Part shown: positions 1 through 64,000 of the stretch, piece by piece | Layout of the letters: each line of letters opens with the position of its first letter | How positions within the stretch are numbered: the stretch's first letter is position 1 | Origin: Spirochaetia bacterium | GTDB lineage: Bacteria > Spirochaetota > Spirochaetia > UBA9216 | DNA length: 64,000 nt | Assembly (NCBI GenBank): GCA_963675665.1 | Contig: OY776510.1 | Location: forward strand, 1,408,001-1,472,000 | Reading direction: 5' to 3' | Position numbers and translations under genes: made by a program | Notes under the pieces: generated by a model | Database searches by the model: none | What the model was told of the DNA's origin: nothing | Seen by the model: only the letters and a program-made list of their open reading frames with translations

Positions 1-37
1 AATAATAACAGATACTATTTTATTGATGGAGAAAAGT

Positions 38-910
38 ATGAAAAGAAAAACATTTATTATTTTAACGGCGTTGGTTCTGCTTCTATTACTGACTTCCTGT
101 CCGTCGCCCCCTTCGATTATGGGCGGAAGGGTATTGATGATGGGAGATCATTTTATGTTTGATCAATTCTATGATTACGGGTATCAAGCCTGGTATCTGA
201 ATTCCGACGGGACCTATGAGCGGATAGGCAAGGACTGGGACGCTGCTGCTGACGAGTATGTGCAGCAATGGGGCACCAAAGGCACCTACACCTACGATAA
301 ACAAACCTGTCTTCTGACCATATCGCCTGCAGAAGGATGGGGCTGGGGAGGCGACGAAGAATACGCGGTTATTGCCGATCTGTATGAGGAACAGGCTCCG
401 GAGATCGATTCATGGACCATGACACGTTCCTTTTCATATTATTTTACCGACAACGGAATGTATGAAGCGTACATGGCGCAGCCGGACGGAAGCTGGACCT
501 ATACGGAATTTTATTCATCGAAAGAAACCGAGGACGGGACCGAAACCGAGTATAATGACTGGTATACAAGAACCTATGACATCAGCAGTACGGAACTGAA
601 GTATACTGAACTCAATACCTATAAGGACCGGGACGACACAACTGTAACGAACGAAGAGCGCTACCGCGAAGAAGGCATGGTGCGCAGAATGGCTCCGACC
701 GATATAGAGTGGAAAGCAGGTGAAGTTGTGACTTTCTATTATGGGCCTGAAACAAGAGTAGAAGAAGTCTGGAATTCAACAACTGATGCATGGGATATTA
801 CCTGGGACGGTTCCGACAGTACTTCCAATTGGGACAGAACGTTTGTCCATCTCGGTGATTTTGTTCTCAGGGTTGAGTCCGCGTCTTCAAAAGACCTGAT
901 TATCGAGTAG
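38..910 (+). CDS. Hypothetical acidic, Trp/Tyr/Thr-rich lipoprotein
   Basis: MKRK + hydrophobic stretch + LTSC lipobox; GGAG upstream of ATG 38; no recognisable family. Confidence 0.75.
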   Translation: MKRKTFIILTALVLLLLLTSCPSPPSIMGGRVLMMGDHFMFDQFYDYGYQAWYLNSDGTYERIGKDWDAAADEYVQQWGTKGTYTYDKQTCLLTISPAEGWGWGGDEEYAVIADLYEEQAPEIDSWTMTRSFSYYFTDNGMYEAYMAQPDGSWTYTEFYSSKETEDGTETEYNDWYTRTYDISSTELKYTELNTYKDRDDTTVTNEERYREEGMVRRMAPTDIEWKAGEVVTFYYGPETRVEEVWNSTTDAWDITWDGSDSTSNWDRTFVHLGDFVLRVESASSKDLIIE

Positions 911-933
911 TCAACAGAAAGAAGATATTATAT

Positions 934-974
934 GGTCGGGAGTCGGGTTCCAAACCCTGTTCCCGGCTTTTTTT
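934..974 (+). terminator. Rho-independent terminator
   Basis: GGTCGGGAGTCGGGTT-CCA-AACCCTGTTCCCGGC followed by a T run. Confidence 0.75.
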
Positions 975-989
975 GGGTTAAGGTTCAGC

Positions 990-1403
990 TTATTCGGAGG
1001 GTTTTTCCGGGAGCTGCTCGACAGCATTTCCTTCTATGATATCAATAAGTTTTTTCGCCAGAACTTCCGGCCACGCAGGCAGAATTTCGGCTTCGGGTCG
1101 GCTGTATTTTTCCAGAATACCGTTAAACAGTCTGAGTGCAGTTTCATGATCATCCATTTTGTAGTAAAGCAATGCTATTTCGTATTCTGCTTCAATGATT
1201 AAAAGCGGTTTGTCGGGATACCGTTCAATAAACGTATTGTAATACAGCAAGGCTCTCTCGTAATTTTTATAGTCTGTTGCTTCAGATTGTGCTTCCTGAA
1301 AAAACTCTCCCGGGGTCAAATTGTCGGGGATTTCGGTATCAGTGGTCTGGCAGGCTGAATATAACAATACAGCCAAAATTATAACTGCGAAAATTCTTTT
1401 CAT
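990..1403 (-). CDS. Small TPR lipoprotein, BamD/YfiO-like
   Basis: YSAC lipobox; TPR-like helices (NYERALLYYNTFIERYP, AEYEIALLYYK). Confidence 0.7.
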   Translation of the reverse strand: MKRIFAVIILAVLLYSACQTTDTEIPDNLTPGEFFQEAQSEATDYKNYERALLYYNTFIERYPDKPLLIIEAEYEIALLYYKMDDHETALRLFNGILEKYSRPEAEILPAWPEVLAKKLIDIIEGNAVEQLPEKPSE

Positions 1404-1418
1404 GCGGGTATTCTAAGA

Positions 1419-1751
1419 TTAATTGGAGCCTGTGTAAACCTCATCCTTTATCGGCAGGGTTTTTTTAAGTTCCTTAATAAACTCGCGAGGATCTCCCATT
1501 GGTTCATAATAAGGACATGACTCAGGACTTCTGCGGGCAACAGTGAAGTATTTATAGATCTTTTCCTCACCGAGTTTCTTTTTCCACATGCCTGCATCGC
1601 ATCTTACTCTGAGAGTATACTGGCTTCCCGAACCGGTTTTTGATCTGATAAGTTTGCAGTGGACACAGTTGGCACAGTAGATTTTGTGGCTTGATAACTC
1701 AGCTATTGAGTCATTGGTGCTGAATACTTCTGCTGTCTGAGCGGTACTCAT
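1419..1751 (-). CDS. Small Cys-rich hypothetical protein (possible metal binding)
   Basis: CANCVHC...RVRC...SCPYY; GGAGG before ATG 1751. Confidence 0.7.
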   Translation of the reverse strand: MSTAQTAEVFSTNDSIAELSSHKIYCANCVHCKLIRSKTGSGSQYTLRVRCDAGMWKKKLGEEKIYKYFTVARRSPESCPYYEPMGDPREFIKELKKTLPIKDEVYTGSN

Positions 1752-1874
1752 GGAATTCCTCCATTTTTTATTAATTATCATTTATTAATCGACGCTTTTA
1801 CGCATATTATTTAGGGTTCACTACACTAAATATCGATATTAACATTATAACACAAAAAATATATAATTGATCAT

Positions 1875-2582
1875 ATGATTGCAACTATTGTTAATTGTAT
1901 CACAGTCTTCATCGGATCGCTCCTTGGTGTTAAACTCACGGCCCGAATTAACGAAAAACTAAAGGATGTTCTGTTTATTTGTATCGGAATAATTTCGCTG
2001 GTTATAGGAATAAGGATGTGTTTTGAATTTACCAAAACGCTCTATGTTGTTATTTCGCTGACCATAGGCGGATTAATTGGATATCTTTTTGATATTGATT
2101 CAGCCATTCTGCGTTTCGGGAGTTTTCTTGAGAGGCATACAAGCAGAAAGGACAAAGACGACGAAAGCAGTTTTGCTCACGGGTTTTTAAACGCTTCCGT
2201 ATTGTTTTGCGTTGGAGCAATGACCATAGTCGGTTCAATCCGGGCCGGAGCAGCCCGGGATTATGAGCTGCTGCTGACAAAATCCGTAATGGACGGAATA
2301 TCTTCGGTAATCTTTGCCGCAGGCATGGGTATAGGCGTTGCTTTTTCAATTATTTCCATTCTGGTAATACAGGGCGGACTGACGCTGCTTGCCATGGCAG
2401 TCGGCGATTTTATTCCGGCCCTCGTTATATCCGAGATTTCCGGGCTTGGCGGTATTCTGATTATCATGATCGGGCTGAATCTGCTGAAACTGAAAGAGAT
2501 TAAGACTGCCAATTTCCTTCCGTCGCTGTTAATTGTCGGAATTCTGGCCGCAATCGATCCCTGGCTGCCGTTCAACATATAA
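1875..2582 (+). CDS. DUF554 (YdfK/YqgA-like) membrane protein
   Basis: TIVNCITV, LFCVGAMTIVGS, LLTKSVMDG, NFLPSL motifs. Confidence 0.9.
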   Translation: MIATIVNCITVFIGSLLGVKLTARINEKLKDVLFICIGIISLVIGIRMCFEFTKTLYVVISLTIGGLIGYLFDIDSAILRFGSFLERHTSRKDKDDESSFAHGFLNASVLFCVGAMTIVGSIRAGAARDYELLLTKSVMDGISSVIFAAGMGIGVAFSIISILVIQGGLTLLAMAVGDFIPALVISEISGLGGILIIMIGLNLLKLKEIKTANFLPSLLIVGILAAIDPWLPFNI

Positions 2583-2616
2583 AAAAAAGGGCGGATCTGA
2601 ACGATCGGCCCTTTTT
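2581..2616. terminator. Bidirectional terminator
   Basis: A8-GGGCGGATC-TGAAC-GATCGGCCC-T5 between convergent genes. Confidence 0.85.
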
Positions 2617-2633
2617 AATCTTAATAATGTCGA

Positions 2634-3959
2634 TTAATCAGCGAATTCTTCATGTTCGTCGACAATGGCTATGTGTACGGGCTTGCCGTTGACGCCCTCA
2701 AGTTGTTCAATTCGGGCTACGGCATCCCTGATATTACCTTCTTTTGTGCAATAAGTAGTAATTACTATGGGAACAGCTGAATGGCTGCCCGATGTAGGTT
2801 CTTTCTGAAGAGCGGATGCAATGCTGATATTTCGTTCAGCAAGAATGGCGGAAAGTTTACTGAGCATTCCCGGCTCGTCTTTCACCATTGCGCGCATATA
2901 GTATTTGCTCTCGTATTCTTCTACGGGAAGCTGAACGACATTCCCGGTTTTGTCCGGCCATATGTTCATCGTGTCGAACTGGATTTTTGTAATTCCCATG
3001 GCGGCCGAAATAATATCAGCAACAACCGCTGATGCTGTAGGCGAACCGCCCGCGCCGCGACCGTAATACATGGTATGACCGACGCTGCTGCCGTAAACAC
3101 TGACAGCGTTAAAAGGTCCGCTTACCCATGCAAGCGGGTGCTCTTTTGATATAAACGCCGGCGCAACCCTCAGGCTGATGCCGTTTTCCTTTCGCTGTGC
3201 TATTGCAAGCAGTTTTACAATATACCCAAGTTCTGCACCGTATTTTACATCCGTCAGATCCAGAGAGTCGATACCCTGGATTGAAAGTTTGTCGTATTCA
3301 ATATGCCTGCCGAATGAAAGCGCGGCCATGATTGCAAGCTTGTGAGATGAATCTCCGCCTGTTACGTCAAGGGTCGGATCTGCTTCAGCGAGGCCGTCTC
3401 TCTGGGCTTCGGAAAGAGCATCGGCGTAACTCTGGCCTTTCTGTGTCATTTCGGTAAGGATGTAATTGCAGGTTCCGTTTACTATACCGTAGAACGCGTC
3501 AATACGGTTTGCGGAAAGGCCGTCGCAGAGCGCTCTGATAATCGGAATGCCGCCACCGCATGAAGCTTCAAATCCTATTGCTGTATTATTCGAGCGGGCT
3601 GTTGCCATAAGCGACGGACCGTGAATAGCCAGAAGCGCCTTGTTGGCTGTAACCACCTGCCTTCCGGATTTCAGGATTTTTTCCGTTATGTCTTTTGCAA
3701 TTGTAGTGCCGCCTATTGTTTCCACGCATATTGTGATTTCCGGATCGGCAAGGACTTTATCCAGATCTGTTTCGAAAAATGACGAATCTATTCCCATCTG
3801 CTGAGCCTTGCTGAAGTTGACATCAACGATATACTTGAGATTAAGCTCAAGCCCGGTTCTGCTTTTCAGCAGTTCCTTATCGTTGATCAATAACCTGGCA
3901 GTTGCGCCGCCGACGATGCCGCAGCCTACTACCGCAACGCCGATTTTCTTTGTTGACAT
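2634..3959 (-). CDS. hom: Homoserine dehydrogenase with C-terminal ACT domain
   Basis: GCGIVG, VVTANKALLA, GIVNGTCNYIL, AEADPTLDV, GRGAGGSPTASAV; AGGAG RBS before ATG 3959. Confidence 0.95.
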   Translation of the reverse strand: MSTKKIGVAVVGCGIVGGATARLLINDKELLKSRTGLELNLKYIVDVNFSKAQQMGIDSSFFETDLDKVLADPEITICVETIGGTTIAKDITEKILKSGRQVVTANKALLAIHGPSLMATARSNNTAIGFEASCGGGIPIIRALCDGLSANRIDAFYGIVNGTCNYILTEMTQKGQSYADALSEAQRDGLAEADPTLDVTGGDSSHKLAIMAALSFGRHIEYDKLSIQGIDSLDLTDVKYGAELGYIVKLLAIAQRKENGISLRVAPAFISKEHPLAWVSGPFNAVSVYGSSVGHTMYYGRGAGGSPTASAVVADIISAAMGITKIQFDTMNIWPDKTGNVVQLPVEEYESKYYMRAMVKDEPGMLSKLSAILAERNISIASALQKEPTSGSHSAVPIVITTYCTKEGNIRDAVARIEQLEGVNGKPVHIAIVDEHEEFAD

Positions 3960-4072
3960 TGAATTCTCCTGAATTATTAAAGAGGTATAACTCTCATATT
4001 TTGTCAAATCCTAGCCGGATGATTCTTTTTAGTCAAGAGAAGCAACTCATAAAGTGATAAGTCAGTGAATCA

Positions 4073-5569
4073 TTATTTTATAAATTCCAGAAATTTTCGT
4101 ACCAGTTCTTCATTCTGGTTCGGCACGACAACCGTTGAACCCTTCACCAGCGAATGGAGAGTTTTCGTATTCATAATAACATCAGCAAGATGGTTGAAGG
4201 ATTCGGATAATGCCGTGGGCGGAATCTTTTTATCAAGAGATTTTAATAAATTTGAAAGCCTGGCAAGTCTGAAAGAGGTTATCATTTGGGAGGTTGTAAG
4301 GCTTCTGTTCCAGGGCCATGCGGCGCTTCCCGCACAAAGTCCGGGATGAAAATTATTCATGACCTCCGGTTTAAAACCCGGAAGCCCCGGGACCGGGTAG
4401 AACAGTGAGATGCCCGTAAGCGTTGGAAGCCGGTGAAGTGTAAGCAGGTTATCCAGAACGGTTTCCGGTGATTCTCCTTCAAGGCCGCAGATGAAATATG
4501 TTGTTGATGTCGCTCCTCCCGCGGTTACTGCTTCCACAACGGTGTTCAGTCTGTCGGGAGAGTTTTTACGGTTTTCTTTATCAAGCAGCCCCTGGCTGCT
4601 TGATGCCATGGACAGGTTGAATGATCCGAAACCGTAATTAATCAGCCTGTCGACAAGCTTTACGTCAAGCAGCGTATAATCAAGCCCGTTCTCGGCGGAA
4701 AATTCGGCATTGGGAAACCTTTCTTTTATAATATCAAGAACCTCAAAAAAATATTCCGCTGCAAACAGAAGGTTGTCATCTTCAAAATTGACATGAACAT
4801 TTAAATCGCCGGGAATATTTTCGATACCGCGCCTGATATCATCAAGCCGGCATTTCCGAAATACACGTCCGTGAACAAGATGGTTCGAACAGAACCGGCA
4901 TGATTTTGGACAGCCTCGGGTCAGCATCGTTGAGATGTATCTTATGCCTTTACGCCGGGAAATGCCGGTCTCGTTCCAGCTGAAAACAGGTTCATCTGAA
5001 ACAGGGGGGTCTGCAGCCGCAAAGAAGCCGGGAATAACAGTCTCGGCCTCTCCCGGCAGAACATAATCAATGAAGGCTGCATTAGAGCTGTTCCTGAAAA
5101 AGTCCGGGTTGACTGTCACGCCGGCGCCGCCGGCGATTACAGGTGTTCGGGGCATAAGCTGTTTAACTGCTGCAGCCAGGCTGATTGTCCCGGCTGCGTA
5201 GGCCCATGCGAAGCAGGATATGAATACGTATTCGGGGGGAAACGATGCTATTATTTCAGCGCATTCGGCGTACGACGGGCCGTAGCGGTGCCAGCCGGTG
5301 AAAAACGCCAGGGGGCTGCTTTCGCCGGGAATGATGTGCGGTCTCAGATGCTCAAGTTCGTGCGGCAGCTGCAGATTAGCAGGTTTTCTTTTCATTCCGG
5401 GAAAATTGAGCACCAGCGAATTTATTCCCAGCCTGTCGAGAACAATCTGTAGCGACGACGCGCCAAGCGCCGATGCGCGCGAGGGGGTGAAGTAAAAGTC
5501 CTCGACCGGCGGAACAGCAATCAGGGCTTTATATTTGCGGTTTATTTTTTCTGTTCCTGAAGTGTCCAT
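4073..5569 (-). CDS. B12-binding domain radical SAM protein
   Basis: TRGCPKSCRFC, IAGGAG, GEAE, FEDDN; start uncertain (M17 of the 514-aa ORF chosen). Confidence 0.8.
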   Translation of the reverse strand: MDTSGTEKINRKYKALIAVPPVEDFYFTPSRASALGASSLQIVLDRLGINSLVLNFPGMKRKPANLQLPHELEHLRPHIIPGESSPLAFFTGWHRYGPSYAECAEIIASFPPEYVFISCFAWAYAAGTISLAAAVKQLMPRTPVIAGGAGVTVNPDFFRNSSNAAFIDYVLPGEAETVIPGFFAAADPPVSDEPVFSWNETGISRRKGIRYISTMLTRGCPKSCRFCSNHLVHGRVFRKCRLDDIRRGIENIPGDLNVHVNFEDDNLLFAAEYFFEVLDIIKERFPNAEFSAENGLDYTLLDVKLVDRLINYGFGSFNLSMASSSQGLLDKENRKNSPDRLNTVVEAVTAGGATSTTYFICGLEGESPETVLDNLLTLHRLPTLTGISLFYPVPGLPGFKPEVMNNFHPGLCAGSAAWPWNRSLTTSQMITSFRLARLSNLLKSLDKKIPPTALSESFNHLADVIMNTKTLHSLVKGSTVVVPNQNEELVRKFLEFIK

Positions 5570-6780
5570 GTTTTTAACAGGTCCGGCAGATTCATGGATT
5601 CGGGGTCTTCTGCGCACTGATTGGCAAGCCAGGGAATTATTACGTCATTTCTGATTGACATCCAGTCGGCAGGAAGATTTTCAGGAAACGCCAGATAATC
5701 ATTCGGGGGAATATTCCCTATCAGGACCGGATAAAACTCAGGCATAACAAGCTCGTTCACACTTTGAACTGAAGAAAGTCCGTTGCAAATGCCGAAGCTG
5801 CGGGTCCGCTTAAACTGGGATGCCTCAAGCAGCGATTTCTGGGTTTTTTCATTAAACAGCCATATGATGAATTCCAGAGCCGCTTTTTTTTTGTCCGACT
5901 TTTCAGGTATTCCAATATAGACTATGTCTTCACATACGGGAATTGAAGACTCGCTTCCAAGCCATTTAAACTCGAGTGTAGAGCGATCGTTGGCCGGAAT
6001 TGTGAAGAACTCTCTCAGGGTAGTATAATAATAGCCGATTCTTCCGGCATTGAGCAGTTTGTAACCCGGATCATAACAGTATGTAAGGGTAAAATCCTGT
6101 TCTTCCTGAAGACCGGAATTTATGTTTTCAGTCCAGTCCCTGCAGAATTCAACCGAAGCTGCGAGCTGCGTATCATTCCAGATCAGGCTTCCGTCTGCCG
6201 CTTCGGAAAAATCGCTTCCGTTGATAAAAGCGTTATACAGCATGAAGTCAGGCGTCCAGGATGGGGCAAAACCTTTTACCCTGAAACTGTCGGTGCTGGA
6301 TTCGTTAAAAAGTTCTGCTTCCGCTTTCAGTTTTTCGGGAGAAATCGTCAATCCCGGGTTTTCTTCAGACAAACTGCCTCTTTTGTACATTATAGCCGGA
6401 ATGTTGAATGAAACCGGAAGAACCAGGGTCTCTGTTCTTTTACCGAGATCACAGAGATCGGAATACAGGATCTCTGTATTAATCAGCCCGTCTTCCATTG
6501 CTTTGTCGAAAGGATGGAACGCTGTGATGACAGAATTTGACGCCAGAGCTTCCGCAAGTACGATGTCGGGAGCCCCGTCGGATACAAGCTTCTGGTAATC
6601 GCCCGGATTTTCAGCATAAACCAATTCGATACGGTAATCCGATTGGGACGCATTATACAGTTCTATATATGCCGCTGCTTCAGGAATATCCGTCCAGAGA
6701 ATAACTGTTTTCTGTTCAATCAGGAAACATCCGGTAAGAAGCGGCAGAACAAACATGGCCGCAAAAATTATCTTCCTCAT
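5542..6780 (-). CDS. Extracellular solute-binding lipoprotein (family 1-like)
   Basis: LTGC lipobox, PDIV, LPVSFNIPAIMY, AALEFIIWL. Confidence 0.75.
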   Translation of the reverse strand: MRKIIFAAMFVLPLLTGCFLIEQKTVILWTDIPEAAAYIELYNASQSDYRIELVYAENPGDYQKLVSDGAPDIVLAEALASNSVITAFHPFDKAMEDGLINTEILYSDLCDLGKRTETLVLPVSFNIPAIMYKRGSLSEENPGLTISPEKLKAEAELFNESSTDSFRVKGFAPSWTPDFMLYNAFINGSDFSEAADGSLIWNDTQLAASVEFCRDWTENINSGLQEEQDFTLTYCYDPGYKLLNAGRIGYYYTTLREFFTIPANDRSTLEFKWLGSESSIPVCEDIVYIGIPEKSDKKKAALEFIIWLFNEKTQKSLLEASQFKRTRSFGICNGLSSVQSVNELVMPEFYPVLIGNIPPNDYLAFPENLPADWMSIRNDVIIPWLANQCAEDPESMNLPDLLKTWTLQEQKK

Positions 6781-6788
6781 ATAAAATG

Positions 6789-6839
6789 AATTTAAGGGTA
6801 TGGCTGCGGGTTGTCAATCCCGCAGGTTATCAGGATAAT
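6789..6839. promoter_or_regulatory. Overlapping divergent sigma70 promoters
   Basis: +: TTGTCA(6811)-17-GATAAT(6834); -: TTGACA(6817-6812)-17-TAAATT(6794-6789). Confidence 0.6.
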
Positions 6840-6845
6840 AATGCT

Positions 6846-7811
6846 GTGGAAAGAAATCCTTTTATTTCATACGGTAATTATCTCAGAGAGCTCTATGGGT
6901 CCCCGGCCTTCAGAGTCGGAATTGATGCCGGTTTTTCCTGTCCGAACCGGGAAAACGGCCGCAACAGTCCGGGCTGCTCATACTGTGATGCTTTCGGGGC
7001 CCGTGCCATGTATCAGCGAACCGAAGGAGCTTTTTCCGATTGTGTTGATGATGATTTGAAACATGATATAGCTCTTCAGACGGAAAAGGCGGTAAGGTTT
7101 TTAAAAAAACGATACAGGGCCGAAATATTTCTCCTTTACCTTCAGGCTTTTTCCGGAACACATGACAGTTCTTCACGACTGAAAGCTGTGTATGATTATG
7201 CGCTTTCACTTCATCAGTACCGGGAACTGATAGTGTCCACCAGACCGGACTGCATTGACCATGAACGGGCTGAACTGCTGGCTTCTTACCGTGAAAGGGG
7301 GCTTGATGTCTGGGTAGAACTGGGGTTGCAGTCGGCGCACGACAAAACTCTTGAAAGCGTCAACAGGGGGCATACGGTAAAGGATTTTGACACGGCATAT
7401 AAATTACTGAAGGAATACGGGGTAAAAACAGCGGTTCATCTGATTTTCGGACTTCCGGGAGAAGGAGCGGAAGAAATTGCTGAAACATGCCGTTATGTAG
7501 CATCGATAAAACCCGACGGCGTAAAGTTTCATAACCTGCATATACCAACCAATTCGCCGATGTATGAAGAATACAGAAAAGGACTTGTCGGGGCTCCTTC
7601 AACCGAAGAGCATCTTGAATATGTAATATCCGCAATCGAAATGATGCCTGAATCTACAGTGATAATGCGGCTTACCTGTGACAGCCGGAAAGAAGACATA
7701 GCAGCCCCGGCTGATTTTATAAAAAAAACGGAATTCTACAATCTGGTAAGAACGGAGATGATAAAAAGAGGTACATTTCAGGGGCGACTTTATAATGAAA
7801 TTCTGTTATAA
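6846..7811 (+). CDS. TIGR01212 / YhcC family radical SAM protein
   Basis: IDAGFSCPNRE..GCSYC, STRPDC, VELGLQS, HLIFGLPGE; GTG 6846 preferred as start. Confidence 0.9.
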   Translation: MERNPFISYGNYLRELYGSPAFRVGIDAGFSCPNRENGRNSPGCSYCDAFGARAMYQRTEGAFSDCVDDDLKHDIALQTEKAVRFLKKRYRAEIFLLYLQAFSGTHDSSSRLKAVYDYALSLHQYRELIVSTRPDCIDHERAELLASYRERGLDVWVELGLQSAHDKTLESVNRGHTVKDFDTAYKLLKEYGVKTAVHLIFGLPGEGAEEIAETCRYVASIKPDGVKFHNLHIPTNSPMYEEYRKGLVGAPSTEEHLEYVISAIEMMPESTVIMRLTCDSRKEDIAAPADFIKKTEFYNLVRTEMIKRGTFQGRLYNEILL

Positions 7812-7854
7812 TTAGTGGAATTCTGGCCCTTGTGTAGATTAAAACGGAGATGTC

Positions 7855-8337
7855 ATGTCAGTAAAGAATACACAAATTTTCAGCATAATAGATCGAATAA
7901 GTGAACATTATCATCAAAACATTGCAAACAGATATATTCGAAAGGCGTTCACTGAACTAACGATTGAGAAGGGTGCATGGGAGAAAATAGAACGCCTGAC
8001 TGATTCTTCCGAGTATACCCGGCTTCAGGGATATAGTTTTAATGAGTTGTACGACAGTATTTACGCACTGGCGGTTTTTATCAGGAAGCTCAGAAATGAT
8101 GTGGCGCCCAATCTCAGGTTTATGCTGGGGCATGCCCGCCCGACCGGGAATGAAAAGCTGCTGATGGATATGGCAATTATTAATTTCAACGACAATCTGG
8201 GACTTTTTGCTGATATGGTCAATGAGCTTTATCTGAAAACGATTGAACTTGATCGGAATGAAGCCCGGGGACGGGCCCCGATTTATACAAAGCTGCCTGA
8301 ACTAAACGAAGTAGGAAAGATGCTTGTAGGGATGTAA
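7855..8337 (+). CDS. Hypothetical helical protein
   Basis: 160-aa ORF with GGAG RBS, followed by a terminator. Confidence 0.7.
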   Translation: MSVKNTQIFSIIDRISEHYHQNIANRYIRKAFTELTIEKGAWEKIERLTDSSEYTRLQGYSFNELYDSIYALAVFIRKLRNDVAPNLRFMLGHARPTGNEKLLMDMAIINFNDNLGLFADMVNELYLKTIELDRNEARGRAPIYTKLPELNEVGKMLVGM

Positions 8338-8349
8338 CAGGATTGATAT

Positions 8350-8389
8350 AAAAAAAGCCCGTAAACCGTCAGATTTACGGGCTTTTTTT
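8350..8389. terminator. Bidirectional terminator
   Basis: A7-GCCCGTAAA-CCGTCAGA-TTTACGGGC-T7. Confidence 0.9.
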
Positions 8390-8413
8390 ATTACGGTTAT
8401 ATTTCAGCTTCTT

Positions 8414-9709
8414 TTAATACTTGATTTCAGCTGCTGCCTTGTATATCCTGTCGTACAGATCTTCAAGGTTCTCAATATCTACTGAAGAAAATGCAACCCT
8501 GAGATATTTATCCTGGATAGAGATTGTTCCTATGCCGTCCTCTTCAAGGAGTTTCTTCCTAAGTTCTTCCGCCGAACCTTTTTTGAGAATATAACTCATG
8601 AAATAACCTGAGTTAAATGTCAGCGGAAGCAGAACCGGATCGTCGCTATGCTTTGCAAGGATCTCCCTTATTTTTATATAACGTTCCTTCAGCTCAGCTT
8701 CATAGGCGGCCTTCTGACTGTTGTATTCCGGGTTCTGCATGGCCTTAAGAAGAAGGCTCTGTGCAGGGCGCGAACAATTTGAGATTGAGCATCTGATTGA
8801 AGCGCCTGTCTTGGTTTCAAGAACCTTGTACTGTTCTGCAGTCATCCCCTTCGATCCGAAAGTGAGAAATCCGACTCTGAATCCCCAGGCAAAATGCTCT
8901 TTTGTTGCCCCGTCGGCTTTTACTGCCAGAATGTTTTCATGTGCTGAACAGAGTTCGTTGAAAAGCGAATGTTTATAAGTATTTTCTTCGTAGAACAGAC
9001 CGAAATATGCATCGTCGGTTATAACCAGCAGTTTATATCCTTCATCAGCAACTGAAACAAGAGCATTTCTCAGGGCAGACGCTTCATCTTTGGTTGGAGA
9101 ATAACCTGTAGGGTTGTTGGGAAAATTTACAATTACAACGGCTTTTTTATTTACAGCCGATTCTTTTATTGTTTTTACAAAACCCTCGATGTTAAGACCC
9201 ATACTCTGAGTATAAAACGGAAAAGAAGCAATAGAAGCTTTTACTCTTTCTTCAATCATAAGCCGATAGTTTCCCCAGAACATATCCGGTACTATCACTG
9301 ACTCTCCTTCATTAACGAATAATTCGATTAGAAGAAAGATTCCATGAGTAAGTCCCGATGTTACAACCGGATTTGAAATTTTGTCTGGATCAACATCGGG
9401 ATTTTTTCGGACAATATCATTCTTCCAGAGTTTGACAAGTGCAGGGTCGCCTCCTGTCGGAGCGTAGGTTACAGCCTCGGAAGGTTTGAGTTCCGGAATA
9501 AGATCTCTCAGTGAAGCAAGCTCTACAGCCTGTCCCCGGCTCATAGCCATGCCTACTGTGGCGTTGTAGGTTGTGGCCTTTTCTTTTGCTTCTGCAGATT
9601 GTGATACAATCCCCTTTGGGAAATATATCCTTTTTCCATAATCAGAGAGCAGCTCGTAAGCTGTGGTTCCTGAAATTATATTGTTCAAATCAACGGCTAA
9701 TTTGTTCAT
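8414..9709 (-). CDS. Class I/II PLP-dependent aminotransferase
   Basis: NFPNNPTGY, TDDAYFG, DGATKEHFAWGFRVG (PLP Lys), LRVAFS. Confidence 0.9.
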   Translation of the reverse strand: MNKLAVDLNNIISGTTAYELLSDYGKRIYFPKGIVSQSAEAKEKATTYNATVGMAMSRGQAVELASLRDLIPELKPSEAVTYAPTGGDPALVKLWKNDIVRKNPDVDPDKISNPVVTSGLTHGIFLLIELFVNEGESVIVPDMFWGNYRLMIEERVKASIASFPFYTQSMGLNIEGFVKTIKESAVNKKAVVIVNFPNNPTGYSPTKDEASALRNALVSVADEGYKLLVITDDAYFGLFYEENTYKHSLFNELCSAHENILAVKADGATKEHFAWGFRVGFLTFGSKGMTAEQYKVLETKTGASIRCSISNCSRPAQSLLLKAMQNPEYNSQKAAYEAELKERYIKIREILAKHSDDPVLLPLTFNSGYFMSYILKKGSAEELRKKLLEEDGIGTISIQDKYLRVAFSSVDIENLEDLYDRIYKAAAEIKY

Positions 9710-9794
9710 GTGCTGAGAATAACTTTCCTAATTTAATTTGTCAAGATTTGGAGCCATTGACCCCGTTGCACATATACATTATTTTTCATATAAA

Positions 9795-10145
9795 ATGGAA
9801 AAAAGAAAAATTTCACTTATAGCCTTTTTTGTTCTTCTTGTTACGCTCACCGTTTTTATGCTTATACCTTCTCCCCCGACCGTTTTCCCGAAGATCCGTT
9901 TCCTTGACAAGGTTGAACATTTCAGTGCGTTTTTTATTCTGACTTCATTGCTGCTGGTTTATTCCGGAGGTATAAGTCTGAAAAAAAGGCGATTCAATCT
10001 GATATTCCCTTCAATGCTGATATGTTACGGGATTTTAATTGAATTTCTTCAGGGATTAACGGGTCGAAGCATAGAGGTTTCAGATGTTATTGCCGATGTT
10101 ATTGGTATAGCATTCGGATGCATTCTTTCGCTTTTTTTTCTGTGA
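9795..10145 (+). CDS. VanZ family membrane protein
   Basis: DKVEHF, GILIEFLQ...GRS...DVIADVIG. Confidence 0.85.
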   Translation: MEKRKISLIAFFVLLVTLTVFMLIPSPPTVFPKIRFLDKVEHFSAFFILTSLLLVYSGGISLKKRRFNLIFPSMLICYGILIEFLQGLTGRSIEVSDVIADVIGIAFGCILSLFFL

Positions 10146-10193
10146 TTGACATGAGTCTGTTTTTAAAATAACATTATATCCGAGGGTAATTTA

Positions 10194-11735
10194 GTGAGCA
10201 ATCCTGAAGTAAAGGCCGGTTTTCTAACCAGAATTCTGTCAATTCTGTCAAGAGCATCGGATCCTGAAAGGGAAAAAAAGCGTCAGCTTAAAGATGTATA
10301 CAAACAGCTAAAGAATCATAAATACAAGTTTTACAAGCCAAAAACCGATGAAGCGCTCGCTGCTCTCGCCAAATTATTTTATGATATATATATAATTGCA
10401 GGTCCCGCAAAAATACTTCTCGATCATGCTGAAGCTTCTGTTGTTTTAAAAACAATTATCATTGAAAATTCATTTTCCGAAAATCAGAAAAATATCAGAG
10501 CGTCATTCGATGATACCGAAATCAGGGAAGCGGTTAAGGCCTCCGGAGGCAACGTAAAAAATGTTACCGAAGAGCTTAAATCAAATCTTGTAAATTTTTT
10601 CTCTATATTTGACACTGAAAAAGTTCGTGAAATAAACGCAACCTATAATCTGATGACAATCTTTCTGGAATTTATATCTTTCGATTATTACTTCTTTCTG
10701 AGGAAGTTTGATTCCAGGTTTCCGGAAAATGATTTTACCTATAATTCCAAATTTGAAGATATAAACGGTGAATATATTGTTGAAGATCTGAAAGATTTTC
10801 TTGTACTGATACCTTTTCTTGAACTTGATGCTTCCTGGGACTCCCTGTTCGACGTCCTCTCTTCCTATAAAGGCGCCGAACTGATGAACCGCAAGGACTG
10901 GCAGAAAATCCTTCGAAGAATCCGGGATGTTCGTCAATCCAAAATTCTTGAGCTCATGATCAAGGCAATTGATCAGGATCCTGCATACGCATACAGGGTG
11001 CAGAGGCCCAACAAGCATATTGTAGAAGATTATCTGAACAAGTTGAAAAGCCAGGTTGAACTCTCAATACAGAAGATCCTCAAGGAGCAGAGAACCAACA
11101 AAATTGACAGTCTTGCCGACAGAATTTTCGGAACGCATGCAATCTCAAGAATGAAATATTATACCGAAAAAGCCAACCTGGCTTTCGCCAAAAAAATGCT
11201 CGGAGGATATATATATATCGCGCCGATGAATTATCTGAAGGCGTTTCTGGTTGATTTCTGCAAAAAGGATATAAGAGAAATCAGCGATGTTCTTCTTATC
11301 AGGGGCAAGTGGACTACAAATATCAGTTCACAGCAGCTTTCCGAAGCCTTCTACGGACTGATGTCGACAGCAGAAGAGTTAATTACTTTTGATGAAAAAC
11401 TGTCTGAAGAAGGTGTGCGGGGCAGCGAGATAACAAAACTTCTGAAACGCCGTGACTCCGATAAAGCAAATATAACGCTGCTTCGAAAGCAATTAAAAGA
11501 GATTAATGATGATGCGCTCAGATTGATTAATACTACCGGGGTCCATCTTGTATCTATTGCAAAGAGTTTCAAGCTTGTTATTGAAGATTATCAGAAAAAA
11601 CCTCATGAATTGCTTACAAACTGGAAAGAGATAGAATCAATAATTGAAGGCGGAGTAGTGCCAAGGATGTCCGACATTTACAGGAAATGCTATTATTTTA
11701 TCCAGCTGCTTCAGTTTTACAACAAGAGCAAATAG
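10194..11735 (+). CDS. Conserved spirochete hypothetical protein (DUF5312-like)
   Basis: DPEREKKRQLK, FDYYFFLRKFD motifs; TTGACA(10146)-17-TAACAT promoter; family recalled, not searched. Confidence 0.65.
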   Translation: MSNPEVKAGFLTRILSILSRASDPEREKKRQLKDVYKQLKNHKYKFYKPKTDEALAALAKLFYDIYIIAGPAKILLDHAEASVVLKTIIIENSFSENQKNIRASFDDTEIREAVKASGGNVKNVTEELKSNLVNFFSIFDTEKVREINATYNLMTIFLEFISFDYYFFLRKFDSRFPENDFTYNSKFEDINGEYIVEDLKDFLVLIPFLELDASWDSLFDVLSSYKGAELMNRKDWQKILRRIRDVRQSKILELMIKAIDQDPAYAYRVQRPNKHIVEDYLNKLKSQVELSIQKILKEQRTNKIDSLADRIFGTHAISRMKYYTEKANLAFAKKMLGGYIYIAPMNYLKAFLVDFCKKDIREISDVLLIRGKWTTNISSQQLSEAFYGLMSTAEELITFDEKLSEEGVRGSEITKLLKRRDSDKANITLLRKQLKEINDDALRLINTTGVHLVSIAKSFKLVIEDYQKKPHELLTNWKEIESIIEGGVVPRMSDIYRKCYYFIQLLQFYNKSK

Positions 11736-11736
11736 C

Positions 11737-13743
11737 TTATTCAGTAAAATCGCCGAGGCTTGTATCGCCGACCGGTTTTTTAAATCCGGAAAAAACGACC
11801 GCAATTATCACGCAGTTAACTACCGAAGCGGCTGCGAAAATATTCCACTCCGGAGCTCCGGATGCAATGCTTCCGACGAATGAATAAAGTTTCAGGCTGA
11901 TAGTGTAGAGTTTTTCATCGTTCAGAAATAAAAGCGGCGCCATAAAACTGTTCCAGGCACTTATAACCGCCGTCATTACCGCGGTAGTTATAACCGGCCT
12001 GGACAGCGGCAGAATTATCCTGAAAAGGTATGCACCGGCCGGTTGTCCCTCAAGCAGGGCGATGTCGCGAAATGCCCGGGGCATTCGGCCCAGCCAGGCT
12101 GTTATTGTAAACATCGAAAAAGGAATACTGTGATATATCGAAATTATTATCAGTGGAACGTATGAATTGACCAGTCCGATTCGCTCAAATGAAGAATAAA
12201 GCGGTATCAATGAATGCATGCCGCCTGTTATGCTTAAAATCTGAATAAAGGTAAGCGCGGCTATTGTGGTTCCCCTGCCCCGACTGTTGAGCCATACTGC
12301 CGCCGGAAAGCATACGATTGGAACCAGTAAGCCTGTCAGTCCGGAAAGGATAATTGTGTTTCTGAAGTACAGCATAATGTTTTCTTCCAGAAACACAGTT
12401 TTAAAGCTGTTTAACCCGGCATGTGGAGGCAACAGACCGTCGATGTAGCAGGCGCTTACACCGGAAAAGCTCATCCAGATCAGAAAATAAAGAAGGGCGG
12501 CAGAGCTGATAATAAGAAAGAGAGATGAAAAGGTTGAAAAGCCGAGATTGAGGCTGCCGAGCAACGGAGAATTTATGCTCCGGGCAGTTCCAAAAGAGCT
12601 GTTTCTGCCTTTTTTCCGACAGCAGTACATGAGCGTAAAGACTGCAGGGAAAATCCCCGGATTGAAACCGGCGAGGAAACTGGTTTTAGCAATACAGAAA
12701 ACAATCCAGAGGCCGTGAATTATAACCGCCGCTCGGAAAAAGCGCTTGTTTATGAATCCTGTAAGATACAGTGCGGCCGGAACCAATCCTGCCTTCCGGG
12801 AGAATATTATCTGCAGAGCAGCTGTAATTATAATCAGGAATTTGAATTTTCTGTCGGCGCTGAAATTCCTGTTTTTGGTTACGTACCAGATCAGCATAAG
12901 CAGTATAACGATGCCTGCCATAATAACGGAGTAGGCGGACGATATCCCGTAATCGTCGGTGTTGTTGAAAACATCGAAGAGGAATGTATCCATTGTTGTT
13001 GTGGCTCCGATAACATATCTTTCGGTTATGCCTGAAAGAAGTGGCGGACCGCCTGATGTCATAAGAAAAATAAGGGTGAATTCCTTGAACCCTTTGATAA
13101 AGTTCAGCACTGCCATGACAATCAGCGAAGTTTTAATTTGGGGCAGATATATATGGTAGGCAATAATTCCCGTACCCGCTCCGTCAAGAACGGCCGCTTC
13201 AATACAGCTTTTTGATATTTTTTTAAGCGCGCCGTGAAGCACAAAAGCGGTAAGAGGAACTGTCATCCAGATGTTGACAACCATACAGCTGAAGAATCCG
13301 GCAATCGGGTCTGTCATCAGGTTGGCTTCTATTCCGAAGAGGGTTGTCAGAACGGAGATTCCACCGTTTCCGTGGATTATTGCCCGCCACAGCGGAACAG
13401 CTATATAAACCGGTATCCCCCACGGAACAAGAAGCGCTGCGTAAATAATATTTGAAAATCTTTTTCTGCCCGATAATGCAAGGGCAATTATAAAACCGAA
13501 AAAGATGCTCAGAAATGTGCTTAGTACCGCCCATAAGGAGGTTATATTAAGGCTGTAACCGAACCCGGCATCGGCTCCGAGATAACGGAAATTATCCAGC
13601 CCGGCAAATGTCCGAATGCCGTATGTGTCGTGAAAAAAGGAAGTTGTAAGCGCTTCAAAAAAAGGAGAAATTCCCGCCGCTGTTATGACCAGCAGGGCGG
13701 GAATGATAAAGTATATTTTTACATTGAATTTATATTTACTCAA
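11737..13743 (-). CDS. Fused double carbohydrate-type (MalF+MalG-like) ABC permease
   Basis: Two permease modules (GLDNF, EAAVLDGA, MTSGGP; DIALLEG, LPLSRP, SAWNSF) joined by a hydrophobic linker; overlaps the upstream stop. Confidence 0.9.
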   Translation of the reverse strand: MSKYKFNVKIYFIIPALLVITAAGISPFFEALTTSFFHDTYGIRTFAGLDNFRYLGADAGFGYSLNITSLWAVLSTFLSIFFGFIIALALSGRKRFSNIIYAALLVPWGIPVYIAVPLWRAIIHGNGGISVLTTLFGIEANLMTDPIAGFFSCMVVNIWMTVPLTAFVLHGALKKISKSCIEAAVLDGAGTGIIAYHIYLPQIKTSLIVMAVLNFIKGFKEFTLIFLMTSGGPPLLSGITERYVIGATTTMDTFLFDVFNNTDDYGISSAYSVIMAGIVILLMLIWYVTKNRNFSADRKFKFLIIITAALQIIFSRKAGLVPAALYLTGFINKRFFRAAVIIHGLWIVFCIAKTSFLAGFNPGIFPAVFTLMYCCRKKGRNSSFGTARSINSPLLGSLNLGFSTFSSLFLIISSAALLYFLIWMSFSGVSACYIDGLLPPHAGLNSFKTVFLEENIMLYFRNTIILSGLTGLLVPIVCFPAAVWLNSRGRGTTIAALTFIQILSITGGMHSLIPLYSSFERIGLVNSYVPLIIISIYHSIPFSMFTITAWLGRMPRAFRDIALLEGQPAGAYLFRIILPLSRPVITTAVMTAVISAWNSFMAPLLFLNDEKLYTISLKLYSFVGSIASGAPEWNIFAAASVVNCVIIAVVFSGFKKPVGDTSLGDFTE

Positions 13744-15166
13744 GAATTATCTTGACAACATTTCTGACGGCTTTTATTCCGTCCGGAATAAGCGCAGCAT
13801 CATTATCCCAGGCTACAACAAGCGGGAATTCATCTTCATCAAGATCTGATCCGTCGCCCTTGAACATCCCGATGATGACATCATTATTGCCGTCGAGCTC
13901 GGATGCGGCAAGAGCGATTGTATAACCGTCCGAAGCTTCAATTTTTACAGTTTCATATCCGCTGTATCTTTCCAGAAGCATATAAATCGGCATGCCCATG
14001 TAATCTTTAAGTTTTGTTTTCTTTTTATTCCACATTTCGACTACTGTGCGTGAGTTTGTAACCCCGGACATCAGTGTCTGGGCGTCCATTACCTCTGTGC
14101 CGGAGGTGCTTACAAGCGAGAGATTAAAATTCTTAAATGGAATATCCTTAATGATAATCTTTTTAACCATCCGGGCCGATACGTGTCCGGTGAAATTGGG
14201 ATTCTCCGGTCCTACTTTTACAAGTCGTATATATCCCGGATCTTCAGGCATATATTCGCCGTTTTCCCTGAATGCCAGGATCCAGTCGCCGTTTGAGTTA
14301 TCCAGAAGCTGTTCGCCGCTGTAGTTCATTGCATAGCCGTCCATGGCTTCGATGGTTATGCTCATGTCGGCCGAAAGATTTGTATATTCGTTTATCAGGT
14401 CGACTATCTTTACGCCGGCCCAGGTAGACTCAAATGTATTACCGTAGCTGTTTGTATAATTACCCTTGTCTTCAATATAATAATTCAGTTTTTCCAGCTC
14501 GCTGATTTTATATGATCCGGACTGTTCTCCAATCTCCAGTATCAGTTCAAAATCGTTGTTTTCAAGCGATACAGCTTCTATCGAAGCGGTAATTTCTGAA
14601 AGTTCTTTTACCCACAGCTGTCCGGAGACATTTCCGCAGGACATGGGTTTGATCTTCTCGCCGTTAACAGAGTCTGCTATGTAAATTTCATCGGCGGCGT
14701 GGTCAGCAGTGTTTATTGTAGCTGAATATCCGTCTGCTGCGGTCAGCGTAAGATCATAACCTGAATTCCAGAGGTCTTCCTTGAAAGAATAAGGCATTGT
14801 CGCATCGGCATCATCCACCATTGCTACAATTTTTACCAGAGGCATTGCCGTAACAGTCAGCATTTCGCCTTTTCTTTCGAACTGAAATTCTCCGTAACCG
14901 GAGGCCGGATCTTCTTTCCACTTTTCAAAGTTGGATTCCCATACTTCATCAGCTCTTGCGCCGCTGACATTTATAAGCCAGCCTTCGCCCTTGGGTGTTG
15001 CGTGTGAAGTATCGTCAATTTCCGAAATCTCGGCAGTTTTTGCCTCCTCCGATGAGACCGTTTTTGATGTAGTTGAGTTTTGGTCGGTTGCTGTTGCACA
15101 GCCGCTGCTGAGCAGAACAGCCGTAACAAGCAGAAGCATCAGTACTGATAAAATTTTTTTCTTCAT
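13736..15166 (-). CDS. Lipoprotein with three tandem sulfite-oxidase-fold (Oxidored_molyb-like) molybdopterin-binding repeats
   Basis: LSSGC lipobox; repeats TAMPL..AADGY..WVKEL, WAGVKI..AMDGY..ILAFRENGE..GYIRLV..ARMV, YMGMPI..ASDGY..FPLVV..AVRNV. Confidence 0.75.
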   Translation of the reverse strand: MKKKILSVLMLLLVTAVLLSSGCATATDQNSTTSKTVSSEEAKTAEISEIDDTSHATPKGEGWLINVSGARADEVWESNFEKWKEDPASGYGEFQFERKGEMLTVTAMPLVKIVAMVDDADATMPYSFKEDLWNSGYDLTLTAADGYSATINTADHAADEIYIADSVNGEKIKPMSCGNVSGQLWVKELSEITASIEAVSLENNDFELILEIGEQSGSYKISELEKLNYYIEDKGNYTNSYGNTFESTWAGVKIVDLINEYTNLSADMSITIEAMDGYAMNYSGEQLLDNSNGDWILAFRENGEYMPEDPGYIRLVKVGPENPNFTGHVSARMVKKIIIKDIPFKNFNLSLVSTSGTEVMDAQTLMSGVTNSRTVVEMWNKKKTKLKDYMGMPIYMLLERYSGYETVKIEASDGYTIALAASELDGNNDVIIGMFKGDGSDLDEDEFPLVVAWDNDAALIPDGIKAVRNVVKIILE

Positions 15167-15196
15167 AATATCTCCTACAAATATTTCCAGGGGTTT

Positions 15197-16687
15197 TCAG
15201 AAGTCCCGTTCTTCCATGTTTTTATCTACCAGGGTTTGAGTCTGTTTTAATACCTGGTCCGCCGGCAGTTTTCCGGAAATTGCAAATCTCAACATTTTCC
15301 ACATGATGTTTTTATAAACTGAATAAGCTTTGTCGGTCGGAATAATGACCCCGTCGGACGCGCTTATGCTGAGTGTTTCATAAAACGGATTTGTCTCTTC
15401 TGCAGTCAGCCATGCTTTCTCAAGGGCCGGCAATTTGGCTGTTTCGGATGTAAAACGCTGTTGAACCCCAATTCCCGTCAGGTATTCGATTAACCGGCGC
15501 GCTCCTGTTGTATTGTGTGAACGTTTTGAGATCGCAAAAGCTTTGAAATCAAGCAGCGGAGAAACCCTGATGCCTGTTTTATCGTTTACAGGAAGAGGCG
15601 CTGTTTCAAAAGGTATGCCCAGCTGTGTAAAATGGGGAATGCTGTATGATGCACTGATAATCATTGCCGTCTCTCCGGAAACAAAAAGAGAAGTCATTGC
15701 ATCTCTTTCCATCGGCTGCATAAGCTTGTTGTCCTGAAGCTCAAGGATGTATTCGAGCGCATCAAGCGTCGGTTTGTCGTCGATCAGTATCGAACCGTCG
15801 GATTCGACAAGAGTCTTTTTGCCGAATGCGAATTGAAACGGAATAAGAAATGACGCCGAGTATGAATTCCAGGCGGAAGGTATTTTTCCGTTTTGCTTAA
15901 CATTTTCACATGATCGTTCAAAATCGGAAAGCCGCCAGTTATTGTCAGGACGCGGGACAAGCTCGGGATTGTAGAAGATCATCTGTGCGTCATAATAGAA
16001 AGGAATTCCCCACAGTTTTTTATCAAGAGAGAATGCATCTATTCCCTGTTTAAATAATCCTTCTGTCGCCATGAAATCAAGATTCTGGATGCTTCCCGAG
16101 CGTGCCAATCTGTCGATGTAGCTTGACTGAACCATTATCACATCAGGAACACTGCCGTTAGCCTGTGTTGTCGATATAAGCTTTGAATCAGGTTTTGATA
16201 CTTCTACAATTTTAATATCGATAGAATGCAGATCCCCATAGCGCCCGATCTCGTCTCTGAGCAGTGAAATGCCCTCCCAGTTTACCCATATTTCAAGAGG
16301 ACTATATTCAAGTGTTTCGCAGTCAAGGTTGACGGATTTTATATTTGTATAAAGCCTGTTTTTGTAAAGAACAGACCAGCTGCCGTCTGTAGAAACCAGA
16401 TAGTGTTTTGACAGATTGTCGCCAAGGTCAGGATCGACAAGTTTTATGCGGCTGTCCGGGTTGTCCGAACCGAGAGAAAGGGTCCATGCTTCGTATACTG
16501 CCGGAAAAAGTTCGTCAAGGGAAATTCCGGTCATAACAGTTCCGAGAAAGGGGATAGGATATGATAACGACTGCAACTCGGTATTGCTGAATTCTTTCCA
16601 AATGGAATTGTTTACCGAGAACGATACTGCGTAGATATTAAGTGTAATAAATACAGCCGTGACAACAAGAACGGCCCTTTTAATCAC
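15197..16687 (-). CDS. Maltose/MalE-like ABC solute-binding protein with an extra ~130-aa N-terminal domain
   Basis: Signal peptide after GTG 16687 (AAAGGAAG SD); VPDVIM, LWGIPF, FYNPELV, LFVSGETAMII; the ORF-track 5' extension lies inside the riboswitch. Confidence 0.85.
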   Translation of the reverse strand: MIKRAVLVVTAVFITLNIYAVSFSVNNSIWKEFSNTELQSLSYPIPFLGTVMTGISLDELFPAVYEAWTLSLGSDNPDSRIKLVDPDLGDNLSKHYLVSTDGSWSVLYKNRLYTNIKSVNLDCETLEYSPLEIWVNWEGISLLRDEIGRYGDLHSIDIKIVEVSKPDSKLISTTQANGSVPDVIMVQSSYIDRLARSGSIQNLDFMATEGLFKQGIDAFSLDKKLWGIPFYYDAQMIFYNPELVPRPDNNWRLSDFERSCENVKQNGKIPSAWNSYSASFLIPFQFAFGKKTLVESDGSILIDDKPTLDALEYILELQDNKLMQPMERDAMTSLFVSGETAMIISASYSIPHFTQLGIPFETAPLPVNDKTGIRVSPLLDFKAFAISKRSHNTTGARRLIEYLTGIGVQQRFTSETAKLPALEKAWLTAEETNPFYETLSISASDGVIIPTDKAYSVYKNIMWKMLRFAISGKLPADQVLKQTQTLVDKNMEERDF

Positions 16688-16689
16688 CT

Positions 16690-16815
16690 GCACTTCCTTT
16701 CCAAACACGGGAGGCCCTGCTGTTTCCGGCAGAACCCTTCGATCTCCGTCCATCGAATAGCTGATATTTTTAAAAATAAAGCGAATTCTACAGGAATGAA
16801 GATTCGGAAGATATA
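16690..16815 (-). ncRNA. Moco RNA motif riboswitch, P3-less (tungsten-cofactor-type) variant
   Basis: Minus strand reads CTTCC-GA-ATCTTC..CCTGTA..GATGG..GGAGAT-CGAAGGGTTCTGCCG-GAAA-CAGCAGGGCC-TCCCGTGTTTGGA-AAGGAAG, i.e. P1, P2 with receptor-like motif, P4 with GAAA loop and P5; matches the GCCTCCCGT...GGAAAGG signature. Confidence 0.85.
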
Positions 16816-16827
16816 ATTATCGAATAA

Positions 16828-16856
16828 AGTTTAGCCTCTCACTATTAAAAGGTCAA
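16828..16856 (-). promoter_or_regulatory. Sigma70 promoter of the riboswitch operon
   Basis: TTGACC(16856-16851)-17 bp-TAAACT(16833-16828), just 5' of riboswitch P1. Confidence 0.7.
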
Positions 16857-16880
16857 GCTTTTATATGAGGTTTTATTTAC

Positions 16881-16912
16881 TGCGGCCGGAAGCGGTTAGC
16901 TCGCCGGCCGCA
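16881..16912 (-). terminator. GC-rich hairpin after the acyl-CoA ligase gene (possible terminator)
   Basis: TGCGGCCGG...CCGGCCGCA inverted repeat; weak U tail on the - strand. Confidence 0.45.
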
Positions 16913-16920
16913 AGTGTTTT

Positions 16921-18555
16921 TTATTTATATTTGTATCTCTTGATTTTTGATGTAGGGGTTTTTTCAAACTCTTCTGTTCTGATTTCAGTGCTGATTATTT
17001 TTGAGTAGGCCGGGAGCTCCCGGTTAACGGTTTTAACCGCCTTTGCTATTTCTTCTTCAATGCCCTCATTTGTAAGTGCAAAGCTCTTTATATAATCAGG
17101 ATCGGGATAAATCAATGCTGTTACATCACCGTCGCGGTCTATTACAAGGGCGTCCGCAACTATATCATGGTTGTTAAGCCTTGCTTCAAGTTCTTCAGGG
17201 TAAATATTCTGCCCCGACGGACCCAGCAGCATATTTTTGCACCTGCCCTTTATAGTGACAACCTGGTCCTGATCCATTACCACCATATCGCCTGTATGAA
17301 GCCATCCGTCCTTATCAATAGCTTCTTTTGTTGCTTCTTCGTTTTTATAATACCCGATCATTACATTTTCTCCGCGTACGCAGAGTTCTCCCTGGCCTGT
17401 GTCAGGATCCTCGTTGTCAACACGGGCTTCGAGATGATAAATGATTTTTCCGGCAGAACCGCTTTTGTAAACATCCCACGGCATATAGCTTATAAGCGGT
17501 CCGCATTCGGTCATTCCGTAACCAACTGTGAATCTGAATCCTATTTTTGTCAGAAATGCTTCTACCTCGGGATTGAATGCGGCAGCTCCGATTACTATTT
17601 CAATGAACCTGCCGCCGAAAGTTTTATTCAGCTTGCCGGAAATGATCCGTTCAAGAAGCTGCTTTATTACCGGAAGTCTGGCATAACTTTTATCAAGAAT
17701 CGGTTTAAGCTGTTTAAAATAAATTTTCTCAATAAGCAGCGGAATGGACAGAATCAGGTTGGGCTGAACGTCCGCAAGGGCTTTTATTATCAGCTGCGGT
17801 GAAATCCTGGGCAGAAACGTAATGTGACAGCCTGTAGCAAAAGGAAAAAGAAAATCAAAAGTACATCCAAAGCTGTGGGCCAGCGGCAGAAAATTCAATA
17901 TCGAATTTCCCGGTTTAAGCTCAATGCTCTTCTGTGCATAGTCTACATTGGCCATAAGGCAGTTATGATTCAGCATAACACCCTTGGAGAACCCGGTAGT
18001 TCCGGATGTATACAGGATTCCGGCCAGCTCTTCATTGTGAATTTCTTCAAATTCAAGATCTTCCTTATTGAATCCGCTTTTATACTTTTCATCGATTATT
18101 GTCCGCGATTCGGTTATTACCGAATCATTTATTGCGTTTTTTGTCATGAATATATGAAAATCGTCAAGGTTTCCCCCTACTTCGAGGTTTGCCAGGTTGT
18201 GAATATCAATATCTTTCCAGATAGCCTCATCTGCAAAGAATATCCTGGATTCCGAATGATTAATAATATTTGTTATATCTCCGCCGGAGAAATCAGGCAG
18301 AATAGGGACTATAACTGCACCGTAGGTCACAGTGGCCAGATAGCATTTTGCCCAGTTAACCGAGTTTTTTCCGCATACTGCGAGTTTGTCCCCTTTTTTT
18401 ATCCCGCATTTTTTGAATACTTCATGAAAAACAAGCATGCTTTTCGCAATATCGCCGAATGTGTGACTGTCGGCATCATAATTAGTGAAACACGGCTGAT
18501 CCCAGTTGTCTTTGAAACTGTTTTCCAGTGTTTTAACAAAATTTCTTTCCAGCAT
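16921..18555 (-). CDS. fadD: Long-chain fatty acid-CoA ligase
   Basis: YTSGTTGFSKG, GYGMTE, GWLHTGD, GQNIYPEE, KTPTSKIKR. Confidence 0.9.
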   Translation of the reverse strand: MLERNFVKTLENSFKDNWDQPCFTNYDADSHTFGDIAKSMLVFHEVFKKCGIKKGDKLAVCGKNSVNWAKCYLATVTYGAVIVPILPDFSGGDITNIINHSESRIFFADEAIWKDIDIHNLANLEVGGNLDDFHIFMTKNAINDSVITESRTIIDEKYKSGFNKEDLEFEEIHNEELAGILYTSGTTGFSKGVMLNHNCLMANVDYAQKSIELKPGNSILNFLPLAHSFGCTFDFLFPFATGCHITFLPRISPQLIIKALADVQPNLILSIPLLIEKIYFKQLKPILDKSYARLPVIKQLLERIISGKLNKTFGGRFIEIVIGAAAFNPEVEAFLTKIGFRFTVGYGMTECGPLISYMPWDVYKSGSAGKIIYHLEARVDNEDPDTGQGELCVRGENVMIGYYKNEEATKEAIDKDGWLHTGDMVVMDQDQVVTIKGRCKNMLLGPSGQNIYPEELEARLNNHDIVADALVIDRDGDVTALIYPDPDYIKSFALTNEGIEEEIAKAVKTVNRELPAYSKIISTEIRTEEFEKTPTSKIKRYKYK

Positions 18556-18687
18556 TATTTTCTGCCCCCTGAGTTTTACCGCTTTGCAGCGGTGCATTCA
18601 TTCATTATTATCCATATATTGTCAAAAAACAAGCATTTTCGGGTGAGGGCTGATATTGTCAGGTTGTCGGTTAGAAGTGAGCTTTTT

Positions 18688-19197
18688 CTATTTTCCGTGA
18701 GAGTCAATATCCATGGCGTCCCAGGGGTAACAAATCCATTTGTCTTCGAGTTCTTCGCCGGCGAAATATAGTTTGATTTTATCGGGAATAATTCCGCGCT
18801 TTTCCTTGTTTTTGTTGTGAAGAACAGCAACAGCAATTTCCGAAGGTTCGTCACTCATTAATTCGCGGAGACAATATTCAAGGGTTACCCGCGAATCGTC
18901 GACTTCGTCAACCAGGAGGACTTTTTTCCCTTTCAGTTTTTTCTCAACTTCATCTATCCATTGAATTTTCTCAGGGGCTTCTTTTGGTTTGTTGTTTTCA
19001 TCATAAAGTTTCAGGCCGACTGTAAGAATTGGTTTGTCGAGATATGTTTTAATTATTCTTGCGGGAATGAATCCGCCGGTTCCTATTGCCACGATCAAAT
19101 CAGGATTATACCCTGAGCGCTTGATCTGTTCCGAAAGTTTCCGGATAGTATTGTGAATATCGTTATATGTGAAAAAAATTTTCTCTTCCGATGCCAT
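18688..19197 (-). CDS. Type I (xanthine/purine-like) phosphoribosyltransferase
   Basis: AIGTGGFIPA, VLLVDEVDDSRVTL, WICYPW; AGGAG RBS. Confidence 0.9.
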   Translation of the reverse strand: MASEEKIFFTYNDIHNTIRKLSEQIKRSGYNPDLIVAIGTGGFIPARIIKTYLDKPILTVGLKLYDENNKPKEAPEKIQWIDEVEKKLKGKKVLLVDEVDDSRVTLEYCLRELMSDEPSEIAVAVLHNKNKEKRGIIPDKIKLYFAGEELEDKWICYPWDAMDIDSHGK

Positions 19198-19354
19198 AAT
19201 TACTCCTGTAAATAATTTCCGCATGGATGCGGGATATAAAAGGCAAAATGAAAAAGTACATGGATGGGCTTTCATCATTACTCAGTATCTGCCGATAATT
19301 ATAAAACGTAGGATATAAGAGTGATATTATCTTTTCAAGAGGTTATAATTGTAA

Positions 19355-22300
19355 TTGAGTATGTTTAAAAGCGAGAGAATATTTTTTTCAACAGCAGCGA
19401 TTTTTTTGGTTCTTTTATTGGTCGCATTCGGCTATTTCTTTGTGACGGACGCTGTCTCGATGAAATCTGCCGATGAACAAACCGTTTACAGCCCGACTCC
19501 GGGAACAACACTGAGCCTGAACAGAGGCTGGAAAAGCTTTTCAGGTGCCGGTTTACAGGACGAACAGGATCTTTCGCCCGATACTTTCCGAACCGGATAC
19601 TATATATACAAGCTTACCCTGAAGACGGAAGGCATGAAGGGCCAGAATGCCTTTCTGATCAATCCCCTGTATTCGGCTTACATTTTGAGTGTTAACGGTG
19701 AGATTGTCTGTGAAACCGGAACTCCCGGTGAAGGTTCCGAGAAATTGTCATTGCTGAAGAGTCACTCTGTTCCATATCTTCAGAGTGAAGATCTTCTTGA
19801 AATTGAAATACAGGTTTCAAACAGCAGCAATTTGTACGGCGGAAGCATGAGCAACTGGATTTCCTACGGTCGTTATAATGATGTTGTCGTGCGGGAACAG
19901 CAGGGAAAGATCCTGGATTCTCTTATTATATTTATCTTTTTAACGATAGCATTTATTCATGTTTTTAATTACTTTTTTCAGCGTAAATACTCTCACAGCC
20001 TGTTTTTCTTTCTTTACCTTTTTGTATATGCGCTTTACGGAATGTTTTCAGGCCGTGTTATTGCTGCATATTTCCTGCCGGTAATGAGCGGAGAGTTTTT
20101 CATCAGGATGCAGTACCTTTTCATGATAATTGCATTTCCGATAATGCTGAATTATGTCCGCTCCATCTATCCGGCAGAGATTCATGGTTTTTCTGTAAAA
20201 TCAGTCCAGATAATCGCATTAGCTGTTTCCGTTTCCATCTTTATTTTTCCCCTGCATATTGCAAGATATATAATTCACGGGTATTCCGTATTGAGAGTGA
20301 CCGGGGCGGTTTATATTCTGTTCGGACTGGTAAAGGCTGCAAGGAGAAATGCGGACGGGGCATTATGGACAGCCGTAAGCTTCAGTATTCTTTTTATATG
20401 TCTGTTTAATGATTTTCTGTATTCCCTGGCAGTCATTTCGACAGTTCGTTTGACTTTTTTGGGCATGTTTGTTTTTTCGTTACATCAGACACATAAATTG
20501 GTTGAAAAAAACCTGGCTGATTACGATTCGGCGGAATCAGCCCATCGCCGGCTTGCCGTATTGGTAAGCCAGAACGAAAGTTTTCTGGAGCGTAATTCAA
20601 TAGAACTGGACAAACCTATCCGGAATGTTATTGAGCTTGGTGAAAGCCTTCTTAAGGGATCCATCGGGCCGCTTAATTCCGAACAGATAGCAACTTCGTC
20701 TCTTATTGTTTCAAACGGTGTCAGATTGTCCAATATGGTTAATGATATCCTGTATTTTTCGAGTATCAAGGAAAAGGCGATTGATCTGAACTATGGGCCG
20801 GTTAATCTTTTCAAAATATCCCGAAAAGTTATTAACAGCTGCGAGGCCCTGGTTGCGGTAAAGCATGTGGATCTTTCAATCAGGATTTCAAGGGATGTTA
20901 AGCCGGTTTATGCGGATGAAAGACGGCTTGAGCAGATTCTTTATAACATAACAAGCAACTCGATTCGTCATACAGCAAAAGGGCAGATTGAAATAGACTG
21001 TAATGAAAGTCCCGATAGTATTGAGATCAGGATCAGTGTTGAAGGTTCTGATTTTGATAAGGATGTTGTCGAAAAGCTGTTTGATGCCTATGAAAGGGGA
21101 ATTGACGAGGGGATAAACGAGCAGGATGCTTCGGATCTCAGCCTGGCAATAGCCTATAAGCTGATAGAGCTGCATGGAAAAGAGATAAGGGTAGAAACAG
21201 ACGGAAACAGGCTGGACTATTTATTCGAACTGGACTTGTGGACAGGCGGAGAAGGCCTTTCTGATGAAGAAGCCCTTGAAATGGACGCTTTGATAAATCT
21301 GCAGCCGGTTTTTGATGAAATAACTTCCGATCGTAATATTGAGGTATTGATTACCGGCAAAGATGTAGAGGAGCTGCAGATTTTAAAGAGTCAGTTATCA
21401 TCTTTAAATTATTCAGTACTCCCGATGATGTCGGGCGAAGAATTACTCGGAAGGGTTCGGGAGAATGCACCTCATCTGGTTGTAATGGACGTGAAACTTC
21501 CCGACATGAGCGGGTATGAAGTCTGCGGTGAAATTCGAAAAATATACTCCAAGGACGAGCTTCCCGTTATTCTTATCATAAACAAGGAAGATATCTCAGA
21601 CATGATGGAAGGTCTTACCTCCGGGGCGAATGATTTTCTTACCAGGCCGTATCTGCAGGAGGAATTCCTGACCAGGGTAAATACTCACCTGCAGTTGTCC
21701 AGAATAAGCAATATATACAGCAGGTTTGTGCCTACAGAATTTCTGCGTTCGCTGGGACAGGAAAATATTCTTGATGTCGAGCTTGGCGATCAGGTATCAC
21801 GGGAGATGACTATCCTGTTTGTTGATATACGTGCGTTTACAAATCTGTCTGAAAACATGACTCCGGAAGAGAATTTTAAATTCATAAATTCATATCTGAG
21901 CCGGTTCAGCCCGATGATTACCAATAACGGCGGATTCGTAGACAAGTATATAGGCGATGCGATAATGGCGCTGTTTCCGGATAAACCTGAAAACGCGCTT
22001 GCTGCCGCCAAAGAGATGATTGAGCATGTTAATGTGTATAACGGTCACCGGGCCAATTGCGGTTACCGGGCAATAAACATCGGAATCGGTATTCATACTG
22101 GAAATATGATTCTCGGTATTATTGGGGATCAGAAACGAATGCAGGGAACCGTTATTTCCGATGCAGTTAACCTGGCCTCCCGAATTCAGGACGTAACCAA
22201 GCTTTACAAGGCTAATATCGTGATTAGTCAGGAAACCTTTGTGAAGCTGGAAAACCCGATGGATTACAACTTCAGATTTCTCGGCAGGGTCAAGGTAAAG

Positions 22301-22555
22301 GGGAAGGACAAGGCTGTTGCCCTGTTCGAAATCTTTGACGCGGATGATGATGTCAAGCTTGACAAAAAGAACCGTACGAAAGCCGATTTTGAAGAAGCTA
22401 TAATGAACTTCTCAAGAAGGGAATTTGAAGAAGCGCAAAACCTGCTTATGAAAGTATCTGCCGTTGATCCCGACGACAAGACAGCGAAAATATTCATGGA
22501 ACGGATAGAGAAGATACGGCTTGCCGAAAAGAAGGATTTTCTTACGTCGCTGTAG
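19355..22555 (+). CDS. 7TM-DISM sensor / degenerate histidine kinase / REC / class III adenylate cyclase hybrid
   Basis: Extracellular domain plus multiple TM helices; degenerate HisKA/HATPase; REC (VMDVKLPDMSG); cyclase LFVDIRAFT, DKYIGDAIM, GIGIHTG, SDAVNLASR, KGK; start may be ATG 19361. Confidence 0.9.
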   Translation: MSMFKSERIFFSTAAIFLVLLLVAFGYFFVTDAVSMKSADEQTVYSPTPGTTLSLNRGWKSFSGAGLQDEQDLSPDTFRTGYYIYKLTLKTEGMKGQNAFLINPLYSAYILSVNGEIVCETGTPGEGSEKLSLLKSHSVPYLQSEDLLEIEIQVSNSSNLYGGSMSNWISYGRYNDVVVREQQGKILDSLIIFIFLTIAFIHVFNYFFQRKYSHSLFFFLYLFVYALYGMFSGRVIAAYFLPVMSGEFFIRMQYLFMIIAFPIMLNYVRSIYPAEIHGFSVKSVQIIALAVSVSIFIFPLHIARYIIHGYSVLRVTGAVYILFGLVKAARRNADGALWTAVSFSILFICLFNDFLYSLAVISTVRLTFLGMFVFSLHQTHKLVEKNLADYDSAESAHRRLAVLVSQNESFLERNSIELDKPIRNVIELGESLLKGSIGPLNSEQIATSSLIVSNGVRLSNMVNDILYFSSIKEKAIDLNYGPVNLFKISRKVINSCEALVAVKHVDLSIRISRDVKPVYADERRLEQILYNITSNSIRHTAKGQIEIDCNESPDSIEIRISVEGSDFDKDVVEKLFDAYERGIDEGINEQDASDLSLAIAYKLIELHGKEIRVETDGNRLDYLFELDLWTGGEGLSDEEALEMDALINLQPVFDEITSDRNIEVLITGKDVEELQILKSQLSSLNYSVLPMMSGEELLGRVRENAPHLVVMDVKLPDMSGYEVCGEIRKIYSKDELPVILIINKEDISDMMEGLTSGANDFLTRPYLQEEFLTRVNTHLQLSRISNIYSRFVPTEFLRSLGQENILDVELGDQVSREMTILFVDIRAFTNLSENMTPEENFKFINSYLSRFSPMITNNGGFVDKYIGDAIMALFPDKPENALAAAKEMIEHVNVYNGHRANCGYRAINIGIGIHTGNMILGIIGDQKRMQGTVISDAVNLASRIQDVTKLYKANIVISQETFVKLENPMDYNFRFLGRVKVKGKDKAVALFEIFDADDDVKLDKKNRTKADFEEAIMNFSRREFEEAQNLLMKVSAVDPDDKTAKIFMERIEKIRLAEKKDFLTSL

Positions 22556-22568
22556 ATTAGTTTTGATG

Positions 22569-23786
22569 TTAATCGAGTTTAAGCGGTGATGTTTCAAAAG
22601 TTTCAAGCGACAGAAACAATTGGTCCTGTGAATACAGGGCTGCGCCGATTGCCCCGGAATATCTTGTCAGTTTGGAGATTGCAAAACGTGTTTCTCCGGC
22701 AAAACCATGTTCATGATATCTTTTAATATAATCAAGAATGATTTCGGGTATTTCTCTGACTACGCCTCCGGTCAGGATCAATATTTTGGGATTTACAAGT
22801 TGTGTTATTATGCTTGTTACCTGTGCTATTTTTTTTGATACTTCCTGTACAACGGTATTGGCATAACGGTCTCCGTTGCTGCAGGCATGAAAAATAGGAG
22901 AAGCATCAACAACTTTTCTGGCCAGTTCGTCTTCCTGAAACTTTATCGACGTTATTACTCCCTTTTTTATTTCATTTTCCGCCTGCCTGCGAAGGGCCCA
23001 GCTTGAAGCATAGGTTTCAAGGCATCCCTGCTTTCCGCAGATGCAGATTCTGTCATCCTGTGAAACTCTTATATGACCGACTTCTGTGGCGAATCCGTTT
23101 TCTCCCCAGAAGACCTGGTTGTTGAGAACCAGCCCTCCGCCGATTCCCGCGCCGAGATTAAGAAGAAAAAAAGAATCGGTTTCCTGCCCCAGGCCTTTCC
23201 TCTGTTCTGCCAGGGTCATGGTTCTGGCGCTGTCTTTAAGGAAAATCGGAAGGTGGGCCCATTCGGGAAAAATGGAATCGAATTGTTGTTTTATGTTTAT
23301 GTTGTCCCATTCTGTAAAGAAAGGGACTTTTCTGCAGAGCATTTTATCTGTTTCCAGGAAGGCGGACATTGAAAGACCGATGCTGATAATTTTCTTTTCC
23401 GACAGCCCGTTTTCTTCCATGAGCTTGTTTATTACAACGCCAATATTCTGAAAAGTTTTTTCAGGACCAGTATCGAGTTTGCTGGGGTAGAAGGTTTCAG
23501 CCAGAGTTTCTCCGTTCAGATCGAGAATTATAATCTTGGTCTCCCAGCCGCCGATATCAATCCCTATGCTGTAAGCAATATATGATCTTATACGAATAAC
23601 ATTCAGTTTTCTTCCTACCTGGCCGGCGCTCTTTGCCTGAAAGTCCAGGTACTTTTTATTCTGTGCTGAATTCAGGTAGTTGTTTAAGGAGGAAGATGAT
23701 ACTCCGGTGAGATTAAGCAGTTCGGATTTTGTTAATCCGTCGTTTCTTCTCAGTGCGTCAAAGACGGAAAACTCGGTTCGATTCAT
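22569..23786 (-). CDS. ROK family transcriptional repressor
   Basis: N-terminal HTH, GIDIG, GAGIGGG, EVGH, CICGKQGCLE. Confidence 0.93.
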   Translation of the reverse strand: MNRTEFSVFDALRRNDGLTKSELLNLTGVSSSSLNNYLNSAQNKKYLDFQAKSAGQVGRKLNVIRIRSYIAYSIGIDIGGWETKIIILDLNGETLAETFYPSKLDTGPEKTFQNIGVVINKLMEENGLSEKKIISIGLSMSAFLETDKMLCRKVPFFTEWDNINIKQQFDSIFPEWAHLPIFLKDSARTMTLAEQRKGLGQETDSFFLLNLGAGIGGGLVLNNQVFWGENGFATEVGHIRVSQDDRICICGKQGCLETYASSWALRRQAENEIKKGVITSIKFQEDELARKVVDASPIFHACSNGDRYANTVVQEVSKKIAQVTSIITQLVNPKILILTGGVVREIPEIILDYIKRYHEHGFAGETRFAISKLTRYSGAIGAALYSQDQLFLSLETFETSPLKLD

Positions 23787-23849
23787 GCGACAATTCTATT
23801 CTGTTTGGAAGAAATAATCAATCATCTTTTCGTGTTATAAGTTCTAAAA

Positions 23850-23955
23850 GTGTTAAAATTAATATTAAAATTATATGATACACCATAAAAACCGTTAAAT
23901 AATATTAAAATTAATATAAATAAGGCTTGACAGCTGATGATAATTGCTGTATTAG
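23850..23955. promoter_or_regulatory. AT-rich repeated palindromes (candidate ROK operators) and sigma70 promoter
   Basis: ATATTAA-AA-TTAATAT at 23902-23917 with variants at 23850 and 23862; TTGACA(23927)-17-TATTAG. Confidence 0.5.
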
Positions 23956-23986
23956 TACAAATATAATCTTTAATTAGGGGCGAATA

Positions 23987-25348
23987 ATGAACAATACCGA
24001 AAGTTCACCTGTCTATGATGATCGAATGGGAGGGCAGATAAGCCGGAAAGAAATTGATGATATTATGAATAATCATTATATGCATGCCGATGTTCCCAAA
24101 GGTCCTTTTCTTGTAGAAGGAAAAGGCTGTGAAATAACCGATATAAACGGGAAAACTATAATTGACTGTCAGGCTCAGGCCTGGGCCCTCAATGCAGGGC
24201 ATTGTGTTGAAGAAATTATGGATGCGGCATTCAGGCAGGGTAAGATACTTGCGCATTGCAGGCCCGTCCACGATACCTTTCCCAGAACACGATTAATACA
24301 GAAACTTGCGGAAATAGCTCCGCATAATCTGAAAAAAGTAGGGCTGGCACTGGGCGGTTCTTCCGCTTCGGAGTCGGCTTTAAAGCTGGCAATGGTCAAC
24401 CGTCCGGAAGCGACAAATTTTATTACTCTTTATAATGCCTGGCATGGAAATTCATTAGCAACGATAGGTGCATCATGGACGCCGACGCTCACAAAAAAGC
24501 AAAAGTTCGGATTTGGAATTAAATTTAAACCGTTTATGCAGAATTTCCTTCGGGCACCCAATCCTTATTGTTACAGATGCTATTTTGGTGAGTCTCCGGA
24601 AAACTGTAAACTTACCTGTGCAAAAGTGCTGGAGCTGACAATAGAAAAAGCTGCGAGCGGTCCCGTGGCAGCGGTTTATCTTGAACCTTTACAGGGTGTA
24701 GGCGGCCAGATTCCGCTTCCCAAAAAATATCTGCAGGAAGTTAGAAGAATTTGTGATAAATACAATGTCCTGATGATGTTTGATGAAGTTCAAACCGCTT
24801 TCGGCAGAATGGGGACGATGTTTGCCGCCGATTATTACGGAGTATATCCCGATGTAATAGCCCTGGCAAAGGGAATGGGCAACGGCTGGCCCGTAGGAGG
24901 AATTCTGGCCAGCACGGATTTAAAATCGTTCGATTCCGATGGCGAAGATGCGTATACCTGTATGAATAATGCCATGATTCATGCCGCGGTTGTGGCTAAT
25001 ATAAAATATATACAGGATAAAAAGCTGTGCGAAAATGCCCGGATTATGGGTAATTATATTACTGAAAAAATAAAAGAGATACAGAAAAGAATACCGCAGA
25101 TTGGAGATGTCCGGGGTCCCGGTCTTCATATAGGTGTTGAATTTGTTGAAGACCCGGAAAGTAAAGTGCCTGCGGATGAGAAGACCCTGGAGGTTTATAA
25201 AAAGGGAATAGAAAAAGGCGTTTTCTTCGGTCTGAGCGGGGCAATAGATAATGTCTTGAAAATCAAGCCGCCGTTAAATATTGACAGGAAAACGGCAGAC
25301 AAAGTCCTGACGGTTTTTGAAGAATGCGTCACGGAAGTTTTTGGATAA
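23987..25348 (+). CDS. Class III PLP-dependent aminotransferase
   Basis: GGSSASE, AWHGNS, EPLQGVGG, FDEVQTAFGRMG, LAKGMGNG, GDVRGPGL, LKIKPPL. Confidence 0.93.
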   Translation: MNNTESSPVYDDRMGGQISRKEIDDIMNNHYMHADVPKGPFLVEGKGCEITDINGKTIIDCQAQAWALNAGHCVEEIMDAAFRQGKILAHCRPVHDTFPRTRLIQKLAEIAPHNLKKVGLALGGSSASESALKLAMVNRPEATNFITLYNAWHGNSLATIGASWTPTLTKKQKFGFGIKFKPFMQNFLRAPNPYCYRCYFGESPENCKLTCAKVLELTIEKAASGPVAAVYLEPLQGVGGQIPLPKKYLQEVRRICDKYNVLMMFDEVQTAFGRMGTMFAADYYGVYPDVIALAKGMGNGWPVGGILASTDLKSFDSDGEDAYTCMNNAMIHAAVVANIKYIQDKKLCENARIMGNYITEKIKEIQKRIPQIGDVRGPGLHIGVEFVEDPESKVPADEKTLEVYKKGIEKGVFFGLSGAIDNVLKIKPPLNIDRKTADKVLTVFEECVTEVFG

Positions 25349-25426
25349 TTATTGCCGAATAACCTGGAGTTTCATGATAGTATCTGACTGGAACCTCAGG
25401 TTAAAAATATATTTGGAGGTTTTTAA

Positions 25427-26791
25427 ATGAAAGGGTTTTTTAAGAAATTGATTCTGGCGTCTGTTCTTATGTTCCTGTTTCTCCTGCCCTGTTTCGGCGG
25501 AGGAGCCCAGGAAAGCGATCAGGTTGTTTTAAAGGTGATTGCCGAAATGCATAATCCTACATTGGCACTTGAAAAGCAGCTGCCGGAATTCGAAAAGCTT
25601 ACCGGAATCAAGGTTGAACTGGAATACGGTCCCATGGATTCCGTCGTGCAGAAAGAGTTGCTTGCTCTTCAGGCGGGAACAGCGGAGTATGATGTGATTT
25701 CTGCTCCGTTTCAGTTTATCGGAAGTTTCGTGGAAAATGACTACATTCTGGATATTGATGACATGATGGCTGATCCGCAGAATGCAATTGCCGGATTCAA
25801 TGCTGACAACATGGTTAAAGGCATGTGGGATGTAGCTGCAAACTGGAAAGGAAGCTATTACGGTGTGCCTTCGAACACCTGTATACAGATCCTTGCCTAT
25901 CGTAAAGATCTTTTTAAGGACCCGGCCGAAGCTTCCGCTTTCAAGGCAAAGTACGGATATGAGCTTGAAGTGCCCGACAACTGGAAAGCATACAAAGATA
26001 TCGCTGAGTTTTTTACACGGAGTAAGGGTGAAAAGCTTGCCGGTGAAGTTTTAAGCCAGGATTTCTACGGAATCACTTTTTCCGGGAAAAGACATGACGC
26101 GGCAGTCTGCGACTGGCAGAGCATTGCATGGTCTTTCGGCGGCGGTACTTTTAACGATTCAGGCGATCTTGTAATAGACAGTCCTGAAAATGTAAAAGCC
26201 CTAAGTTATATCAAAAGCCTGATACCATTTGCTCCTCCCGGAATAAGCATTAATACATGGGATGAGAAAACCACACAGTTTCAGCAGGGGCTGGTGGCAA
26301 TGACGATTATTTTCAATGATTGCGCGCCGGCAATTGAGGACATTGAGAATTCGCGGTCAGCAGGTAAAATGGGATATGCTGTTGTTCCGGTTGAGCAGAA
26401 AAGCATCGGTGGAAATTACGGCGCATGGGCATTCTATATTCCAAAGGATGCCAAAAACCCGGAAGCTTCATGGAAATTTTTGCAATGGGTAAGTACTCCC
26501 GAAGTGCAGAGAAATATTGTAACCGAAGGCGGAGGATTTCCAACTTTACAGTCCCTGTATAAAGATGAGGAGTTCAAATCTAGCATTCCTTACTGGGAAG
26601 GGTCTTATGAAGCCTACCAGATTTGCTCTTCCAAACCAAGGATTCCCGAATGGAATGAAATTAATAATGTTATTATGCTTCATCTTTCCAGAGTGTATAA
26701 TGACGAAGTTGCTCCTGAAGAAGCGCTTTCCAGCATGCGGAAAGAAATTAATGTCATAATGGAAGGAAAGCTGCCAATATCATATAAATAA
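25427..26791 (+). CDS. Sugar ABC transporter substrate-binding protein
   Basis: GGAQE signal region, FEKLTGIKV, YRKDLF, AWKFLQW-like motif. Confidence 0.9.
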   Translation: MKGFFKKLILASVLMFLFLLPCFGGGAQESDQVVLKVIAEMHNPTLALEKQLPEFEKLTGIKVELEYGPMDSVVQKELLALQAGTAEYDVISAPFQFIGSFVENDYILDIDDMMADPQNAIAGFNADNMVKGMWDVAANWKGSYYGVPSNTCIQILAYRKDLFKDPAEASAFKAKYGYELEVPDNWKAYKDIAEFFTRSKGEKLAGEVLSQDFYGITFSGKRHDAAVCDWQSIAWSFGGGTFNDSGDLVIDSPENVKALSYIKSLIPFAPPGISINTWDEKTTQFQQGLVAMTIIFNDCAPAIEDIENSRSAGKMGYAVVPVEQKSIGGNYGAWAFYIPKDAKNPEASWKFLQWVSTPEVQRNIVTEGGGFPTLQSLYKDEEFKSSIPYWEGSYEAYQICSSKPRIPEWNEINNVIMLHLSRVYNDEVAPEEALSSMRKEINVIMEGKLPISYK

Positions 26792-26859
26792 TGTATTCAC
26801 ACCCGCGGCAGGATATTGTCGCGGGGATTTATCCTTATCTGTCACCAGGAGATTCATAT

Positions 26860-27750
26860 ATGTATAAAAAGCTGAAAAGGGAGAGAACTGTTGCTCTGTC
26901 CTTTCATCTTCCTGCGATGATTATTCTTTTAATCATTACATTTATTCCGCTTTTGCTGAATATTAAGCAGAGTTTGTTTGATTTTAAACTTGCTTCTCCG
27001 GGAAGCGTTGATGATTTTATCGGATTTAAAAATTATGTAACAATATTTCATGATGTCAGGTTTTACAAATCCCTGGGCATTACCTTTATTTTTGTTCTTG
27101 CAGCAACCATTTTTGAGTTTCTGCTCGGAGCTGTTATTGCAGGTCTTTTGGATCAGGTTACAGTCGGAAGAAAAATATTATCGGCCCTGTGGATTGTTCC
27201 CATGACAATTGCGCCCCTTGTAGTGGGGTTGATGTTCAGTTTTATACTAAATCCGCAATTCGGGCTTTATGGATTTTTTCTTGATGTTACGGGTTCTTCA
27301 TTATCCAGGGCTCCTTTAAGCTCTTCCGTTTCAGCAATGATTGCCCTGATAATAACTGATATCTGGCAATGGACGCCCTATATGATTCTTATGCTTTTTG
27401 CCGGGCTTAAAACCCTTCCTTCCGAGCCTTATGAAGCGGCTGATATCGACGGCGTAAGCGGGTTCCAGAAGCTGAGGTATATAACCTTTCCCATGATGAA
27501 ACCGGTGATAACCGTTTCACTTATTCTCAGGGGTGTAGAGGCGTTTAAGGTTTTTGACAAACCGTATCTTCTTACGGGAGGAGGCCCCGGTTCCGCTACC
27601 GAGGTAATAGACCTTTATACTTATCGAAAGGCTTTCGTTGATTTTCATTTCAGTTACGCGTCGGCCCTTTGTCTGATTCTCTTTGTTCTTTTGCTCTGCT
27701 TTGGAATTCTTTACTGGTTCTTTTTTATGAGGAGGCAGTATGAAATATAG
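26860..27750 (+). CDS. Sugar ABC permease (MalF-like)
   Basis: FIGFKNY, DIWQWTP, YEAADIDG, LTGGGPG; AGGAG RBS before ATG 26860. Confidence 0.92.
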   Translation: MYKKLKRERTVALSFHLPAMIILLIITFIPLLLNIKQSLFDFKLASPGSVDDFIGFKNYVTIFHDVRFYKSLGITFIFVLAATIFEFLLGAVIAGLLDQVTVGRKILSALWIVPMTIAPLVVGLMFSFILNPQFGLYGFFLDVTGSSLSRAPLSSSVSAMIALIITDIWQWTPYMILMLFAGLKTLPSEPYEAADIDGVSGFQKLRYITFPMMKPVITVSLILRGVEAFKVFDKPYLLTGGGPGSATEVIDLYTYRKAFVDFHFSYASALCLILFVLLLCFGILYWFFFMRRQYEI

Positions 27751-28570
27751 ACTGGTAAGAAAACAGAGGATAAGGATAATCACGGCAATATTAGTTGTTC
27801 TGCTTCTTGTTTATCTGGTGCCCTATATCTGGATGATTTTAACATCGTTCAAATCAAGGCTGGATATTTTTGCAATGCCACCCAAAATTGTTTTTAAGCC
27901 TACATTTGACAATTACAGGATTGCTTTTGTAGATAAACACTTTCTTGAAAATGTTAAAAACAGTTTTATAGTGACATCATTAACGGTGATGTTTTCCCTT
28001 CTGATAGGGCTTCCTTCGGCATACGGATTTTCGAGGTTCAGGCTGAAAGGAGATAAAGTGTTATTTTTTTATCTTCTGGGAACACGGTTTACTCCTACCA
28101 TTGTTCTTGCCCTGCCTCTTTATTTCATAATGACCAGGCTGAGACTGCTGAATACTTTTGTCGGAATTATTGCGGCCCACACAGCTTTTAATATTCCTTT
28201 TGTTGTATGGATGATGAAAAGTTTCTTTGATTCGGTTCCGCGGCAGGTTGACGAGGCTGCCATTGTAGACGGCTGCGGCTGGTTTTCCGTCTTTGTAAAG
28301 ATGGCTCTTCCTCTTACCAAAAGCGGAATAGCTGCAACCGCTGTTTTCTGTGCTATAAATTCATGGAATGAATTTCTGATGGCCCTGATTCTTACCGGCG
28401 GCAAGACGGCCACACTTCCGGTCGCAATTCCCAGGCTTTTGACCCCGCAGGGTACAGCCTGGGGACAATTGACGGCAGTCGGTTCGGTCGTAACAGTTCC
28501 GGTAATAATCTTTGCGTTTCTGGTGCAGAAACACATGGTCCGCGGATTGTCGAGCGGTGCGATAAAATAG
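27740..28570 (+). CDS. Sugar ABC permease (MalG-like)
   Basis: DEAAIVDG, SWNEF, VRGLSSGAIK. Confidence 0.92.
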   Translation: MKYRLVRKQRIRIITAILVVLLLVYLVPYIWMILTSFKSRLDIFAMPPKIVFKPTFDNYRIAFVDKHFLENVKNSFIVTSLTVMFSLLIGLPSAYGFSRFRLKGDKVLFFYLLGTRFTPTIVLALPLYFIMTRLRLLNTFVGIIAAHTAFNIPFVVWMMKSFFDSVPRQVDEAAIVDGCGWFSVFVKMALPLTKSGIAATAVFCAINSWNEFLMALILTGGKTATLPVAIPRLLTPQGTAWGQLTAVGSVVTVPVIIFAFLVQKHMVRGLSSGAIK

Positions 28571-28571
28571 A

Positions 28572-28596
28572 TAAGGGGGGTCCCGACTCCCTTTTT
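28572..28596 (+). terminator. Probable terminator
   Basis: AAGGGGGG-TCCCGA-CTCCCTTTTT. Confidence 0.6.
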
Positions 28597-28731
28597 AACC
28601 TTTCCGGGTATGTTTGTTTTCTCATGATATCAGATTCAGAGACATATCCTGAAAGGTCTGCAGATTACAATTCGGCTGAATCTGCCCGCAGCCGGCACGC
28701 CGAAAAGAAAGATTTTCTTGCGTCGCTGTAG
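28595..28731 (+). pseudogene. Internally deleted remnant of the hybrid cyclase gene
   Basis: Translates LTFPGMFVFS*YQIQRHILKG(fs)ADYNSAESARSRHAEKKDFLASL*, matching 20450-20558 joined to 22517-22555. Confidence 0.85.
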
Positions 28732-28814
28732 ATTTTTTATGATAGTTTGGCCTAATAATTGTAACAACACCTATTTTATGCTAAAATCATGATAATTTAT
28801 CACATGGGGGCAAC

Positions 28815-29447
28815 ATGGATCATTCTTACTGGGCATTTTTTATAATCACGGCAGTTGTTTTGAATATTACACCCGGTCCGGATATGATATACCTGATTAC
28901 CCAGTCGATGTCTTCCGGCAAGAGGGTCGGCTTTGCGTCCGTGCTTGGATTGGGGACCGGCGCCCTGATCCATACTCTTTTTGTTTCACTCGGTATTTCC
29001 GCAGTTATTTCAACATCTGTAGTTGTTTTCAGAGTCATGAAAATTATAGGCGCAGGGTATCTGTTTTATCTGGGGGCCCGGGCGCTTTTATGGGGAGGTC
29101 TGGATCTTTCCGGAGTTGGAAATAAAAAAGAAGACGGGTCTTTCTTTAAATCATTTATTAATGCGGTAGTTATAGACGTTACGAATCCCAAGGTCGCCGT
29201 ATTTTTTATGGCGTTTCTGCCCCAGTTCTATCGTGATAACGGTTCCTCGAGAATATCGCAATTTATGTTTCTCGGTATAGTGATAGTCCTGATCGGTTTT
29301 ATCGTTGAAAGCCTTATTGTCCTGCTCTCGGAACGGATTGCTGTTGTTCTTCGCAGGAAACCGATTGTTTCCGGAATTATCGACAAGCTGTTTGGTTCGG
29401 TTTTAATTGGTCTTGGTGTCAAACTGGTCCTGGAAGAACGGAGTTAA
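28815..29447 (+). CDS. LysE/RhtB family translocator
   Basis: ITPGPD, GAGYLFYLG, TNPKVAVFFMAFLPQF. Confidence 0.93.
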   Translation: MDHSYWAFFIITAVVLNITPGPDMIYLITQSMSSGKRVGFASVLGLGTGALIHTLFVSLGISAVISTSVVVFRVMKIIGAGYLFYLGARALLWGGLDLSGVGNKKEDGSFFKSFINAVVIDVTNPKVAVFFMAFLPQFYRDNGSSRISQFMFLGIVIVLIGFIVESLIVLLSERIAVVLRRKPIVSGIIDKLFGSVLIGLGVKLVLEERS

Positions 29448-29481
29448 ATATCCGCTTTGATTAACTCGGTGGTAATCCTTC

Positions 29482-30294
29482 TTATTCCATCTTTATCTCA
29501 ACCGGTTTAAGCTCCGTATTTTCTACTATCAGCCTGTAAATTTCAGCGGCGTTCTGTACAGCTTTGCCTTTATGATGGTTGTTGAACGCAATCAGCAGGC
29601 GTTTTACTTTTCCCGCGATATCGTCGATTCTGCAGAGCCAGGAATGAAGCTCGTGTTCGTTATACAGGTAATCATAACGGCTGGTGTTGTCGCCGTCCCA
29701 CCAGTTGTCGCGGTTGCGGCCGTGGAACCTGATGTAGCCGACATCTGATGTTGTCGTAGCCGTCGGCAGCGGAAGGTTGTCAAGCTCGGGGTTGTCGGTC
29801 TGGACAAAGCAGACCTGCCGTTCAGCAAATCCGTCATAGACCTTTTCAAGCATCCATTCGCGGTTGCGGAATTCCACGCAGAGCGGAAAGCCTTCAAGCG
29901 GTTTCAGTATTTCGGCGAGGTATTTCCGGTTTTCCGGGTTATAATGAAAGCTGTATGGAAACTGCAGCAGAACTGCGGCAAGCCTTTTTTCATCAAGCAT
30001 TGGCCTGACGGCGTGAAAAAACTCCTCCGCCTGATCAATCGAACCCGGTCCTCGTTCATGCGTAATGCTTTTATGCGCCTTGATAGCGAACTGGAACCCG
30101 GCCGGAGTCTCCTGAATCATTGAAAGCAGTCTTCCGCGCATCGGCATCTGGTAGTAACTAAAATTAAGTTCGCAGAACGGAAAGTGCCTGCTGTAAAAGT
30201 TTAAAAAGTGTTCTTTTCCGATGCCCGGCGGATACAGGGGGCCGACCCAGTCCTGATAATAGTATCCCGATGTACCGATAAGAATCTCCGTCAT
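29482..30294 (-). CDS. DUF72 family protein
   Basis: IGTSGYYYQDW, ELNFSYY, LLQFP, VEFRN, YIRFHGRN, YDYLY, FNNH. Confidence 0.93.
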   Translation of the reverse strand: MTEILIGTSGYYYQDWVGPLYPPGIGKEHFLNFYSRHFPFCELNFSYYQMPMRGRLLSMIQETPAGFQFAIKAHKSITHERGPGSIDQAEEFFHAVRPMLDEKRLAAVLLQFPYSFHYNPENRKYLAEILKPLEGFPLCVEFRNREWMLEKVYDGFAERQVCFVQTDNPELDNLPLPTATTTSDVGYIRFHGRNRDNWWDGDNTSRYDYLYNEHELHSWLCRIDDIAGKVKRLLIAFNNHHKGKAVQNAAEIYRLIVENTELKPVEIKME

Positions 30295-30395
30295 ACTTAC
30301 ATTATATTAAAACGGGCACAATCAGGCAAATTGATTTTTCCTGAGGGGTCTTTAAACCGTAGCCGGATTAATAATATATTTGATTAAGAGGATTT

Positions 30396-31262
30396 ATGGA
30401 AACCAGTTTTTTAACGGAAGAACAGATACTGAAGGCCTCAGGGGGCAGCCTGGATAAGCTTGTAAAGATATGGCATCGGGAAGTTAATTCCCCGGGAAAG
30501 GGACGGGTTGAAATTGTATTGAGGAACCGGCGTGATGGCAAAGATCCGGTTAACGGCGGGATACTGACCGAAGCCTCAATTCAGATCAAGGGAAACAGTG
30601 CCCGCCTGGTTATCTGGTATGATTCTCTTGAACTCTATTATGACGCCCGCATCGCTGAAACCGGCTACAGCAGGACCGTTATTGATGAAATTTCGAAGAT
30701 GCTGAAAGAAGAAAGGGGGCCGGGGCCGGATTATGACCCGGTGAGTAATCCGGAAAGGATCGACTGGGACAAGGTTTCCAGGCAGATAGGCCGCTGGCTT
30801 CTGAAATTCAGGGGATATAAAAAAATTCACAATGAAAACCGGAAATTTTATGAGCTGGAAACCTTTCTGAATCTTGAATGTGCTGTTCCGCCTCTTTATT
30901 CATTGTTTGATGAAGCAGACTACGACTGGAGCCGCGGAGAGTATAAACGGCTGGTAGATGTGCTTGAAGGGCTTGAAAATATGGAGGAACCGTCGAGACG
31001 GATAGACCGGGCGTTGAACGCGATGAGAATTGCCAACATTATGGATTTCAGCGCCGACTCCGGTAAAAAGATAGAGCTGGAATCGCTTCTGGAAAAACGT
31101 TTTAAATTGATCCTTGAATCCAGAGATAAGATAGATATGATAAAGAAAACAGTCGATATGACGTCTCCGGACGGAAATTTTGAGTTTAAAAGAAAACTGG
31201 TGCTCGGTTTCAGGATGCCCGGTACATGGACGTCATTTAATGAAGTTGCCGGTATTATATGA
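30396..31262 (+). CDS. Hypothetical protein
   Basis: 288-aa ORF with GAGG RBS; no recognisable motif. Confidence 0.7.
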   Translation: METSFLTEEQILKASGGSLDKLVKIWHREVNSPGKGRVEIVLRNRRDGKDPVNGGILTEASIQIKGNSARLVIWYDSLELYYDARIAETGYSRTVIDEISKMLKEERGPGPDYDPVSNPERIDWDKVSRQIGRWLLKFRGYKKIHNENRKFYELETFLNLECAVPPLYSLFDEADYDWSRGEYKRLVDVLEGLENMEEPSRRIDRALNAMRIANIMDFSADSGKKIELESLLEKRFKLILESRDKIDMIKKTVDMTSPDGNFEFKRKLVLGFRMPGTWTSFNEVAGII

Positions 31263-31282
31263 AAATACTATCGGCAACGGAT

Positions 31283-31370
31283 GGAATACGGGGCCCGGCT
31301 GCAGTTTCAAATATTAAGATAAGTCCCTGTATATCTCAATGACTGCAGTTCTCCGGGCCCTCTGTATTCC
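31283..31370. repeat. Long imperfect inverted repeat between convergent genes
   Basis: GGAATAC..GGCCCGG-CTGCAGT ... ACTGCAG..CCGGGCC..GTATTCC. Confidence 0.6.
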
Positions 31371-31403
31371 CTTTATTTATGCAATTCAGGGGGAGCGACT
31401 TTT

Positions 31404-32669
31404 TCAGCCGAAAACTTTTTTAAGGGCCTTTTCAAATCTATCGAGACCCTCGTCTATCTCTTCCGGGGTTACAACCAGAGGAGGTATCCATCTTATTGTA
31501 TTTCCGTAAGTTCCGCATCCCAGAAGAAGCAGGTTTTCTTCTTTCGCGGCGTTAATCACTGCTTTGGCGGATGCAGCATCAGGCTTGCCGTTTGATGAAA
31601 ACTCCGTGGCCAGCATGCATCCACGGCCCCGCACGTCTCCGATTGCAGGGTATTCTTTCTGAAGATCTCTAAGTCTTTTTACTAATTGAATTCCTCTTGC
31701 TGCTGCGTTTTCATCAAGCTTCTCTTCTTTCATTACCTGAACTGTGGCGGTGGCTCCTGCACAGGCTATGGTGTTGGCTGAATATGTTCCGCCGTGGCTG
31801 CCGGGCACCCACTTTTCCTGAAGCTCTCTCCTGTATGCAACCCCGGATATGGGTATCCCTGAACCCAACCCCTTTGCCATAGTCATTATATCGGGAGAAA
31901 TTCCTTCGTACTGGACAGCAAAAAACTTCCCGGTCCGGCAGAATCCGGACTGTACTTCATCAGCTATCATTAATATGTTGTTTTCATCACAAATCTCACG
32001 AACAGCTTTTAAAAATCCTTCCGGAGGAACTACATATCCGCCTTCCCCAAGTATGGGCTCGATTATTATCGCAGCCGTTTCGTCCGGTTTGGTCTGGCTC
32101 AAAAGAGTTCGTTTCAGTTCTTTAATGGCGAATTCGGATGTTGTTTCATCGTCCCATCCGTAATAATATGAATATGGATAAGGCGTTACAAAAATACCTG
32201 AAACCAGCGGAGAGTATCCTTCCCGGTAAACAGTTTTGCTTGTTGTCATCGCCATGGTAAGATGGGTCCGTCCGTGAAAACTTCCGTTAAAAACAATGAT
32301 ATTCGGTTTGCCCGTTGCATGTTTTGCCAGTTTAACTGCGCCTTCAACTGCTTCGGCTCCGCTGCTTGCGAAGAAAAATGTATCAAGGCCTTCAGGAACA
32401 ATCGGTTTCAGTTCTTTTACCAGATCGATTAGAGGCTGATGATATACAATATTAAACTGTCCGAAGATCATCTTTTCAGCTTGCTGCTGAATGGCTTTAA
32501 CGACTTTCGGATGGCAATGGCCTGTGTTGGTTACGCCGATTCCGCTTGTAAAATCCAGGTATTTGTTTCCTTCTTTGTCGTAAAACCAGCATCCTTTTGC
32601 ATGGTCGACCAAAACCTCGGTGGAATGTGTCCAGACTGATGATATTTCCTTTATTTCTTTTGGGTGCAT
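31404..32669 (-). CDS. gabT: 4-aminobutyrate-type class III aminotransferase
   Basis: LDFTSGIGVTNTGHCHP, SSGAEAVE, SFHGRT, EPILGEGGY, DEVQSGFCRTG, HGGTY. Confidence 0.8.
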   Translation of the reverse strand: MHPKEIKEISSVWTHSTEVLVDHAKGCWFYDKEGNKYLDFTSGIGVTNTGHCHPKVVKAIQQQAEKMIFGQFNIVYHQPLIDLVKELKPIVPEGLDTFFFASSGAEAVEGAVKLAKHATGKPNIIVFNGSFHGRTHLTMAMTTSKTVYREGYSPLVSGIFVTPYPYSYYYGWDDETTSEFAIKELKRTLLSQTKPDETAAIIIEPILGEGGYVVPPEGFLKAVREICDENNILMIADEVQSGFCRTGKFFAVQYEGISPDIMTMAKGLGSGIPISGVAYRRELQEKWVPGSHGGTYSANTIACAGATATVQVMKEEKLDENAAARGIQLVKRLRDLQKEYPAIGDVRGRGCMLATEFSSNGKPDAASAKAVINAAKEENLLLLGCGTYGNTIRWIPPLVVTPEEIDEGLDRFEKALKKVFG

Positions 32670-34087
32670 TTTTCCCTCCGTGCATAGTCTTCTCCAAAAA
32701 CCAGAAATTCTCTTTCCTCGGGAGTTATGTCTTTATAGAAATATTTTGCCATGGCCGCCAGAATGATTCCCAGGCCGATCCACCCGAATATCAGAAGCCA
32801 CTCATACGGCCATGCCAACGAGCCCGGCCCGATAGGAAGATAAAGTGTTATAAATATAAGGGTAATTATCAGGGCAATTCCGCCTACCAGTTTTCCTCTT
32901 TTCACTTTAAATGGTCTGGTAAGGTTTTTTTCATTTTTTCTCAGGAATAAAAATGAAAGGGCTACAAGGAAATATGCGATAACTGTTCCGAAGGCGCTTG
33001 CGTTGACAAACCAGACAAGAGCATTTTTTCCCATCAGAGGAGAAAGGCAGCAGATTATGCCGACAAGTATAATTGAAGCTGTCGGCGTTTTGTATTTGGG
33101 ATGAACCTTTCCGAATATTGCAGGAAGCATTTTGGCTCTTCCCATTGCAAACAAAACACGCGTCCCGCCTACTATAAAACCGTTCCAGCTTGTAAGAATA
33201 CCGCACATAGCTCCTCCGATTAGTATTTTACCGAATACCGGAGAACGGAAAGCAAATGCCATGGCGTCGGCTACCGGGACTACGCCGGAATTCCTGACCT
33301 CTGCCGGTGCGGAGAGGGAGATTCCAAGAATCATTAAAAAATACCACGATGCCGCCATTATTATTGAAACAATAAGTACGCCTGCAATCTGTTTCAGAGG
33401 AATATTCATCTCCTCGGCCGATTGGGGAATAACATCAAAGCCGACAAACATTGAAGGCGCCATAAGTAATACCGCAACCATTCCGCCTCCGCTGGTAAAA
33501 ACCGGAACCATGTTTTTTGTGTCGCCAAAAGCTACCCCGCCGAATATAAATAAAATTCCGACAAGCACCAGTCCTGCGGTAGCCATTACCTGAAAAATTG
33601 CTGATGTTTTTGCTCCCAGATAGTTTAAAATAGATAAAACTACAGCTCCGATTATGCCTATAATTGCCCAGGAGATATAAACTGAATACCCTGCAACGTC
33701 CCATAAGTGGCCTATGCTCGGAATGGGAAGCAAATAGTTGATAGCCGTGGAAATGGCGATGCCTTCCCATGCTGCTACTCCAATATAGGCAAAAGCTATT
33801 GCCCATGCGGTAACCCATGCCATATTATAGCCCATGCCCCGGTAGGCAAACACCATTTCGCCGCCTGCCAGCGGCAGGGCAGGGGTCAGCTCGGCATAGG
33901 TCAGCCCTACAAAGACGCACATAATTGCGCCGATGATGAAAGCCAGAATAGCTCCAACCACTCCAGCCTGCTGGACCCAGTAACCGGCCAGCATAACCCA
34001 GCCCCAACCTATCATTGTGCCGAAAGCCATGGCCAGGACGTCTGTTCTTCCAAGGACTTTACTCAGGCTTTTTCTTTCTTCTGCCAT
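32651..34087 (-). CDS. APC family amino acid/polyamine permease
   Basis: GTMIGWGW, YAEL, FVGFD, AEE, RVLFAMGR; AAGGAG RBS. Confidence 0.92.
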   Translation of the reverse strand: MAEERKSLSKVLGRTDVLAMAFGTMIGWGWVMLAGYWVQQAGVVGAILAFIIGAIMCVFVGLTYAELTPALPLAGGEMVFAYRGMGYNMAWVTAWAIAFAYIGVAAWEGIAISTAINYLLPIPSIGHLWDVAGYSVYISWAIIGIIGAVVLSILNYLGAKTSAIFQVMATAGLVLVGILFIFGGVAFGDTKNMVPVFTSGGGMVAVLLMAPSMFVGFDVIPQSAEEMNIPLKQIAGVLIVSIIMAASWYFLMILGISLSAPAEVRNSGVVPVADAMAFAFRSPVFGKILIGGAMCGILTSWNGFIVGGTRVLFAMGRAKMLPAIFGKVHPKYKTPTASIILVGIICCLSPLMGKNALVWFVNASAFGTVIAYFLVALSFLFLRKNEKNLTRPFKVKRGKLVGGIALIITLIFITLYLPIGPGSLAWPYEWLLIFGWIGLGIILAAMAKYFYKDITPEEREFLVFGEDYARREKCTQKK

Positions 34088-34121
34088 AAACACTCCTTAT
34101 TTTCTCGATTGGGAATGAGTT

Positions 34122-34137
34122 AGCAGGTTCTGTGCCA
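34122..34137 (-). promoter_or_regulatory. Sigma54 (-24/-12) promoter
   Basis: TGGCAC-AGAAC-CTGCT upstream of the APC permease, next to a sigma54 activator gene. Confidence 0.8.
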
Positions 34138-34247
34138 GTAGCGGCAGAATTGCCAAATAAAAACATAACTCATTGTAATATAAGTAAATAATAGATAAAC
34201 ATCTCCGGCGGGCCAATTGTATTTCTTATTCAGCCCGGCTAAATGAT

Positions 34248-34281
34248 GGAAATTAATTTCCAGGTATGGAAATTAATTTCC
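34248..34281. promoter_or_regulatory. Tandem perfect palindromes, candidate upstream activator sequences
   Basis: GGAAATTAATTTCC at 34248-34261 and 34268-34281 (20-bp period). Confidence 0.75.
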
Positions 34282-35624
34282 TAATTAATATTATATTCCT
34301 GGATCTTGTTAAAAAGTTGTCGCCTGCTTATTCCCAGTTTTTTTGCGGCAGCAGTTATATTATGCTGACAATTTTCCAGCATTTCGCAGATATATTCTGC
34401 TTCACGGTTTTTACGAAATTCAATCAGTCCCGGATGCTCGCGGGTTTCCACAATTTCCTGTTTTTTACCGGGAGGAAGGTCCCTGTTGCTGATTATACCG
34501 TTCTCGGAAAGAACACACAGCCTTTCTGTAAGGTTTTTCAATTCTCTGATGTTGCCGGGGTAGGAATAGCTTTCCAGAAATTCATAAACTTCAGGTTCAA
34601 TAAGAGAAATCCCTTTTTTTTGCTCTGAAGCGGTTTTCTGAAAGAAAAAATCAATAAGCATGCGCAAGTCTTCTTTTCTGTTTCTGAGCGGAGGGATGGT
34701 CATTGTTATTGTTCCGATACGGTAAAAAAGATCTTCCCGGAAATTTCCGATGGCCTTTTCTTCTTCTATGTGACGATTGGTTGCGCATATTAAACGGAAA
34801 TCGAGACTGATTTGGCGGTTGCTGCCTATTCGTTCTATGGTTTTTGTTTCCAGGACCCTTAGCAATTTGGACTGGGCGGAAAGAGGCAGTTCTCCTATCT
34901 CGTCAAGGAAGAGGGTCCCTCCCTCGGCTGCTTCCATCTTTCCTATGCGGGCTTCGGCAGCGCCGGTGAAAGCCCCTTTCTCATACCCGAACAGCTCCGC
35001 TTCAAGCAGGGATTCCGGTATGGCATGGCAATTAATCGGCATAAAAATATCTGAACTTCTCGGGCTAAGCTGATGAATCAACCTGGCTATGATTTCTTTT
35101 CCGACACCTGATTCTCCGAGAAGCAGCACAGGGCAGTTTGTCGCCGCGCTTTTCTCTGCAACCCTCAGAATTTCCCTGAATTCCGTGTTTCTTGTTTCAA
35201 GCATGAATTCGCTGAAAGGGCTTTCTCTTAAATAACTGCTTCTCCTGAGTTTTTTTATGCTGAATAATTTATCAACCTCCGTCAGAAGTTCTTCTACCGG
35301 ATTTCCTTTAATAACATATGTAAATGCCCCTATCTGCATTGCTCTTACAGCATCCTGAATTGTTCCGTAGCCGGTAATGATAATTACCTCGGTTTCAGGG
35401 AATAGTTTTTTTACTTTAAGAAGAAGATCAATACCGTTCATTTCGGCCATGATATAATCGGTTATCAGCAAATCAAAATTGGCAAATTCCAGTTCCTTTA
35501 AAGCAGTTATTGCATTAGAGCAGGTTTTTACCGAATATCCCTGTTTATTCAGGATAAAAGACAAGGTCTCAATTTGTTCAGGTTCATCATCAACTATCAG
35601 GATTCTAAAATGTTCTCTGTTCAT
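34281..35624 (-). CDS. NtrC/AtoC-family sigma54-dependent response regulator
   Basis: REC domain, GESGVGKE, GAFTGA, LFLDEIGE, FREDLFYR, Fis-type HTH. Confidence 0.95.
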   Translation of the reverse strand: MNREHFRILIVDDEPEQIETLSFILNKQGYSVKTCSNAITALKELEFANFDLLITDYIMAEMNGIDLLLKVKKLFPETEVIIITGYGTIQDAVRAMQIGAFTYVIKGNPVEELLTEVDKLFSIKKLRRSSYLRESPFSEFMLETRNTEFREILRVAEKSAATNCPVLLLGESGVGKEIIARLIHQLSPRSSDIFMPINCHAIPESLLEAELFGYEKGAFTGAAEARIGKMEAAEGGTLFLDEIGELPLSAQSKLLRVLETKTIERIGSNRQISLDFRLICATNRHIEEEKAIGNFREDLFYRIGTITMTIPPLRNRKEDLRMLIDFFFQKTASEQKKGISLIEPEVYEFLESYSYPGNIRELKNLTERLCVLSENGIISNRDLPPGKKQEIVETREHPGLIEFRKNREAEYICEMLENCQHNITAAAKKLGISRRQLFNKIQEYNIN

Positions 35625-37654
35625 ACATTATCCCTTATTAAATGCGGTCCGGGAATAAAAAACTCAAATAATGTGCCTTTATTAAGTTCGCTTGTAACGG
35701 TAATTTCTCCCCCGGCTTTTTGTATTTCGTAATAGGTCAGATACAACCCGAGCCCCGTTCCGGAATGTTTTTTTGTAGTAAAAAAAGGTTCGAATATTCT
35801 GTCTATATTCTCTTCCGGAATACCGTCTCCTGTATCTCTGCATTGAAAGAGTAGTCCGTTTTTATGCATCAGGCAGCACAGGGAAAGTGTTCCGCCGTTT
35901 TGCATCGAGTCGATTGCATTTGCTATAAGATTCATTAAAATTATTTCTATCGCTTCCTTGTGGATAAGACAGGATTCTTTACAGCAATCAATTTTTGTAG
36001 AGATGTTTTGTTTTTTCAAATCATTTTTATGGAAAAGAATTATCATGTTGATAATTTCATCCATGTTTACAGCTTCCCATTTCTCATCGCTGATGCGGGA
36101 AAAATTCAACAAATTGTTGATTATTCCGTTAGCTTTGTTTAAGGCTTTATTAATAAGGGCAAATTGCTTTTCTTTCACAATCGGTGATTCTCTTGCGGAC
36201 AGTTCTTCCAGGATGTAACAGGAATTCCTGACAAGAGCCAGCGGGTTCCTGATTTCATGGGCTACGCCGGCCGCCAACTGTCCGATTGCAGCCATTTTAT
36301 TATTCTGCAACAGTTGCCGTTCGCTCAGTTTTTGTTGAGTTACATCATTTATCAGAATTAAAACTTCCCGGCTGCTTTCCTGTTTCTGTTTCAACGGCAT
36401 CCCGGAGAATAGAAAAGCCCGTCCCTTTTCCCATATCTGTAAATGTTCTGATGACAAGGTTTCGGAAGAAAAGCTGCTGTTTCTTTCCTTGAACAGCGAA
36501 CTGATCTTTTCTTTCATCAATGAAGGTAATGAATCAATCTGCGTGAAAGTTTTTCCGATGCAATCGCTTTTCGGCAGCCCTGCAAACGAACAGAAGGCCT
36601 GGTTCGAGTTTGTGATTATTCCCTCTTCGTTAATAACAAGAATAAGGGCCTTCAGGCTGTCGAAAATTATCTGAAGGTTTTCTTTATTGTCCAGAATTTC
36701 ATCCGAGCGAAATTTCAGTTCCTTGTATACTCCCTTATGCGATGAATAAAAAAAATAAAAAATGATTATCAGGGACATGGATAGAATGATTATTATAATG
36801 GTGATACGCTCGCTTATATTCTCCCTGACAAGAGGCAAAGATAATCCGAACCACCGCCGCTGAAGAAGAACAAGCCTGTCTTCAAGCGTGCTGTTATGTA
36901 TAGTTTTATTAAGAATATGATACAAAATGACATTCTTCCTGTTTACGGCAAATACGAGATGAGTCTTATATTCATATATTGGCAATGGATCGAAATAATC
37001 TGAGACCTCTTTTTGTTCGAGTTGCCTTAGAATTACGGGTTCCCAGCCGGTGATGCCTTCTCCTTCCGAGTTGATAGTTAAATTGAAGCCTTCTTTCCAT
37101 GTTGAAAATGTTTCTCCAGGCATAAACAGTTCCTTTGTTTCTTCACGTGTAAAAAAAGAATCCTGTTGAAGGAAATTGATTCTGGACGGAGTTGTTTCAG
37201 ATGAGAGCCTTTTTAACACTATTCCGCGAACCTGTAAAAACGGATAGGAGAAAAGATAATTTTTTTCCATGGTCACAGTAGGAGCAAAAATGCAGAAATC
37301 AATCTCGCTGTTTTGTATGGCGGGGAATATTTGATCAGGGGAATATGGTTTAATCAATATACGGGTCTCGGTAAAACGTTCAATTTCGGTAAGCAGGTCC
37401 GGGATGATTCCAGTGGGTTTATTGTTTGTCGAATCCCAACCCTCCAGCGGGAACAGCTCTTCAGAAAGACCGTAAACAAGTTCTCCCCTGCTTTGCAGCC
37501 ATTGCTGCTCTTCCTTTGTAAACGGGGTTTCATCCTTAATGGCGGTCATAAGCCCCCTGCCTACATTTTGATGAAGACGCTGGTTGATTAACAATAGAAA
37601 AACCACAATGAAAACCGAGAATAGGAATATTATCCTGCTATATGGAATTTTCAT
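35621..37654 (-). CDS. Sensor histidine kinase with periplasmic PBP-like and PAS domains
   Basis: GVAHEIRNPL, NLIANAID, DTGDGI, FEPFFTTK, GTGLGL. Confidence 0.93.
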   Translation of the reverse strand: MKIPYSRIIFLFSVFIVVFLLLINQRLHQNVGRGLMTAIKDETPFTKEEQQWLQSRGELVYGLSEELFPLEGWDSTNNKPTGIIPDLLTEIERFTETRILIKPYSPDQIFPAIQNSEIDFCIFAPTVTMEKNYLFSYPFLQVRGIVLKRLSSETTPSRINFLQQDSFFTREETKELFMPGETFSTWKEGFNLTINSEGEGITGWEPVILRQLEQKEVSDYFDPLPIYEYKTHLVFAVNRKNVILYHILNKTIHNSTLEDRLVLLQRRWFGLSLPLVRENISERITIIIIILSMSLIIIFYFFYSSHKGVYKELKFRSDEILDNKENLQIIFDSLKALILVINEEGIITNSNQAFCSFAGLPKSDCIGKTFTQIDSLPSLMKEKISSLFKERNSSFSSETLSSEHLQIWEKGRAFLFSGMPLKQKQESSREVLILINDVTQQKLSERQLLQNNKMAAIGQLAAGVAHEIRNPLALVRNSCYILEELSARESPIVKEKQFALINKALNKANGIINNLLNFSRISDEKWEAVNMDEIINMIILFHKNDLKKQNISTKIDCCKESCLIHKEAIEIILMNLIANAIDSMQNGGTLSLCCLMHKNGLLFQCRDTGDGIPEENIDRIFEPFFTTKKHSGTGLGLYLTYYEIQKAGGEITVTSELNKGTLFEFFIPGPHLIRDNV

Positions 37655-37815
37655 TTCAGATACCTTTCAAAATCCTACTATGTTTTATGTTTTTGTCAAG
37701 TTAAAAACTTTTGGCTGTTTTTAATAGCTGATTTCATGGTATGGAAGGAAATCGGCAACCGCTGTTCAGACAACGGTATTGTAGCGTTCATTTCCGAGAT
37801 ATCTTTATACTCCTA

Positions 37816-37906
37816 TTGAATTTATATTGTTTTTTTACTACACTGCCTATCCAGAACAAAAAATGCAGAGCGTGTGTTTGAATTCGCGTTTTCTAACGAG
37901 TATAAT
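37816..37906 (+). promoter_or_regulatory. Tandem sigma70 promoters for fusA
   Basis: TTGAAT(37816)-17-TACACT and TTGAAT(37878)-17-TATAAT. Confidence 0.55.
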
Positions 37907-37928
37907 TACTTTGAGAGGTTTATATACA

Positions 37929-40013
37929 ATGACAACACTTGATAAAATGAGAAACATTGGTATCAGTGCGCACATCGATTCAGGTAAGACCACTCTCACA
38001 GAGAGAATCCTGTATTATTGTAACAAGATTCATGCAATCCATGAAGTGCGTGGAAAAGACGGTGTTGGTGCTACAATGGACTCAATGGAGCTGGAGAAAG
38101 AACGGGGAATCACAATCGCTTCGGCTGCTACAAACGTTGAATGGAAAGAGCATCCAATAAATATCATAGACACTCCGGGGCACGTTGACTTTACAATCGA
38201 GGTTGAACGGTCCCTGCGTGTTCTGGACGGGGCCATTTTGGTCCTCTGTTCAGTCGGCGGTGTTCAGTCACAGTCGATTACTGTAGACAGACAGCTCAAA
38301 CGGTATAAAGTTCCGCGGCTGGCGTTTGTCAACAAATGCGACAGGACAGGAGCCGACCCCCTGAAAGTCTGCGGCCAGCTTCGCGACAAACTCGGGCTTA
38401 ATTCTGTAATGATGCAGCTTCCTATCGGGCTCGAAGAAAAGCACGAGGGCGTTATCGATCTTGTAACCATGAAAGCTGTTTATTTCAGGGGCGAGAGCGG
38501 TGATGAAATCGTCATCGAAGATATACCTGCAGACCGGCTTGCTGAAGCTGAAGAGTACAGGGAAAAAATGCTGGATGCCGCTTCGATGTTCAGCGATGAG
38601 CTGATGGAAGCGATGATGGAAGAGACCGTCAGTGAAGAGCTTATTAATAAAGCCGTTCGAAAAGGAACCATAGCAAATGAGCTTTGCCCCGTCTTTCTCG
38701 GAAGCGCGTATAAAAACAAGGGCGTGCAATCTTTGCTTGATGCTGTAATAGCTTATCTTCCGGATCCCCGCGAGGTAGAGAATATCGCGCTTGATCTGGA
38801 TAATGAGGAAGCTGAGGTTGTACTTGAGGCTGATCCGAAAAAACCGACGGTAGCGCTCGCTTTTAAGCTTGAGGACGGGCAGTACGGCCAGTTGACCTAT
38901 ATCAGGGTATATCAGGGCCAGGTAAAGAAGGGATCGGAGCTTTTTAATACAAGAAGCAGGAAGAAGTTTAAAATCGGCCGTCTGATCAGAATGCATGCGG
39001 ACCATATGGAAGACATAACAGAGGCCGGATGCGGAGATATTGTAGCACTGTTCGGTATTGAATGTGCATCGGGCGATACCTTCTGTGCGACGTCGCTTAA
39101 TTATTCCATGACGTCGATGTATGTGCCGGCCCCGGTTATTTCCCTTGCAGTAGAGCCCGTAGACAAGAAATCAGCCGACAATATGGGCAAAGCACTCAAC
39201 AGGTTTACCAAGGAAGACCCGACATTCAGAACTTATGTCGATCCTGAATCAAACCAGACAATCATACAGGGAATGGGCGAGCTTCACCTTGATGTTTACA
39301 TTGAAAGAATGAAAAGAGAGTACAAGGCTGAGGTTGAAACCGGAATGCCGCAGGTTGCATACCGTGAGGCTATCGGGGCAAGGGCCGAGTTCAACTACAC
39401 TCACAAAAAGCAGTCCGGTGGTTCCGGTCAGTACGGACGTGTTGCCGGGTTTATCGAACCGCTTGAAGAGGAAGAGTACGAATTTGTAAACCAGATTAAG
39501 GGCGGCGCCATTCCGACTGAATATATTCCCGCCTGTGACAAGGGTTTTAAAGCGTCTCTTGAGAAAGGATCACTTATCGGCTTCCCGATTGTCGGTGTAA
39601 AAGTTACAATTAACGACGGTCAGTCTCACTCCGTCGATTCTTCCGATATGGCTTTCCAGTTGGCCGCAATTGGGGCATTCAAGGAAGCATATTCCAAAGC
39701 CAAACCCCAGATCCTTGAACCGATTATGAAAGTGACCGTAGAAGGTCCTACTGAGTTTCAGGGAAACATTTTCGGGTCGATCAACCAGAGACGCGGTGTG
39801 ATAATAGCATCTGTAGAGGAAGGGCTGTATTCAACTGTAGAGGCTGAGGTTCCCATGAGTGAGATGTTCGGTTATTCCACTGTTCTGAGATCGCTTACCC
39901 AGGGTAAGGCTGAGTACACTATGGAATTTCTGAAGTACGGCAAGGTCCCAAGAAGTATTTCTGAGGAACTTATCAAAGAACATGAGCAGAAGAAAAAAGA
40001 GCAGAATAAGTAA
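37929..40013 (+). CDS. fusA: Elongation factor G (spd/mitochondrial EF-G1 type)
   Basis: [46 protein letters not shown]; GAGAGG RBS before ATG 37929. Confidence 0.97.
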
Positions 40014-40027
40014 GGGAGTATAGAGAT

Positions 40028-40729
40028 ATGGTAAAAGCAGAACTTAATAAAAGAAGTCCTCTTCGTATTTTTGAGAATTCAATAAACGGAGGGGTCGGTA
40101 AAGGGAATATAGGTGTCCTTACTTCACGGAAGGGAGTTGGTAAAACTGCCTGCCTTGTGCATATAGCAATGGATAAACTGTTTCGCGGTCGCCATGTTAT
40201 TCATGTGTCATTTTCTTCTAAAGTAGATCATATATCCATGTGGTATGAGGACATCTTCAAGGAAATCGCTAAAAAGCGCGAACTTGAAAATGCAGTTGAG
40301 GTTCATGATGAAATAATAAAGAACCGGGTAATCATGAACTTTAATCAGGAAGGAATTGATACCGAGCATATTCTTAAAAGTATTTCAGCCATGATAGAGC
40401 AGGGTCATTTTGCTGCTGATGCGATAATAATTGACGGTTATGATTATGCAAAGGCTTCAAGAGATGATCTTAAAGCTTTAAGTGATTTTGCCAAAGAGAC
40501 CAATCTTGAAATTTGGACATCGGTGTCGCTTCAGAAAGATGAACCGTACGATGAAAACGGAATGCCCATTGTGCTTAAAGACTATCTTGAAAGCCTGGCT
40601 GTAATTATTACACTGATGTATGAAGGCGATTTTGTGCATCTGAAGGTTGTGAAAGACCATGATGATTTGTCTCCGAAAGAGATGGAGCTGAAACTGGATC
40701 CAAAAACGCTGCTAATTGCTGAAAAATAA
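40028..40729 (+). CDS. KaiC/RecA-fold P-loop protein of unknown function
   Basis: GGVGKGNIGV-LTSRKGVGKT Walker A, AIIIDG Walker B-like. Confidence 0.7.
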   Translation: MVKAELNKRSPLRIFENSINGGVGKGNIGVLTSRKGVGKTACLVHIAMDKLFRGRHVIHVSFSSKVDHISMWYEDIFKEIAKKRELENAVEVHDEIIKNRVIMNFNQEGIDTEHILKSISAMIEQGHFAADAIIIDGYDYAKASRDDLKALSDFAKETNLEIWTSVSLQKDEPYDENGMPIVLKDYLESLAVIITLMYEGDFVHLKVVKDHDDLSPKEMELKLDPKTLLIAEK

Positions 40730-40745
40730 AAATAATTGATAATTA

Positions 40746-40781
40746 ATGGGATATTCTGCTGTCGGAATATCCCGTTTTTTT
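40746..40781 (+). terminator. Rho-independent terminator
   Basis: ATGGGATATTC-TGCTGTCG-GAATATCCCG-T7. Confidence 0.85.
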
Positions 40782-40943
40782 GTAATTCTGTTAACATTTG
40801 TCAAAATTGACTAAACAATTTCTTAACATTTATTTAATCCTGCTTGCAGGACTTACATTTCGCTATTATAATTGACAATCAAATAATATTTTACCTTTTT
40901 GAAAGATCATGGAAAGTTCCCACTATAAAAATAAGGAGTACCA

Positions 40944-42923
40944 ATGAGAATCGGGAGAAAACTAAATCTGTTGATTATAGCGGTGATAGTTGCAATTCTT
41001 ATAGGGATAGGTATTTTTGTAATAAATTATATTCCTGCAGCTAAAATGAAAACGGAAAAAGATTCGCTGTTTGCGCTGGACTCGGCAATATCTGAACTCA
41101 GAGCTGACATTAACAAGATGCCTACCGCTTCGTTCGACAGTCAGTTGCAGGAAGTCCTTCTGAAAAATGAAGTTCTTAAGCTTCAGTTTGAGCAGATAGA
41201 CGGTTTTGAATACCTGAAAAAGGACCCGGAAATAGAGGAATCTCTCAGTATCATATCAAGACTCTACTCGCTTTTTGAGGTTAATTACGAGACTTTTCTC
41301 AGTACGACATCAAGAATGGTGCCGCATCTGGAAGAAGTTTTCCTCAGCGATAAAATTAAACTGGACGGCGTCAGAAGTTCAAGAATGTTGGAACGGTATG
41401 AAAAGAAAGCCGAATTCTTAAGCCTGATGGACAGCTTGTATTCCGTTATTTCAATTATCGACAGCAACCTTATCTCGACCCACCTTGTGGCTGAAGAGCA
41501 GTTTGAATTGATTAATTCATTGATAGTAGCCCGGGAAAAGAATTCCTATATTCTCGGAATATCGATAGTGGTGATACTGAGCATGATAGCTTTTCTGGCT
41601 GCGCTGATGATTACCAGAAGAATAACCAAAAACATACAGATTGCAGGTGAGGGCATAAAAAGGATGAGTGCCGGAGACCTCTCCGCAAGTTTTGAAATAA
41701 AATCAAAAGATGAACTGGGAGAACTCGGCAGTGATCTGAACATGCTGACCGACAGCCTGAAGACGGCGTTGCGTTCGATGAAGAACAGTTCCAACCGCGG
41801 AGTTGATCTGAAACAGGAGCTTATAGCTTCGGCTAACCAGACTTCGGCTGCAGCAGCCCAGATTGCGGCTAACAGCAAAGCAATATCGAACCAGTTCAAT
41901 ATGCTTTCGGAGAAGGTTGAAGGTGCTGCAAGGGCTAATCAAAGCATGAAAAACAGTCTTCAATCACTTGACGAAAATGTTCAGGAGCAGACTGCGATGG
42001 TTGAGGAATCAACCTCTTCTGTTACCGAAATGATTAGTTCAATCAATAACGTGGCTGAAATTACAACAAGGAAAAAAACTGCTACTGATATTCTCGTAAA
42101 AACTGCAGAATCCGGCGGTTCAAAATTGAGCGCTACAATTCAGGTAATAAACGAGATTAATGAAAGCCTTGATCAGATAAAGGGAATGGCAGGTATTATT
42201 CAGCAGATTGCCAGTCAGACGAACCTTCTTGCAATGAACGCGGCAATAGAAGCAGCGCACGCAGGAGACGCCGGCCGGGGTTTCGCGGTTGTAGCAGATG
42301 AAATCAGAAAGCTTGCAGAAGCCTCGTCAATGAATTCCAAACAGATCGGCGGTGTTTTAAAGGAAGTAGTTGTCCGAATAGAGACCGCTTCTACGTCAGG
42401 ACATGAAACAGAGGCTGCATTTACCGAAATTGACAGGGAAGTAAAGAGCGTAGCACAGTCGCTCGATGAAATCAGCGCAAGTATGGATGAATTGAATGTA
42501 GGCGGGAAACAAATCCTTGAAGCAATGACAGGTCTGCAGGATGTATCGGTAAATGTCGCCGGTGGTTCCGGCAAGATGGCGGATTCCTCAGGCAGCGTTA
42601 CCGAAGCAATAGAAATCGTATCGCGTATTACGACCGAAGTAGCCGAAAGCGCTAACGAAATTTCAATTGGAATTTCCGAAGTCAGCAACGCCATGATGCT
42701 TGTTAATGAACTGTCGAATAATCTTGGGGAGATAACCGATAAACTCGAGGAAGAAGCTGCCAGGTTCAAAACTGAAGAACAGGAAGAAACGGAAAATGCT
42801 GAAGACTCTGATGAACAAGATAATTACCAGTCAATAAAAACTCCTGCAGAGGAGATAACTACCGTTATGATGGCCGGTGACAGTGAATTGACTGCTGATA
42901 TCGAAGCGCTTGATGAAGAATAG
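40944..42923 (+). CDS. Methyl-accepting chemotaxis protein
   Basis: Two TMs, HAMP (KDELGEL), [37 protein letters not shown]. Confidence 0.96.
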
Positions 42924-42933
42924 GGCTCTGATT

Positions 42934-43611
42934 TTATCGGCTTCGGCTAATATTTCGCCTTTTACAATGTGATGTAATTACGCATTTTGAACACCAGGGC
43001 GACTGGGGTGTGCATATTTTTTGTCCGTAACTGACCAGTATTTCATTTAACGGTATCCAGTATTTTTCGGGCAGGATTTTTTCGAGTGCAAGTTCGGTTT
43101 CATCAGGAAGTTTTGTTGTTACCCAACCGGTGCGGTTTGAAATTCTGTGTACATGCGTATCAACACAAATCGCATTGATTCCGAACCCCAGGTTCAGGGT
43201 CAGGTTCGCTGTTTTCCGTCCCACGCCCGGAAGCGTTAAAAGTTCATCGCGATCGGCCGGAATATTCCCGTTATATTTATCCGCCAGTATTTTTGCGCAT
43301 TTTTTTATTCCTGAGGCTTTGTTCCGATAGAAAGCTGCAGGATAAATCAAGTCTGAAATCTCGGTTTCAGAAAGCTGTAAAATTTCATATAGATTGGGAG
43401 CCCGTTTAAAAAGCCGTTCGGAGGCTGCAAGTGTAACCTCGTCCCTTGTGCGCAGTGAGATAATTGTTGAGAAAAGAACCCTGTATGGAGAATTGTCGTC
43501 CTCGGCAATCTGTGATACAGAAGGCAGCGCATTGTTTTTTATATAGGTTTGGAGTTGTCTGAATATTAAGTCCCATTCAGGAATAATTCCGGCTGCAGTT
43601 TTTTCAGCCAT
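42934..43611 (-). CDS. nth: Endonuclease III
   Basis: LPGVGRKTAN HhH, VDTHVHR, C-X6-C-X2-C-X5-C. Confidence 0.93.
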   Translation of the reverse strand: MAEKTAAGIIPEWDLIFRQLQTYIKNNALPSVSQIAEDDNSPYRVLFSTIISLRTRDEVTLAASERLFKRAPNLYEILQLSETEISDLIYPAAFYRNKASGIKKCAKILADKYNGNIPADRDELLTLPGVGRKTANLTLNLGFGINAICVDTHVHRISNRTGWVTTKLPDETELALEKILPEKYWIPLNEILVSYGQKICTPQSPWCSKCVITSHCKRRNISRSR

Positions 43612-44085
43612 CTATACAGGTACCATCAATACCACAGCATGAGCCTCAACAGCCTTGCCTGCGCCGACTTCGCCGAGGCCTTCGTTGGTTTTGGCTTTTA
43701 TGGAAACAGCCGACGGCTTAATTCCGGCTGCCTGGGCGAGCTTTAAACACATTGTTTCTATGTAAGGTTTTAATTTAGGTGTCTGCAGGATTACTGTTGA
43801 ATCTATATTCGAAGGTTTCAGCCCAAGTTTTGCGGCAATTTTGACGGCTTCAGTGAGCAGTTTCATGCTGTCGGCGTTTTTCCATTCGGGGTCGGTGTCC
43901 GGGAAATGTGTTCCTATGTCGCCTGCTGCAGCGGCGCCGAGTATCGCATCAATAACCGCGTGGGCAAGCACGTCGCCGTCGGAATGGGCAACAACTCCGA
44001 AAGCGGAAGGAATGTCAACACCGCCCAAAACAAGTTTGCGTCCTTCTTCCATCCGGTGAATGTCCCAACCCTGGCCGATTCTCAT
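43612..44085 (-). CDS. ispF: 2-C-methyl-D-erythritol 2,4-cyclodiphosphate synthase
   Basis: MRIGQGWDIH, HSDGDV, GDIGTHFPDTD, KAKTNEGLG. Confidence 0.97.
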   Translation of the reverse strand: MRIGQGWDIHRMEEGRKLVLGGVDIPSAFGVVAHSDGDVLAHAVIDAILGAAAAGDIGTHFPDTDPEWKNADSMKLLTEAVKIAAKLGLKPSNIDSTVILQTPKLKPYIETMCLKLAQAAGIKPSAVSIKAKTNEGLGEVGAGKAVEAHAVVLMVPV

Positions 44086-44831
44086 TCTGCCGCCTCCGTA
44101 TTATGGCCGGACTCTGAAAGCAGCAAATCTTCAGCATAAGTTATCTTACGGTTTGCCTTACTGCCTTCAACGGTATAAACGTCGCCTTCGTAGCGGCTGA
44201 ATATTTCCGTGTCGTCAATATACCGCCTTCCGTCGGCGGCTGCCCGGTCGTGTGCAGCAAGAATTTCATTAAATGCAAAGGCCTGGGGCGTCTGTACGCT
44301 GACGGTTTCCTTTCTAGGCAGGTGTCCTGTGATTATACCGTCGGAATTTATTTCTTTCATTGCATCTATTGACTGAATTATCGGAGCGCAGGCCCTGTGA
44401 CGTACACATCCGGAGGCTACACGTTTTATCAGTTCCGTGTCTGCCCACGGACGAGCTCCGTCATGAATGAGAACATATCCGTTATCCTGGAGCCCGGGGC
44501 ATTTCCCGGCAAGATGTTTCAGTCCGAGGTGGACCGACTGCTGTCTTTCAGCGCCGCCGTCGCAGAGAAGAAGCGGCATCGACAGTTTTCCCATTTGGGG
44601 TGCAAGCACCTCAAGCAGCTTCCTGACCTCATTTTGAGTGCCGGGTTTACATGTTACCAGACCAAAGCTGAATAAAGAGGTGTCAAGGAAATTTTTAAGG
44701 GTAACGGCTATGACCGGCATGCCGCCTATATTACGGAACTCTTTTTTTATTCCGTTTCCCATTCTGGTTCCGGATCCTGCCGCAGTAATTATAAAAGCGA
44801 AAAGGTTCTTTCCGTCCGGAATGGGAATCAT
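44082..44831 (-). CDS. ispD: MEP cytidylyltransferase
   Basis: AAGSGTRM, GGAERQQSV, IHDGARP, QTPQAF, NRKIT. Confidence 0.95.
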   Translation of the reverse strand: MIPIPDGKNLFAFIITAAGSGTRMGNGIKKEFRNIGGMPVIAVTLKNFLDTSLFSFGLVTCKPGTQNEVRKLLEVLAPQMGKLSMPLLLCDGGAERQQSVHLGLKHLAGKCPGLQDNGYVLIHDGARPWADTELIKRVASGCVRHRACAPIIQSIDAMKEINSDGIITGHLPRKETVSVQTPQAFAFNEILAAHDRAAADGRRYIDDTEIFSRYEGDVYTVEGSKANRKITYAEDLLLSESGHNTEAAE

Positions 44832-45340
44832 TCTTCAATTTCTAACCGGCTGAAGATCAGTTGTTCAACTTCGGATTTTGTTTTCCCGAGTGAAAAAGAG
44901 ACCTCGTCAACAAGAAGTTTAAGAGCGCTGTCGAACAGTTTTCGTTCGAGTATGGGCAGTTCCTTAACCTTGCTTCGGTGGTAAAGAGTTCTGACTACAG
45001 TTGCAATATCGGTTACGCTGCCGCTTTTCAGAAGATCAAGGTTCATCTGATATCTCATCTTCCAGTCTGCGGTTACCGGTTCATAGTCTTCAGAAATAAG
45101 CTGAAGAGCCTTCTTCGACTCTTTTTCACTTACAATAGCACGGATTCCAAGCCCTTCGGCCTTGTCCGTAGGAACCATTATTGTCATATCGCTTACTTCA
45201 AGATAGATGATGTAATAAAGAACGTCTTCACCCTTGAATTCTTTCTCTTCGATACTTGTTATTTTGCCTACACCCTGAAGAGGGTATACAACTTCCTGGT
45301 CAACCTTGAAGGTTGTTGATTTTGTGTTATTTACGGCCAT
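44828..45340 (-). CDS. carD: CarD family transcription factor
   Basis: FKVDQEVVYPLQGVGKI, MVP, WKMRY. Confidence 0.93.
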   Translation of the reverse strand: MAVNNTKSTTFKVDQEVVYPLQGVGKITSIEEKEFKGEDVLYYIIYLEVSDMTIMVPTDKAEGLGIRAIVSEKESKKALQLISEDYEPVTADWKMRYQMNLDLLKSGSVTDIATVVRTLYHRSKVKELPILERKLFDSALKLLVDEVSFSLGKTKSEVEQLIFSRLEIEE

Positions 45341-45510
45341 ATAATATAATTATAGCTTATTAAAGCAGAATAGTAAATAGAGGCGGGAATATCTGTTATA
45401 CAGTAAGCGTAATAAAACTTTACATAAAATCCAGAATACGTAGAAAAAACATTGACAAATTACGAAAAAAGGTTTATCTGTAAATTACAGAACGAATAAC
45501 GGAGTGTAAT

Positions 45511-46623
45511 ATGAGAATCGGAGTAGCAAAGGAAATTAAAAGACATGAATACAGGGTCGGACTGACTCCTGCAAATACGAGAGCATATATAAATGCAGGC
45601 CATTATGTATCTGTGGAGGCGGGTGCCGGAATGAATGCGGGTTTTCCCGATCAGGCATATATCGAAGCCGGCGCCGTGATTGAAACCGACAAGAAAAAGC
45701 TGTTTGCTGAAGCCGACATGATTATCAAGGTTAAAGAACCGCTGGCTGAAGAATACGATTTGTTTCATGAAGATCAGATTCTTTATACATATCTGCACCT
45801 TGCAGCCGACGAAGCCCAGGCAAGGGCTTTAATGGCAAAAAAAGTAAAAGCCGTGGCATATGAGACAATAGAGGAGTCCGATCGGTCGCTGCCCTGTCTG
45901 ACGCCGATGAGTGAAATTGCCGGGCGTTTGTCGGTACAGGAAGGTGCCAAGTACCTTGAAAAGCCGTTCGGCGGACGCGGTGTTCTTCTCGGAGGAGTGC
46001 CGGGTGTTCCCAGGGGAAAGGTGGCAATTCTCGGCGGAGGTGTTGTCGGAACCAATGCAGCTAAAATGGCTATCGGCTTGGGAGCGGATGTTACTGTGCT
46101 TGATATCAGCGCAAGACGTCTCGGCTATCTTGATGATATTTTTGAGACAAGAATAACAACTCTTTACAGCAATGAAGAAAATATACAAATGGTTTTAAGA
46201 GAAAGCGACCTGATTATAGGCAGTGTTCTTATTCCGGGCGCAAAAGCTCCACATCTTGTCAGAAGAGAACATCTCGGCATAATGAAGCCGGGTTCTGTTC
46301 TTGTGGATGTTGCCGTTGATCAGGGCGGATGTATTGAGACAACTCATCCTACAACTCATGATAATCCTATTTTTGAAGTAGAAGGTATTATACATTACTG
46401 CGTTGCGAATATGCCCGGAGCGGTGTCTCTCACTTCTACTCTTGCCCTTACGGGGGCTACGCTGTCATACGGTCTTCTTCTGGCGGGAAAGGGCGTAGAA
46501 GACGCCGTAAAAGAGTCTGCTGCATTACGCAAAGGGCTCAATATTTATAAAGGACACTGTGTGTATGAACATGTAGCCGAATCGCTTGATTTGGAGTATA
46601 CTCCGTTAGAGACGCTTATATAG
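45511..46623 (+). CDS. ald: Alanine dehydrogenase
   Basis: KEIK..EYRVGLTP, KVKEP, YLHLA, MSEIAGR, DVAVDQGGC, YCVANMPGA. Confidence 0.97.
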   Translation: MRIGVAKEIKRHEYRVGLTPANTRAYINAGHYVSVEAGAGMNAGFPDQAYIEAGAVIETDKKKLFAEADMIIKVKEPLAEEYDLFHEDQILYTYLHLAADEAQARALMAKKVKAVAYETIEESDRSLPCLTPMSEIAGRLSVQEGAKYLEKPFGGRGVLLGGVPGVPRGKVAILGGGVVGTNAAKMAIGLGADVTVLDISARRLGYLDDIFETRITTLYSNEENIQMVLRESDLIIGSVLIPGAKAPHLVRREHLGIMKPGSVLVDVAVDQGGCIETTHPTTHDNPIFEVEGIIHYCVANMPGAVSLTSTLALTGATLSYGLLLAGKGVEDAVKESAALRKGLNIYKGHCVYEHVAESLDLEYTPLETLI

Positions 46624-46628
46624 GAGGA

Positions 46629-46762
46629 ATGATAAAATTGCTTCCATGCAATTTTATCATTTTGAAGTTGTGAAGCAAAAACTGGAGCGCAGTTTAAACT
46701 GCAACACAGTTTAGCTTTACAACTTCACCTGTTAAAAACCCGCATCCTTGCGGGAATGTTTT
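46629..46762. repeat. Multi-palindromic REP/MITE-like element
   Basis: 13-bp perfect IR at 46629-46660, three-way stem at 46663-46727, hairpin CCCGCA-TCCT-TGCGGG at 46739-46754. Confidence 0.65.
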
Positions 46763-46778
46763 ATAGGAGAAGAGGGAC

Positions 46779-47213
46779 ATGCAGCTGGATGAAACCGATT
46801 GGAAGATTATCAATATTCTGAGAGATTCGCATGTCCCCAACAGCTCTATAGCCCGAACCCTTGATTTATCGGAAGGGGCTATTCGGCAGCGGTTGAAAAA
46901 ACTGAAAGATTCCGGAGTTATGATAGTACGTGGAATGATAAACCCGGACATTCTGGAAAACCAGTTGATAGCAATGGTTGCAGTGACTGTAGCGGAATCT
47001 TCTCTTCTTGAGACCAAGGCAATTGAAATTTCCAAACTGGAAAATGTGCAATCTGTAAACATCACTACCGGGAGATATGATCTATTGGTAGAAGTCCTGG
47101 TAGATTCAAACAAAGGACTTGTAAAATTTCTGACCGGGGAACTCTCACAAGTTAACGGAATCTCTTCAACCGAAAGCTTCATTATGCTCAAGGGTTACAA
47201 TAAGTATATCTAA
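46779..47213 (+). CDS. Lrp/AsnC family regulator (likely ald regulator)
   Basis: LDETDWKII, LSEGAIRQRLKKL, TTGRYDL. Confidence 0.92.
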   Translation: MQLDETDWKIINILRDSHVPNSSIARTLDLSEGAIRQRLKKLKDSGVMIVRGMINPDILENQLIAMVAVTVAESSLLETKAIEISKLENVQSVNITTGRYDLLVEVLVDSNKGLVKFLTGELSQVNGISSTESFIMLKGYNKYI

Positions 47214-47258
47214 AGTCATAAAAAGATCGATTAACTTTTTATAACTTTCCGTTTTTAT

Positions 47259-48869
47259 TCAGGTTGCCGGATTTCCGGTAACCGGCATCATGGCCGCACC
47301 GTCCGGAAGTTCAGGCTTAAGAAGATACATGTATTTAAACGGATGAATATCAAGTACATTCGGATACCAGCCCTGTAGAATATCGACATTCACCGCATTA
47401 AACGCAGGGTAATTTTCTATGGGAAGAACAAGCGCACCTTCAAGAAGGCGCTTTTCAGCTTCCGCCATCAGCTTATAACGTGACTTTGTGTCTTTTTCCT
47501 TAACCGATTCGTTAAGCAGGGCGTCATACAGGGGATCATTGAACCCGGAGTCATTGAGGTTGCTGTCTGCAGTCCACATCTGGAGAAATGTCAGCGGATC
47601 AGCATAATCGCCAATCCATGATGTTGTACCGAGGGAATAACCGGGTTCTTTAAGGCGTGTGTAATATTCATCGAAATCAGAGACTTCGATATTTACCCTG
47701 ATATCGAGGAATTTTTCCCATTCCTGTTTCATTATTCCAGCTACATACATGCTGTCGCGGCTTTCAGGTATCAGAATATTCAATGTTCCTATGCCTGCTC
47801 CCTTTGTGTAACCAGCTTTATGAAGCAGCTGCAGGGCTTCTGTCATGTTTCGACGGTTGATTCCTTCTGCTTCCGGATAACCGGGAATTCCCGGAACCAG
47901 GCCTGTCGAAGGTAGAAAAAAAGCCTGCGGGCTTCTTATCCGATCCCAGGGCAGGATAAGGCTTAAGCCTCTCCGAACATCAGGATCCTTTAACGGGCCG
48001 TCATGGACCGTAAAATAAAAATAGGTTGTTCCGAAAAGGGGGTTGGTAACAATGTCTTCAGCCCGTTCAAGAGCGCCAAGGAAAACTCCCGAAGGAGCCC
48101 AGTGAATACGGCCGCTATTAAACTCGGTCGTTGCTGTTTCAGCGTCATCGGTGAACCTGATATGAAGTTCATCAAGTTTAACGTTTTCAGCATCCCAGTA
48201 AAGAATGTTCTTCTTGAATACAGCGATATCGTTTTTTCGGGAATAAAGAAAAAATGGCCCGTTTCCAATTGCAGACGGCCCGGCTTTCCATTCTCCATTT
48301 TTAAGATTTAGCGGGTTTACTGGCGAGAAGGAATGGTGACAAAGGATTTTAAGGAAATATTCCGCAGCTTCTTTCAGTTTAATCTCAAGTATCAGAGGAG
48401 TTATAACCTTTATCCCGACTTTGGTTTTATCTGTTATTTTTCCGCTGCGGTATTCGTAAGCTCCCTCGATAATATCAAGCATGAATGAATATTCAGCCCC
48501 TTCGTCAGGGTCGATAAGACGTAACCAGGCGTCACGGAAATCTGATGCCGTTACTGTTTCTCCGTTCCAGTATTTTCCGTCCGGCCGAAGAAAGAAAGTA
48601 TAGGTAAGTCCGTCGGAAGACACAATCCATCGTGATGCGGCCCCGGGTACGGGTTCAAGAGTCAGCGGATGGTAGCCGACCAGTCCTTCGTAGATTGCCG
48701 AGTAAAGCTGGGCTTCTGTGGTAGTATAAGAATGGGCGGGATCAAGTTGAAATTCTCCTGAAGAATAATTCATCAAAAGTATATTCTTGTCTGAATCGGC
48801 AAAAACAGGAGATGTTGTTGAAAGAATTAACAATAATACCGACAGCGCACTTATTACTTTTGTTTTCAA
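47259..48869 (-). CDS. Oligopeptide ABC substrate-binding protein (OppA-like)
   Basis: LDP, IYEGL, YTFFLR, WNGETVTASDF, GNGPF, WIGDYADP. Confidence 0.92.
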   Translation of the reverse strand: MKTKVISALSVLLLILSTTSPVFADSDKNILLMNYSSGEFQLDPAHSYTTTEAQLYSAIYEGLVGYHPLTLEPVPGAASRWIVSSDGLTYTFFLRPDGKYWNGETVTASDFRDAWLRLIDPDEGAEYSFMLDIIEGAYEYRSGKITDKTKVGIKVITPLILEIKLKEAAEYFLKILCHHSFSPVNPLNLKNGEWKAGPSAIGNGPFFLYSRKNDIAVFKKNILYWDAENVKLDELHIRFTDDAETATTEFNSGRIHWAPSGVFLGALERAEDIVTNPLFGTTYFYFTVHDGPLKDPDVRRGLSLILPWDRIRSPQAFFLPSTGLVPGIPGYPEAEGINRRNMTEALQLLHKAGYTKGAGIGTLNILIPESRDSMYVAGIMKQEWEKFLDIRVNIEVSDFDEYYTRLKEPGYSLGTTSWIGDYADPLTFLQMWTADSNLNDSGFNDPLYDALLNESVKEKDTKSRYKLMAEAEKRLLEGALVLPIENYPAFNAVNVDILQGWYPNVLDIHPFKYMYLLKPELPDGAAMMPVTGNPAT

Positions 48870-48887
48870 TTAGGATCCCGTCTATCT

Positions 48888-49622
48888 TCAAAGAATATGC
48901 TGAAGGAAGGTTTTAGTCCTTTCTTCTTTTGGATTCTCAAACAATTCCGAAGGCGATCCGACTTCGATTATTTCACCCTCGTCCATAAAAACTACTCGAT
49001 CAGCAGCAGCTTTTGCAAAACCCATTTCATGAGAGACAACCATCATGGTCATTCCGTCCTTTGCAAGATCCAGCATTACATCAAGGACTTCCTTTATCAT
49101 CTCCGGGTCAAGCGCCGATGTCGGTTCGTCGAAAAGCATAACGCGCGGGTTCATTGCAAGCGCTCTTGCTATTGCAACCCTCTGCTGCTGTCCCCCCGAA
49201 AGCTGACCCGGATAGGAATTTTCCTTCTCGGCAAGTCCTACGCGGGCAAGAAGCTTCCGCGCTGTTTTTTCAGCTTCATCCTTTGATGTTTTTTTGACCG
49301 TCGTCAGTGCAAGCGTGATGTTTTTCATTGCTGTAAGGTGGCTGAACAGGTTGAAATTCTGAAAAACCATTCCGACTTCTTCGCGGATCTTGCGTATGTC
49401 GGAACCCGGTGCGGTTACGGAGTCGTCGTCGACATAAATTTCTCCGGATGACAGCGTTTCAAGTTTGTTTACGCACCTGAGCATAGTGCTTTTTCCGCTG
49501 CCGGAAGGCCCGATAATAAGAACTACCTCACCGGCTTTAATATTCAGACTTGCATTTTTTAAGGCTTGCACATCGCCGAAATTCTTGTATGCATTCTTAA
49601 TCTGTATTCTATGTTCTGCCAT
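48888..49622 (-). CDS. Polar amino acid ABC ATPase (GlnQ-like)
   Basis: [35 protein letters not shown]. Confidence 0.95.
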
Positions 49623-50400
49623 TTACCTTCAACCTTTTTTCCATATACGCTACTATTCTTGATAAAAACAACGTTATTACAAGATAAACAAGAGCAACAA
49701 TCGTGTAAGTTTCAAAGTACAGAAATGTTGTCGAGGCAAACTCCCTGCCGCGTCGCAGAAGGTCCGATACCGCCAGTATGGAAACAAGCGAAGAATCTTT
49801 CAGAAGGGCAATAAACTCATTGCCGACCGGGGGCAGAATAATTTTAAATGTCTGCGGGATAATTACTTTCCATATGGCCTGTGTCCTTGTCATTCCCAAA
49901 GCAAGTGCGGCTTCCATCTGTCCCTGTGGAACACCCTGAATGCCGGCCCTGAAAATCTCACCCATATATGCGCCGTAACAGAATGTCATTGCAATAATTG
50001 CCGATGTCATTCGGGGAAGCTGAACAAGTTTTCCCAGGGCATAGTAGATATAAAAGAGCTGCACAAGCAGCGGAATTCCGCGTACGACTTCTACGTATAT
50101 TGTTGCAATTCTGTTAATTATTTTAATTCGCGACAGTCTGCCGAGTCCCGCGAAAAGTCCGACAAAAAGGGCGAAAATAATTGAGAGAATTGTAACCTGG
50201 AATGTCGTTGCAATACCGTCGGGGATGAACATGAGTATGTCCCTGTACGGATTGGGAGATACTATCGGTAATATTATCAGGATAACAATGGCGCCGAAAA
50301 AAGAAATATTCCAGGCGGAGAATATGGAATTCTCCGCGCTGTCGGGGATTAGCGCCCCGTCCGTGACCTCGATACGTGTTTCTTTATTTATCTCAGCCAC
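49609..50400 (-). CDS. Polar amino acid ABC permease
   Basis: [36 protein letters not shown]. Confidence 0.95.
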
Positions 50401-51140
50401 TTATTTTCCAGTTCTTTATCAATACCCTTATCCTGAACGGCTTTTACACCCTTGTTGATAAGATCAAGAACTTCCGAATTGCCTTTCTTTACAGCAATAC
50501 CATAGTACTCATCGGTGAACGAATCGCCCACGATCATCAGTTTGCCTTTGTATGTATCATTCTGAAGAACAAAGTCTGCAGCAATAGGAGTATCGGCTAC
50601 AACGCCTGCGATTCTTCCGTTTGCCAGGTCTTCAATGGCAAATCCGAGTTCGTCGTATGTCTTTAGAACTGCGCCTGAATTATCTATTTCGATTGCGCCT
50701 GTAGTTCCGATCTGGGCTCCTACTTCTTTTCCGTCAAGATCTGCCAGGGTTTTGGCGGAACTTGATGCGTCTACAATAAGAACCTGTCCGGCATTAATAT
50801 ATGGAATAGAAAAATCCATAGTATTTTTTCTTTCATCTGTGATTGTAACCGACGAGATTACAGCATCGTATTCTCCGTTAAGAAGGCCGGCAAAAATTCC
50901 GTCCCAGGCTGTGTTTCTTACTTCGACAGCAAAGCCTGCTTCTTCGGCAACTGCGTTGATAAAGTCGATATCATAGCCGACGATTTCCTTGTCCGAATTG
51001 ACGAACTCCATCGGAGGCCATGTACAGTCTGAAGCGATGACTATTTTCGAAGAATCAGCTTCTTTCTGGCCGCCTGCAAAAGCAGCGAATCCCTGTACCA
51101 TCATAAGCACAGTTAACAGGATAAGAAGAGTTTTTTTCAT
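50388..51140 (-). CDS. Basic amino acid ABC substrate-binding protein
   Basis: WPPMEF, GYDID, ITDER, AQIGTTG, EYYGIAV. Confidence 0.93.
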   Translation of the reverse strand: MKKTLLILLTVLMMVQGFAAFAGGQKEADSSKIVIASDCTWPPMEFVNSDKEIVGYDIDFINAVAEEAGFAVEVRNTAWDGIFAGLLNGEYDAVISSVTITDERKNTMDFSIPYINAGQVLIVDASSSAKTLADLDGKEVGAQIGTTGAIEIDNSGAVLKTYDELGFAIEDLANGRIAGVVADTPIAADFVLQNDTYKGKLMIVGDSFTDEYYGIAVKKGNSEVLDLINKGVKAVQDKGIDKELENKWLR

Positions 51141-51318
51141 GTCTTTCCCCTTTGTTATTGTGTATAGTTACATTCAGAATATCAGGAAATTTTAATAATG
51201 TCCAACAAGTTTAAGCCCGCCTTTGCAGCAGGGACTGTATATTTTACAGATTGCAGCCGGTTTAAAAACAATCGCTGCAGCTTGAATAAAGTATCCTTAT
51301 ACTGTATGACTATCCACA

Positions 51319-52254
51319 ATGGAGGCATTATTCTCTATCCTCACATTATTTATTTTTCTCGGTGCAGGATTGGCGGCGGCACAGTTCCGTCCCGTACGTG
51401 AAAATCCGCTGACCGAAAGATTTTCGTCATGGATTCTTTATGCCCTGCTTTTTTTCATGGGGTTCAGAATTGCCGCCGGCGCCGGAAGCGAACGTCTTGT
51501 GGAAATAGGGCGCCTCTCAATTGCCTTTGCACTTTCAACAGCAGCTGGAACGGTTGCCGTTCTTTACATAATATATTCTGCAGCGGGAGCTTCCGTCGAT
51601 CGTCCCGGTCAGTCCTGTACAAAAACATCACCGGGCGGCGGTCTTTCACATTTTGCAGCGCTCGGAGAACCCCTGAAACTTCTGTTAATAGTAGTTGCAG
51701 GTTTTTTCTGCGGATGGCTTATCAAAATTCCGGGATTTACCGGCGAAAAGATTTCCGGATGGATGCTCAGGTTTCTTTTATTTGCTATCGGAATAGATAT
51801 GATCAGGGGCGGTATAAACCTTAAAAATACGCTGGCACATCCGGAAACTCTGTATCTTCCTGCGGGAGTCATTGCAGGATCGCTGCTTGGAGGTCTGATT
51901 CCGGCGGTAATATTCGGTATTGAACCGGGGAAAGCCCTTGCAGTCGCTTCCGGTTTCGGATGGTATTCGCTGTCGGGCGTGCTGATAGCCGATATGGGAG
52001 ATCCCGTTCTCGGCTCTGCGGCATTTATGTCCAATATACTGCGTGAAACAATCGCCCTTCTTTCAATACCGTTGATTAGCAGAACACGTTTTCCGCATAT
52101 AGGCATAGGCGTGGCAGGCGCTACTTCAATGGATGTAAGCCTGCCCCTTGTTGAGAAATGCTGCGGTCCTGAATCAGTTCCGGTTTCGGTTGCAAACGGA
52201 GCTTTACTTTCACTGCTTGTGCCGGTTTTAGTGCCCCTGTTCTTTCAGCTTTAA
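51319..52254 (+). CDS. LysO (DUF340) lysine exporter family protein
   Basis: GFGWYSLSG, SNILRE, GATSMDVSLP. Confidence 0.9.
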   Translation: MEALFSILTLFIFLGAGLAAAQFRPVRENPLTERFSSWILYALLFFMGFRIAAGAGSERLVEIGRLSIAFALSTAAGTVAVLYIIYSAAGASVDRPGQSCTKTSPGGGLSHFAALGEPLKLLLIVVAGFFCGWLIKIPGFTGEKISGWMLRFLLFAIGIDMIRGGINLKNTLAHPETLYLPAGVIAGSLLGGLIPAVIFGIEPGKALAVASGFGWYSLSGVLIADMGDPVLGSAAFMSNILRETIALLSIPLISRTRFPHIGIGVAGATSMDVSLPLVEKCCGPESVPVSVANGALLSLLVPVLVPLFFQL

Positions 52255-52273
52255 TCTGGACGGGTCCTGATAT

Positions 52274-53779
52274 TTAAACATCGCAGATTCTTATTGTTTC
52301 CAGGCTTTTATCGCTGATACCATGAAGGTGGCGGCCTTCTTTTTTTACCTGATCAAGATAAGAGCAGATTTCCTCTGTAATAATTTCTCCCGGGTAAACA
52401 ACCGGAATCCCCGGTGGATAGGGGGCTGCCGGTTCAGCTGCAATCTTTCCGGTCATTTCCTCCCATCGAATACAGCGGGTTTCGGAATAATATGCCTGCC
52501 TGGGTGTTAATGCCATTTCCGGAATCTCCGGCAACCTGCCTGTTGCTTCGGTTCCGGTTGCTTTAGCCGGCATCGACGATGGCAAGCGGGAGATCGGAAG
52601 GATTTTGGAGATTTTTTCAAGCGCATCAATGAAAATCTTTGCTTCATCGTCGGTATTTCCGTAGCTCAGAAGCAGCAGAATATTGCGTGAATCGGCCATC
52701 TCGATGTCGATGCCGAATTTCCCCCAAAGCAGGTCTTTTAATTCATAGCCTGAAATGCCTGCATTATCGCAGTTGATAACCAGGCGCGTAGGGTCCGCAT
52801 CAAAGGCCCGGCAGTTTTTAAGTGTTTCCCTGTCCGGGCACCTGAATCCGGGGATATCGTTGGTTTTTATTCTTATTTTCCCGGCAAGTTCAATTGTACG
52901 GTTCAAGTATTCCTCACCATGCAGTTGCAGATCGTTTCGGGCCAGTTCAAGAGAGGTCAACAGAATATAAGACGGGCTTGTGCTCATTGTCATTCGCAGC
53001 GCAGAATCAATCCTGTGAACGTTTATTCTGCCGCTTTGAACTGCTCTGCGGCCAAGATGAAGCAGTGAACTTTGGGTCAGGGCCCCGGCTGTCTTGTGCA
53101 GCGACTGGGCGCATGCATCCGCTCCGAGGCTTAAAGCTCCGGCCGGAAGGTTTCTGCAGAAGTACAGGTGTGCGCCGTGTGCTTCATCGACAAGAAGCGG
53201 TATATCATAACCGTGGGCCGATACGGACAGGCTTTCAATATCGCTGCAGATGCCGTGATATGTCGGGCTGACGGCGAAAACGGCCTTGCTGTCGGGGTGT
53301 TTCTGAAGTTTCCGTTTTACGGTTTCGGAGTCCAGTTTTCCCATAATTCCGAACTCTTCGATGTAATCAACCGGCATGTATACCGGTCTGGCGCCGCTGA
53401 TTATCAATCCGGCCATAACCGATTTATGAACATTACGCGGAACAAGAATTTTATCCGGACGGCCGTTACAACCTTCCCCTGCTGCAGCCATAATCATCGA
53501 CTGGTTGCCGCATGTTGTTCCGTTGACCAGGTAGAAACTCTTTTCTGCTCCGAAAGCTTCTGCGGTATAGCGCTGGCTGTCGGCAATAACATTTTCAGGA
53601 TTATGAAGATCATCGGCTGCAGGGGTTTCGGTAACGTCTATTTTAAAGATTTTGCTGCCCGCAAAGTCTGTGAAGGGCGCCGGTATCCCCCTTTCAAAAC
53701 GGTGCCCCGGAATGCGGAAATATCCGTTGGTTCGTTCCGAGTACTCTTTCAGTGAATCAAATAATGGGGTTTGCGACAT
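52274..53779 (-). CDS. Orn/Lys/Arg PLP-dependent decarboxylase
   Basis: IPGH, LVNGTT, RNVHKS, VDEAHGAH, QSLHKT, STSPSY, PYPPGIP. Confidence 0.93.
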   Translation of the reverse strand: MSQTPLFDSLKEYSERTNGYFRIPGHRFERGIPAPFTDFAGSKIFKIDVTETPAADDLHNPENVIADSQRYTAEAFGAEKSFYLVNGTTCGNQSMIMAAAGEGCNGRPDKILVPRNVHKSVMAGLIISGARPVYMPVDYIEEFGIMGKLDSETVKRKLQKHPDSKAVFAVSPTYHGICSDIESLSVSAHGYDIPLLVDEAHGAHLYFCRNLPAGALSLGADACAQSLHKTAGALTQSSLLHLGRRAVQSGRINVHRIDSALRMTMSTSPSYILLTSLELARNDLQLHGEEYLNRTIELAGKIRIKTNDIPGFRCPDRETLKNCRAFDADPTRLVINCDNAGISGYELKDLLWGKFGIDIEMADSRNILLLLSYGNTDDEAKIFIDALEKISKILPISRLPSSMPAKATGTEATGRLPEIPEMALTPRQAYYSETRCIRWEEMTGKIAAEPAAPYPPGIPVVYPGEIITEEICSYLDQVKKEGRHLHGISDKSLETIRICDV

Positions 53780-53822
53780 CGGTTACAGTATACAGTCAAT
53801 ACGGGGCAACAACAACTGCTCC

Positions 53823-54737
53823 TCAATTCCCGGCGGCTTTCTGGCTCATAATAACCCCGATAATTACCCCGGCGGCCGCCAGAAGCTGGATTCCGGTGAG
53901 CGCTTCTCCCAATACAAGCCATCCTGTTATTATTGCAACAACCGGAACAAGGTTGATAAAAGATGCGGCCATAGTGGCATGCAGCCTGCTGATTCCCCAA
54001 TTGTACAGGCTGAATGCTCCGAGCGAAACGAAGATGCCGAGAAAAAGCAGGCTTAAAATTATCTGCGGCGTCCAGATTGAAGCGTCAACTGTGAAAAGTC
54101 GGAAAAGTCCCGGCAGAAAGAATATAAAACCCGCAATTATTTGCAATGCCGTAAGCGTCCATGGGCTGTATCGGCCGCAGAGTTTTTTTACCATCAGGAA
54201 GTTGGCCGCTGCGCAAACCATGGCAAACATTTCCATGATATTACCCAGAACAGGGTTTGCTGCATCGCTGCTGTTGCCCTGGCTCAGCGTCAGAAATATT
54301 ACTCCTGCTATTGATATGCAAATGCCGGTAACCGTAAGACGGCTGATTTGTTCTTTCATGAAAATCCAGGCCCCGACGGCAGTCAGTACAGGGACAGAAG
54401 CCGAGATGACCCCGGCCTGGGTCGAGGTAGTCAGCAGCAATGCGTTTGTTTCCAGCAAAAAATACAGGCAGGGTTGAAAAAGCACCATCGGCAGCAGAAG
54501 TTTCCAGTCGCCCGGCAGGTAGTTTTCCGGTTTCAGCTTTCGGACAAAAGGCAGAATAACAGCAAGCGCAGCGGCCATCCGGCACCACATCGCAGACATC
54601 GGATTCAGGCTGCGCAGCACAATCCGCATCCCTACAAACGAGACGCCCCACAGGATTACCGCTGCAATCAGAGCCGCAAAAGGAAGTATTACCATAAGCC
54701 TGTTTTTGATTGCTGTATCTTCAGGTGTTTTATTCAT
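53823..54737 (-). CDS. EamA/DMT family transporter
   Basis: ILWGVSF, duplicated hydrophobic halves, FINLVPV, LGE. Confidence 0.92.
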   Translation of the reverse strand: MNKTPEDTAIKNRLMVILPFAALIAAVILWGVSFVGMRIVLRSLNPMSAMWCRMAAALAVILPFVRKLKPENYLPGDWKLLLPMVLFQPCLYFLLETNALLLTTSTQAGVISASVPVLTAVGAWIFMKEQISRLTVTGICISIAGVIFLTLSQGNSSDAANPVLGNIMEMFAMVCAAANFLMVKKLCGRYSPWTLTALQIIAGFIFFLPGLFRLFTVDASIWTPQIILSLLFLGIFVSLGAFSLYNWGISRLHATMAASFINLVPVVAIITGWLVLGEALTGIQLLAAAGVIIGVIMSQKAAGN

Positions 54738-54788
54738 AATCCGTATTTTAATTGAAACAAAAAAAGATGTATTGCAAAAAATTGCTGT

Positions 54789-55610
54789 TCAGCAGGCAAA
54801 ATACTGATTCGGTGTGGCGCCGGTATAATTTTTAAACTGGTTTGAGAAATGGCTCTGGTCGGTAAAGCCTGTTTCGAGGGCTATTTCGGAAAAAGGCATA
54901 CCGCTGAGAATATGTTTTTTGGCCGCTTCAATCCTTTTCTGGGTCCGGTAAACATGCGGTGATATTCCGGTATAATGTTTGAACGAACGCAGGAAGTGAT
55001 ATTTACTCAATCCCGCTTCGGCTGCGGCCTCTTCAAGACTGATTTTATCATTCAGATTGGCCGACAGGCAGGCTGCCGCCCTTCCCATAGCCGGATTGGA
55101 AATAATCATATTGGACGAAACAGTTTTGTCTGTTCCGTATTCGGTAATCAACATTCCGATAAATGAAGTCAGCGCCGAATCAGTTTCAAGCATGCTGGAA
55201 TTAGTGTTTACACATTCGTAAAGAATTTTAAAAAGCAGGGCAAGTTTTGAATTATTCATCACAATCTTTTCGAATTCGGGTGTAGCGCCGTTCTTTTCAA
55301 GAATATCCGATGCCGTTTCGTTGACAACGGTGGATTCGATATAAATCATCCTGTATGTGGCTGTTTCTCCGGCAGGAGCACCTGAATGAACCAGTCCGGG
55401 CGGAATTACCGCCGTATTTCCCGGGCATACAAGCGATTCATCATCATTTTTTCCGTTCCACAGGCTGCCGCCGTCCTCCATTAAGCTGAAAGCATATAAA
55501 TGGTCATGTGAATGATTGGGAAACTGGTGACGGCTTCGGTAAACTTCACATATTTCAATGCCGGGGATGCATGGAGAACGGTAAAACCGGGTACAGTTGA
55601 CGGAATTCAT
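54789..55610 (-). CDS. AraC family transcriptional regulator
   Basis: FPNHSHD cupin, GLSKYHFLRSFK, GFTDQSHF, GATP. Confidence 0.95.
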   Translation of the reverse strand: MNSVNCTRFYRSPCIPGIEICEVYRSRHQFPNHSHDHLYAFSLMEDGGSLWNGKNDDESLVCPGNTAVIPPGLVHSGAPAGETATYRMIYIESTVVNETASDILEKNGATPEFEKIVMNNSKLALLFKILYECVNTNSSMLETDSALTSFIGMLITEYGTDKTVSSNMIISNPAMGRAAACLSANLNDKISLEEAAAEAGLSKYHFLRSFKHYTGISPHVYRTQKRIEAAKKHILSGMPFSEIALETGFTDQSHFSNQFKNYTGATPNQYFAC

Positions 55611-55912
55611 AACAAAATTATCATATGCACCAGTTGTAACTGAGTCAAGTTATTAGGATCGGAAGCCTAAGAAATTCGATTGGAAAACCGGGATTTCTAC
55701 CCTGATCGGCAGTTTGACAGCTTGACCTTTTAGATTAAATCAGGCAAATTCTCGGAGACTTCAATTCAAGCAAGTAGACATAATAAGTGAATATATATAT
55801 GAAGTACTTTGCCGCAATTTAGTGAGAAAACAATTGGTTTTTGCGGGGATTGCTTCGAAGACCCGGTCCCGGAAACAATGGAGGATCAGGTCTGTAACAA
55901 AAGGAGACAGTT

Positions 55913-56713
55913 TTGAACAGCTCATTTCCAAGGCAGCTGAGTATCTCGGCAGCTGCATTGGTATTATTCCTGCTTCCGCTTCTTTATGCGGGAGATCATA
56001 ATGCTCAGTTGTCTGAAGACAACATAGACAGAACCGGGATATCGGTAAATGCAGGGGATTTTACATTCAGTAAAACAGTTTCCGGGCTTGATCTGTATTC
56101 GCCCGAAGATTTTGCAAAGTATATAGTTGTATCCGAATCCGAAGACATCGGTCTGGCCCTGTATGATGATCCTGCTTACAGGGATCTGATAATCCGTTAT
56201 TATGAAGCAATCACAGGATCTTACGATATTGCAGATACGGCGCTGAGGTATGCCAAAGCCAACGGGATTTCCTTCACCCTTGCAGTTGCGCTTATGTGGG
56301 CCGAGAGCAGTTTTGATCCTGAAGCATACAATAAAAATGCGGTAAGCATTGACCGGGGGCTTTATCAGCTCAATTCGGAATCTTTTCCCGAAATGTCGCG
56401 TGAACAGTTCTATAATATCGAAACAAATATCAGCACAGGCCTTTCTTATCTCAGGTATTGTATAGATCTGGGAGGAAGCGAAATTGTTGCTCTTGCAATT
56501 TATAATGCCGGGCACGGACGGGTCAGCGGGGCCGGCGCCCCTCTTATTACGCTCGAATATATATCCAGGATAATGGATTACAAATCCGAACTGGAACGTG
56601 ATTTTGAAAGATACATTTCGCAGAACGGAAAGATAAGGGCTGATAAAAAATCGGAAAAGAACCTGATACCTGTAAAAAAAATCAACTCCAAAATCGATAT
56701 GATAAAGGATTGA
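55913..56713 (+). CDS. Lytic transglycosylase (SLT domain)
   Basis: WAESSF, DRGLYQLN, ALAIYNAGHGRV; AAGGAG RBS before TTG. Confidence 0.88.
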   Translation: MNSSFPRQLSISAAALVLFLLPLLYAGDHNAQLSEDNIDRTGISVNAGDFTFSKTVSGLDLYSPEDFAKYIVVSESEDIGLALYDDPAYRDLIIRYYEAITGSYDIADTALRYAKANGISFTLAVALMWAESSFDPEAYNKNAVSIDRGLYQLNSESFPEMSREQFYNIETNISTGLSYLRYCIDLGGSEIVALAIYNAGHGRVSGAGAPLITLEYISRIMDYKSELERDFERYISQNGKIRADKKSEKNLIPVKKINSKIDMIKD

Positions 56714-56786
56714 AAGAAGCTCATTAACTTTTAAATTATCGGAGACAGTGGTTGACACCGGTTAATCTCTCAAATAGAGTTCAATT

Positions 56787-58697
56787 ATGATAATAATACT
56801 TAACAGAGACATAAAAAAAGAACATAAGGCAAATATAACCACATGGCTTGAAGACCGCGGGTATAAGGTAAAAGAGATTGTCGGTGAAGAGGAGACGGTC
56901 CTCGGAGCAGTAGGAGCAATTTCTGTTGATCCGCGCAGTGTTGAACTTCTGGAAGGTGTTAAATCGGTAATTCCCATTTCCAAGCCTTACAAGCTTGCTT
57001 CACGCGAGTTGAAGAATGAAGACACCGTTATAACCGTCGGCCATGTTAAAATCGGCGGCCCCCGGGTGGCTGTATTTGCCGGTCCGTGTGCTGTTGAGTC
57101 TGAAGAACAGATAATGGAATCTGCAAAGGTTGTTAACGAAGCAGGAGCGGTAATTCTTCGGGGCGGAGCGTTCAAGCCGAGGACTTCTCCATATGCGTTT
57201 CAGGGGCACGGTGAAAAAGGCCTGCAGTGGCTGAAAGCTGCCGGAGAAAAGTATGATATGCCGATTGTCACCGAGATTGTTTCCCCTTCACATATTGATA
57301 TAATGCGCGATTATGTTGATATTTATCAAATCGGCGCGCGCAACATGCAGAATTTCGAACTGCTTAAGGCCGTCGGAGAGCTTGGGCGCCCGGTTGTGCT
57401 TAAACGGGGAATGTCCGCCAAAATAGAAGAATGGCTGATGGCTGCCGAATATCTGCTTGCGCACGGTACTGATGATGTTATTCTGTGTGAACGAGGCATC
57501 AGAACTTTTGAAAGCTATACACGTAATACCCTTGATATCTCCGCCATACCCATAATTAAAAAGCTGAGTCATCTGCCGATTATTACCGATCCCAGCCACG
57601 GGACCGGGCTTCGCGGAAAGGTTCTGCCGATGGCGCTTGCCGCCGTCGCCGCCGGAACAGACGGACTCATGATAGAAGTGCATCCGCACCCCGAGAGCGC
57701 GTTGTCGGACGGGCCCCAGTCGCTTTATCCGGCGCAGTTTGACAAGCTGATGAAAGATATTGAAGCGCTGTCGCCGGTCATCAGCAAGGAGATTGAACGC
57801 CCGGTTCAAAAAGGGTTTGCCGTACACAAACTGGCATCATCCGAAGTGCCGGTATCAGGTGCCGACAGTGGACTTCGTATTGCGTATCAGGGAGAGCCGG
57901 GAGCCTATAGTGAAAATGCAGCATCACGCTATTTCGGTGAAGAACTGCTTGAATTTGTGCCTTCGAAAAGCTTTGAGGCAGTTTTTAAAACAGTGCTTGC
58001 CGGAAATGCGAATTACGGCGTAATTCCGGTTGAGAATGCTCTTACCGGTTCTATCCATGAGTGTTTTGATCTTTTTCTGCGATATCCTGATATCAAGATA
58101 GTCGGTGAAAAGCAGATCAGAATCAGGCATAACCTGATTGGACTTCCGGGAACTGATATCAGCAGTATAAAGAAGGTCTATTCTCATCCGCAGGGCCTTA
58201 TGCAGTGTTCGAGGTTTCTTGACGGTTTGACGGCCGAACAGGTTCCGTATTACGACACAGCCGGATCGGTTGCATTTGTAGCGCAGCAGAAGTCTTCAGA
58301 GCTTGCTGCAGTTGCCGGTGCAGGAGCTGCCGCTTATTACGGGCTGGAAATTTTAAAAGAAGGAATAGAAACCAATCCTTCCAATTATACCCGGTTTTTC
58401 ATAATTGCCCGGAGTGAACATCCTTCACCGAAAAATGTAGACAAAGCAACAATAGTATTTTCAGTGCCTGATAAAAAAGGAAGTCTGGTCAGAGTTTTGC
58501 AGGAGATAGATTCAAGCGGCTTGAATATGAAAAAGCTTGAATCGCGTCCAATCGAGGGCAAACCCTGGGAATATATGTTTTATTCTGATGTTGAACTTCT
58601 GAACGGACTTGATGATTTTCTGAAAAACGCAGCGGGTAAAATCAAAGCCGCATCTGAAGACTACAGGCTGCTTGGAATTTACAAGGCTGGGATCTGA
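56787..58697 (+). CDS. aroF: Fused type I-beta DAHP synthase / prephenate dehydratase
   Basis: [40 protein letters not shown]; C-half [30 protein letters not shown]. Confidence 0.9.
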
Positions 58698-58700
58698 GCC

Positions 58701-60104
58701 TTATTTTTCGGATTTCAATCGTTCCAGATATTCCATTTTGAAGTTATTCGCTTTAAACATGCTGCTTTGAATGTCGTTCATGTCAAGTTTGAACCCCTGC
58801 ATGGAGCCCCGCATTGCATTTGTTGCCGCATCTTTCATATGAAGATCAAGAGCCGTAAGTTTGGACTGGTATAAAAAAAGTTCCTTAATATGTTTCGACA
58901 GCTTTTTCTCCAGTTCTTCGGGAGTCAGGTGCAGCAGTTTCATATAATTCCTGTTTGTTTTGTTTCCGTACGACAGAAGCAGCTGACCGTTTGCTTTAAG
59001 TTCTTCGACAAGCTTGCCGAGATTGATTTTTGTCCTGTTACCTGTTTCGTTTTCGGTATTAAACAGCACAACCGAATAAATCCGGTCGCTCTTTTTGTCT
59101 TTTCGGCCGAACAGAAAGCTGAAAAACCTCTGAAGCGCTGATCGGCTTTCTTTGTCTATAACATCCGAATTATGCATCAGTTTTCCCGATATGCTCATTA
59201 AAGCGTTTCCCGCAGGTACAAGGTTTCTGATCCCTTTCAGGAGAATTTCCAGAGCGGAATCTCCGTTTTCCTGTTTTTCCTCCGTATCAGGTTCGGAAAT
59301 GACTGTATTATGACTGATTAGGGACGTAAGGGCTTCCTTGCGTGGGGGATCCTTATCCTCCGAGAAGTCTTCAATGATTATCTCTTTTATAAAATCAGAA
59401 TAAAAGGGCTGTTCTCCCATTTCGTCTTTATAGAGTTTCTTTATTACCAGTACCGATTCATCCAGTCTGTTCCCGGAAATATCAGATACAGGAACCGGTA
59501 AATCAAGAACCCGGGTTCTGACCTCGTTTTTATAAAATTCTTTTCTGTAAATGTAGATGTCCTTCAGACAGCATTTTATCAGATAGCCCTGTTCTGCAAG
59601 CTGTTTTCTGCTGTCTCTGAAAATACCTTTGACAAGGTTGTCATCGCCATTCATTATTGATTTTTCAATCCCGGCAAGTACCTTTTCGTTCGGAGATTCG
59701 GAAGTCGGGGAAAGTCTGCCCCAATTTATATAATTGAAAATATTGTTCAGTTCGGTTATCCGGGTTATGCTGAGCGAATCAAGCGAAATTTCGTAATTGT
59801 TCTCTACAAAGCTTAGCTGTCGCAGGTATTCGGAAAGCCTGAAACTTATTTCGTCAGTTTGAACTTTCTTTGATATAGGTTCTTCAGACGGCAGTTTTAA
59901 ATCATGGATTATTGCGCTGCTGCTGTAGGGGTCTTTTACAAGAATTCGGGAATTGATCAGCGCCGACAGCAGCGATTCAAGTAGCTGCCGGTATTCAGAT
60001 ACGGAATCAGTCAGTATCTGAATTACTTCACGGTTAATGAAAGTCTGTTTTTCGAGGAGAGCCGCCTGGAGCTTTTCAGCATAAGCCCTGCTTGAATCTT
60101 CCAT
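58701..60104 (-). CDS. Hypothetical helical protein (spirochete-type)
   Basis: Long ORF with a DPY motif; start uncertain. Confidence 0.7.
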   Translation of the reverse strand: MEDSSRAYAEKLQAALLEKQTFINREVIQILTDSVSEYRQLLESLLSALINSRILVKDPYSSSAIIHDLKLPSEEPISKKVQTDEISFRLSEYLRQLSFVENNYEISLDSLSITRITELNNIFNYINWGRLSPTSESPNEKVLAGIEKSIMNGDDNLVKGIFRDSRKQLAEQGYLIKCCLKDIYIYRKEFYKNEVRTRVLDLPVPVSDISGNRLDESVLVIKKLYKDEMGEQPFYSDFIKEIIIEDFSEDKDPPRKEALTSLISHNTVISEPDTEEKQENGDSALEILLKGIRNLVPAGNALMSISGKLMHNSDVIDKESRSALQRFFSFLFGRKDKKSDRIYSVVLFNTENETGNRTKINLGKLVEELKANGQLLLSYGNKTNRNYMKLLHLTPEELEKKLSKHIKELFLYQSKLTALDLHMKDAATNAMRGSMQGFKLDMNDIQSSMFKANNFKMEYLERLKSEK

Positions 60105-60261
60105 GTATAAAGGGTATAAGAACAATGCTAAAACTGCAAGCAGAAATATGTTTTATGGTGCAGAAACTTACTGTAAAACTGCTTTTAACAAGCGGATCTT
60201 TTCACCAATCAGAATAAAATAATGTCGGCAGTTTTCGCATTGCTGTTTTACAGGGGTTGTT

Positions 60262-60792
60262 ATGGGCGAGATTAAAAATTTTGCAAAGGAAAATCTTATA
60301 ATCGGTGTTCTTTCGACGCTTGAAGAGATTGATTCCGAGCTGCTTTCGGTGCTTGAAGAAGCTTTCGGCCCTTCAGATATGGTTTCTGAGACGCTTGATT
60401 TCAGTTGGACCAGTTACTACGACAATGAGATGGGAAACGGTATAAGAAGGCGTTTTTACTCATTTGAGAGACTTGTTGACCCTTCGGATCTTGCCGGAAT
60501 CAAAATTCTAACAAACGGAATAGAAGAAAGATGGGCCCTGTCAGGGAACCGCAAAGTTAACCTTGATCCCGGGCTGCTTGATCTTAACAGGCTTATTCTT
60601 GCTACAACAAAAAATGTCGGACATCGTATTCCTCTTGCAAAAGGTATTTACGGCGAAGTGACGCTTATTTACATGAAAAAAGAGTATCATCCTTTACCGT
60701 GGACATACCCGGATTACCGGAGTCCGGAATATATGAAGATATTGAAAGAAATCCGCAGCCTTTACCGGGACAAACTGAAGCGTCTGAAATAA
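60262..60792 (+). CDS. DUF4416 family protein
   Basis: TSYYDNEMG, TNGIE, RKVNLDPG, LATTK..HRI, WTYPDY. Confidence 0.88.
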   Translation: MGEIKNFAKENLIIGVLSTLEEIDSELLSVLEEAFGPSDMVSETLDFSWTSYYDNEMGNGIRRRFYSFERLVDPSDLAGIKILTNGIEERWALSGNRKVNLDPGLLDLNRLILATTKNVGHRIPLAKGIYGEVTLIYMKKEYHPLPWTYPDYRSPEYMKILKEIRSLYRDKLKRLK

Positions 60793-60810
60793 ATCCCGTT
60801 ATTCTTCCAT

Positions 60811-61647
60811 GTGGGTCTGAAATGTCTCCGGTATAAATTAATAATTATTCTTGTTTTCTTTTTACAGGCTGCCGGCTGTGAACTGTTTTGCAGCAGGGTG
60901 ATAACGCTTTGCCTGCCGGATTTTCCCGGTGAAGCCGCGGATACTTGTTCAGCAGTAGTTTCATGGCGGATAGAATATCCGGAAAAAACGGAAGCGGGTC
61001 TGCCGGTTTATACAAGCTGTATTGTCCCGGCTGAAGCTTCTTCCGGCAGCACTGAAATATCAATACGGATAGCCCGTGGTGTAAACCTGCCGGTTCTGGC
61101 GCGGCCGGTATTTGCGTTCGGACCCGGCGGTTATCCGGCCGGTGCTGTTTATCCGGCTGATGCGGCCGGGGGGCGACTTGAACTTGAATGGGAGAACGGT
61201 TTTGCCTGTGAAGTGCTTAAAAGCTGCCTGCTTAACACCGTTGTCGTCCGGGGATTTGATACTTCGGCTTTCAGGACGTCGGTTGCAGAAAAAGTTTCGG
61301 AGCTTACGGAGCCCGGAGGATGCTGGCTTCTTGATCCCGCTCCGGTTATCAGCAGGCTTGGATACGGTCTGTTCCGGGAATCGTCAATTAAAGCCGCCGA
61401 CACGATGGTTTTTGCCGTTCCGGTCCTGGGCGGCACATATATTGCGGACAATCCGTTTTACCCTCCGGTAATGGTAAAAAATGATCAAATACCTGAAACC
61501 GGAACTCTTTATATAACGGTTCCGCTGAACCGGAAGACAATATTTTATGAAGCAGATTCGGGTGAAACAGTTACAGCCTGTTTTAACGACAGGATATGGT
61601 GCTGGAATAATTCTGTCACCGGATTAACAGAGTCGGGAAGGATGTAA
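60811..61647 (+). CDS. Hypothetical lipoprotein
   Basis: AAGC lipobox-like site; PAGAVYP...LELEWENG. Confidence 0.6.
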   Translation: MGLKCLRYKLIIILVFFLQAAGCELFCSRVITLCLPDFPGEAADTCSAVVSWRIEYPEKTEAGLPVYTSCIVPAEASSGSTEISIRIARGVNLPVLARPVFAFGPGGYPAGAVYPADAAGGRLELEWENGFACEVLKSCLLNTVVVRGFDTSAFRTSVAEKVSELTEPGGCWLLDPAPVISRLGYGLFRESSIKAADTMVFAVPVLGGTYIADNPFYPPVMVKNDQIPETGTLYITVPLNRKTIFYEADSGETVTACFNDRIWCWNNSVTGLTESGRM

Positions 61648-61710
61648 TAACGGCATAATTAAGTTATAATCACACTGTGAAGAAAATTTTTAAGCTGCAG
61701 GAGTTTTCTG

Positions 61711-62664
61711 ATGTATAAATATCTGTTTGGTCCGGTGCCTTCGCGCCGTCTCGGAATATCACTTGGAGTTGATCTTGTCCCGAAGAAGGTATGCTCTCTG
61801 GATTGCGTTTACTGTGAGGTCGGAAAAACAACAAAACTGACAATCGACCGGAAGGAATATATCAGGTATGAGAAGATAACCGAAGAATTATCCCATTATT
61901 TCAGTAATAACCCTGATCCTGATTATATTACCTTTTCGGGTTCAGGCGAACCGTTATTGAATTCCAGGTTGGGCGATGTTCTCAATTTTATTAAAAGAGC
62001 AAAACCGGCCATTCCGGTTGCGGTTCTGACCAACGGGACCCTGTTGTTTGAGAAGGACGTGAGGGATGAATTAATGAACGCAGATGTTGTTCTTCCTTCT
62101 CTTGATGCTGTTGTTTCCGAATCTTTTATCAGAATAAACAGGCCGGCAGCAGGCCTCGATATTGAAAAGATAATCAAAGGGCTGATTGCTTTCCGAAAGG
62201 AGTTTCCGGGAAAAATCTGGCTTGAAGTCTTTATTCTGCCTGATTACAACAATTCCGAAAAGGATTTGTTTGAATTGAAGGATATTATTAAAAAGATTAA
62301 TCCTGATTCGGTTCAGCTTAATACCCTTGACAGGCCGGGAGTGGTTGCCGGCCTGAAACCCGCCGGCAGGGATGAACTGCAGCAACTGGCGGAGGCCTGG
62401 GCGCTTCCCAATATTGAGATTATCAGTTCAGCAGGAAGCCGAAAGAATATTGAGTCGTTCAGAAGCGATGTTGAATCGGCAATTCTCGGAACAATATCAA
62501 GACGTCCCTGTACAGGCGAAGATCTGGTACAAGTCCTCGGGCTGCATATCAATGAAATAAACAAATACCTTGATGTTCTGGAATCGGACGGCAAAATCGA
62601 AGCAGTTGAGCAGGAACGGGGAGTATTTTATATTACTAAAGCATCAGAATCCGGGAAGAGGTGA
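61711..62664 (+). CDS. Radical SAM protein (TYW1-like family) with C-terminal wHTH
   Basis: FGPVPSRRLGISLG, CSLDCVYC, FSGSGEP, LTNG, LNTLDRP. Confidence 0.9.
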   Translation: MYKYLFGPVPSRRLGISLGVDLVPKKVCSLDCVYCEVGKTTKLTIDRKEYIRYEKITEELSHYFSNNPDPDYITFSGSGEPLLNSRLGDVLNFIKRAKPAIPVAVLTNGTLLFEKDVRDELMNADVVLPSLDAVVSESFIRINRPAAGLDIEKIIKGLIAFRKEFPGKIWLEVFILPDYNNSEKDLFELKDIIKKINPDSVQLNTLDRPGVVAGLKPAGRDELQQLAEAWALPNIEIISSAGSRKNIESFRSDVESAILGTISRRPCTGEDLVQVLGLHINEINKYLDVLESDGKIEAVEQERGVFYITKASESGKR

Positions 62665-63775
62665 GCGCTTCCGCGCCGTTTTTCGTCATCAGATAATCAT
62701 TCTCAAGCCGTACCCCGCCTGCCTCGGCATCATAAAGGCCCGGTTCGATGGTGAATACCATTCCCGGTTTAAGCGGTTTATCATACAACGGATGGTTTTT
62801 CAGTATTGGTGCTTCATGCACGTCCAGGCCTATTCCGTGTCCGAGGCTGTGCGGCATGGTCCAGCCTGCCGCTGCGAAATGCTTGTCAACTGCTTCGGCT
62901 ACAGCCTTTCCTGTAATCTCGTTTAACCCCCCGGCTTTCGCTCCGATTGAATGCGCTTCGGCTACGAGCTCAACCATCTGCTGCTGTTTATCTGAAAGCT
63001 TTCCGCGACATATTGTCAGGGTAATGTCGGTTGCGTATCCGTCCAGATTCAGTCCGCAGTCTATGATTGAAAGTCCGCCTCCGCCGTTTTCGGCTGTACA
63101 GCCTATGGGTCCGGCGCCGTAAGCCGGTATGCAGTGTATTCCCCATGAGCGGGAAGGCCCCGCGGCCAGGGTTGTAAAACTTGAACCGTCGGCGCCGAGC
63201 CTGCGCGATTCGGTTTCTACAAGCATTGCCGCGTCAATCTCGGTTTTAATGCTGCCGTCCCTGAAGCCGGTTTCAATGGCGTCGATAAGCCTGTTCGTCA
63301 TAATGCCTGCGCGGCGGTAGAGTTCTATCTCGGCGTCGTCCTTTACTGCGCGCATATCAAGCAGCTTGTCGGCAACGCCGTCGGCACGGCAGATAATTTC
63401 AGATTTCCGCATTTCAGCGGCAATCTCGGTGTATAGAAGATGGGGCGTCTGCGATGAAAGCTCTATCCGCCCGCAAAGAAGATTGTCCTTGCACACGGTG
63501 CTTATTGCTTTAACCGGGTTACGTTCAAACTCGCTGTATGCGATTATTTTATCTGCTTCCGCGGTTTTTTCGGCAAGAATCATGTCCCAGGGTATAAGTA
63601 CGGTTGCTCCGTCGGAAAAAACGGCAAAAACAGCATCCGAATCCATTCCTGTAAGATAGCGCAGGTTCCGGGAACGCCTGTTTTCGGCATCCTCAATTAT
63701 AAGCGCATCGATTTTTTCACTCTGCATCCATTCGCAAAGCGCATTGATTCGGGTTCGGTATATGCTCATGCGCAT
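62636..63775 (-). CDS. Xaa-Pro aminopeptidase (M24B)
   Basis: NLRYLTG, IDCG..ATDIT, HSLGHGIGLDVHE, TIEPGLY, GVRLEND. Confidence 0.92.
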   Translation of the reverse strand: MRMSIYRTRINALCEWMQSEKIDALIIEDAENRRSRNLRYLTGMDSDAVFAVFSDGATVLIPWDMILAEKTAEADKIIAYSEFERNPVKAISTVCKDNLLCGRIELSSQTPHLLYTEIAAEMRKSEIICRADGVADKLLDMRAVKDDAEIELYRRAGIMTNRLIDAIETGFRDGSIKTEIDAAMLVETESRRLGADGSSFTTLAAGPSRSWGIHCIPAYGAGPIGCTAENGGGGLSIIDCGLNLDGYATDITLTICRGKLSDKQQQMVELVAEAHSIGAKAGGLNEITGKAVAEAVDKHFAAAGWTMPHSLGHGIGLDVHEAPILKNHPLYDKPLKPGMVFTIEPGLYDAEAGGVRLENDYLMTKNGAEALTSSRILML

Positions 63776-63858
63776 CTCCTCTCCTGATTTTAAAATCATT
63801 GAACTGTTAAGTATGAAAGCATTATACCATAATAAAGACATAATTGTTTGAAATTAAT

Positions 63859-63908
63859 TTGACAGGGCTGATCGGGAATATTATAATGATAATAGTAACG
63901 ATTACTAT
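63859..63908 (+). promoter_or_regulatory. Consensus sigma70 promoter with a palindromic operator over the start codon
   Basis: TTGACA(63859)-17-TATAAT(63882); ATAGTAA-CGA-TTACTAT at 63892-63908. Confidence 0.8.
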
Positions 63909-64000
63909 GGAATACCGAAAGAGCAAGCTTAGAGATGAGATTCTTGGGATTTTAAAGAATACAGGCAGTCATCCAACAGCCAACTGGATTTATGACCAGT
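63907..64000 (+). CDS. Fur/PerR family regulator (5' part, truncated by the window edge; not in the ORF track)
   Basis: MEYRKSKLRDEILGILKNTGSHPTANWIYDQ, the Fur-family N-terminal HPTA motif. Confidence 0.85.
   Translation, partial: MEYRKSKLRDEILGILKNTGSHPTANWIYDQ

Follow-up and report, generated by a model that had tools for sequence, protein, structure and literature searches.

The operon and its riboswitch

Within the window, a 64,000-nucleotide stretch of contig OY776510.1 from a Spirochaetia bacterium, we examined a minus-strand operon that had been predicted to run from a promoter through a Moco-motif riboswitch to genes for a substrate-binding protein (SBP), a lipoprotein and a permease. 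All five elements were present in this order, the promoter by consensus only. The promoter candidate is sigma-70-like (TTGACC-17 nt-TAAACT; 16828..16856, minus strand). A consensus search of the region found 12 promoter-like sites compared with 9.5 expected in shuffles, and what favours this candidate is only its location, 7 nt ahead of the aptamer.

The Moco/Wco riboswitch was confirmed with cmscan, which matched RF01055 at 16678..16821 on the minus strand with 60.8 bits (gathering score 36; E 3.8e-12) over the full model, positions 1-135. The P3 columns were deleted in this alignment, and P3 was likewise absent from 10/10 inspected RF01055 copies from genomes without biosynthesis genes. By its lack of the P3 hairpin, the aptamer is assigned from its sequence to the P3-less ('Tuco') subtype; Regulski et al. 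2008 (PMC2408646) tie P3-less RNAs to tungsten-cofactor genes. The first gene has its ribosome-binding site within the 3' arm of P1 (GGAAAGGAAG, 16702-16693), and the start codon follows 5 nt further on. Inspected by eye, the window and 22/23 related loci have a purine-rich 3' arm followed by a start codon within about 4-8 nt. Because the ribosome-binding site lies within the closing helix, the operon is predicted to be repressed when cofactor is plentiful.

Other RF01055 copies in the window's genome lie upstream of TupABC, a Wtp/Mod-type system and five FecCD-type ABC systems. The same riboswitch design also precedes an NAD-type aldehyde dehydrogenase, as would suit a response to scarcity, with an enzyme that needs no such cofactor standing in for the tungsten-type aldehyde oxidoreductase (AOR).

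The SBP (496 aa; 15197..16687, minus strand) was listed as an open reading frame at 15197-16753, and its likely start is a GTG at 16687, 5 nt past the AGGAAG in the aptamer 3' arm. From its N-terminus, the protein has a signal/anchor helix, then an additional beta-rich domain (about aa 20-125) and a two-lobe MalE-like binding domain (structure model pLDDT 91.2). Matches to PF13416 (1.9e-22) and PF01547 (9.2e-19), together with a profile match to Thermotoga MalE1 in the PDB (6dtu, E 1.4e-35), place it by sequence in the MalE-family cluster of CUT1 importers; the SBP alignment (A3) held 29 sequences. A maltose/maltodextrin-binding MalE equivalog was rejected, as the score against NF007011 was 71.6 bits and the cut-off is 291. 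Membership in the Tup/Wtp/Mod importers was rejected as well, since a Pfam search at E <= 0.01 matched neither PF12849 (PBP_like_2) nor PF13531 (SBP_bac_11), the ModA/TupA-type families.

The permease gene (668 aa; 11737..13743, minus strand) overlaps the lipoprotein gene by 8 nt. Its product contains two BPD_transp_1 stretches; the first half scores best against MalF/UgpA and the second against GlcU/ModB/MalG, all well under the equivalog cut-offs (MalF 3.9e-18, GlcU 5.3e-14, MalG 6.8e-8, and a weak ModB match of 7.2e-13 in the second half). By these matches it has the two MalF/MalG-type domains expected of a CUT1 importer. The fusion was a single open frame in 27/28 related loci holding both halves. 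No ATPase gene was found in the operon at any of the examined loci. One shared MsmX/MsiK-type ATPase serves many CUT1 systems, and an orphan UgpC-type ATPase was found among non-transport genes in genome G000, at about 2.073-2.074 Mb (499.9 bits; cut-off 432).

A lipoprotein with three PruR-like domains

The lipoprotein (476 aa; 13736..15166, minus strand) has a lipobox Cys23 and a disordered linker (aa 24-57), followed by three degenerate SUOX-fold domains on the same strand: domain 1 (aa 60-197; 14576..14989), domain 2 (aa 199-345; 14132..14572) and domain 3 (aa 346-476; 13739..14131). Domain 2 carries the most conserved family motif and is the sole part recognised by Pfam as Oxidored_molyb; this PF00174 match spans no more than residues 241-347 (38 bits), corresponding to profile positions 63-168 of 169. 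The domains are mutually homologous by hhalign (d1-d3 98.9%, E 3e-17; d2-d3 95.3%, E 2e-8), with d1-d2 at only 68%, and the AF2 model of the whole protein has a mean pLDDT of 88.0. The triple molybdopterin-fold lipoprotein of the original prediction was thus borne out, and its domains have the truncated SUOX fold of about 135 aa seen in PruR-type proteins; their nearest structural match is PruR, an established pterin-binding protein of the periplasm from Agrobacterium tumefaciens and other Proteobacteria (PDB 7kou/7kos, 7kom, 7kp2, 7rkb; PMC11194511).

PruR contacts its pterin through Asn-x-Tyr and a stacking Trp (PMC11194511). Tyr or Phe is retained in all three lipoprotein domains, and D-G-Y lies opposite N-D-Y of 7kom in a weak alignment. 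The stacking Trp has no evident counterpart in domains 2 and 3. The lipobox Cys23 is the only Cys column conserved at >=90% in alignments of 13 and 87 sequences, and no conserved Mo-coordinating Cys was seen in either. As the export signal reads as a Sec-type lipoprotein signal without a twin-arginine motif, cofactor loading in the cytoplasm is not expected. Database names for the protein include 'molybdopterin-dependent oxidoreductase' and 'DMSO/TMAO reductase YedYZ catalytic subunit'. Membership in the SUOX-family molybdoenzymes (sulfite oxidase, YedY/MsrP) was rejected, given the partial Moco domain and the lack of a conserved Cys.

Conservation of the cassette and loss of cofactor biosynthesis

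We compared the cassette across 32 related loci. The order SBP-lipoprotein-permease was kept in 32/32; the SBP was found in all 32 and the permease in 30, the remaining two loci being cut by contig ends. The expected association of the motif with orthologous cassettes was also observed, with RF01055 upstream on the same strand in 24/32 loci. Beyond these, G005 has its riboswitch on an adjoining contig and G031 a sub-threshold copy (28.8 bits) at the right place, and five related loci of the Sphaerochaetaceae type (L031-L034 and L036) carry the cassette without any RF01055 match. AOR genes adjoin the cassette in 4/32 loci. No DcpA-type partner was detected among the 107 flanking open reading frames scanned.

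Carrier genomes were then assessed for tungsten enzymes and for the means to make the cofactor. AOR-family genes were present in 32/32, as fragments only in G029, and so the predicted co-occurrence with W/Mo enzymes held throughout. By Pfam searches of six-frame translations, 14/32 carriers lacked MoaC, the MoaA C-domain, MoeA_N and MoaE. Most carrier genomes are metagenome bins and these absences rest on such searches, which detected MoaE in only 8/18 genomes having the rest of the pathway; G014, which belongs to the 14, is recorded as an assembly of a single chromosome. In the same 14, PF00994 occurred only in frames of 422-465 aa (6 genomes) or was absent (8), and oxyanion SBPs were missing (TupA-like 0/14, WtpA-like 0/14), compared with TupA-like SBPs in 12/18 of the other carriers. 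Their 19 RF01055 matches comprised 11 before the cassette, 6 before an AOR-family gene and 2 unassigned, and the cassette was the only non-AOR operon assigned to these riboswitches. PF00384-family proteins were found in 3/5 auxotrophs tested; should they prove to be genuine bis-PGD enzymes, the cofactor they require would be left unexplained.

A wider sample of the class gave a similar picture. Among 401 genomes there were 54 carriers, 52 with AOR and 27 without MoaC. The cassette was present in 26/42 genomes with AOR but without MoaC and in 26/103 with both (odds ratio 4.8, Fisher p 5e-5, a test that treats related genomes as independent). Thirteen families are represented among the 26 auxotrophic carriers, and 17 of these genomes have a completeness of 90% or more. 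As the cassette is missing from 16/42 of the sampled AOR genomes without MoaC, it cannot be the sole route to the cofactor. The predicted loss of moaA and moaC was upheld: both were absent in 14/32 carriers, and moaC in 27/54 carriers of the class sample. The window's own genome has both. It encodes MoaA, MoaC, two MoeA, TupABC and a Wtp/Mod-type system, and since it can make the cofactor, the importer would not be essential here.

Proposed function and comparison with known systems

We consider it probable that the operon encodes a CUT1 (MalEFG-like) ABC importer for the tungsten cofactor (Wco) or a closely related pyranopterin (W-MPT, MPT or cPMP). The cofactor-salvage importer of the original prediction gains support from the riboswitch, the conserved cassette, the AOR link, the moa loss and the PruR-like domains, from which we infer a substrate such as Wco, MPT, cPMP or another pterin. 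All of the computational tests proposed with that prediction favoured it. The SBP-lipoprotein complex prediction adds weak support. It scored 0.60 (runs 0.60, 0.63, 0.56; best of 3 controls 0.00), which passes a mark reached by 116/157 solved complexes and 2/215 mismatched pairs, yet at a score of 0.60 or less by only 18/157 solved complexes and by both passing mismatches; 70% or more of the contacts recur between runs, and pLDDT for the partner is 82 or higher. Against the importer stands the chemically labile nature of the cofactor, which would have to cross the spirochaete outer membrane.

In the proposed mechanism, high free cofactor in the cell would close the aptamer, hide the ribosome-binding site and stop translation, and the operon would be expressed when cofactor is scarce. 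Tethered outside the cytoplasmic membrane, the lipoprotein may capture or shield the labile pterin cofactor in at least one of its three domains and hand it to the membrane-anchored MalE-like SBP, which would dock on the fused permease. Energy for import would come from a shared ATPase of the UgpC/MalK type, encoded elsewhere, and the imported cofactor would be inserted into AOR-family apoenzymes in the cell. Where the pathway is present, as in the window's genome, import would spare synthesis; in the roughly half of carriers that have lost it, the importer would be the only cofactor source. A bolder version, which we hold tentatively and regard as somewhat doubtful, is that the cassette imports the intact, metal-loaded tungsten pyranopterin and that Wco serves anoxic microbial communities as a common 'vitamin'. 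Of the spirochaete lineages with the cassette, about half would then repeatedly have given up tungstate uptake and the entire Moa/Moe pathway, scavenging the finished cofactor as auxotrophs via the lipoprotein and SBP.

Oxyanion transporters are common behind Moco/Wco riboswitches, in this genome TupABC, the Wtp/Mod-type system and the five FecCD-type systems, and the second permease half has a weak ModB match (7.2e-13). The cassette could on these grounds be a new type of importer for tungstate, molybdate or a tungsten chelate, with a lipoprotein that binds an oxyanion or metallophore rather than a pterin. We consider this unlikely: the SBP is MalE-like with no PF12849 or PF13531 match at E <= 0.01, the best match of the lipoprotein domains is a pterin binder, and metal alone gives no cofactor to the 14/32 carriers without MoaA, MoaC, MoeA and MoaE. 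Co-regulation alone cannot tell whether a gene supplies the cofactor or belongs to an AOR-dependent pathway, AOR being behind the same riboswitch class. The cassette might take up a sugar-like or other organic nutrient that is degraded via aldehydes, with the riboswitch serving only for co-expression with AOR; the SBP and permease most closely resemble sugar-type CUT1 components, the cassette is nearly confined to AOR genomes (52/54) and AOR adjoins it in 4/32 loci. Such a role appears improbable, however, as it gives no part to three PruR-type domains, does not explain the enrichment without MoaC (26/42 vs 26/103) and leaves AOR genomes without MoaC with no candidate cofactor source. The repression at plentiful cofactor predicted from the closing helix would also be the opposite of a catabolic need.

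The structural match to PruR itself raises the question of whether the lipoprotein serves uptake or sensing of small excreted pterins (monapterin/neopterin type), linked only indirectly to tungsten enzymes. The PruR pocket fits small pterins and is reported not to be long enough to take whole Moco (PMC11194511; PMC13259868), a point that also tells against the proposed salvage. We give this reading little credence, since the riboswitch at 24/32 loci is of the Wco type and not a folate or other sensor, the AOR link and Moa/Moe loss are not expected for folate-branch pterins, and the 107 scanned flanking frames held no DcpA-type partner. Finally, the PF00174 match and source names such as 'molybdopterin-dependent oxidoreductase' would suit an extracytoplasmic SUOX-type redox enzyme beside a functionally unrelated transporter. 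This is very improbable for a protein with no conserved Mo-binding Cys, a match limited to profile positions 63-168 of 169, a Sec-type lipoprotein signal without a twin-arginine motif, and a gene fixed between SBP and permease in 32/32 loci.

The molybdenum/tungsten cofactor is usually considered too labile for exchange. Our literature search found no published bacterial Mo/W cofactor importer, and a 2026 review states that how pterins cross bacterial membranes is unknown (PMC13259868). Because about half of the carrier genomes possess tungsten enzymes yet no means of producing the cofactor, the cassette looks like the first bacterial uptake system for the tungsten/molybdenum cofactor. If so, it would explain how such genomes function, add the Mo/W cofactor to those cross-fed in microbial communities and extend the PruR fold from signalling into nutrient capture. 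It would also correct the naming of genes that appear as 'molybdopterin-dependent oxidoreductase' in one source and whose best scores are to sugar ABC-transporter components, and would offer a compact three-gene system for direct tests of cofactor uptake.

Compared with PruR, the closest structure to the lipoprotein domains, three such domains are here fused in one lipoprotein, sequence similarity is marginal (E 0.52), the N-x-Y contact is replaced by D-G-Y in a weak alignment and the stacking Trp is not evidently retained. PruR is partnered by a DcpA-type c-di-GMP enzyme (GGDEF/EAL), whereas the partners in the cassette are an SBP and a permease in 32/32 loci, under Wco riboswitch control. 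The cassette resembles MalEFGK2 and other CUT1 systems in its MalE-like SBP, its MalF/MalG-like permease domains and its operon without an ATPase. It differs in falling well short of all equivalog cut-offs, in the fusion of the permease halves, in the additional domain at the N-terminus of the SBP, in a further, obligatory lipoprotein and in a cofactor riboswitch that takes the place of a sugar regulator. TupABC, WtpABC and ModABC are frequent targets of the same riboswitch, and Tup and Wtp/Mod-type systems lie behind RF01055 in this genome; they differ in their SBPs (PF12849, PF13531), in an ATPase with a TOBE domain in their own operon and in their absence from the 14 pathway-lacking carriers. 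Riboswitch-controlled vitamin salvage importers are known for B12 (BtuFCD) and for TPP (ThiBPQ or YkoEDC). The logic is the same: the importer is repressed through a sensor of the finished cofactor, and auxotrophs retain it together with the riboswitch and the enzymes that depend on the cofactor; the cassette differs in its tungsten/molybdenum pyranopterin class, its CUT1 family and its added multi-domain capture lipoprotein.

Operon behind a Moco/Wco riboswitch and its conservation

RF01055, the molybdenum/tungsten cofactor (Moco/Wco) riboswitch, was the sole Rfam match above the gathering score in the window. The aptamer lies at 16678-16821 on the minus strand (60.8 bits against a gathering score of 36, E 3.8e-12, full model), and its alignment showed the P3 hairpin columns deleted and a 26-nt insertion in P2. 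Downstream on the same strand are the genes for a MalE-like binding protein (SBP; ORF 15197-16753, with the start assigned to the GTG at 16687 by ribosome-binding site and homology), a lipoprotein (13736-15166) and a fused permease (11737-13743), the last overlapping the lipoprotein gene by 8 nt. The original prediction had placed a Moco-type riboswitch ahead of these three genes, and the Rfam scan, ORF reading and family scans agreed with it in both anatomy and coordinates. A sigma-70-like site (TTGACC-17-TAAACT, 16856-16828, minus strand) 7 nt upstream of the aptamer is regarded as a consensus match only, because 12 such sites were observed in the region against 9.5 expected in shuffles.

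The upstream flank is occupied by an acyl-CoA-ligase-type (AMP-binding) gene, also found upstream of the cassette in loci L019, L020, L021, L027 and L042. In the window it ends in its own terminator-like hairpin (16892-16911); it was considered as a part of the system and set aside as synteny. On the other side, facing the end of the permease gene, is a convergent gene (10194-11735, plus strand) for a 513-aa DUF5312 protein. This neighbour is also present in L019, L020 and L021, and probably reflects only synteny among close relatives.

A pattern scan with one genome per species returned 32 cassette loci, of which 31 are labelled Spirochaetota and one, L033, Bacteroidales. By tblastn, the SBP gene was upstream of the lipoprotein gene in all 32 and the permease gene downstream in 30, the remaining two being cut by contig ends. 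In 24 of the 32, an RF01055 match preceded the cassette in the same orientation, in keeping with the predicted association of the motif with orthologous cassettes. In L023 and L040 the contig ends within the SBP gene; in the genome of L023, another contig of 1.7 kb carries the riboswitch together with the 5' part of this gene. A sub-threshold match (28.8 bits) was present directly ahead of the SBP gene in the genome of L049, and no match was found upstream of the cassette in a Sphaerochaetaceae-type group (L031, L032, L033, L034 and L036). The cassette of L033 (JAFGWC010000078.1) has the same identities and residue ranges against the query as that of the Sphaerochaetaceae locus L036, and this contig may be mis-binned. 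Just downstream of the cassette, L023 (4053-5190) and L024 (10989-11735) encode a Fer4_5 polyferredoxin-like membrane protein, accompanied in L023 by an FMN_bind protein; a 390-aa Fer4_5 protein is also encoded near the riboswitch-controlled AOR (tungsten-type aldehyde oxidoreductase) in the window's own genome, G000.

The 3' arm of the aptamer is purine-rich and conserved (GGAAAGGAAG or a variant), with an ATG, GTG or TTG about 4-8 nt later. By eye, this design was recognised in the window itself as well as 22 of the 23 loci printed, and the frame of the start codon was confirmed only where the tblastn match extends to the first residues. The 3' arm belongs to the closing helix, so a bound ligand should make the ribosome-binding site inaccessible, an anatomy in which the riboswitch would act as a translational off-switch.

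Features of the encoded proteins

The lipoprotein matches PF00174 (Oxidored_molyb) partially, over aa 241-347 (profile positions 63-168 of 169), and no further occurrence of this family was found in G000. Among 8000 candidates scored, 164 relatives had E <= 0.001. Nearly all of those with a named source are from Spirochaetota, under the names 'molybdopterin-dependent oxidoreductase', 'YedYZ catalytic subunit' or 'hypothetical'. Three beta-rich domains make up the AF2 model (mean pLDDT 88.0), in which aa 24-57 are disordered. The earlier description of the fold as triple holds, because profile-profile comparison linked domains 1 and 3 at 98.9% (E 3e-17), 2 and 3 at 95.3% (E 2e-8) and 1 and 2 at 68%. 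Conservation is strongest in domain 2 (D309-P310-G311-Y312-x-R314 and H328-x-S330-x-R332-M333). Of the cysteine columns in alignments of 13 and 87 sequences, that of the lipobox Cys23 alone reached at least 90% conservation. Read by eye, the signal peptide is of the ordinary lipoprotein type and has no twin arginines, which speaks against an enzyme that is exported with its cofactor already bound.

PruR, a periplasmic pterin-binding protein of Agrobacterium tumefaciens, is described as having a degenerate SUOX fold without the Mo-binding cysteine, a predicted lipidation site, and a pocket that holds pterins between a tyrosine and a tryptophan with an asparagine hydrogen bond and that was judged too short for whole Moco (PMC11194511). 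The link between the lipoprotein and PruR is suggested by predicted structure and not by the sequence profile, whose matches among PDB sequences reached only E 0.35 and E 0.52. A weak alignment by HMMER (E 0.52) paired domain 2's D-G-Y with the N-D-Y of 7kom, and D-G-Y or D-G-F is kept in all three domains. We treat this putative residue correspondence with PruR as a lead only.

Family scans assigned the SBP to PF13416 (1.9e-22) and PF01547 (9.2e-19). Its score against the MalE equivalog was 71.6 bits, below the cut-off of 291, and the top matches of a profile of 29 orthologues were MalE structures (6dtu, 1.4e-35; 2gha, 1.5e-35). In the SBP model (pLDDT 91.2), an N-terminal helix is followed by an additional beta-rich domain (approximately aa 20-125) and then by a binding domain of two lobes. 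The additional domain was rejected as a fourth PruR-like repeat, as hhalign probabilities for aa 20-128 were 0.7%, 6.4% and 0.9% with the three domains of the lipoprotein. When the SBP and lipoprotein were modelled together, the complex scored 0.60 (runs 0.60, 0.63 and 0.56), with at least 70% of contacts in agreement among runs and partner pLDDT of at least 82; the best of three controls scored 0.00. Of 157 solved complexes, 116 reach the mark applied, as do 2 of 215 mismatched pairs, and those passing at 0.60 or less comprise only 18 of the 157 together with both mismatches. Complex prediction lends weak support to contact between the two proteins.

The permease contains two BPD_transp_1 stretches, its halves being nearest to MalF/UgpA and GlcU/ModB/MalG, and remains a single open frame in 27 of the 28 loci holding both halves; the frame changes in L026. 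No ATPase gene was found within the operon at any of the 32 loci (107 of 201 listed flanking ORFs scanned). ABC ATPase ORFs were near the cassette in three loci, all outside the operon: that of L026 is accompanied by a MacB/FtsX permease, and those of L045 and L050 are divergent and upstream. A stand-alone UgpC/MalK-type ATPase is present in G000 (NF008653, 499.9 bits against 432), flanked by genes for corrinoid activation and a regulator and by pepF, and this orphan could serve the cassette importer.

Cofactor biosynthesis genes in carrier genomes

The cassette had been expected to co-occur with tungsten or molybdenum enzymes and with missing moaA and moaC, and both associations were observed. 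AOR (PF01314) was present in all 32 carrier genomes, in G029 as fragments only. MoaC was found in 18, the MoaA C-domain in the same 18, MoeA_N in 15, and TupA-like and WtpA-like proteins in 12 and 4, respectively. MoaE (8 of 32) was given little weight as a marker, since it is absent from some genomes that hold the rest of the pathway. None of these six biosynthesis and transport markers was found in 14 carriers, here called auxotrophs (G005, G007, G010, G014, G019, G022, G023, G025, G026, G027, G029, G030, G031 and G032). PF00994 was confounded as a marker by matches in frames of 412-465 aa, which we take to be CinA-type proteins; six auxotrophs had it solely in frames of this kind (422-465 aa) and the remaining eight had none. 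Joint loss through incomplete bins is unlikely, because in G000 the corresponding genes are spread over four well-separated loci; among the auxotrophs, G014 is a single-chromosome assembly. PF00384-family proteins were present in three of five auxotrophs examined.

The auxotrophs contained 19 RF01055 matches, 11 ahead of the cassette, 6 ahead of an AOR-family gene and 2 unassigned, and P3 was missing in all 10 copies inspected. That a cell unable to make the cofactor keeps a riboswitch for it is most readily explained if the controlled gene serves to import that cofactor. RNAs lacking P3 have been tied to tungsten-cofactor genes, and in Syntrophomonas wolfei two of them are reported ahead of 'putative sulphite oxidase' genes (Regulski et al. 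2008, PMC2408646), possibly an earlier observation of this pairing of riboswitch and SUOX-fold protein. In three single-contig Sphaerochaetaceae genomes (G013, G016 and G018, with loci L031, L034 and L036), MoaA, MoaC and MoaB-like genes were present, and no MoeA_N match, TupA/WtpA-like gene or riboswitch ahead of the cassette was found. The fourth such case, G014, lacked the pathway altogether and had zero RF01055 matches in its genome.

We also sampled 401 genomes evenly across the class, with MoaC as the only biosynthesis gene scored; this sample partly overlaps the 32 carriers under other handles. The lipoprotein was found in 54 genomes, AOR (E <= 1e-40) in 145 and MoaC in 159; 52 of the 54 carriers had AOR and 27 were missing MoaC. 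The cassette was present in 26 of 42 genomes with AOR and without MoaC, compared to 26 of 103 with both (odds ratio 4.8; Fisher p 5e-5, which overstates significance as relatives are not independent). The 26 MoaC-less AOR carriers, 17 of them at least 90% complete, span 13 family labels, and 8 of these families also include MoaC-bearing carriers, which suggests repeated loss. Counter-evidence comes from 16 genomes that have AOR and neither MoaC nor the cassette, several of them 93-99% complete; in 4 of the 16 the AOR matches were weak (E 1e-41 to 1e-55).

Riboswitch regulon and proposed substrate

G000 contains 11 copies of RF01055. Besides the cassette, the genes downstream of them are ferredoxin with AOR, TupABC, a Wtp/Mod-type ABC system, five FecCD/Peripla_BP_2 ABC systems, purB-guaB-purA-guaA and an NAD-type aldehyde dehydrogenase. 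The genome also has moaA, moaC and two moeA genes, none near any of the 11 copies.

The FecCD systems, importers of the siderophore/B12 class, are on contig C1 of G000 at 2928862-2935861 (L009), 2532611-2539610 (L011), 554939-561938 (L013), 3877638-3884637 (L016) and 2506618-2513617 (L017). Three stand with large radical-SAM proteins (307-750 aa), one with a 666-aa double binding protein and one with a Big_5 protein. As no riboswitch match in the 14 auxotroph genomes was assigned to a system of this type, the five may serve metal acquisition for de novo cofactor synthesis, for example as a tungsten chelate. The purB-guaB-purA-guaA genes follow a riboswitch and a terminator-like hairpin (C1:3452594-3459593, L010); GTP is the pyranopterin precursor, which suggests a coupling of purine nucleotide supply to the status of the cofactor. 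The aldehyde dehydrogenase gene (PF00171; C1:2454672-2461671, L015; also L046:10340-12087) is directly behind its riboswitch, with ribosome-binding site and ATG inside the aptamer 3' end, the same design as in the cassette. The enzyme appears to be a stand-in for AOR that does not need the cofactor and is made when tungsten cofactor is short, in parallel to the B12-independent isozymes found behind B12 riboswitches.

On balance, we consider the cassette a probable riboswitch-repressed CUT1-type importer for tungsten cofactor or a near relative, in which the triple PruR-type lipoprotein would capture or protect the cargo outside the cytoplasm. Since MoeA and the tungstate transporters are also missing from the 14 auxotrophs, the simplest cargo there is cofactor already loaded with metal; in genomes that keep later pathway steps, the pyranopterins MPT or cPMP could be the cargo. 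This salvage-importer interpretation, as first predicted, is supported by every computational test available and stands as a prediction at the biochemical level. Nematodes take up Moco from their bacterial food. In the literature searched outside subscription journals, we found no description of a bacterial Moco/Wco importer and nothing that connects the Moco riboswitch to spirochaetes. The known kind of system that the cassette matches is the riboswitch-controlled cofactor salvage ABC importer; what is new is the proposed substrate class and the accessory lipoprotein.

Follow-up and report, generated by a model that had tools for sequence, protein, structure and literature searches.

A spirochaetal lipoprotein with three cysteine-less sulfite-oxidase-type domains, linked to a Moco/Tuco riboswitch, and its putative part in pyranopterin cofactor salvage

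What is a lipoprotein built on the fold of a molybdenum enzyme, and devoid of the cysteine that ligates the metal, doing in the operon of a sugar-type ABC transporter? The question is raised by a locus in a 64,000-nucleotide stretch of a Spirochaetia bacterium genome (hereafter, the window). Here, a Moco/Tuco riboswitch is followed by the genes for a MalE-like binding protein, the lipoprotein and a fused MalFG-like permease, in this order, with the start of the permease gene overlapping the stop of the lipoprotein gene by 8 nt (Table 1). A sequence-only reading of the locus had described the lipoprotein as three sulfite-oxidase-fold (SUOX) repeats lacking the Mo-ligating Cys, and had proposed that it captures a cofactor or pterin, multivalently and without catalysis, and feeds it to the transporter. 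The open reading frame on which this reading was based was confirmed, together with its signal peptide and lipobox.

Table 1. Positions of the operon's features within the window.
Feature	Position	Strand	Basis or remark
Promoter-like site TTGACC-17-TAAACT	16828..16856	(-)	Consensus match only; 7 nt upstream of riboswitch
Moco/Tuco riboswitch aptamer RF01055, P3-less type	16678..16821	(-)	Covariance model match
MalE-like solute-binding protein gene	15197..16687	(-)	PF13416, PF01547, NCBIfam MalE; start revised
Lipoprotein ORF, 476 aa	13736..15166	(-)	Signal peptide and lipobox
Lipoprotein signal peptide and lipobox LSSGC, aa 1-23	15098..15166	(-)	Conserved C23
Lipoprotein low-complexity disordered tether, aa 24-57	14996..15097	(-)	Low pLDDT; variable, gapped alignment
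Repeat 1 (R1), aa 58-197, motif D145-G-Y147	14576..14995	(-)	Most divergent SUOX-derived domain; hhalign to R3
Repeat 2 (R2), aa 198 to about 346-349, motif D276-G-Y278	14129..14575	(-)	Most SUOX-like; PF00174, PruR match
Repeat 3 (R3), aa about 347-350 to 476, motif D413-G-Y/F	13739..14128	(-)	PruR-like domain
Fused two-domain ABC permease, MalF-like and MalG-like halves, 668 aa	11737..13743	(-)	PF00528, NCBIfam

At least 90% of 41 aligned homologues retain the lipobox cysteine, C23. Their N-termini, rich in Lys/Arg, are of the Sec lipoprotein type; an RR pair occurs in one of the 21 homologues displayed and in none of the other 20. An AlphaFold model derived from the 41-sequence alignment reached a mean pLDDT of 85.6 (single-sequence prediction, with a pLDDT of 32.8, was unusable). 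In this model, the tether falls below a pLDDT of 50, and the family alignment is variable here and interrupted by gaps. Past the tether, the strands and helices follow an identical order in R1, R2 and R3. Profile-profile comparison (hhalign) of slices of the family alignment relates R1 to R3 with 98.5% probability (E 2e-15), R2 to R3 with 94.3% (E 1e-7) and R1 to R2 with 76.8% (E 2e-5), bearing out the claim that the three repeats are homologous.

The assignment of R2 and R3 to the SUOX fold was confirmed by structural comparison. The best matches to R2 and R3 are structures of PruR, a Cys-less SUOX-fold protein (Z 15.0-15.6, rmsd 2.5-3.0, 125-133 of 134-147 residues aligned). VIA-align superimposed 7kom (Z 15.6) and 7kp2 (Z 15.5) on model residues 206-340 and 199-342, within R2, and 7kou_A (Z 15.0, rmsd 2.5, 125 residues aligned) and 7kos_D (Z 15.1) on residues 346-476 and 326-476, covering R3. 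The SUOX enzymes themselves matched R2 and R3 with Z values of 10-15 (Foldseek E 1.6e-7 and up). R1, on the other hand, drew only beta-grasp structures when used alone (Z about 5), and its assignment to the fold thus derives from its homology to R3. The Pfam profile of the family (PF00174) gave a similarly graded picture. The whole lipoprotein scores 38 bits, through R2, against a gathering score of 24, with the match limited to profile positions 63-168 of 169; R2 of the window protein scores 31.2 bits by itself, and neither R1 nor R3 scanned singly yields a match. When each repeat of 31 family members was scanned at E values up to 1, PF00174 was the commonest family for all three; it was found in R2 of every member (31/31, best E 3.1e-9), and more weakly in R3 of seven (7.5e-5) and R1 of six (0.0082). 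Sequence searches against solved structures, with the whole protein or each repeat profile, returned nothing significant, the best matches being PruR (E 0.67-1.1) and plant sulfite oxidase (E 1.6). Nor did alignment of each repeat profile with E. coli MsrP alone reach significance (probabilities 0.2-2.9%); it served only to locate the W-x-G motif.

The lipoprotein contains two cysteines, C23 of the lipobox and C177, the latter not conserved; none is conserved in the mature protein across the family alignment. Loss of the Mo-ligating residue, as read initially from the sequence, was thus upheld. The single Cys146 of E. coli MsrP sits 10 residues ahead of the W-I-G-F-P-L motif. R2 has a long hairpin whose tip, T238-N-S240-Y-G-N, lies just before W249-A-G-V and, by motif register, probably occupies the equivalent place. 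Farther along, R2 carries an invariant block, D309-P-G...R314...K317...G319...P323...H328-x-S330...M333. The lack of a conserved Cys, combined with a Sec/lipoprotein rather than a Tat signal, speaks against an enzyme that acquires Moco in the cytoplasm.

The partners of the lipoprotein look like those of a sugar importer. The binding protein matches PF13416 (2.1e-22), PF01547 (9.9e-19) and the NCBIfam MalE model (6.2e-20), and its best solved relative is MalE1 of T. maritima (6dtu; 7.6e-23). Its N-terminus is a signal or membrane anchor, and roughly 100 additional, conserved residues precede the binding-protein fold. This extension was considered as a fourth SUOX-like domain and rejected (hhalign probabilities below 1%, no Pfam match). 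The permease contains two PF00528 stretches and matches MalF (3.9e-18), UgpA (2.9e-14), GlcU (5.3e-14) and ModB (7.2e-13) of NCBIfam. No ATPase gene is present in the operon, nor does one occur consistently among the flanking genes of 12 diverse loci, which include no consistent partner gene of any kind. Of 80 related loci, 69 have the three genes in the same arrangement, with the permease gene directly behind that of the lipoprotein; ten more are cut by a contig end and one has the permease elsewhere.

The RNA element upstream of the operon scores 60.8 bits (E 3.8e-12) against the RF01055 model, whose gathering threshold is 36; the match spans the full model, 1-135, apart from a deletion of positions 62-78, which correspond to P3. 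The Shine-Dalgarno sequence, GGAAAGGAAG, lies within the 3′ strand of P1. Because the long version of the binding-protein ORF would begin inside the riboswitch, its start was revised from 16753 to a GTG at 16687, which, located 5 nt after the Shine-Dalgarno sequence, is the likely initiation codon. All eight riboswitch copies that were aligned lack P3, leaving no room for it, have the Shine-Dalgarno sequence embedded in P1 and place a start codon at most about 10 nt beyond it. The candidate promoter owes its place in Table 1 to its position, as the region contains 12 promoter-like consensus sites against 10.3 expected from shuffled sequences.

Association of the riboswitch with the module is widespread. 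The Rfam model detects it in eight of nine diverse loci. A model of our own located it upstream of the binding-protein gene in 63 of the 80 related loci, that is, in 63 of the 68 testable; of the other 17, 12 have no upstream DNA and five, of Sphaerochaetaceae type, are true negatives, carrying the module with no riboswitch detectable. The genome of the window harbors 11 such riboswitches. Those outside this operon control tupABC-like and mod/wtp-like transporters, aldehyde:ferredoxin oxidoreductase (AFOR, a tungstopterin enzyme) and other importers, so that canonical oxyanion uptake is already provided for. P3-less copies were linked to tungsten-cofactor metabolism by Regulski et al. 2008 (PMC2408646), this link being a bioinformatic association rather than a measured specificity.

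In a sample of 151 Spirochaetia genomes, most of them metagenome bins, the lipoprotein is present in 34. AFOR genes occur in 32 of these carriers and in 40 of the 117 other genomes, a contrast that overstates the support since related genomes are not independent. Half of the carriers (17 of 34) show no match to MoaA, MoaC or MoeA_N, and all 17 have AFOR; eleven of them are at least 90% complete, but moaA, moaC and moeA are often neighbors on one contig, so that a single unassembled contig can mimic the triple loss. Among AFOR-positive genomes, the lipoprotein is found in 17 of the 28 that lack the three biosynthesis markers and in 15 of the 44 that have at least one. (MoaE, PF02391, was dropped as a marker, being detected in only 24 of the 151 genomes and missing even beside MoaA, MoaC and MoeA.) In five marker-less carriers, the riboswitch lies directly upstream of the module, and in three of them it is the sole riboswitch match; two of the five also lack the MoCF_biosynth domain. 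The window's own genome encodes MoaA, MoaC and two MoeA proteins; salvage is therefore not obligatory there.

Taken with the PruR match, the Sec signal and the riboswitch, this tracking of AFOR and the presence of the gene in 17 marker-less genomes support the original suggestion of a putative, non-catalytic, multivalent capture protein that feeds a transporter. The interpretation we favor, at a probability of roughly 0.6, is that the module is an ABC importer for salvage of the W/Mo pyranopterin cofactor or of one of its close precursors, in which the lipoprotein is the non-catalytic capture or hand-off component. The lipoprotein would bind, and perhaps shelter, the extracellular ligand in clefts corresponding to the site where SUOX and PruR hold Moco or pterin, then pass it to the binding protein for import through the permease, powered by an ATPase that would be encoded outside the operon. 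The imported cofactor would serve AFOR-type enzymes. When intracellular cofactor is plentiful, the P3-less riboswitch would hide the ribosome-binding site of the first gene. The ligand might be the whole W/Mo cofactor, molybdopterin, cPMP or a simpler pterin. Against salvage, the binding protein and permease resemble sugar (CUT1) transporters and no known cofactor importer, and 11 AFOR-positive genomes have neither biosynthesis markers nor the lipoprotein.

A bolder version of the idea, to which we give somewhat less than even odds, has bacteria take up the W/Mo pyranopterin cofactor itself. Many free-living anaerobic spirochaetes would then have lost all of the biosynthetic pathway while retaining up to nine AFOR genes, and would live on cofactor that their neighbors release, that the lipoprotein captures outside the cell and that the sugar-type ABC transporter imports. 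Each of the two pterins in the bis-pyranopterin form may be held by one of the tandem domains. In the openly accessible literature, we found no published bacterial Moco/Tuco importer and no SUOX-fold protein in a transporter operon. One paper considered as a candidate for the former (PMC13119186) concerns a cobalt ECF transporter only.

The alternative that survives best, although we consider it rather unlikely, is import of tungstate or molybdate, either free or complexed with a chelator or polyol, with the lipoprotein assisting in binding the anion or complex. Transporters of molybdate and tungstate are the classical targets of Moco/Tuco riboswitches (as described in PMC2408646), the permease has the weaker ModB match mentioned above, and the other riboswitch-controlled importers of this genome that have no assigned substrate belong to the FecCD (chelate-type) class. 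Yet, PF13416 and PF01547 are the only families that the binding protein matches above cut-off, PF13531 and PF12849 do not appear at E values up to 1, and its best relatives are MalE proteins. Furthermore, the tupABC-like and mod/wtp-like operons already serve oxyanion uptake in this genome, tungstate alone would be useless to the 17 carriers lacking MoaA, MoaC and MoeA, and no oxyanion binding is known for the Moco-binding fold.

Improbable in our estimate is a role of the lipoprotein as a PruR-like sensor of free periplasmic pterins, which would regulate or signal through the transporter and deliver no cargo. That PruR is the closest structural relative and acts by binding the periplasmic domain of a partner (PMC11194511) agrees with such a role, for which the extra N-terminal region of the binding protein, with no role assigned, could be enlisted. 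However, the module includes neither a DcpA-type partner nor any signaling gene, PruR does not have three tandem domains, and a Moco/Tuco riboswitch, along with the AFOR and biosynthesis-loss pattern, would be unexpected for a pterin signal of the biofilm type.

Very unlikely is an ordinary oligosaccharide importer whose lipoprotein is a carbohydrate-binding accessory reusing a beta-grasp-like core: for all the likeness of binding protein and permease to MalE, MalF and MalG, and the beta-grasp matches of the domains (Z 4-5), there would be no rationale for a cofactor riboswitch, found in 63 of the 68 loci open to testing, neither glycoside hydrolases nor genes of sugar metabolism are linked with any consistency in the 12 diverse loci, and the lipoprotein gene tracks AFOR, not saccharolytic genes. 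We give equally little credence to a catalytic extracytoplasmic molybdo- or tungsto-enzyme with a non-Cys metal ligand, such as the nearly invariant Ser240, and a transporter handling its substrate or product: R2 does keep the long hairpin, the most SUOX-like motifs and many invariant residues, and Moco riboswitches are described in PMC2408646 as also preceding genes for Moco-using enzymes, but the module encodes no redox partner (haem, Fe-S or MsrQ-like), a conserved Cys is lacking, the Sec/lipoprotein signal with no twin-arginine motif in 20 of 21 displayed N-termini rules out export of the protein with its cofactor in place, and the 17 marker-less carriers could not fill such an enzyme either.

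If the salvage interpretation is correct, it would explain how genomes retain tungstoenzymes without any biosynthesis genes, and would add cofactor cross-feeding to the ecology of anaerobic communities. To our knowledge, the prevailing view is that the pyranopterin cofactor is too labile to act as a nutrient and requires de novo synthesis. PMC9026282 states that most organisms cannot take up Moco/Tuco, and uptake is documented for nematodes only (PMC7849362 and PMC9793310). Salvage would also assign a clear physiological role to the P3-less riboswitch class, and the lipoprotein would be a natural carrier of the cofactor that might be used to stabilize Moco. The principle embodied in PruR, in which a Moco fold has been turned to pterin binding, would be extended from signaling to transport.

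The Moco-domain fold is what the lipoprotein has in common with SUOX, SorA, SoxC, MsrP/YedY and assimilatory nitrate reductase (PF00174). It differs from these enzymes in having neither the Mo-ligating Cys nor a dimerization or haem domain, and the periplasmic members of the family are exported cofactor-loaded by a Tat signal, whereas the lipoprotein has a Sec signal. PruR (Agrobacterium, Vibrio, Klebsiella; 7kos, 7kou, 7kom, 7kp2, 7rkb) comes closer. Like R2 and R3, it is a Cys-less SUOX domain of about 140 residues and, like the lipoprotein as proposed here, it is exported and non-catalytic; it was shown experimentally to bind pterins (PMC11194511). Its pterin-contact motif N/D-x-Y (N102/Y104) aligns with D-G-Y, represented by D276 and Y278 in R2, and a 2026 review (PMC13259868) lists Asn-to-Asp and Tyr-to-Phe variants among PruR homologues. 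In the alignment with plant sulfite oxidase, the enzyme's Trp is paired with Met333 of R2, which would thus be the counterpart of the second stacking residue of PruR, W160, implying that the pockets probably differ. At the Cys position, the hairpin of PruR is shortened and bears a Pro-Trp motif (PMC11194511), in contrast to the long hairpin and Thr-x-Ser of R2. Finally, PruR consists of one domain and is partnered by a DcpA-type c-di-GMP enzyme in a two-gene operon, whereas the protein described here has three tandem domains, is lipid-anchored and belongs to a riboswitch-controlled ABC importer operon, in which no GGDEF or EAL partner was seen.

With MalEFGK2 and other CUT1 importers, the module shares a family-1 binding protein and two BPD_transp_1 permease domains; it departs from them in the fusion of the permease halves, the lack of an ATPase gene in the operon, and the addition of the binding-protein N-terminal region, the lipoprotein gene and a cofactor riboswitch. 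BtuFCD with its cobalamin riboswitch, and thiamine importers with the TPP riboswitch, are examples of salvage importers under riboswitch control. As in these vitamin and cofactor systems, an RNA sensing the finished cofactor would repress the importer; what the spirochaetal module adds is a multi-domain lipoprotein, putatively for capture, made from the fold of the cofactor's own enzymes.

The minus-strand ORF encodes a protein of 476 residues whose N-terminus comprises a signal peptide and a lipobox ending at Cys23. Residues 24-57 are disordered in the structure model (pLDDT below 50) and are followed by a folded part of about 420 residues. Among 5.8 billion proteins searched, 164 relatives were found at E ≤0.001, their named sources being almost wholly Spirochaetota and their annotations, where a name is given, "molybdopterin-dependent oxidoreductase" or "hypothetical protein". 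Alignment of 41 relatives (A1) shows 41 invariant columns, and no cysteine is among them. At least 90% of the aligned sequences retain Cys23; C177, the only other cysteine of the window protein, is not conserved.

The sequence-only reading had proposed three sulfite-oxidase-fold (SUOX) repeats, R1 to R3. Slicing A1 in three and comparing the slice profiles pairwise related R1 to R3 with 98.5% probability (E 2e-15), R2 to R3 with 94.3% (E 1e-7) and R1 to R2 with 76.8% (E 2e-5). The A1-based model (mean pLDDT 85.6, pTM 0.66) gives all three an identical order of strands and helices, confirming the repeats; prediction from the single sequence reached a pLDDT of only 32.8 and was not usable. The fold assignment also held: residues 241-347 match PF00174 at 38 bits against a cut-off of 24 (profile positions 63-168 of 169), and in VIA-align the Cys-less SUOX-fold pterin binder PruR superposes on R2 (7kom, Z 15.6; 7kp2, Z 15.5) and on R3 (7kou_A, Z 15.0, rmsd 2.5 over 125 residues; 7kos_D, Z 15.1). 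SUOX enzymes align with the model over about 142 residues at Z 10-15. They rank first when Foldseek is run against the PDB (sulfite dehydrogenases and oxidases, E 1.6e-7 and up), PruR structures coming next (TM by target 0.64-0.71). Repeat by repeat, the support is uneven. Scanned singly, the window protein matches PF00174 in R2 only; among 31 family members PF00174 is the commonest family for each repeat, firmly in R2 (31/31) and more weakly in R3 (7/31, best 7.5e-5) and R1 (6/31, best 0.0082). The structural likeness to PruR likewise stands for R2 and R3 and fails for R1 alone, which retrieves beta-grasp domains only (Z about 5); R1 is counted as SUOX because it is homologous to R3.

Loss of the Mo-ligating cysteine was verified at the level of the motif. 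The single cysteine of E. coli MsrP, C146, lies ten residues N-terminal to W-I-G-F-P-L, an instance of the W/Y-x-G-x-P/K-L/I motif that MsrP and the repeats have in common. In this register the R2 counterpart of C146 falls at a long hairpin's tip, T238-N-S240-Y-G-N, where T238 and S240 are conserved in ≥90% of A1. All three repeats carry the predicted D-G-Y motif, with little or no variation (D-G-F in many R3). R2 further contains an invariant block, D-P-G-Y-I-R-x-V-K-V-G-P-x-x-P-N-x-x-G-H-x-S-x-R-M, which in a weak alignment pairs with the H-G-F-P-L-R-V-V-V-P-G...S-V-K-W region of plant sulfite oxidase, Met333 falling at the plant enzyme's Trp.

Searching 1.84 billion cluster representatives with the A1 profile yielded 679 proteins at E ≤0.001 (305 at ≤1e-10, 126 at ≤1e-30). 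Among them are two-repeat proteins some 320 residues long (P0096, P0100) and giants of 1000-3139 residues with four to eight matched stretches (P0131, P0137, P0155, P0176, P0191 and others). A 327-aa relative, checked directly, consists of R1+R2, and the ESM Atlas holds similar clusters of about 311 aa from Chloroflexota and Bacillota. By these matches, the SUOX-type repeat is a predicted extracytoplasmic module in wide reuse.

The lipoprotein gene is preceded on its strand by one for a MalE-like binding protein (PF13416, PF01547; T. maritima MalE1, 7.6e-23). The downstream gene, which shares 8 nt with the 3′ end of the lipoprotein gene, encodes a 668-aa fusion of MalF-like and MalG-like permease; an ATPase gene is absent from the operon. 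Among 80 related loci, drawn from a one-genome-per-species collection, 69 carry the three genes in this order on one strand; in 10 others the contig breaks off next to the missing gene, and in L066 the permease lies upstream on the opposite strand. No conserved genes beyond these three were found in 12 diverse loci. The flanking DUF5312 and acyl-CoA synthetase-like genes, syntenic in the closest relatives only (L001-L004, L073), are outside the conserved unit. Between its membrane anchor and MalE-like fold the binding protein has a region of about 100 aa that is conserved in related loci, lacks a Pfam match and does not detectably resemble the SUOX repeats. This region might serve as a dock for the lipoprotein.

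Coordinates of features in the window, in the lipoprotein, and at other loci of the same genome (G000) or of a related one
Feature	Position	Strand	Remark
DUF5312 protein gene	10194-11735	+	flanks module
Lipoprotein ORF	13736-15166	-	
R1	residues 58-197		
R2	residues 198-349		
R3	residues 350-476		
Binding-protein region of ~100 aa	16303-16618	-	aa ~46-150 of long ORF
RF01055 riboswitch	16678-16821	-	
Probable GTG start, binding protein	16687	-	
Part of longest binding-protein ORF within aptamer	16688-16753	-	ORF from 16753
Acyl-CoA synthetase-like gene	16921-18597	-	flanks module
Five Peripla_BP_2 units	G000:C1 2928862, 2532611, 561818, 3877638, 2513481		L097, L099, L101, L104, L105
Aldehyde dehydrogenase and adenylosuccinate-lyase-like/IMP dehydrogenase units	G000:C1 2461539, 3452594		L103, L098
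Aldehyde dehydrogenase, related locus	L058:10337-12087		

The single Rfam match in the window is a Moco/Tuco riboswitch (RF01055; 60.8 bits, gathering score 36), immediately preceding the binding-protein gene. This copy has the P3 stem deleted, and the 3′ strand of its P1 bears GGAAAGGAAG, the Shine-Dalgarno sequence. The longest binding-protein ORF would begin within the aptamer; the start is probably the GTG 5 nt past the Shine-Dalgarno, and a protein begun there would carry a signal or membrane anchor at its N-terminus. In many genomes the automatic call for this gene may be too long. The riboswitch is preceded, at 7 nt, by a promoter-like TTGACC-17-TAAACT, such sites being no commoner here than in shuffles. 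In 8 of 9 diverse loci Rfam detects RF01055 ahead of the binding-protein gene; all eight aligned copies lack P3, and in each a start codon follows the Shine-Dalgarno by no more than about 10 nt. A covariance model built on these eight found the riboswitch in 63 of the 80 loci. Twelve of the 17 negatives have no upstream DNA; the five with enough of it are L013, L014, L020 and L052 (Sphaerochaetaceae) plus L018, where regulation of the module must differ. Regulski et al. (2008, PMC2408646) associate P3-less copies with tungsten-cofactor metabolism and propose Tuco sensing, an association rather than a measured specificity.

The window's genome has 11 RF01055 matches. The other ten units are a tupABC-like operon, a mod/wtp-like operon, ferredoxin with aldehyde:ferredoxin oxidoreductase (AFOR), an aldehyde dehydrogenase, an adenylosuccinate-lyase-like gene with IMP dehydrogenase, and five units with Peripla_BP_2 binding proteins, three of which also have FecCD permeases and ATPases. 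IMP dehydrogenase belongs to the pathway that makes GTP, from which the cofactor is built. The aldehyde dehydrogenase is NAD-type, recurs behind RF01055 in a related locus and may be a tungsten-independent stand-in for AFOR, repressed when cofactor is available. Among the five Peripla_BP_2 units, an extra SBP_bac_11-like protein is found in one, radical-SAM genes in two and a 666-aa double binding protein in one; these importers, of chelate or vitamin type, may be further routes for cofactor or metal chelates. Neighbouring DNA in three related loci carries RF01055 copies before ferredoxin and AFOR, before AFOR with ThiS and ThiF, and before aldehyde dehydrogenase. With AFOR_N matches at 16 places, the window's genome is unusually rich in tungstopterin-type oxidoreductases for a single bacterium.

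Co-occurrence was tallied by script, with six queries, over 151 evenly drawn Spirochaetia genomes including the window's. The lipoprotein (E ≤1e-20) was found in 34 genomes (24 of 88 genera), AFOR_N in 72, MoaC in 61, the MoaA C-terminal domain in 59, MoeA_N in 61 and MoaE in 24; MoaE, missing even where other markers are present, was dropped as a marker. AFOR is present in 32 of the 34 carriers vs 40 of 117 non-carriers, counts in which relatives are not independent. Half of the carriers (17/34) have no MoaA, MoaC or MoeA_N match, in a sample made up mostly of metagenome bins and with moa genes often on one contig. All 17 have AFOR, and 11 are at least 90% complete (G134, 97% complete, has 5 AFOR matches; G015, 96%, has 9). 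Among AFOR-positive genomes the lipoprotein occurs in 17 of 28 that are marker-less vs 15 of 44 with a marker, leaving 11 that lack both markers and lipoprotein; among AFOR-negative genomes it occurs in 2 of 79. Five marker-less carriers have RF01055 on the strand of the lipoprotein gene, some 1.4-1.6 kb 5′ of it, where the binding-protein gene is expected. It is the sole match in three of the five, one of them G044, whose match falls below the gathering score (28.8 bits). Of these five genomes, G134 and G015 have no MoCF_biosynth domain and the others one each, in ORFs of 424-460 aa that are not MoeA because MoeA_N is absent from those genomes.

Since the riboswitch senses finished cofactor, a genome without the pathway can only respond to imported cofactor, and the riboswitch-controlled module is the evident candidate importer. 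The lipoprotein very probably serves a riboswitch-repressed ABC importer as a non-catalytic component of SUOX/PruR type; that it is the capture module through which the W/Mo pyranopterin cofactor or a close precursor is salvaged we put at about 0.6. Built on the fold that holds this cofactor in enzymes, devoid of the catalytic Cys and exported unfolded by Sec, it would suit capturing or chaperoning the cofactor outside the cell. The cargo may be metal-loaded cofactor, molybdopterin, cPMP or a simpler pterin; the absence of MoeA from the 17 marker-less carriers favours the metal-loaded form.

Among the less probable rivals, oxyanion or chelate import would also fit control by a Moco/Tuco riboswitch; the tupABC-like and mod/wtp-like operons are under RF01055, so oxyanion uptake is already provided for. 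A PruR-like sensor would share the structural matches of R2 and R3, found here in one operon with binding-protein and permease genes. A sugar importer has the MalE-like, MalF-like and MalG-like similarities to set beside the Moco/Tuco riboswitch. A Ser-ligated enzyme could draw on the conserved S240 in a protein otherwise matched to a non-catalytic binder.

Neither a bacterial importer of the W/Mo pyranopterin cofactor nor SUOX-fold proteins in transporter operons turned up in our literature search, and a 2026 review (PMC13259868) states that the route of pterins across membranes is not known. The nearest known system is PruR, named in the sequence-only reading as a Cys-less pterin binder. According to its description (PNAS 2024, PMC11194511), PruR is periplasmic and its pterin is stacked between Y104 and W160 with a hydrogen bond from N102. 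The family profile aligns with PruR chains below significance in HMMER (E 0.67 and 1.1), and in those alignments PruR N-D-Y pairs with the family D-G-Y; Asn-to-Asp and Tyr-to-Phe variants are noted among PruR homologues in the same review. The two differ at the cysteine site: the PNAS paper has the Mo-Cys of the enzymes replaced in PruR by a Trp within a shortened hairpin, whereas R2 retains a long hairpin with T238-N-S240 at its tip.
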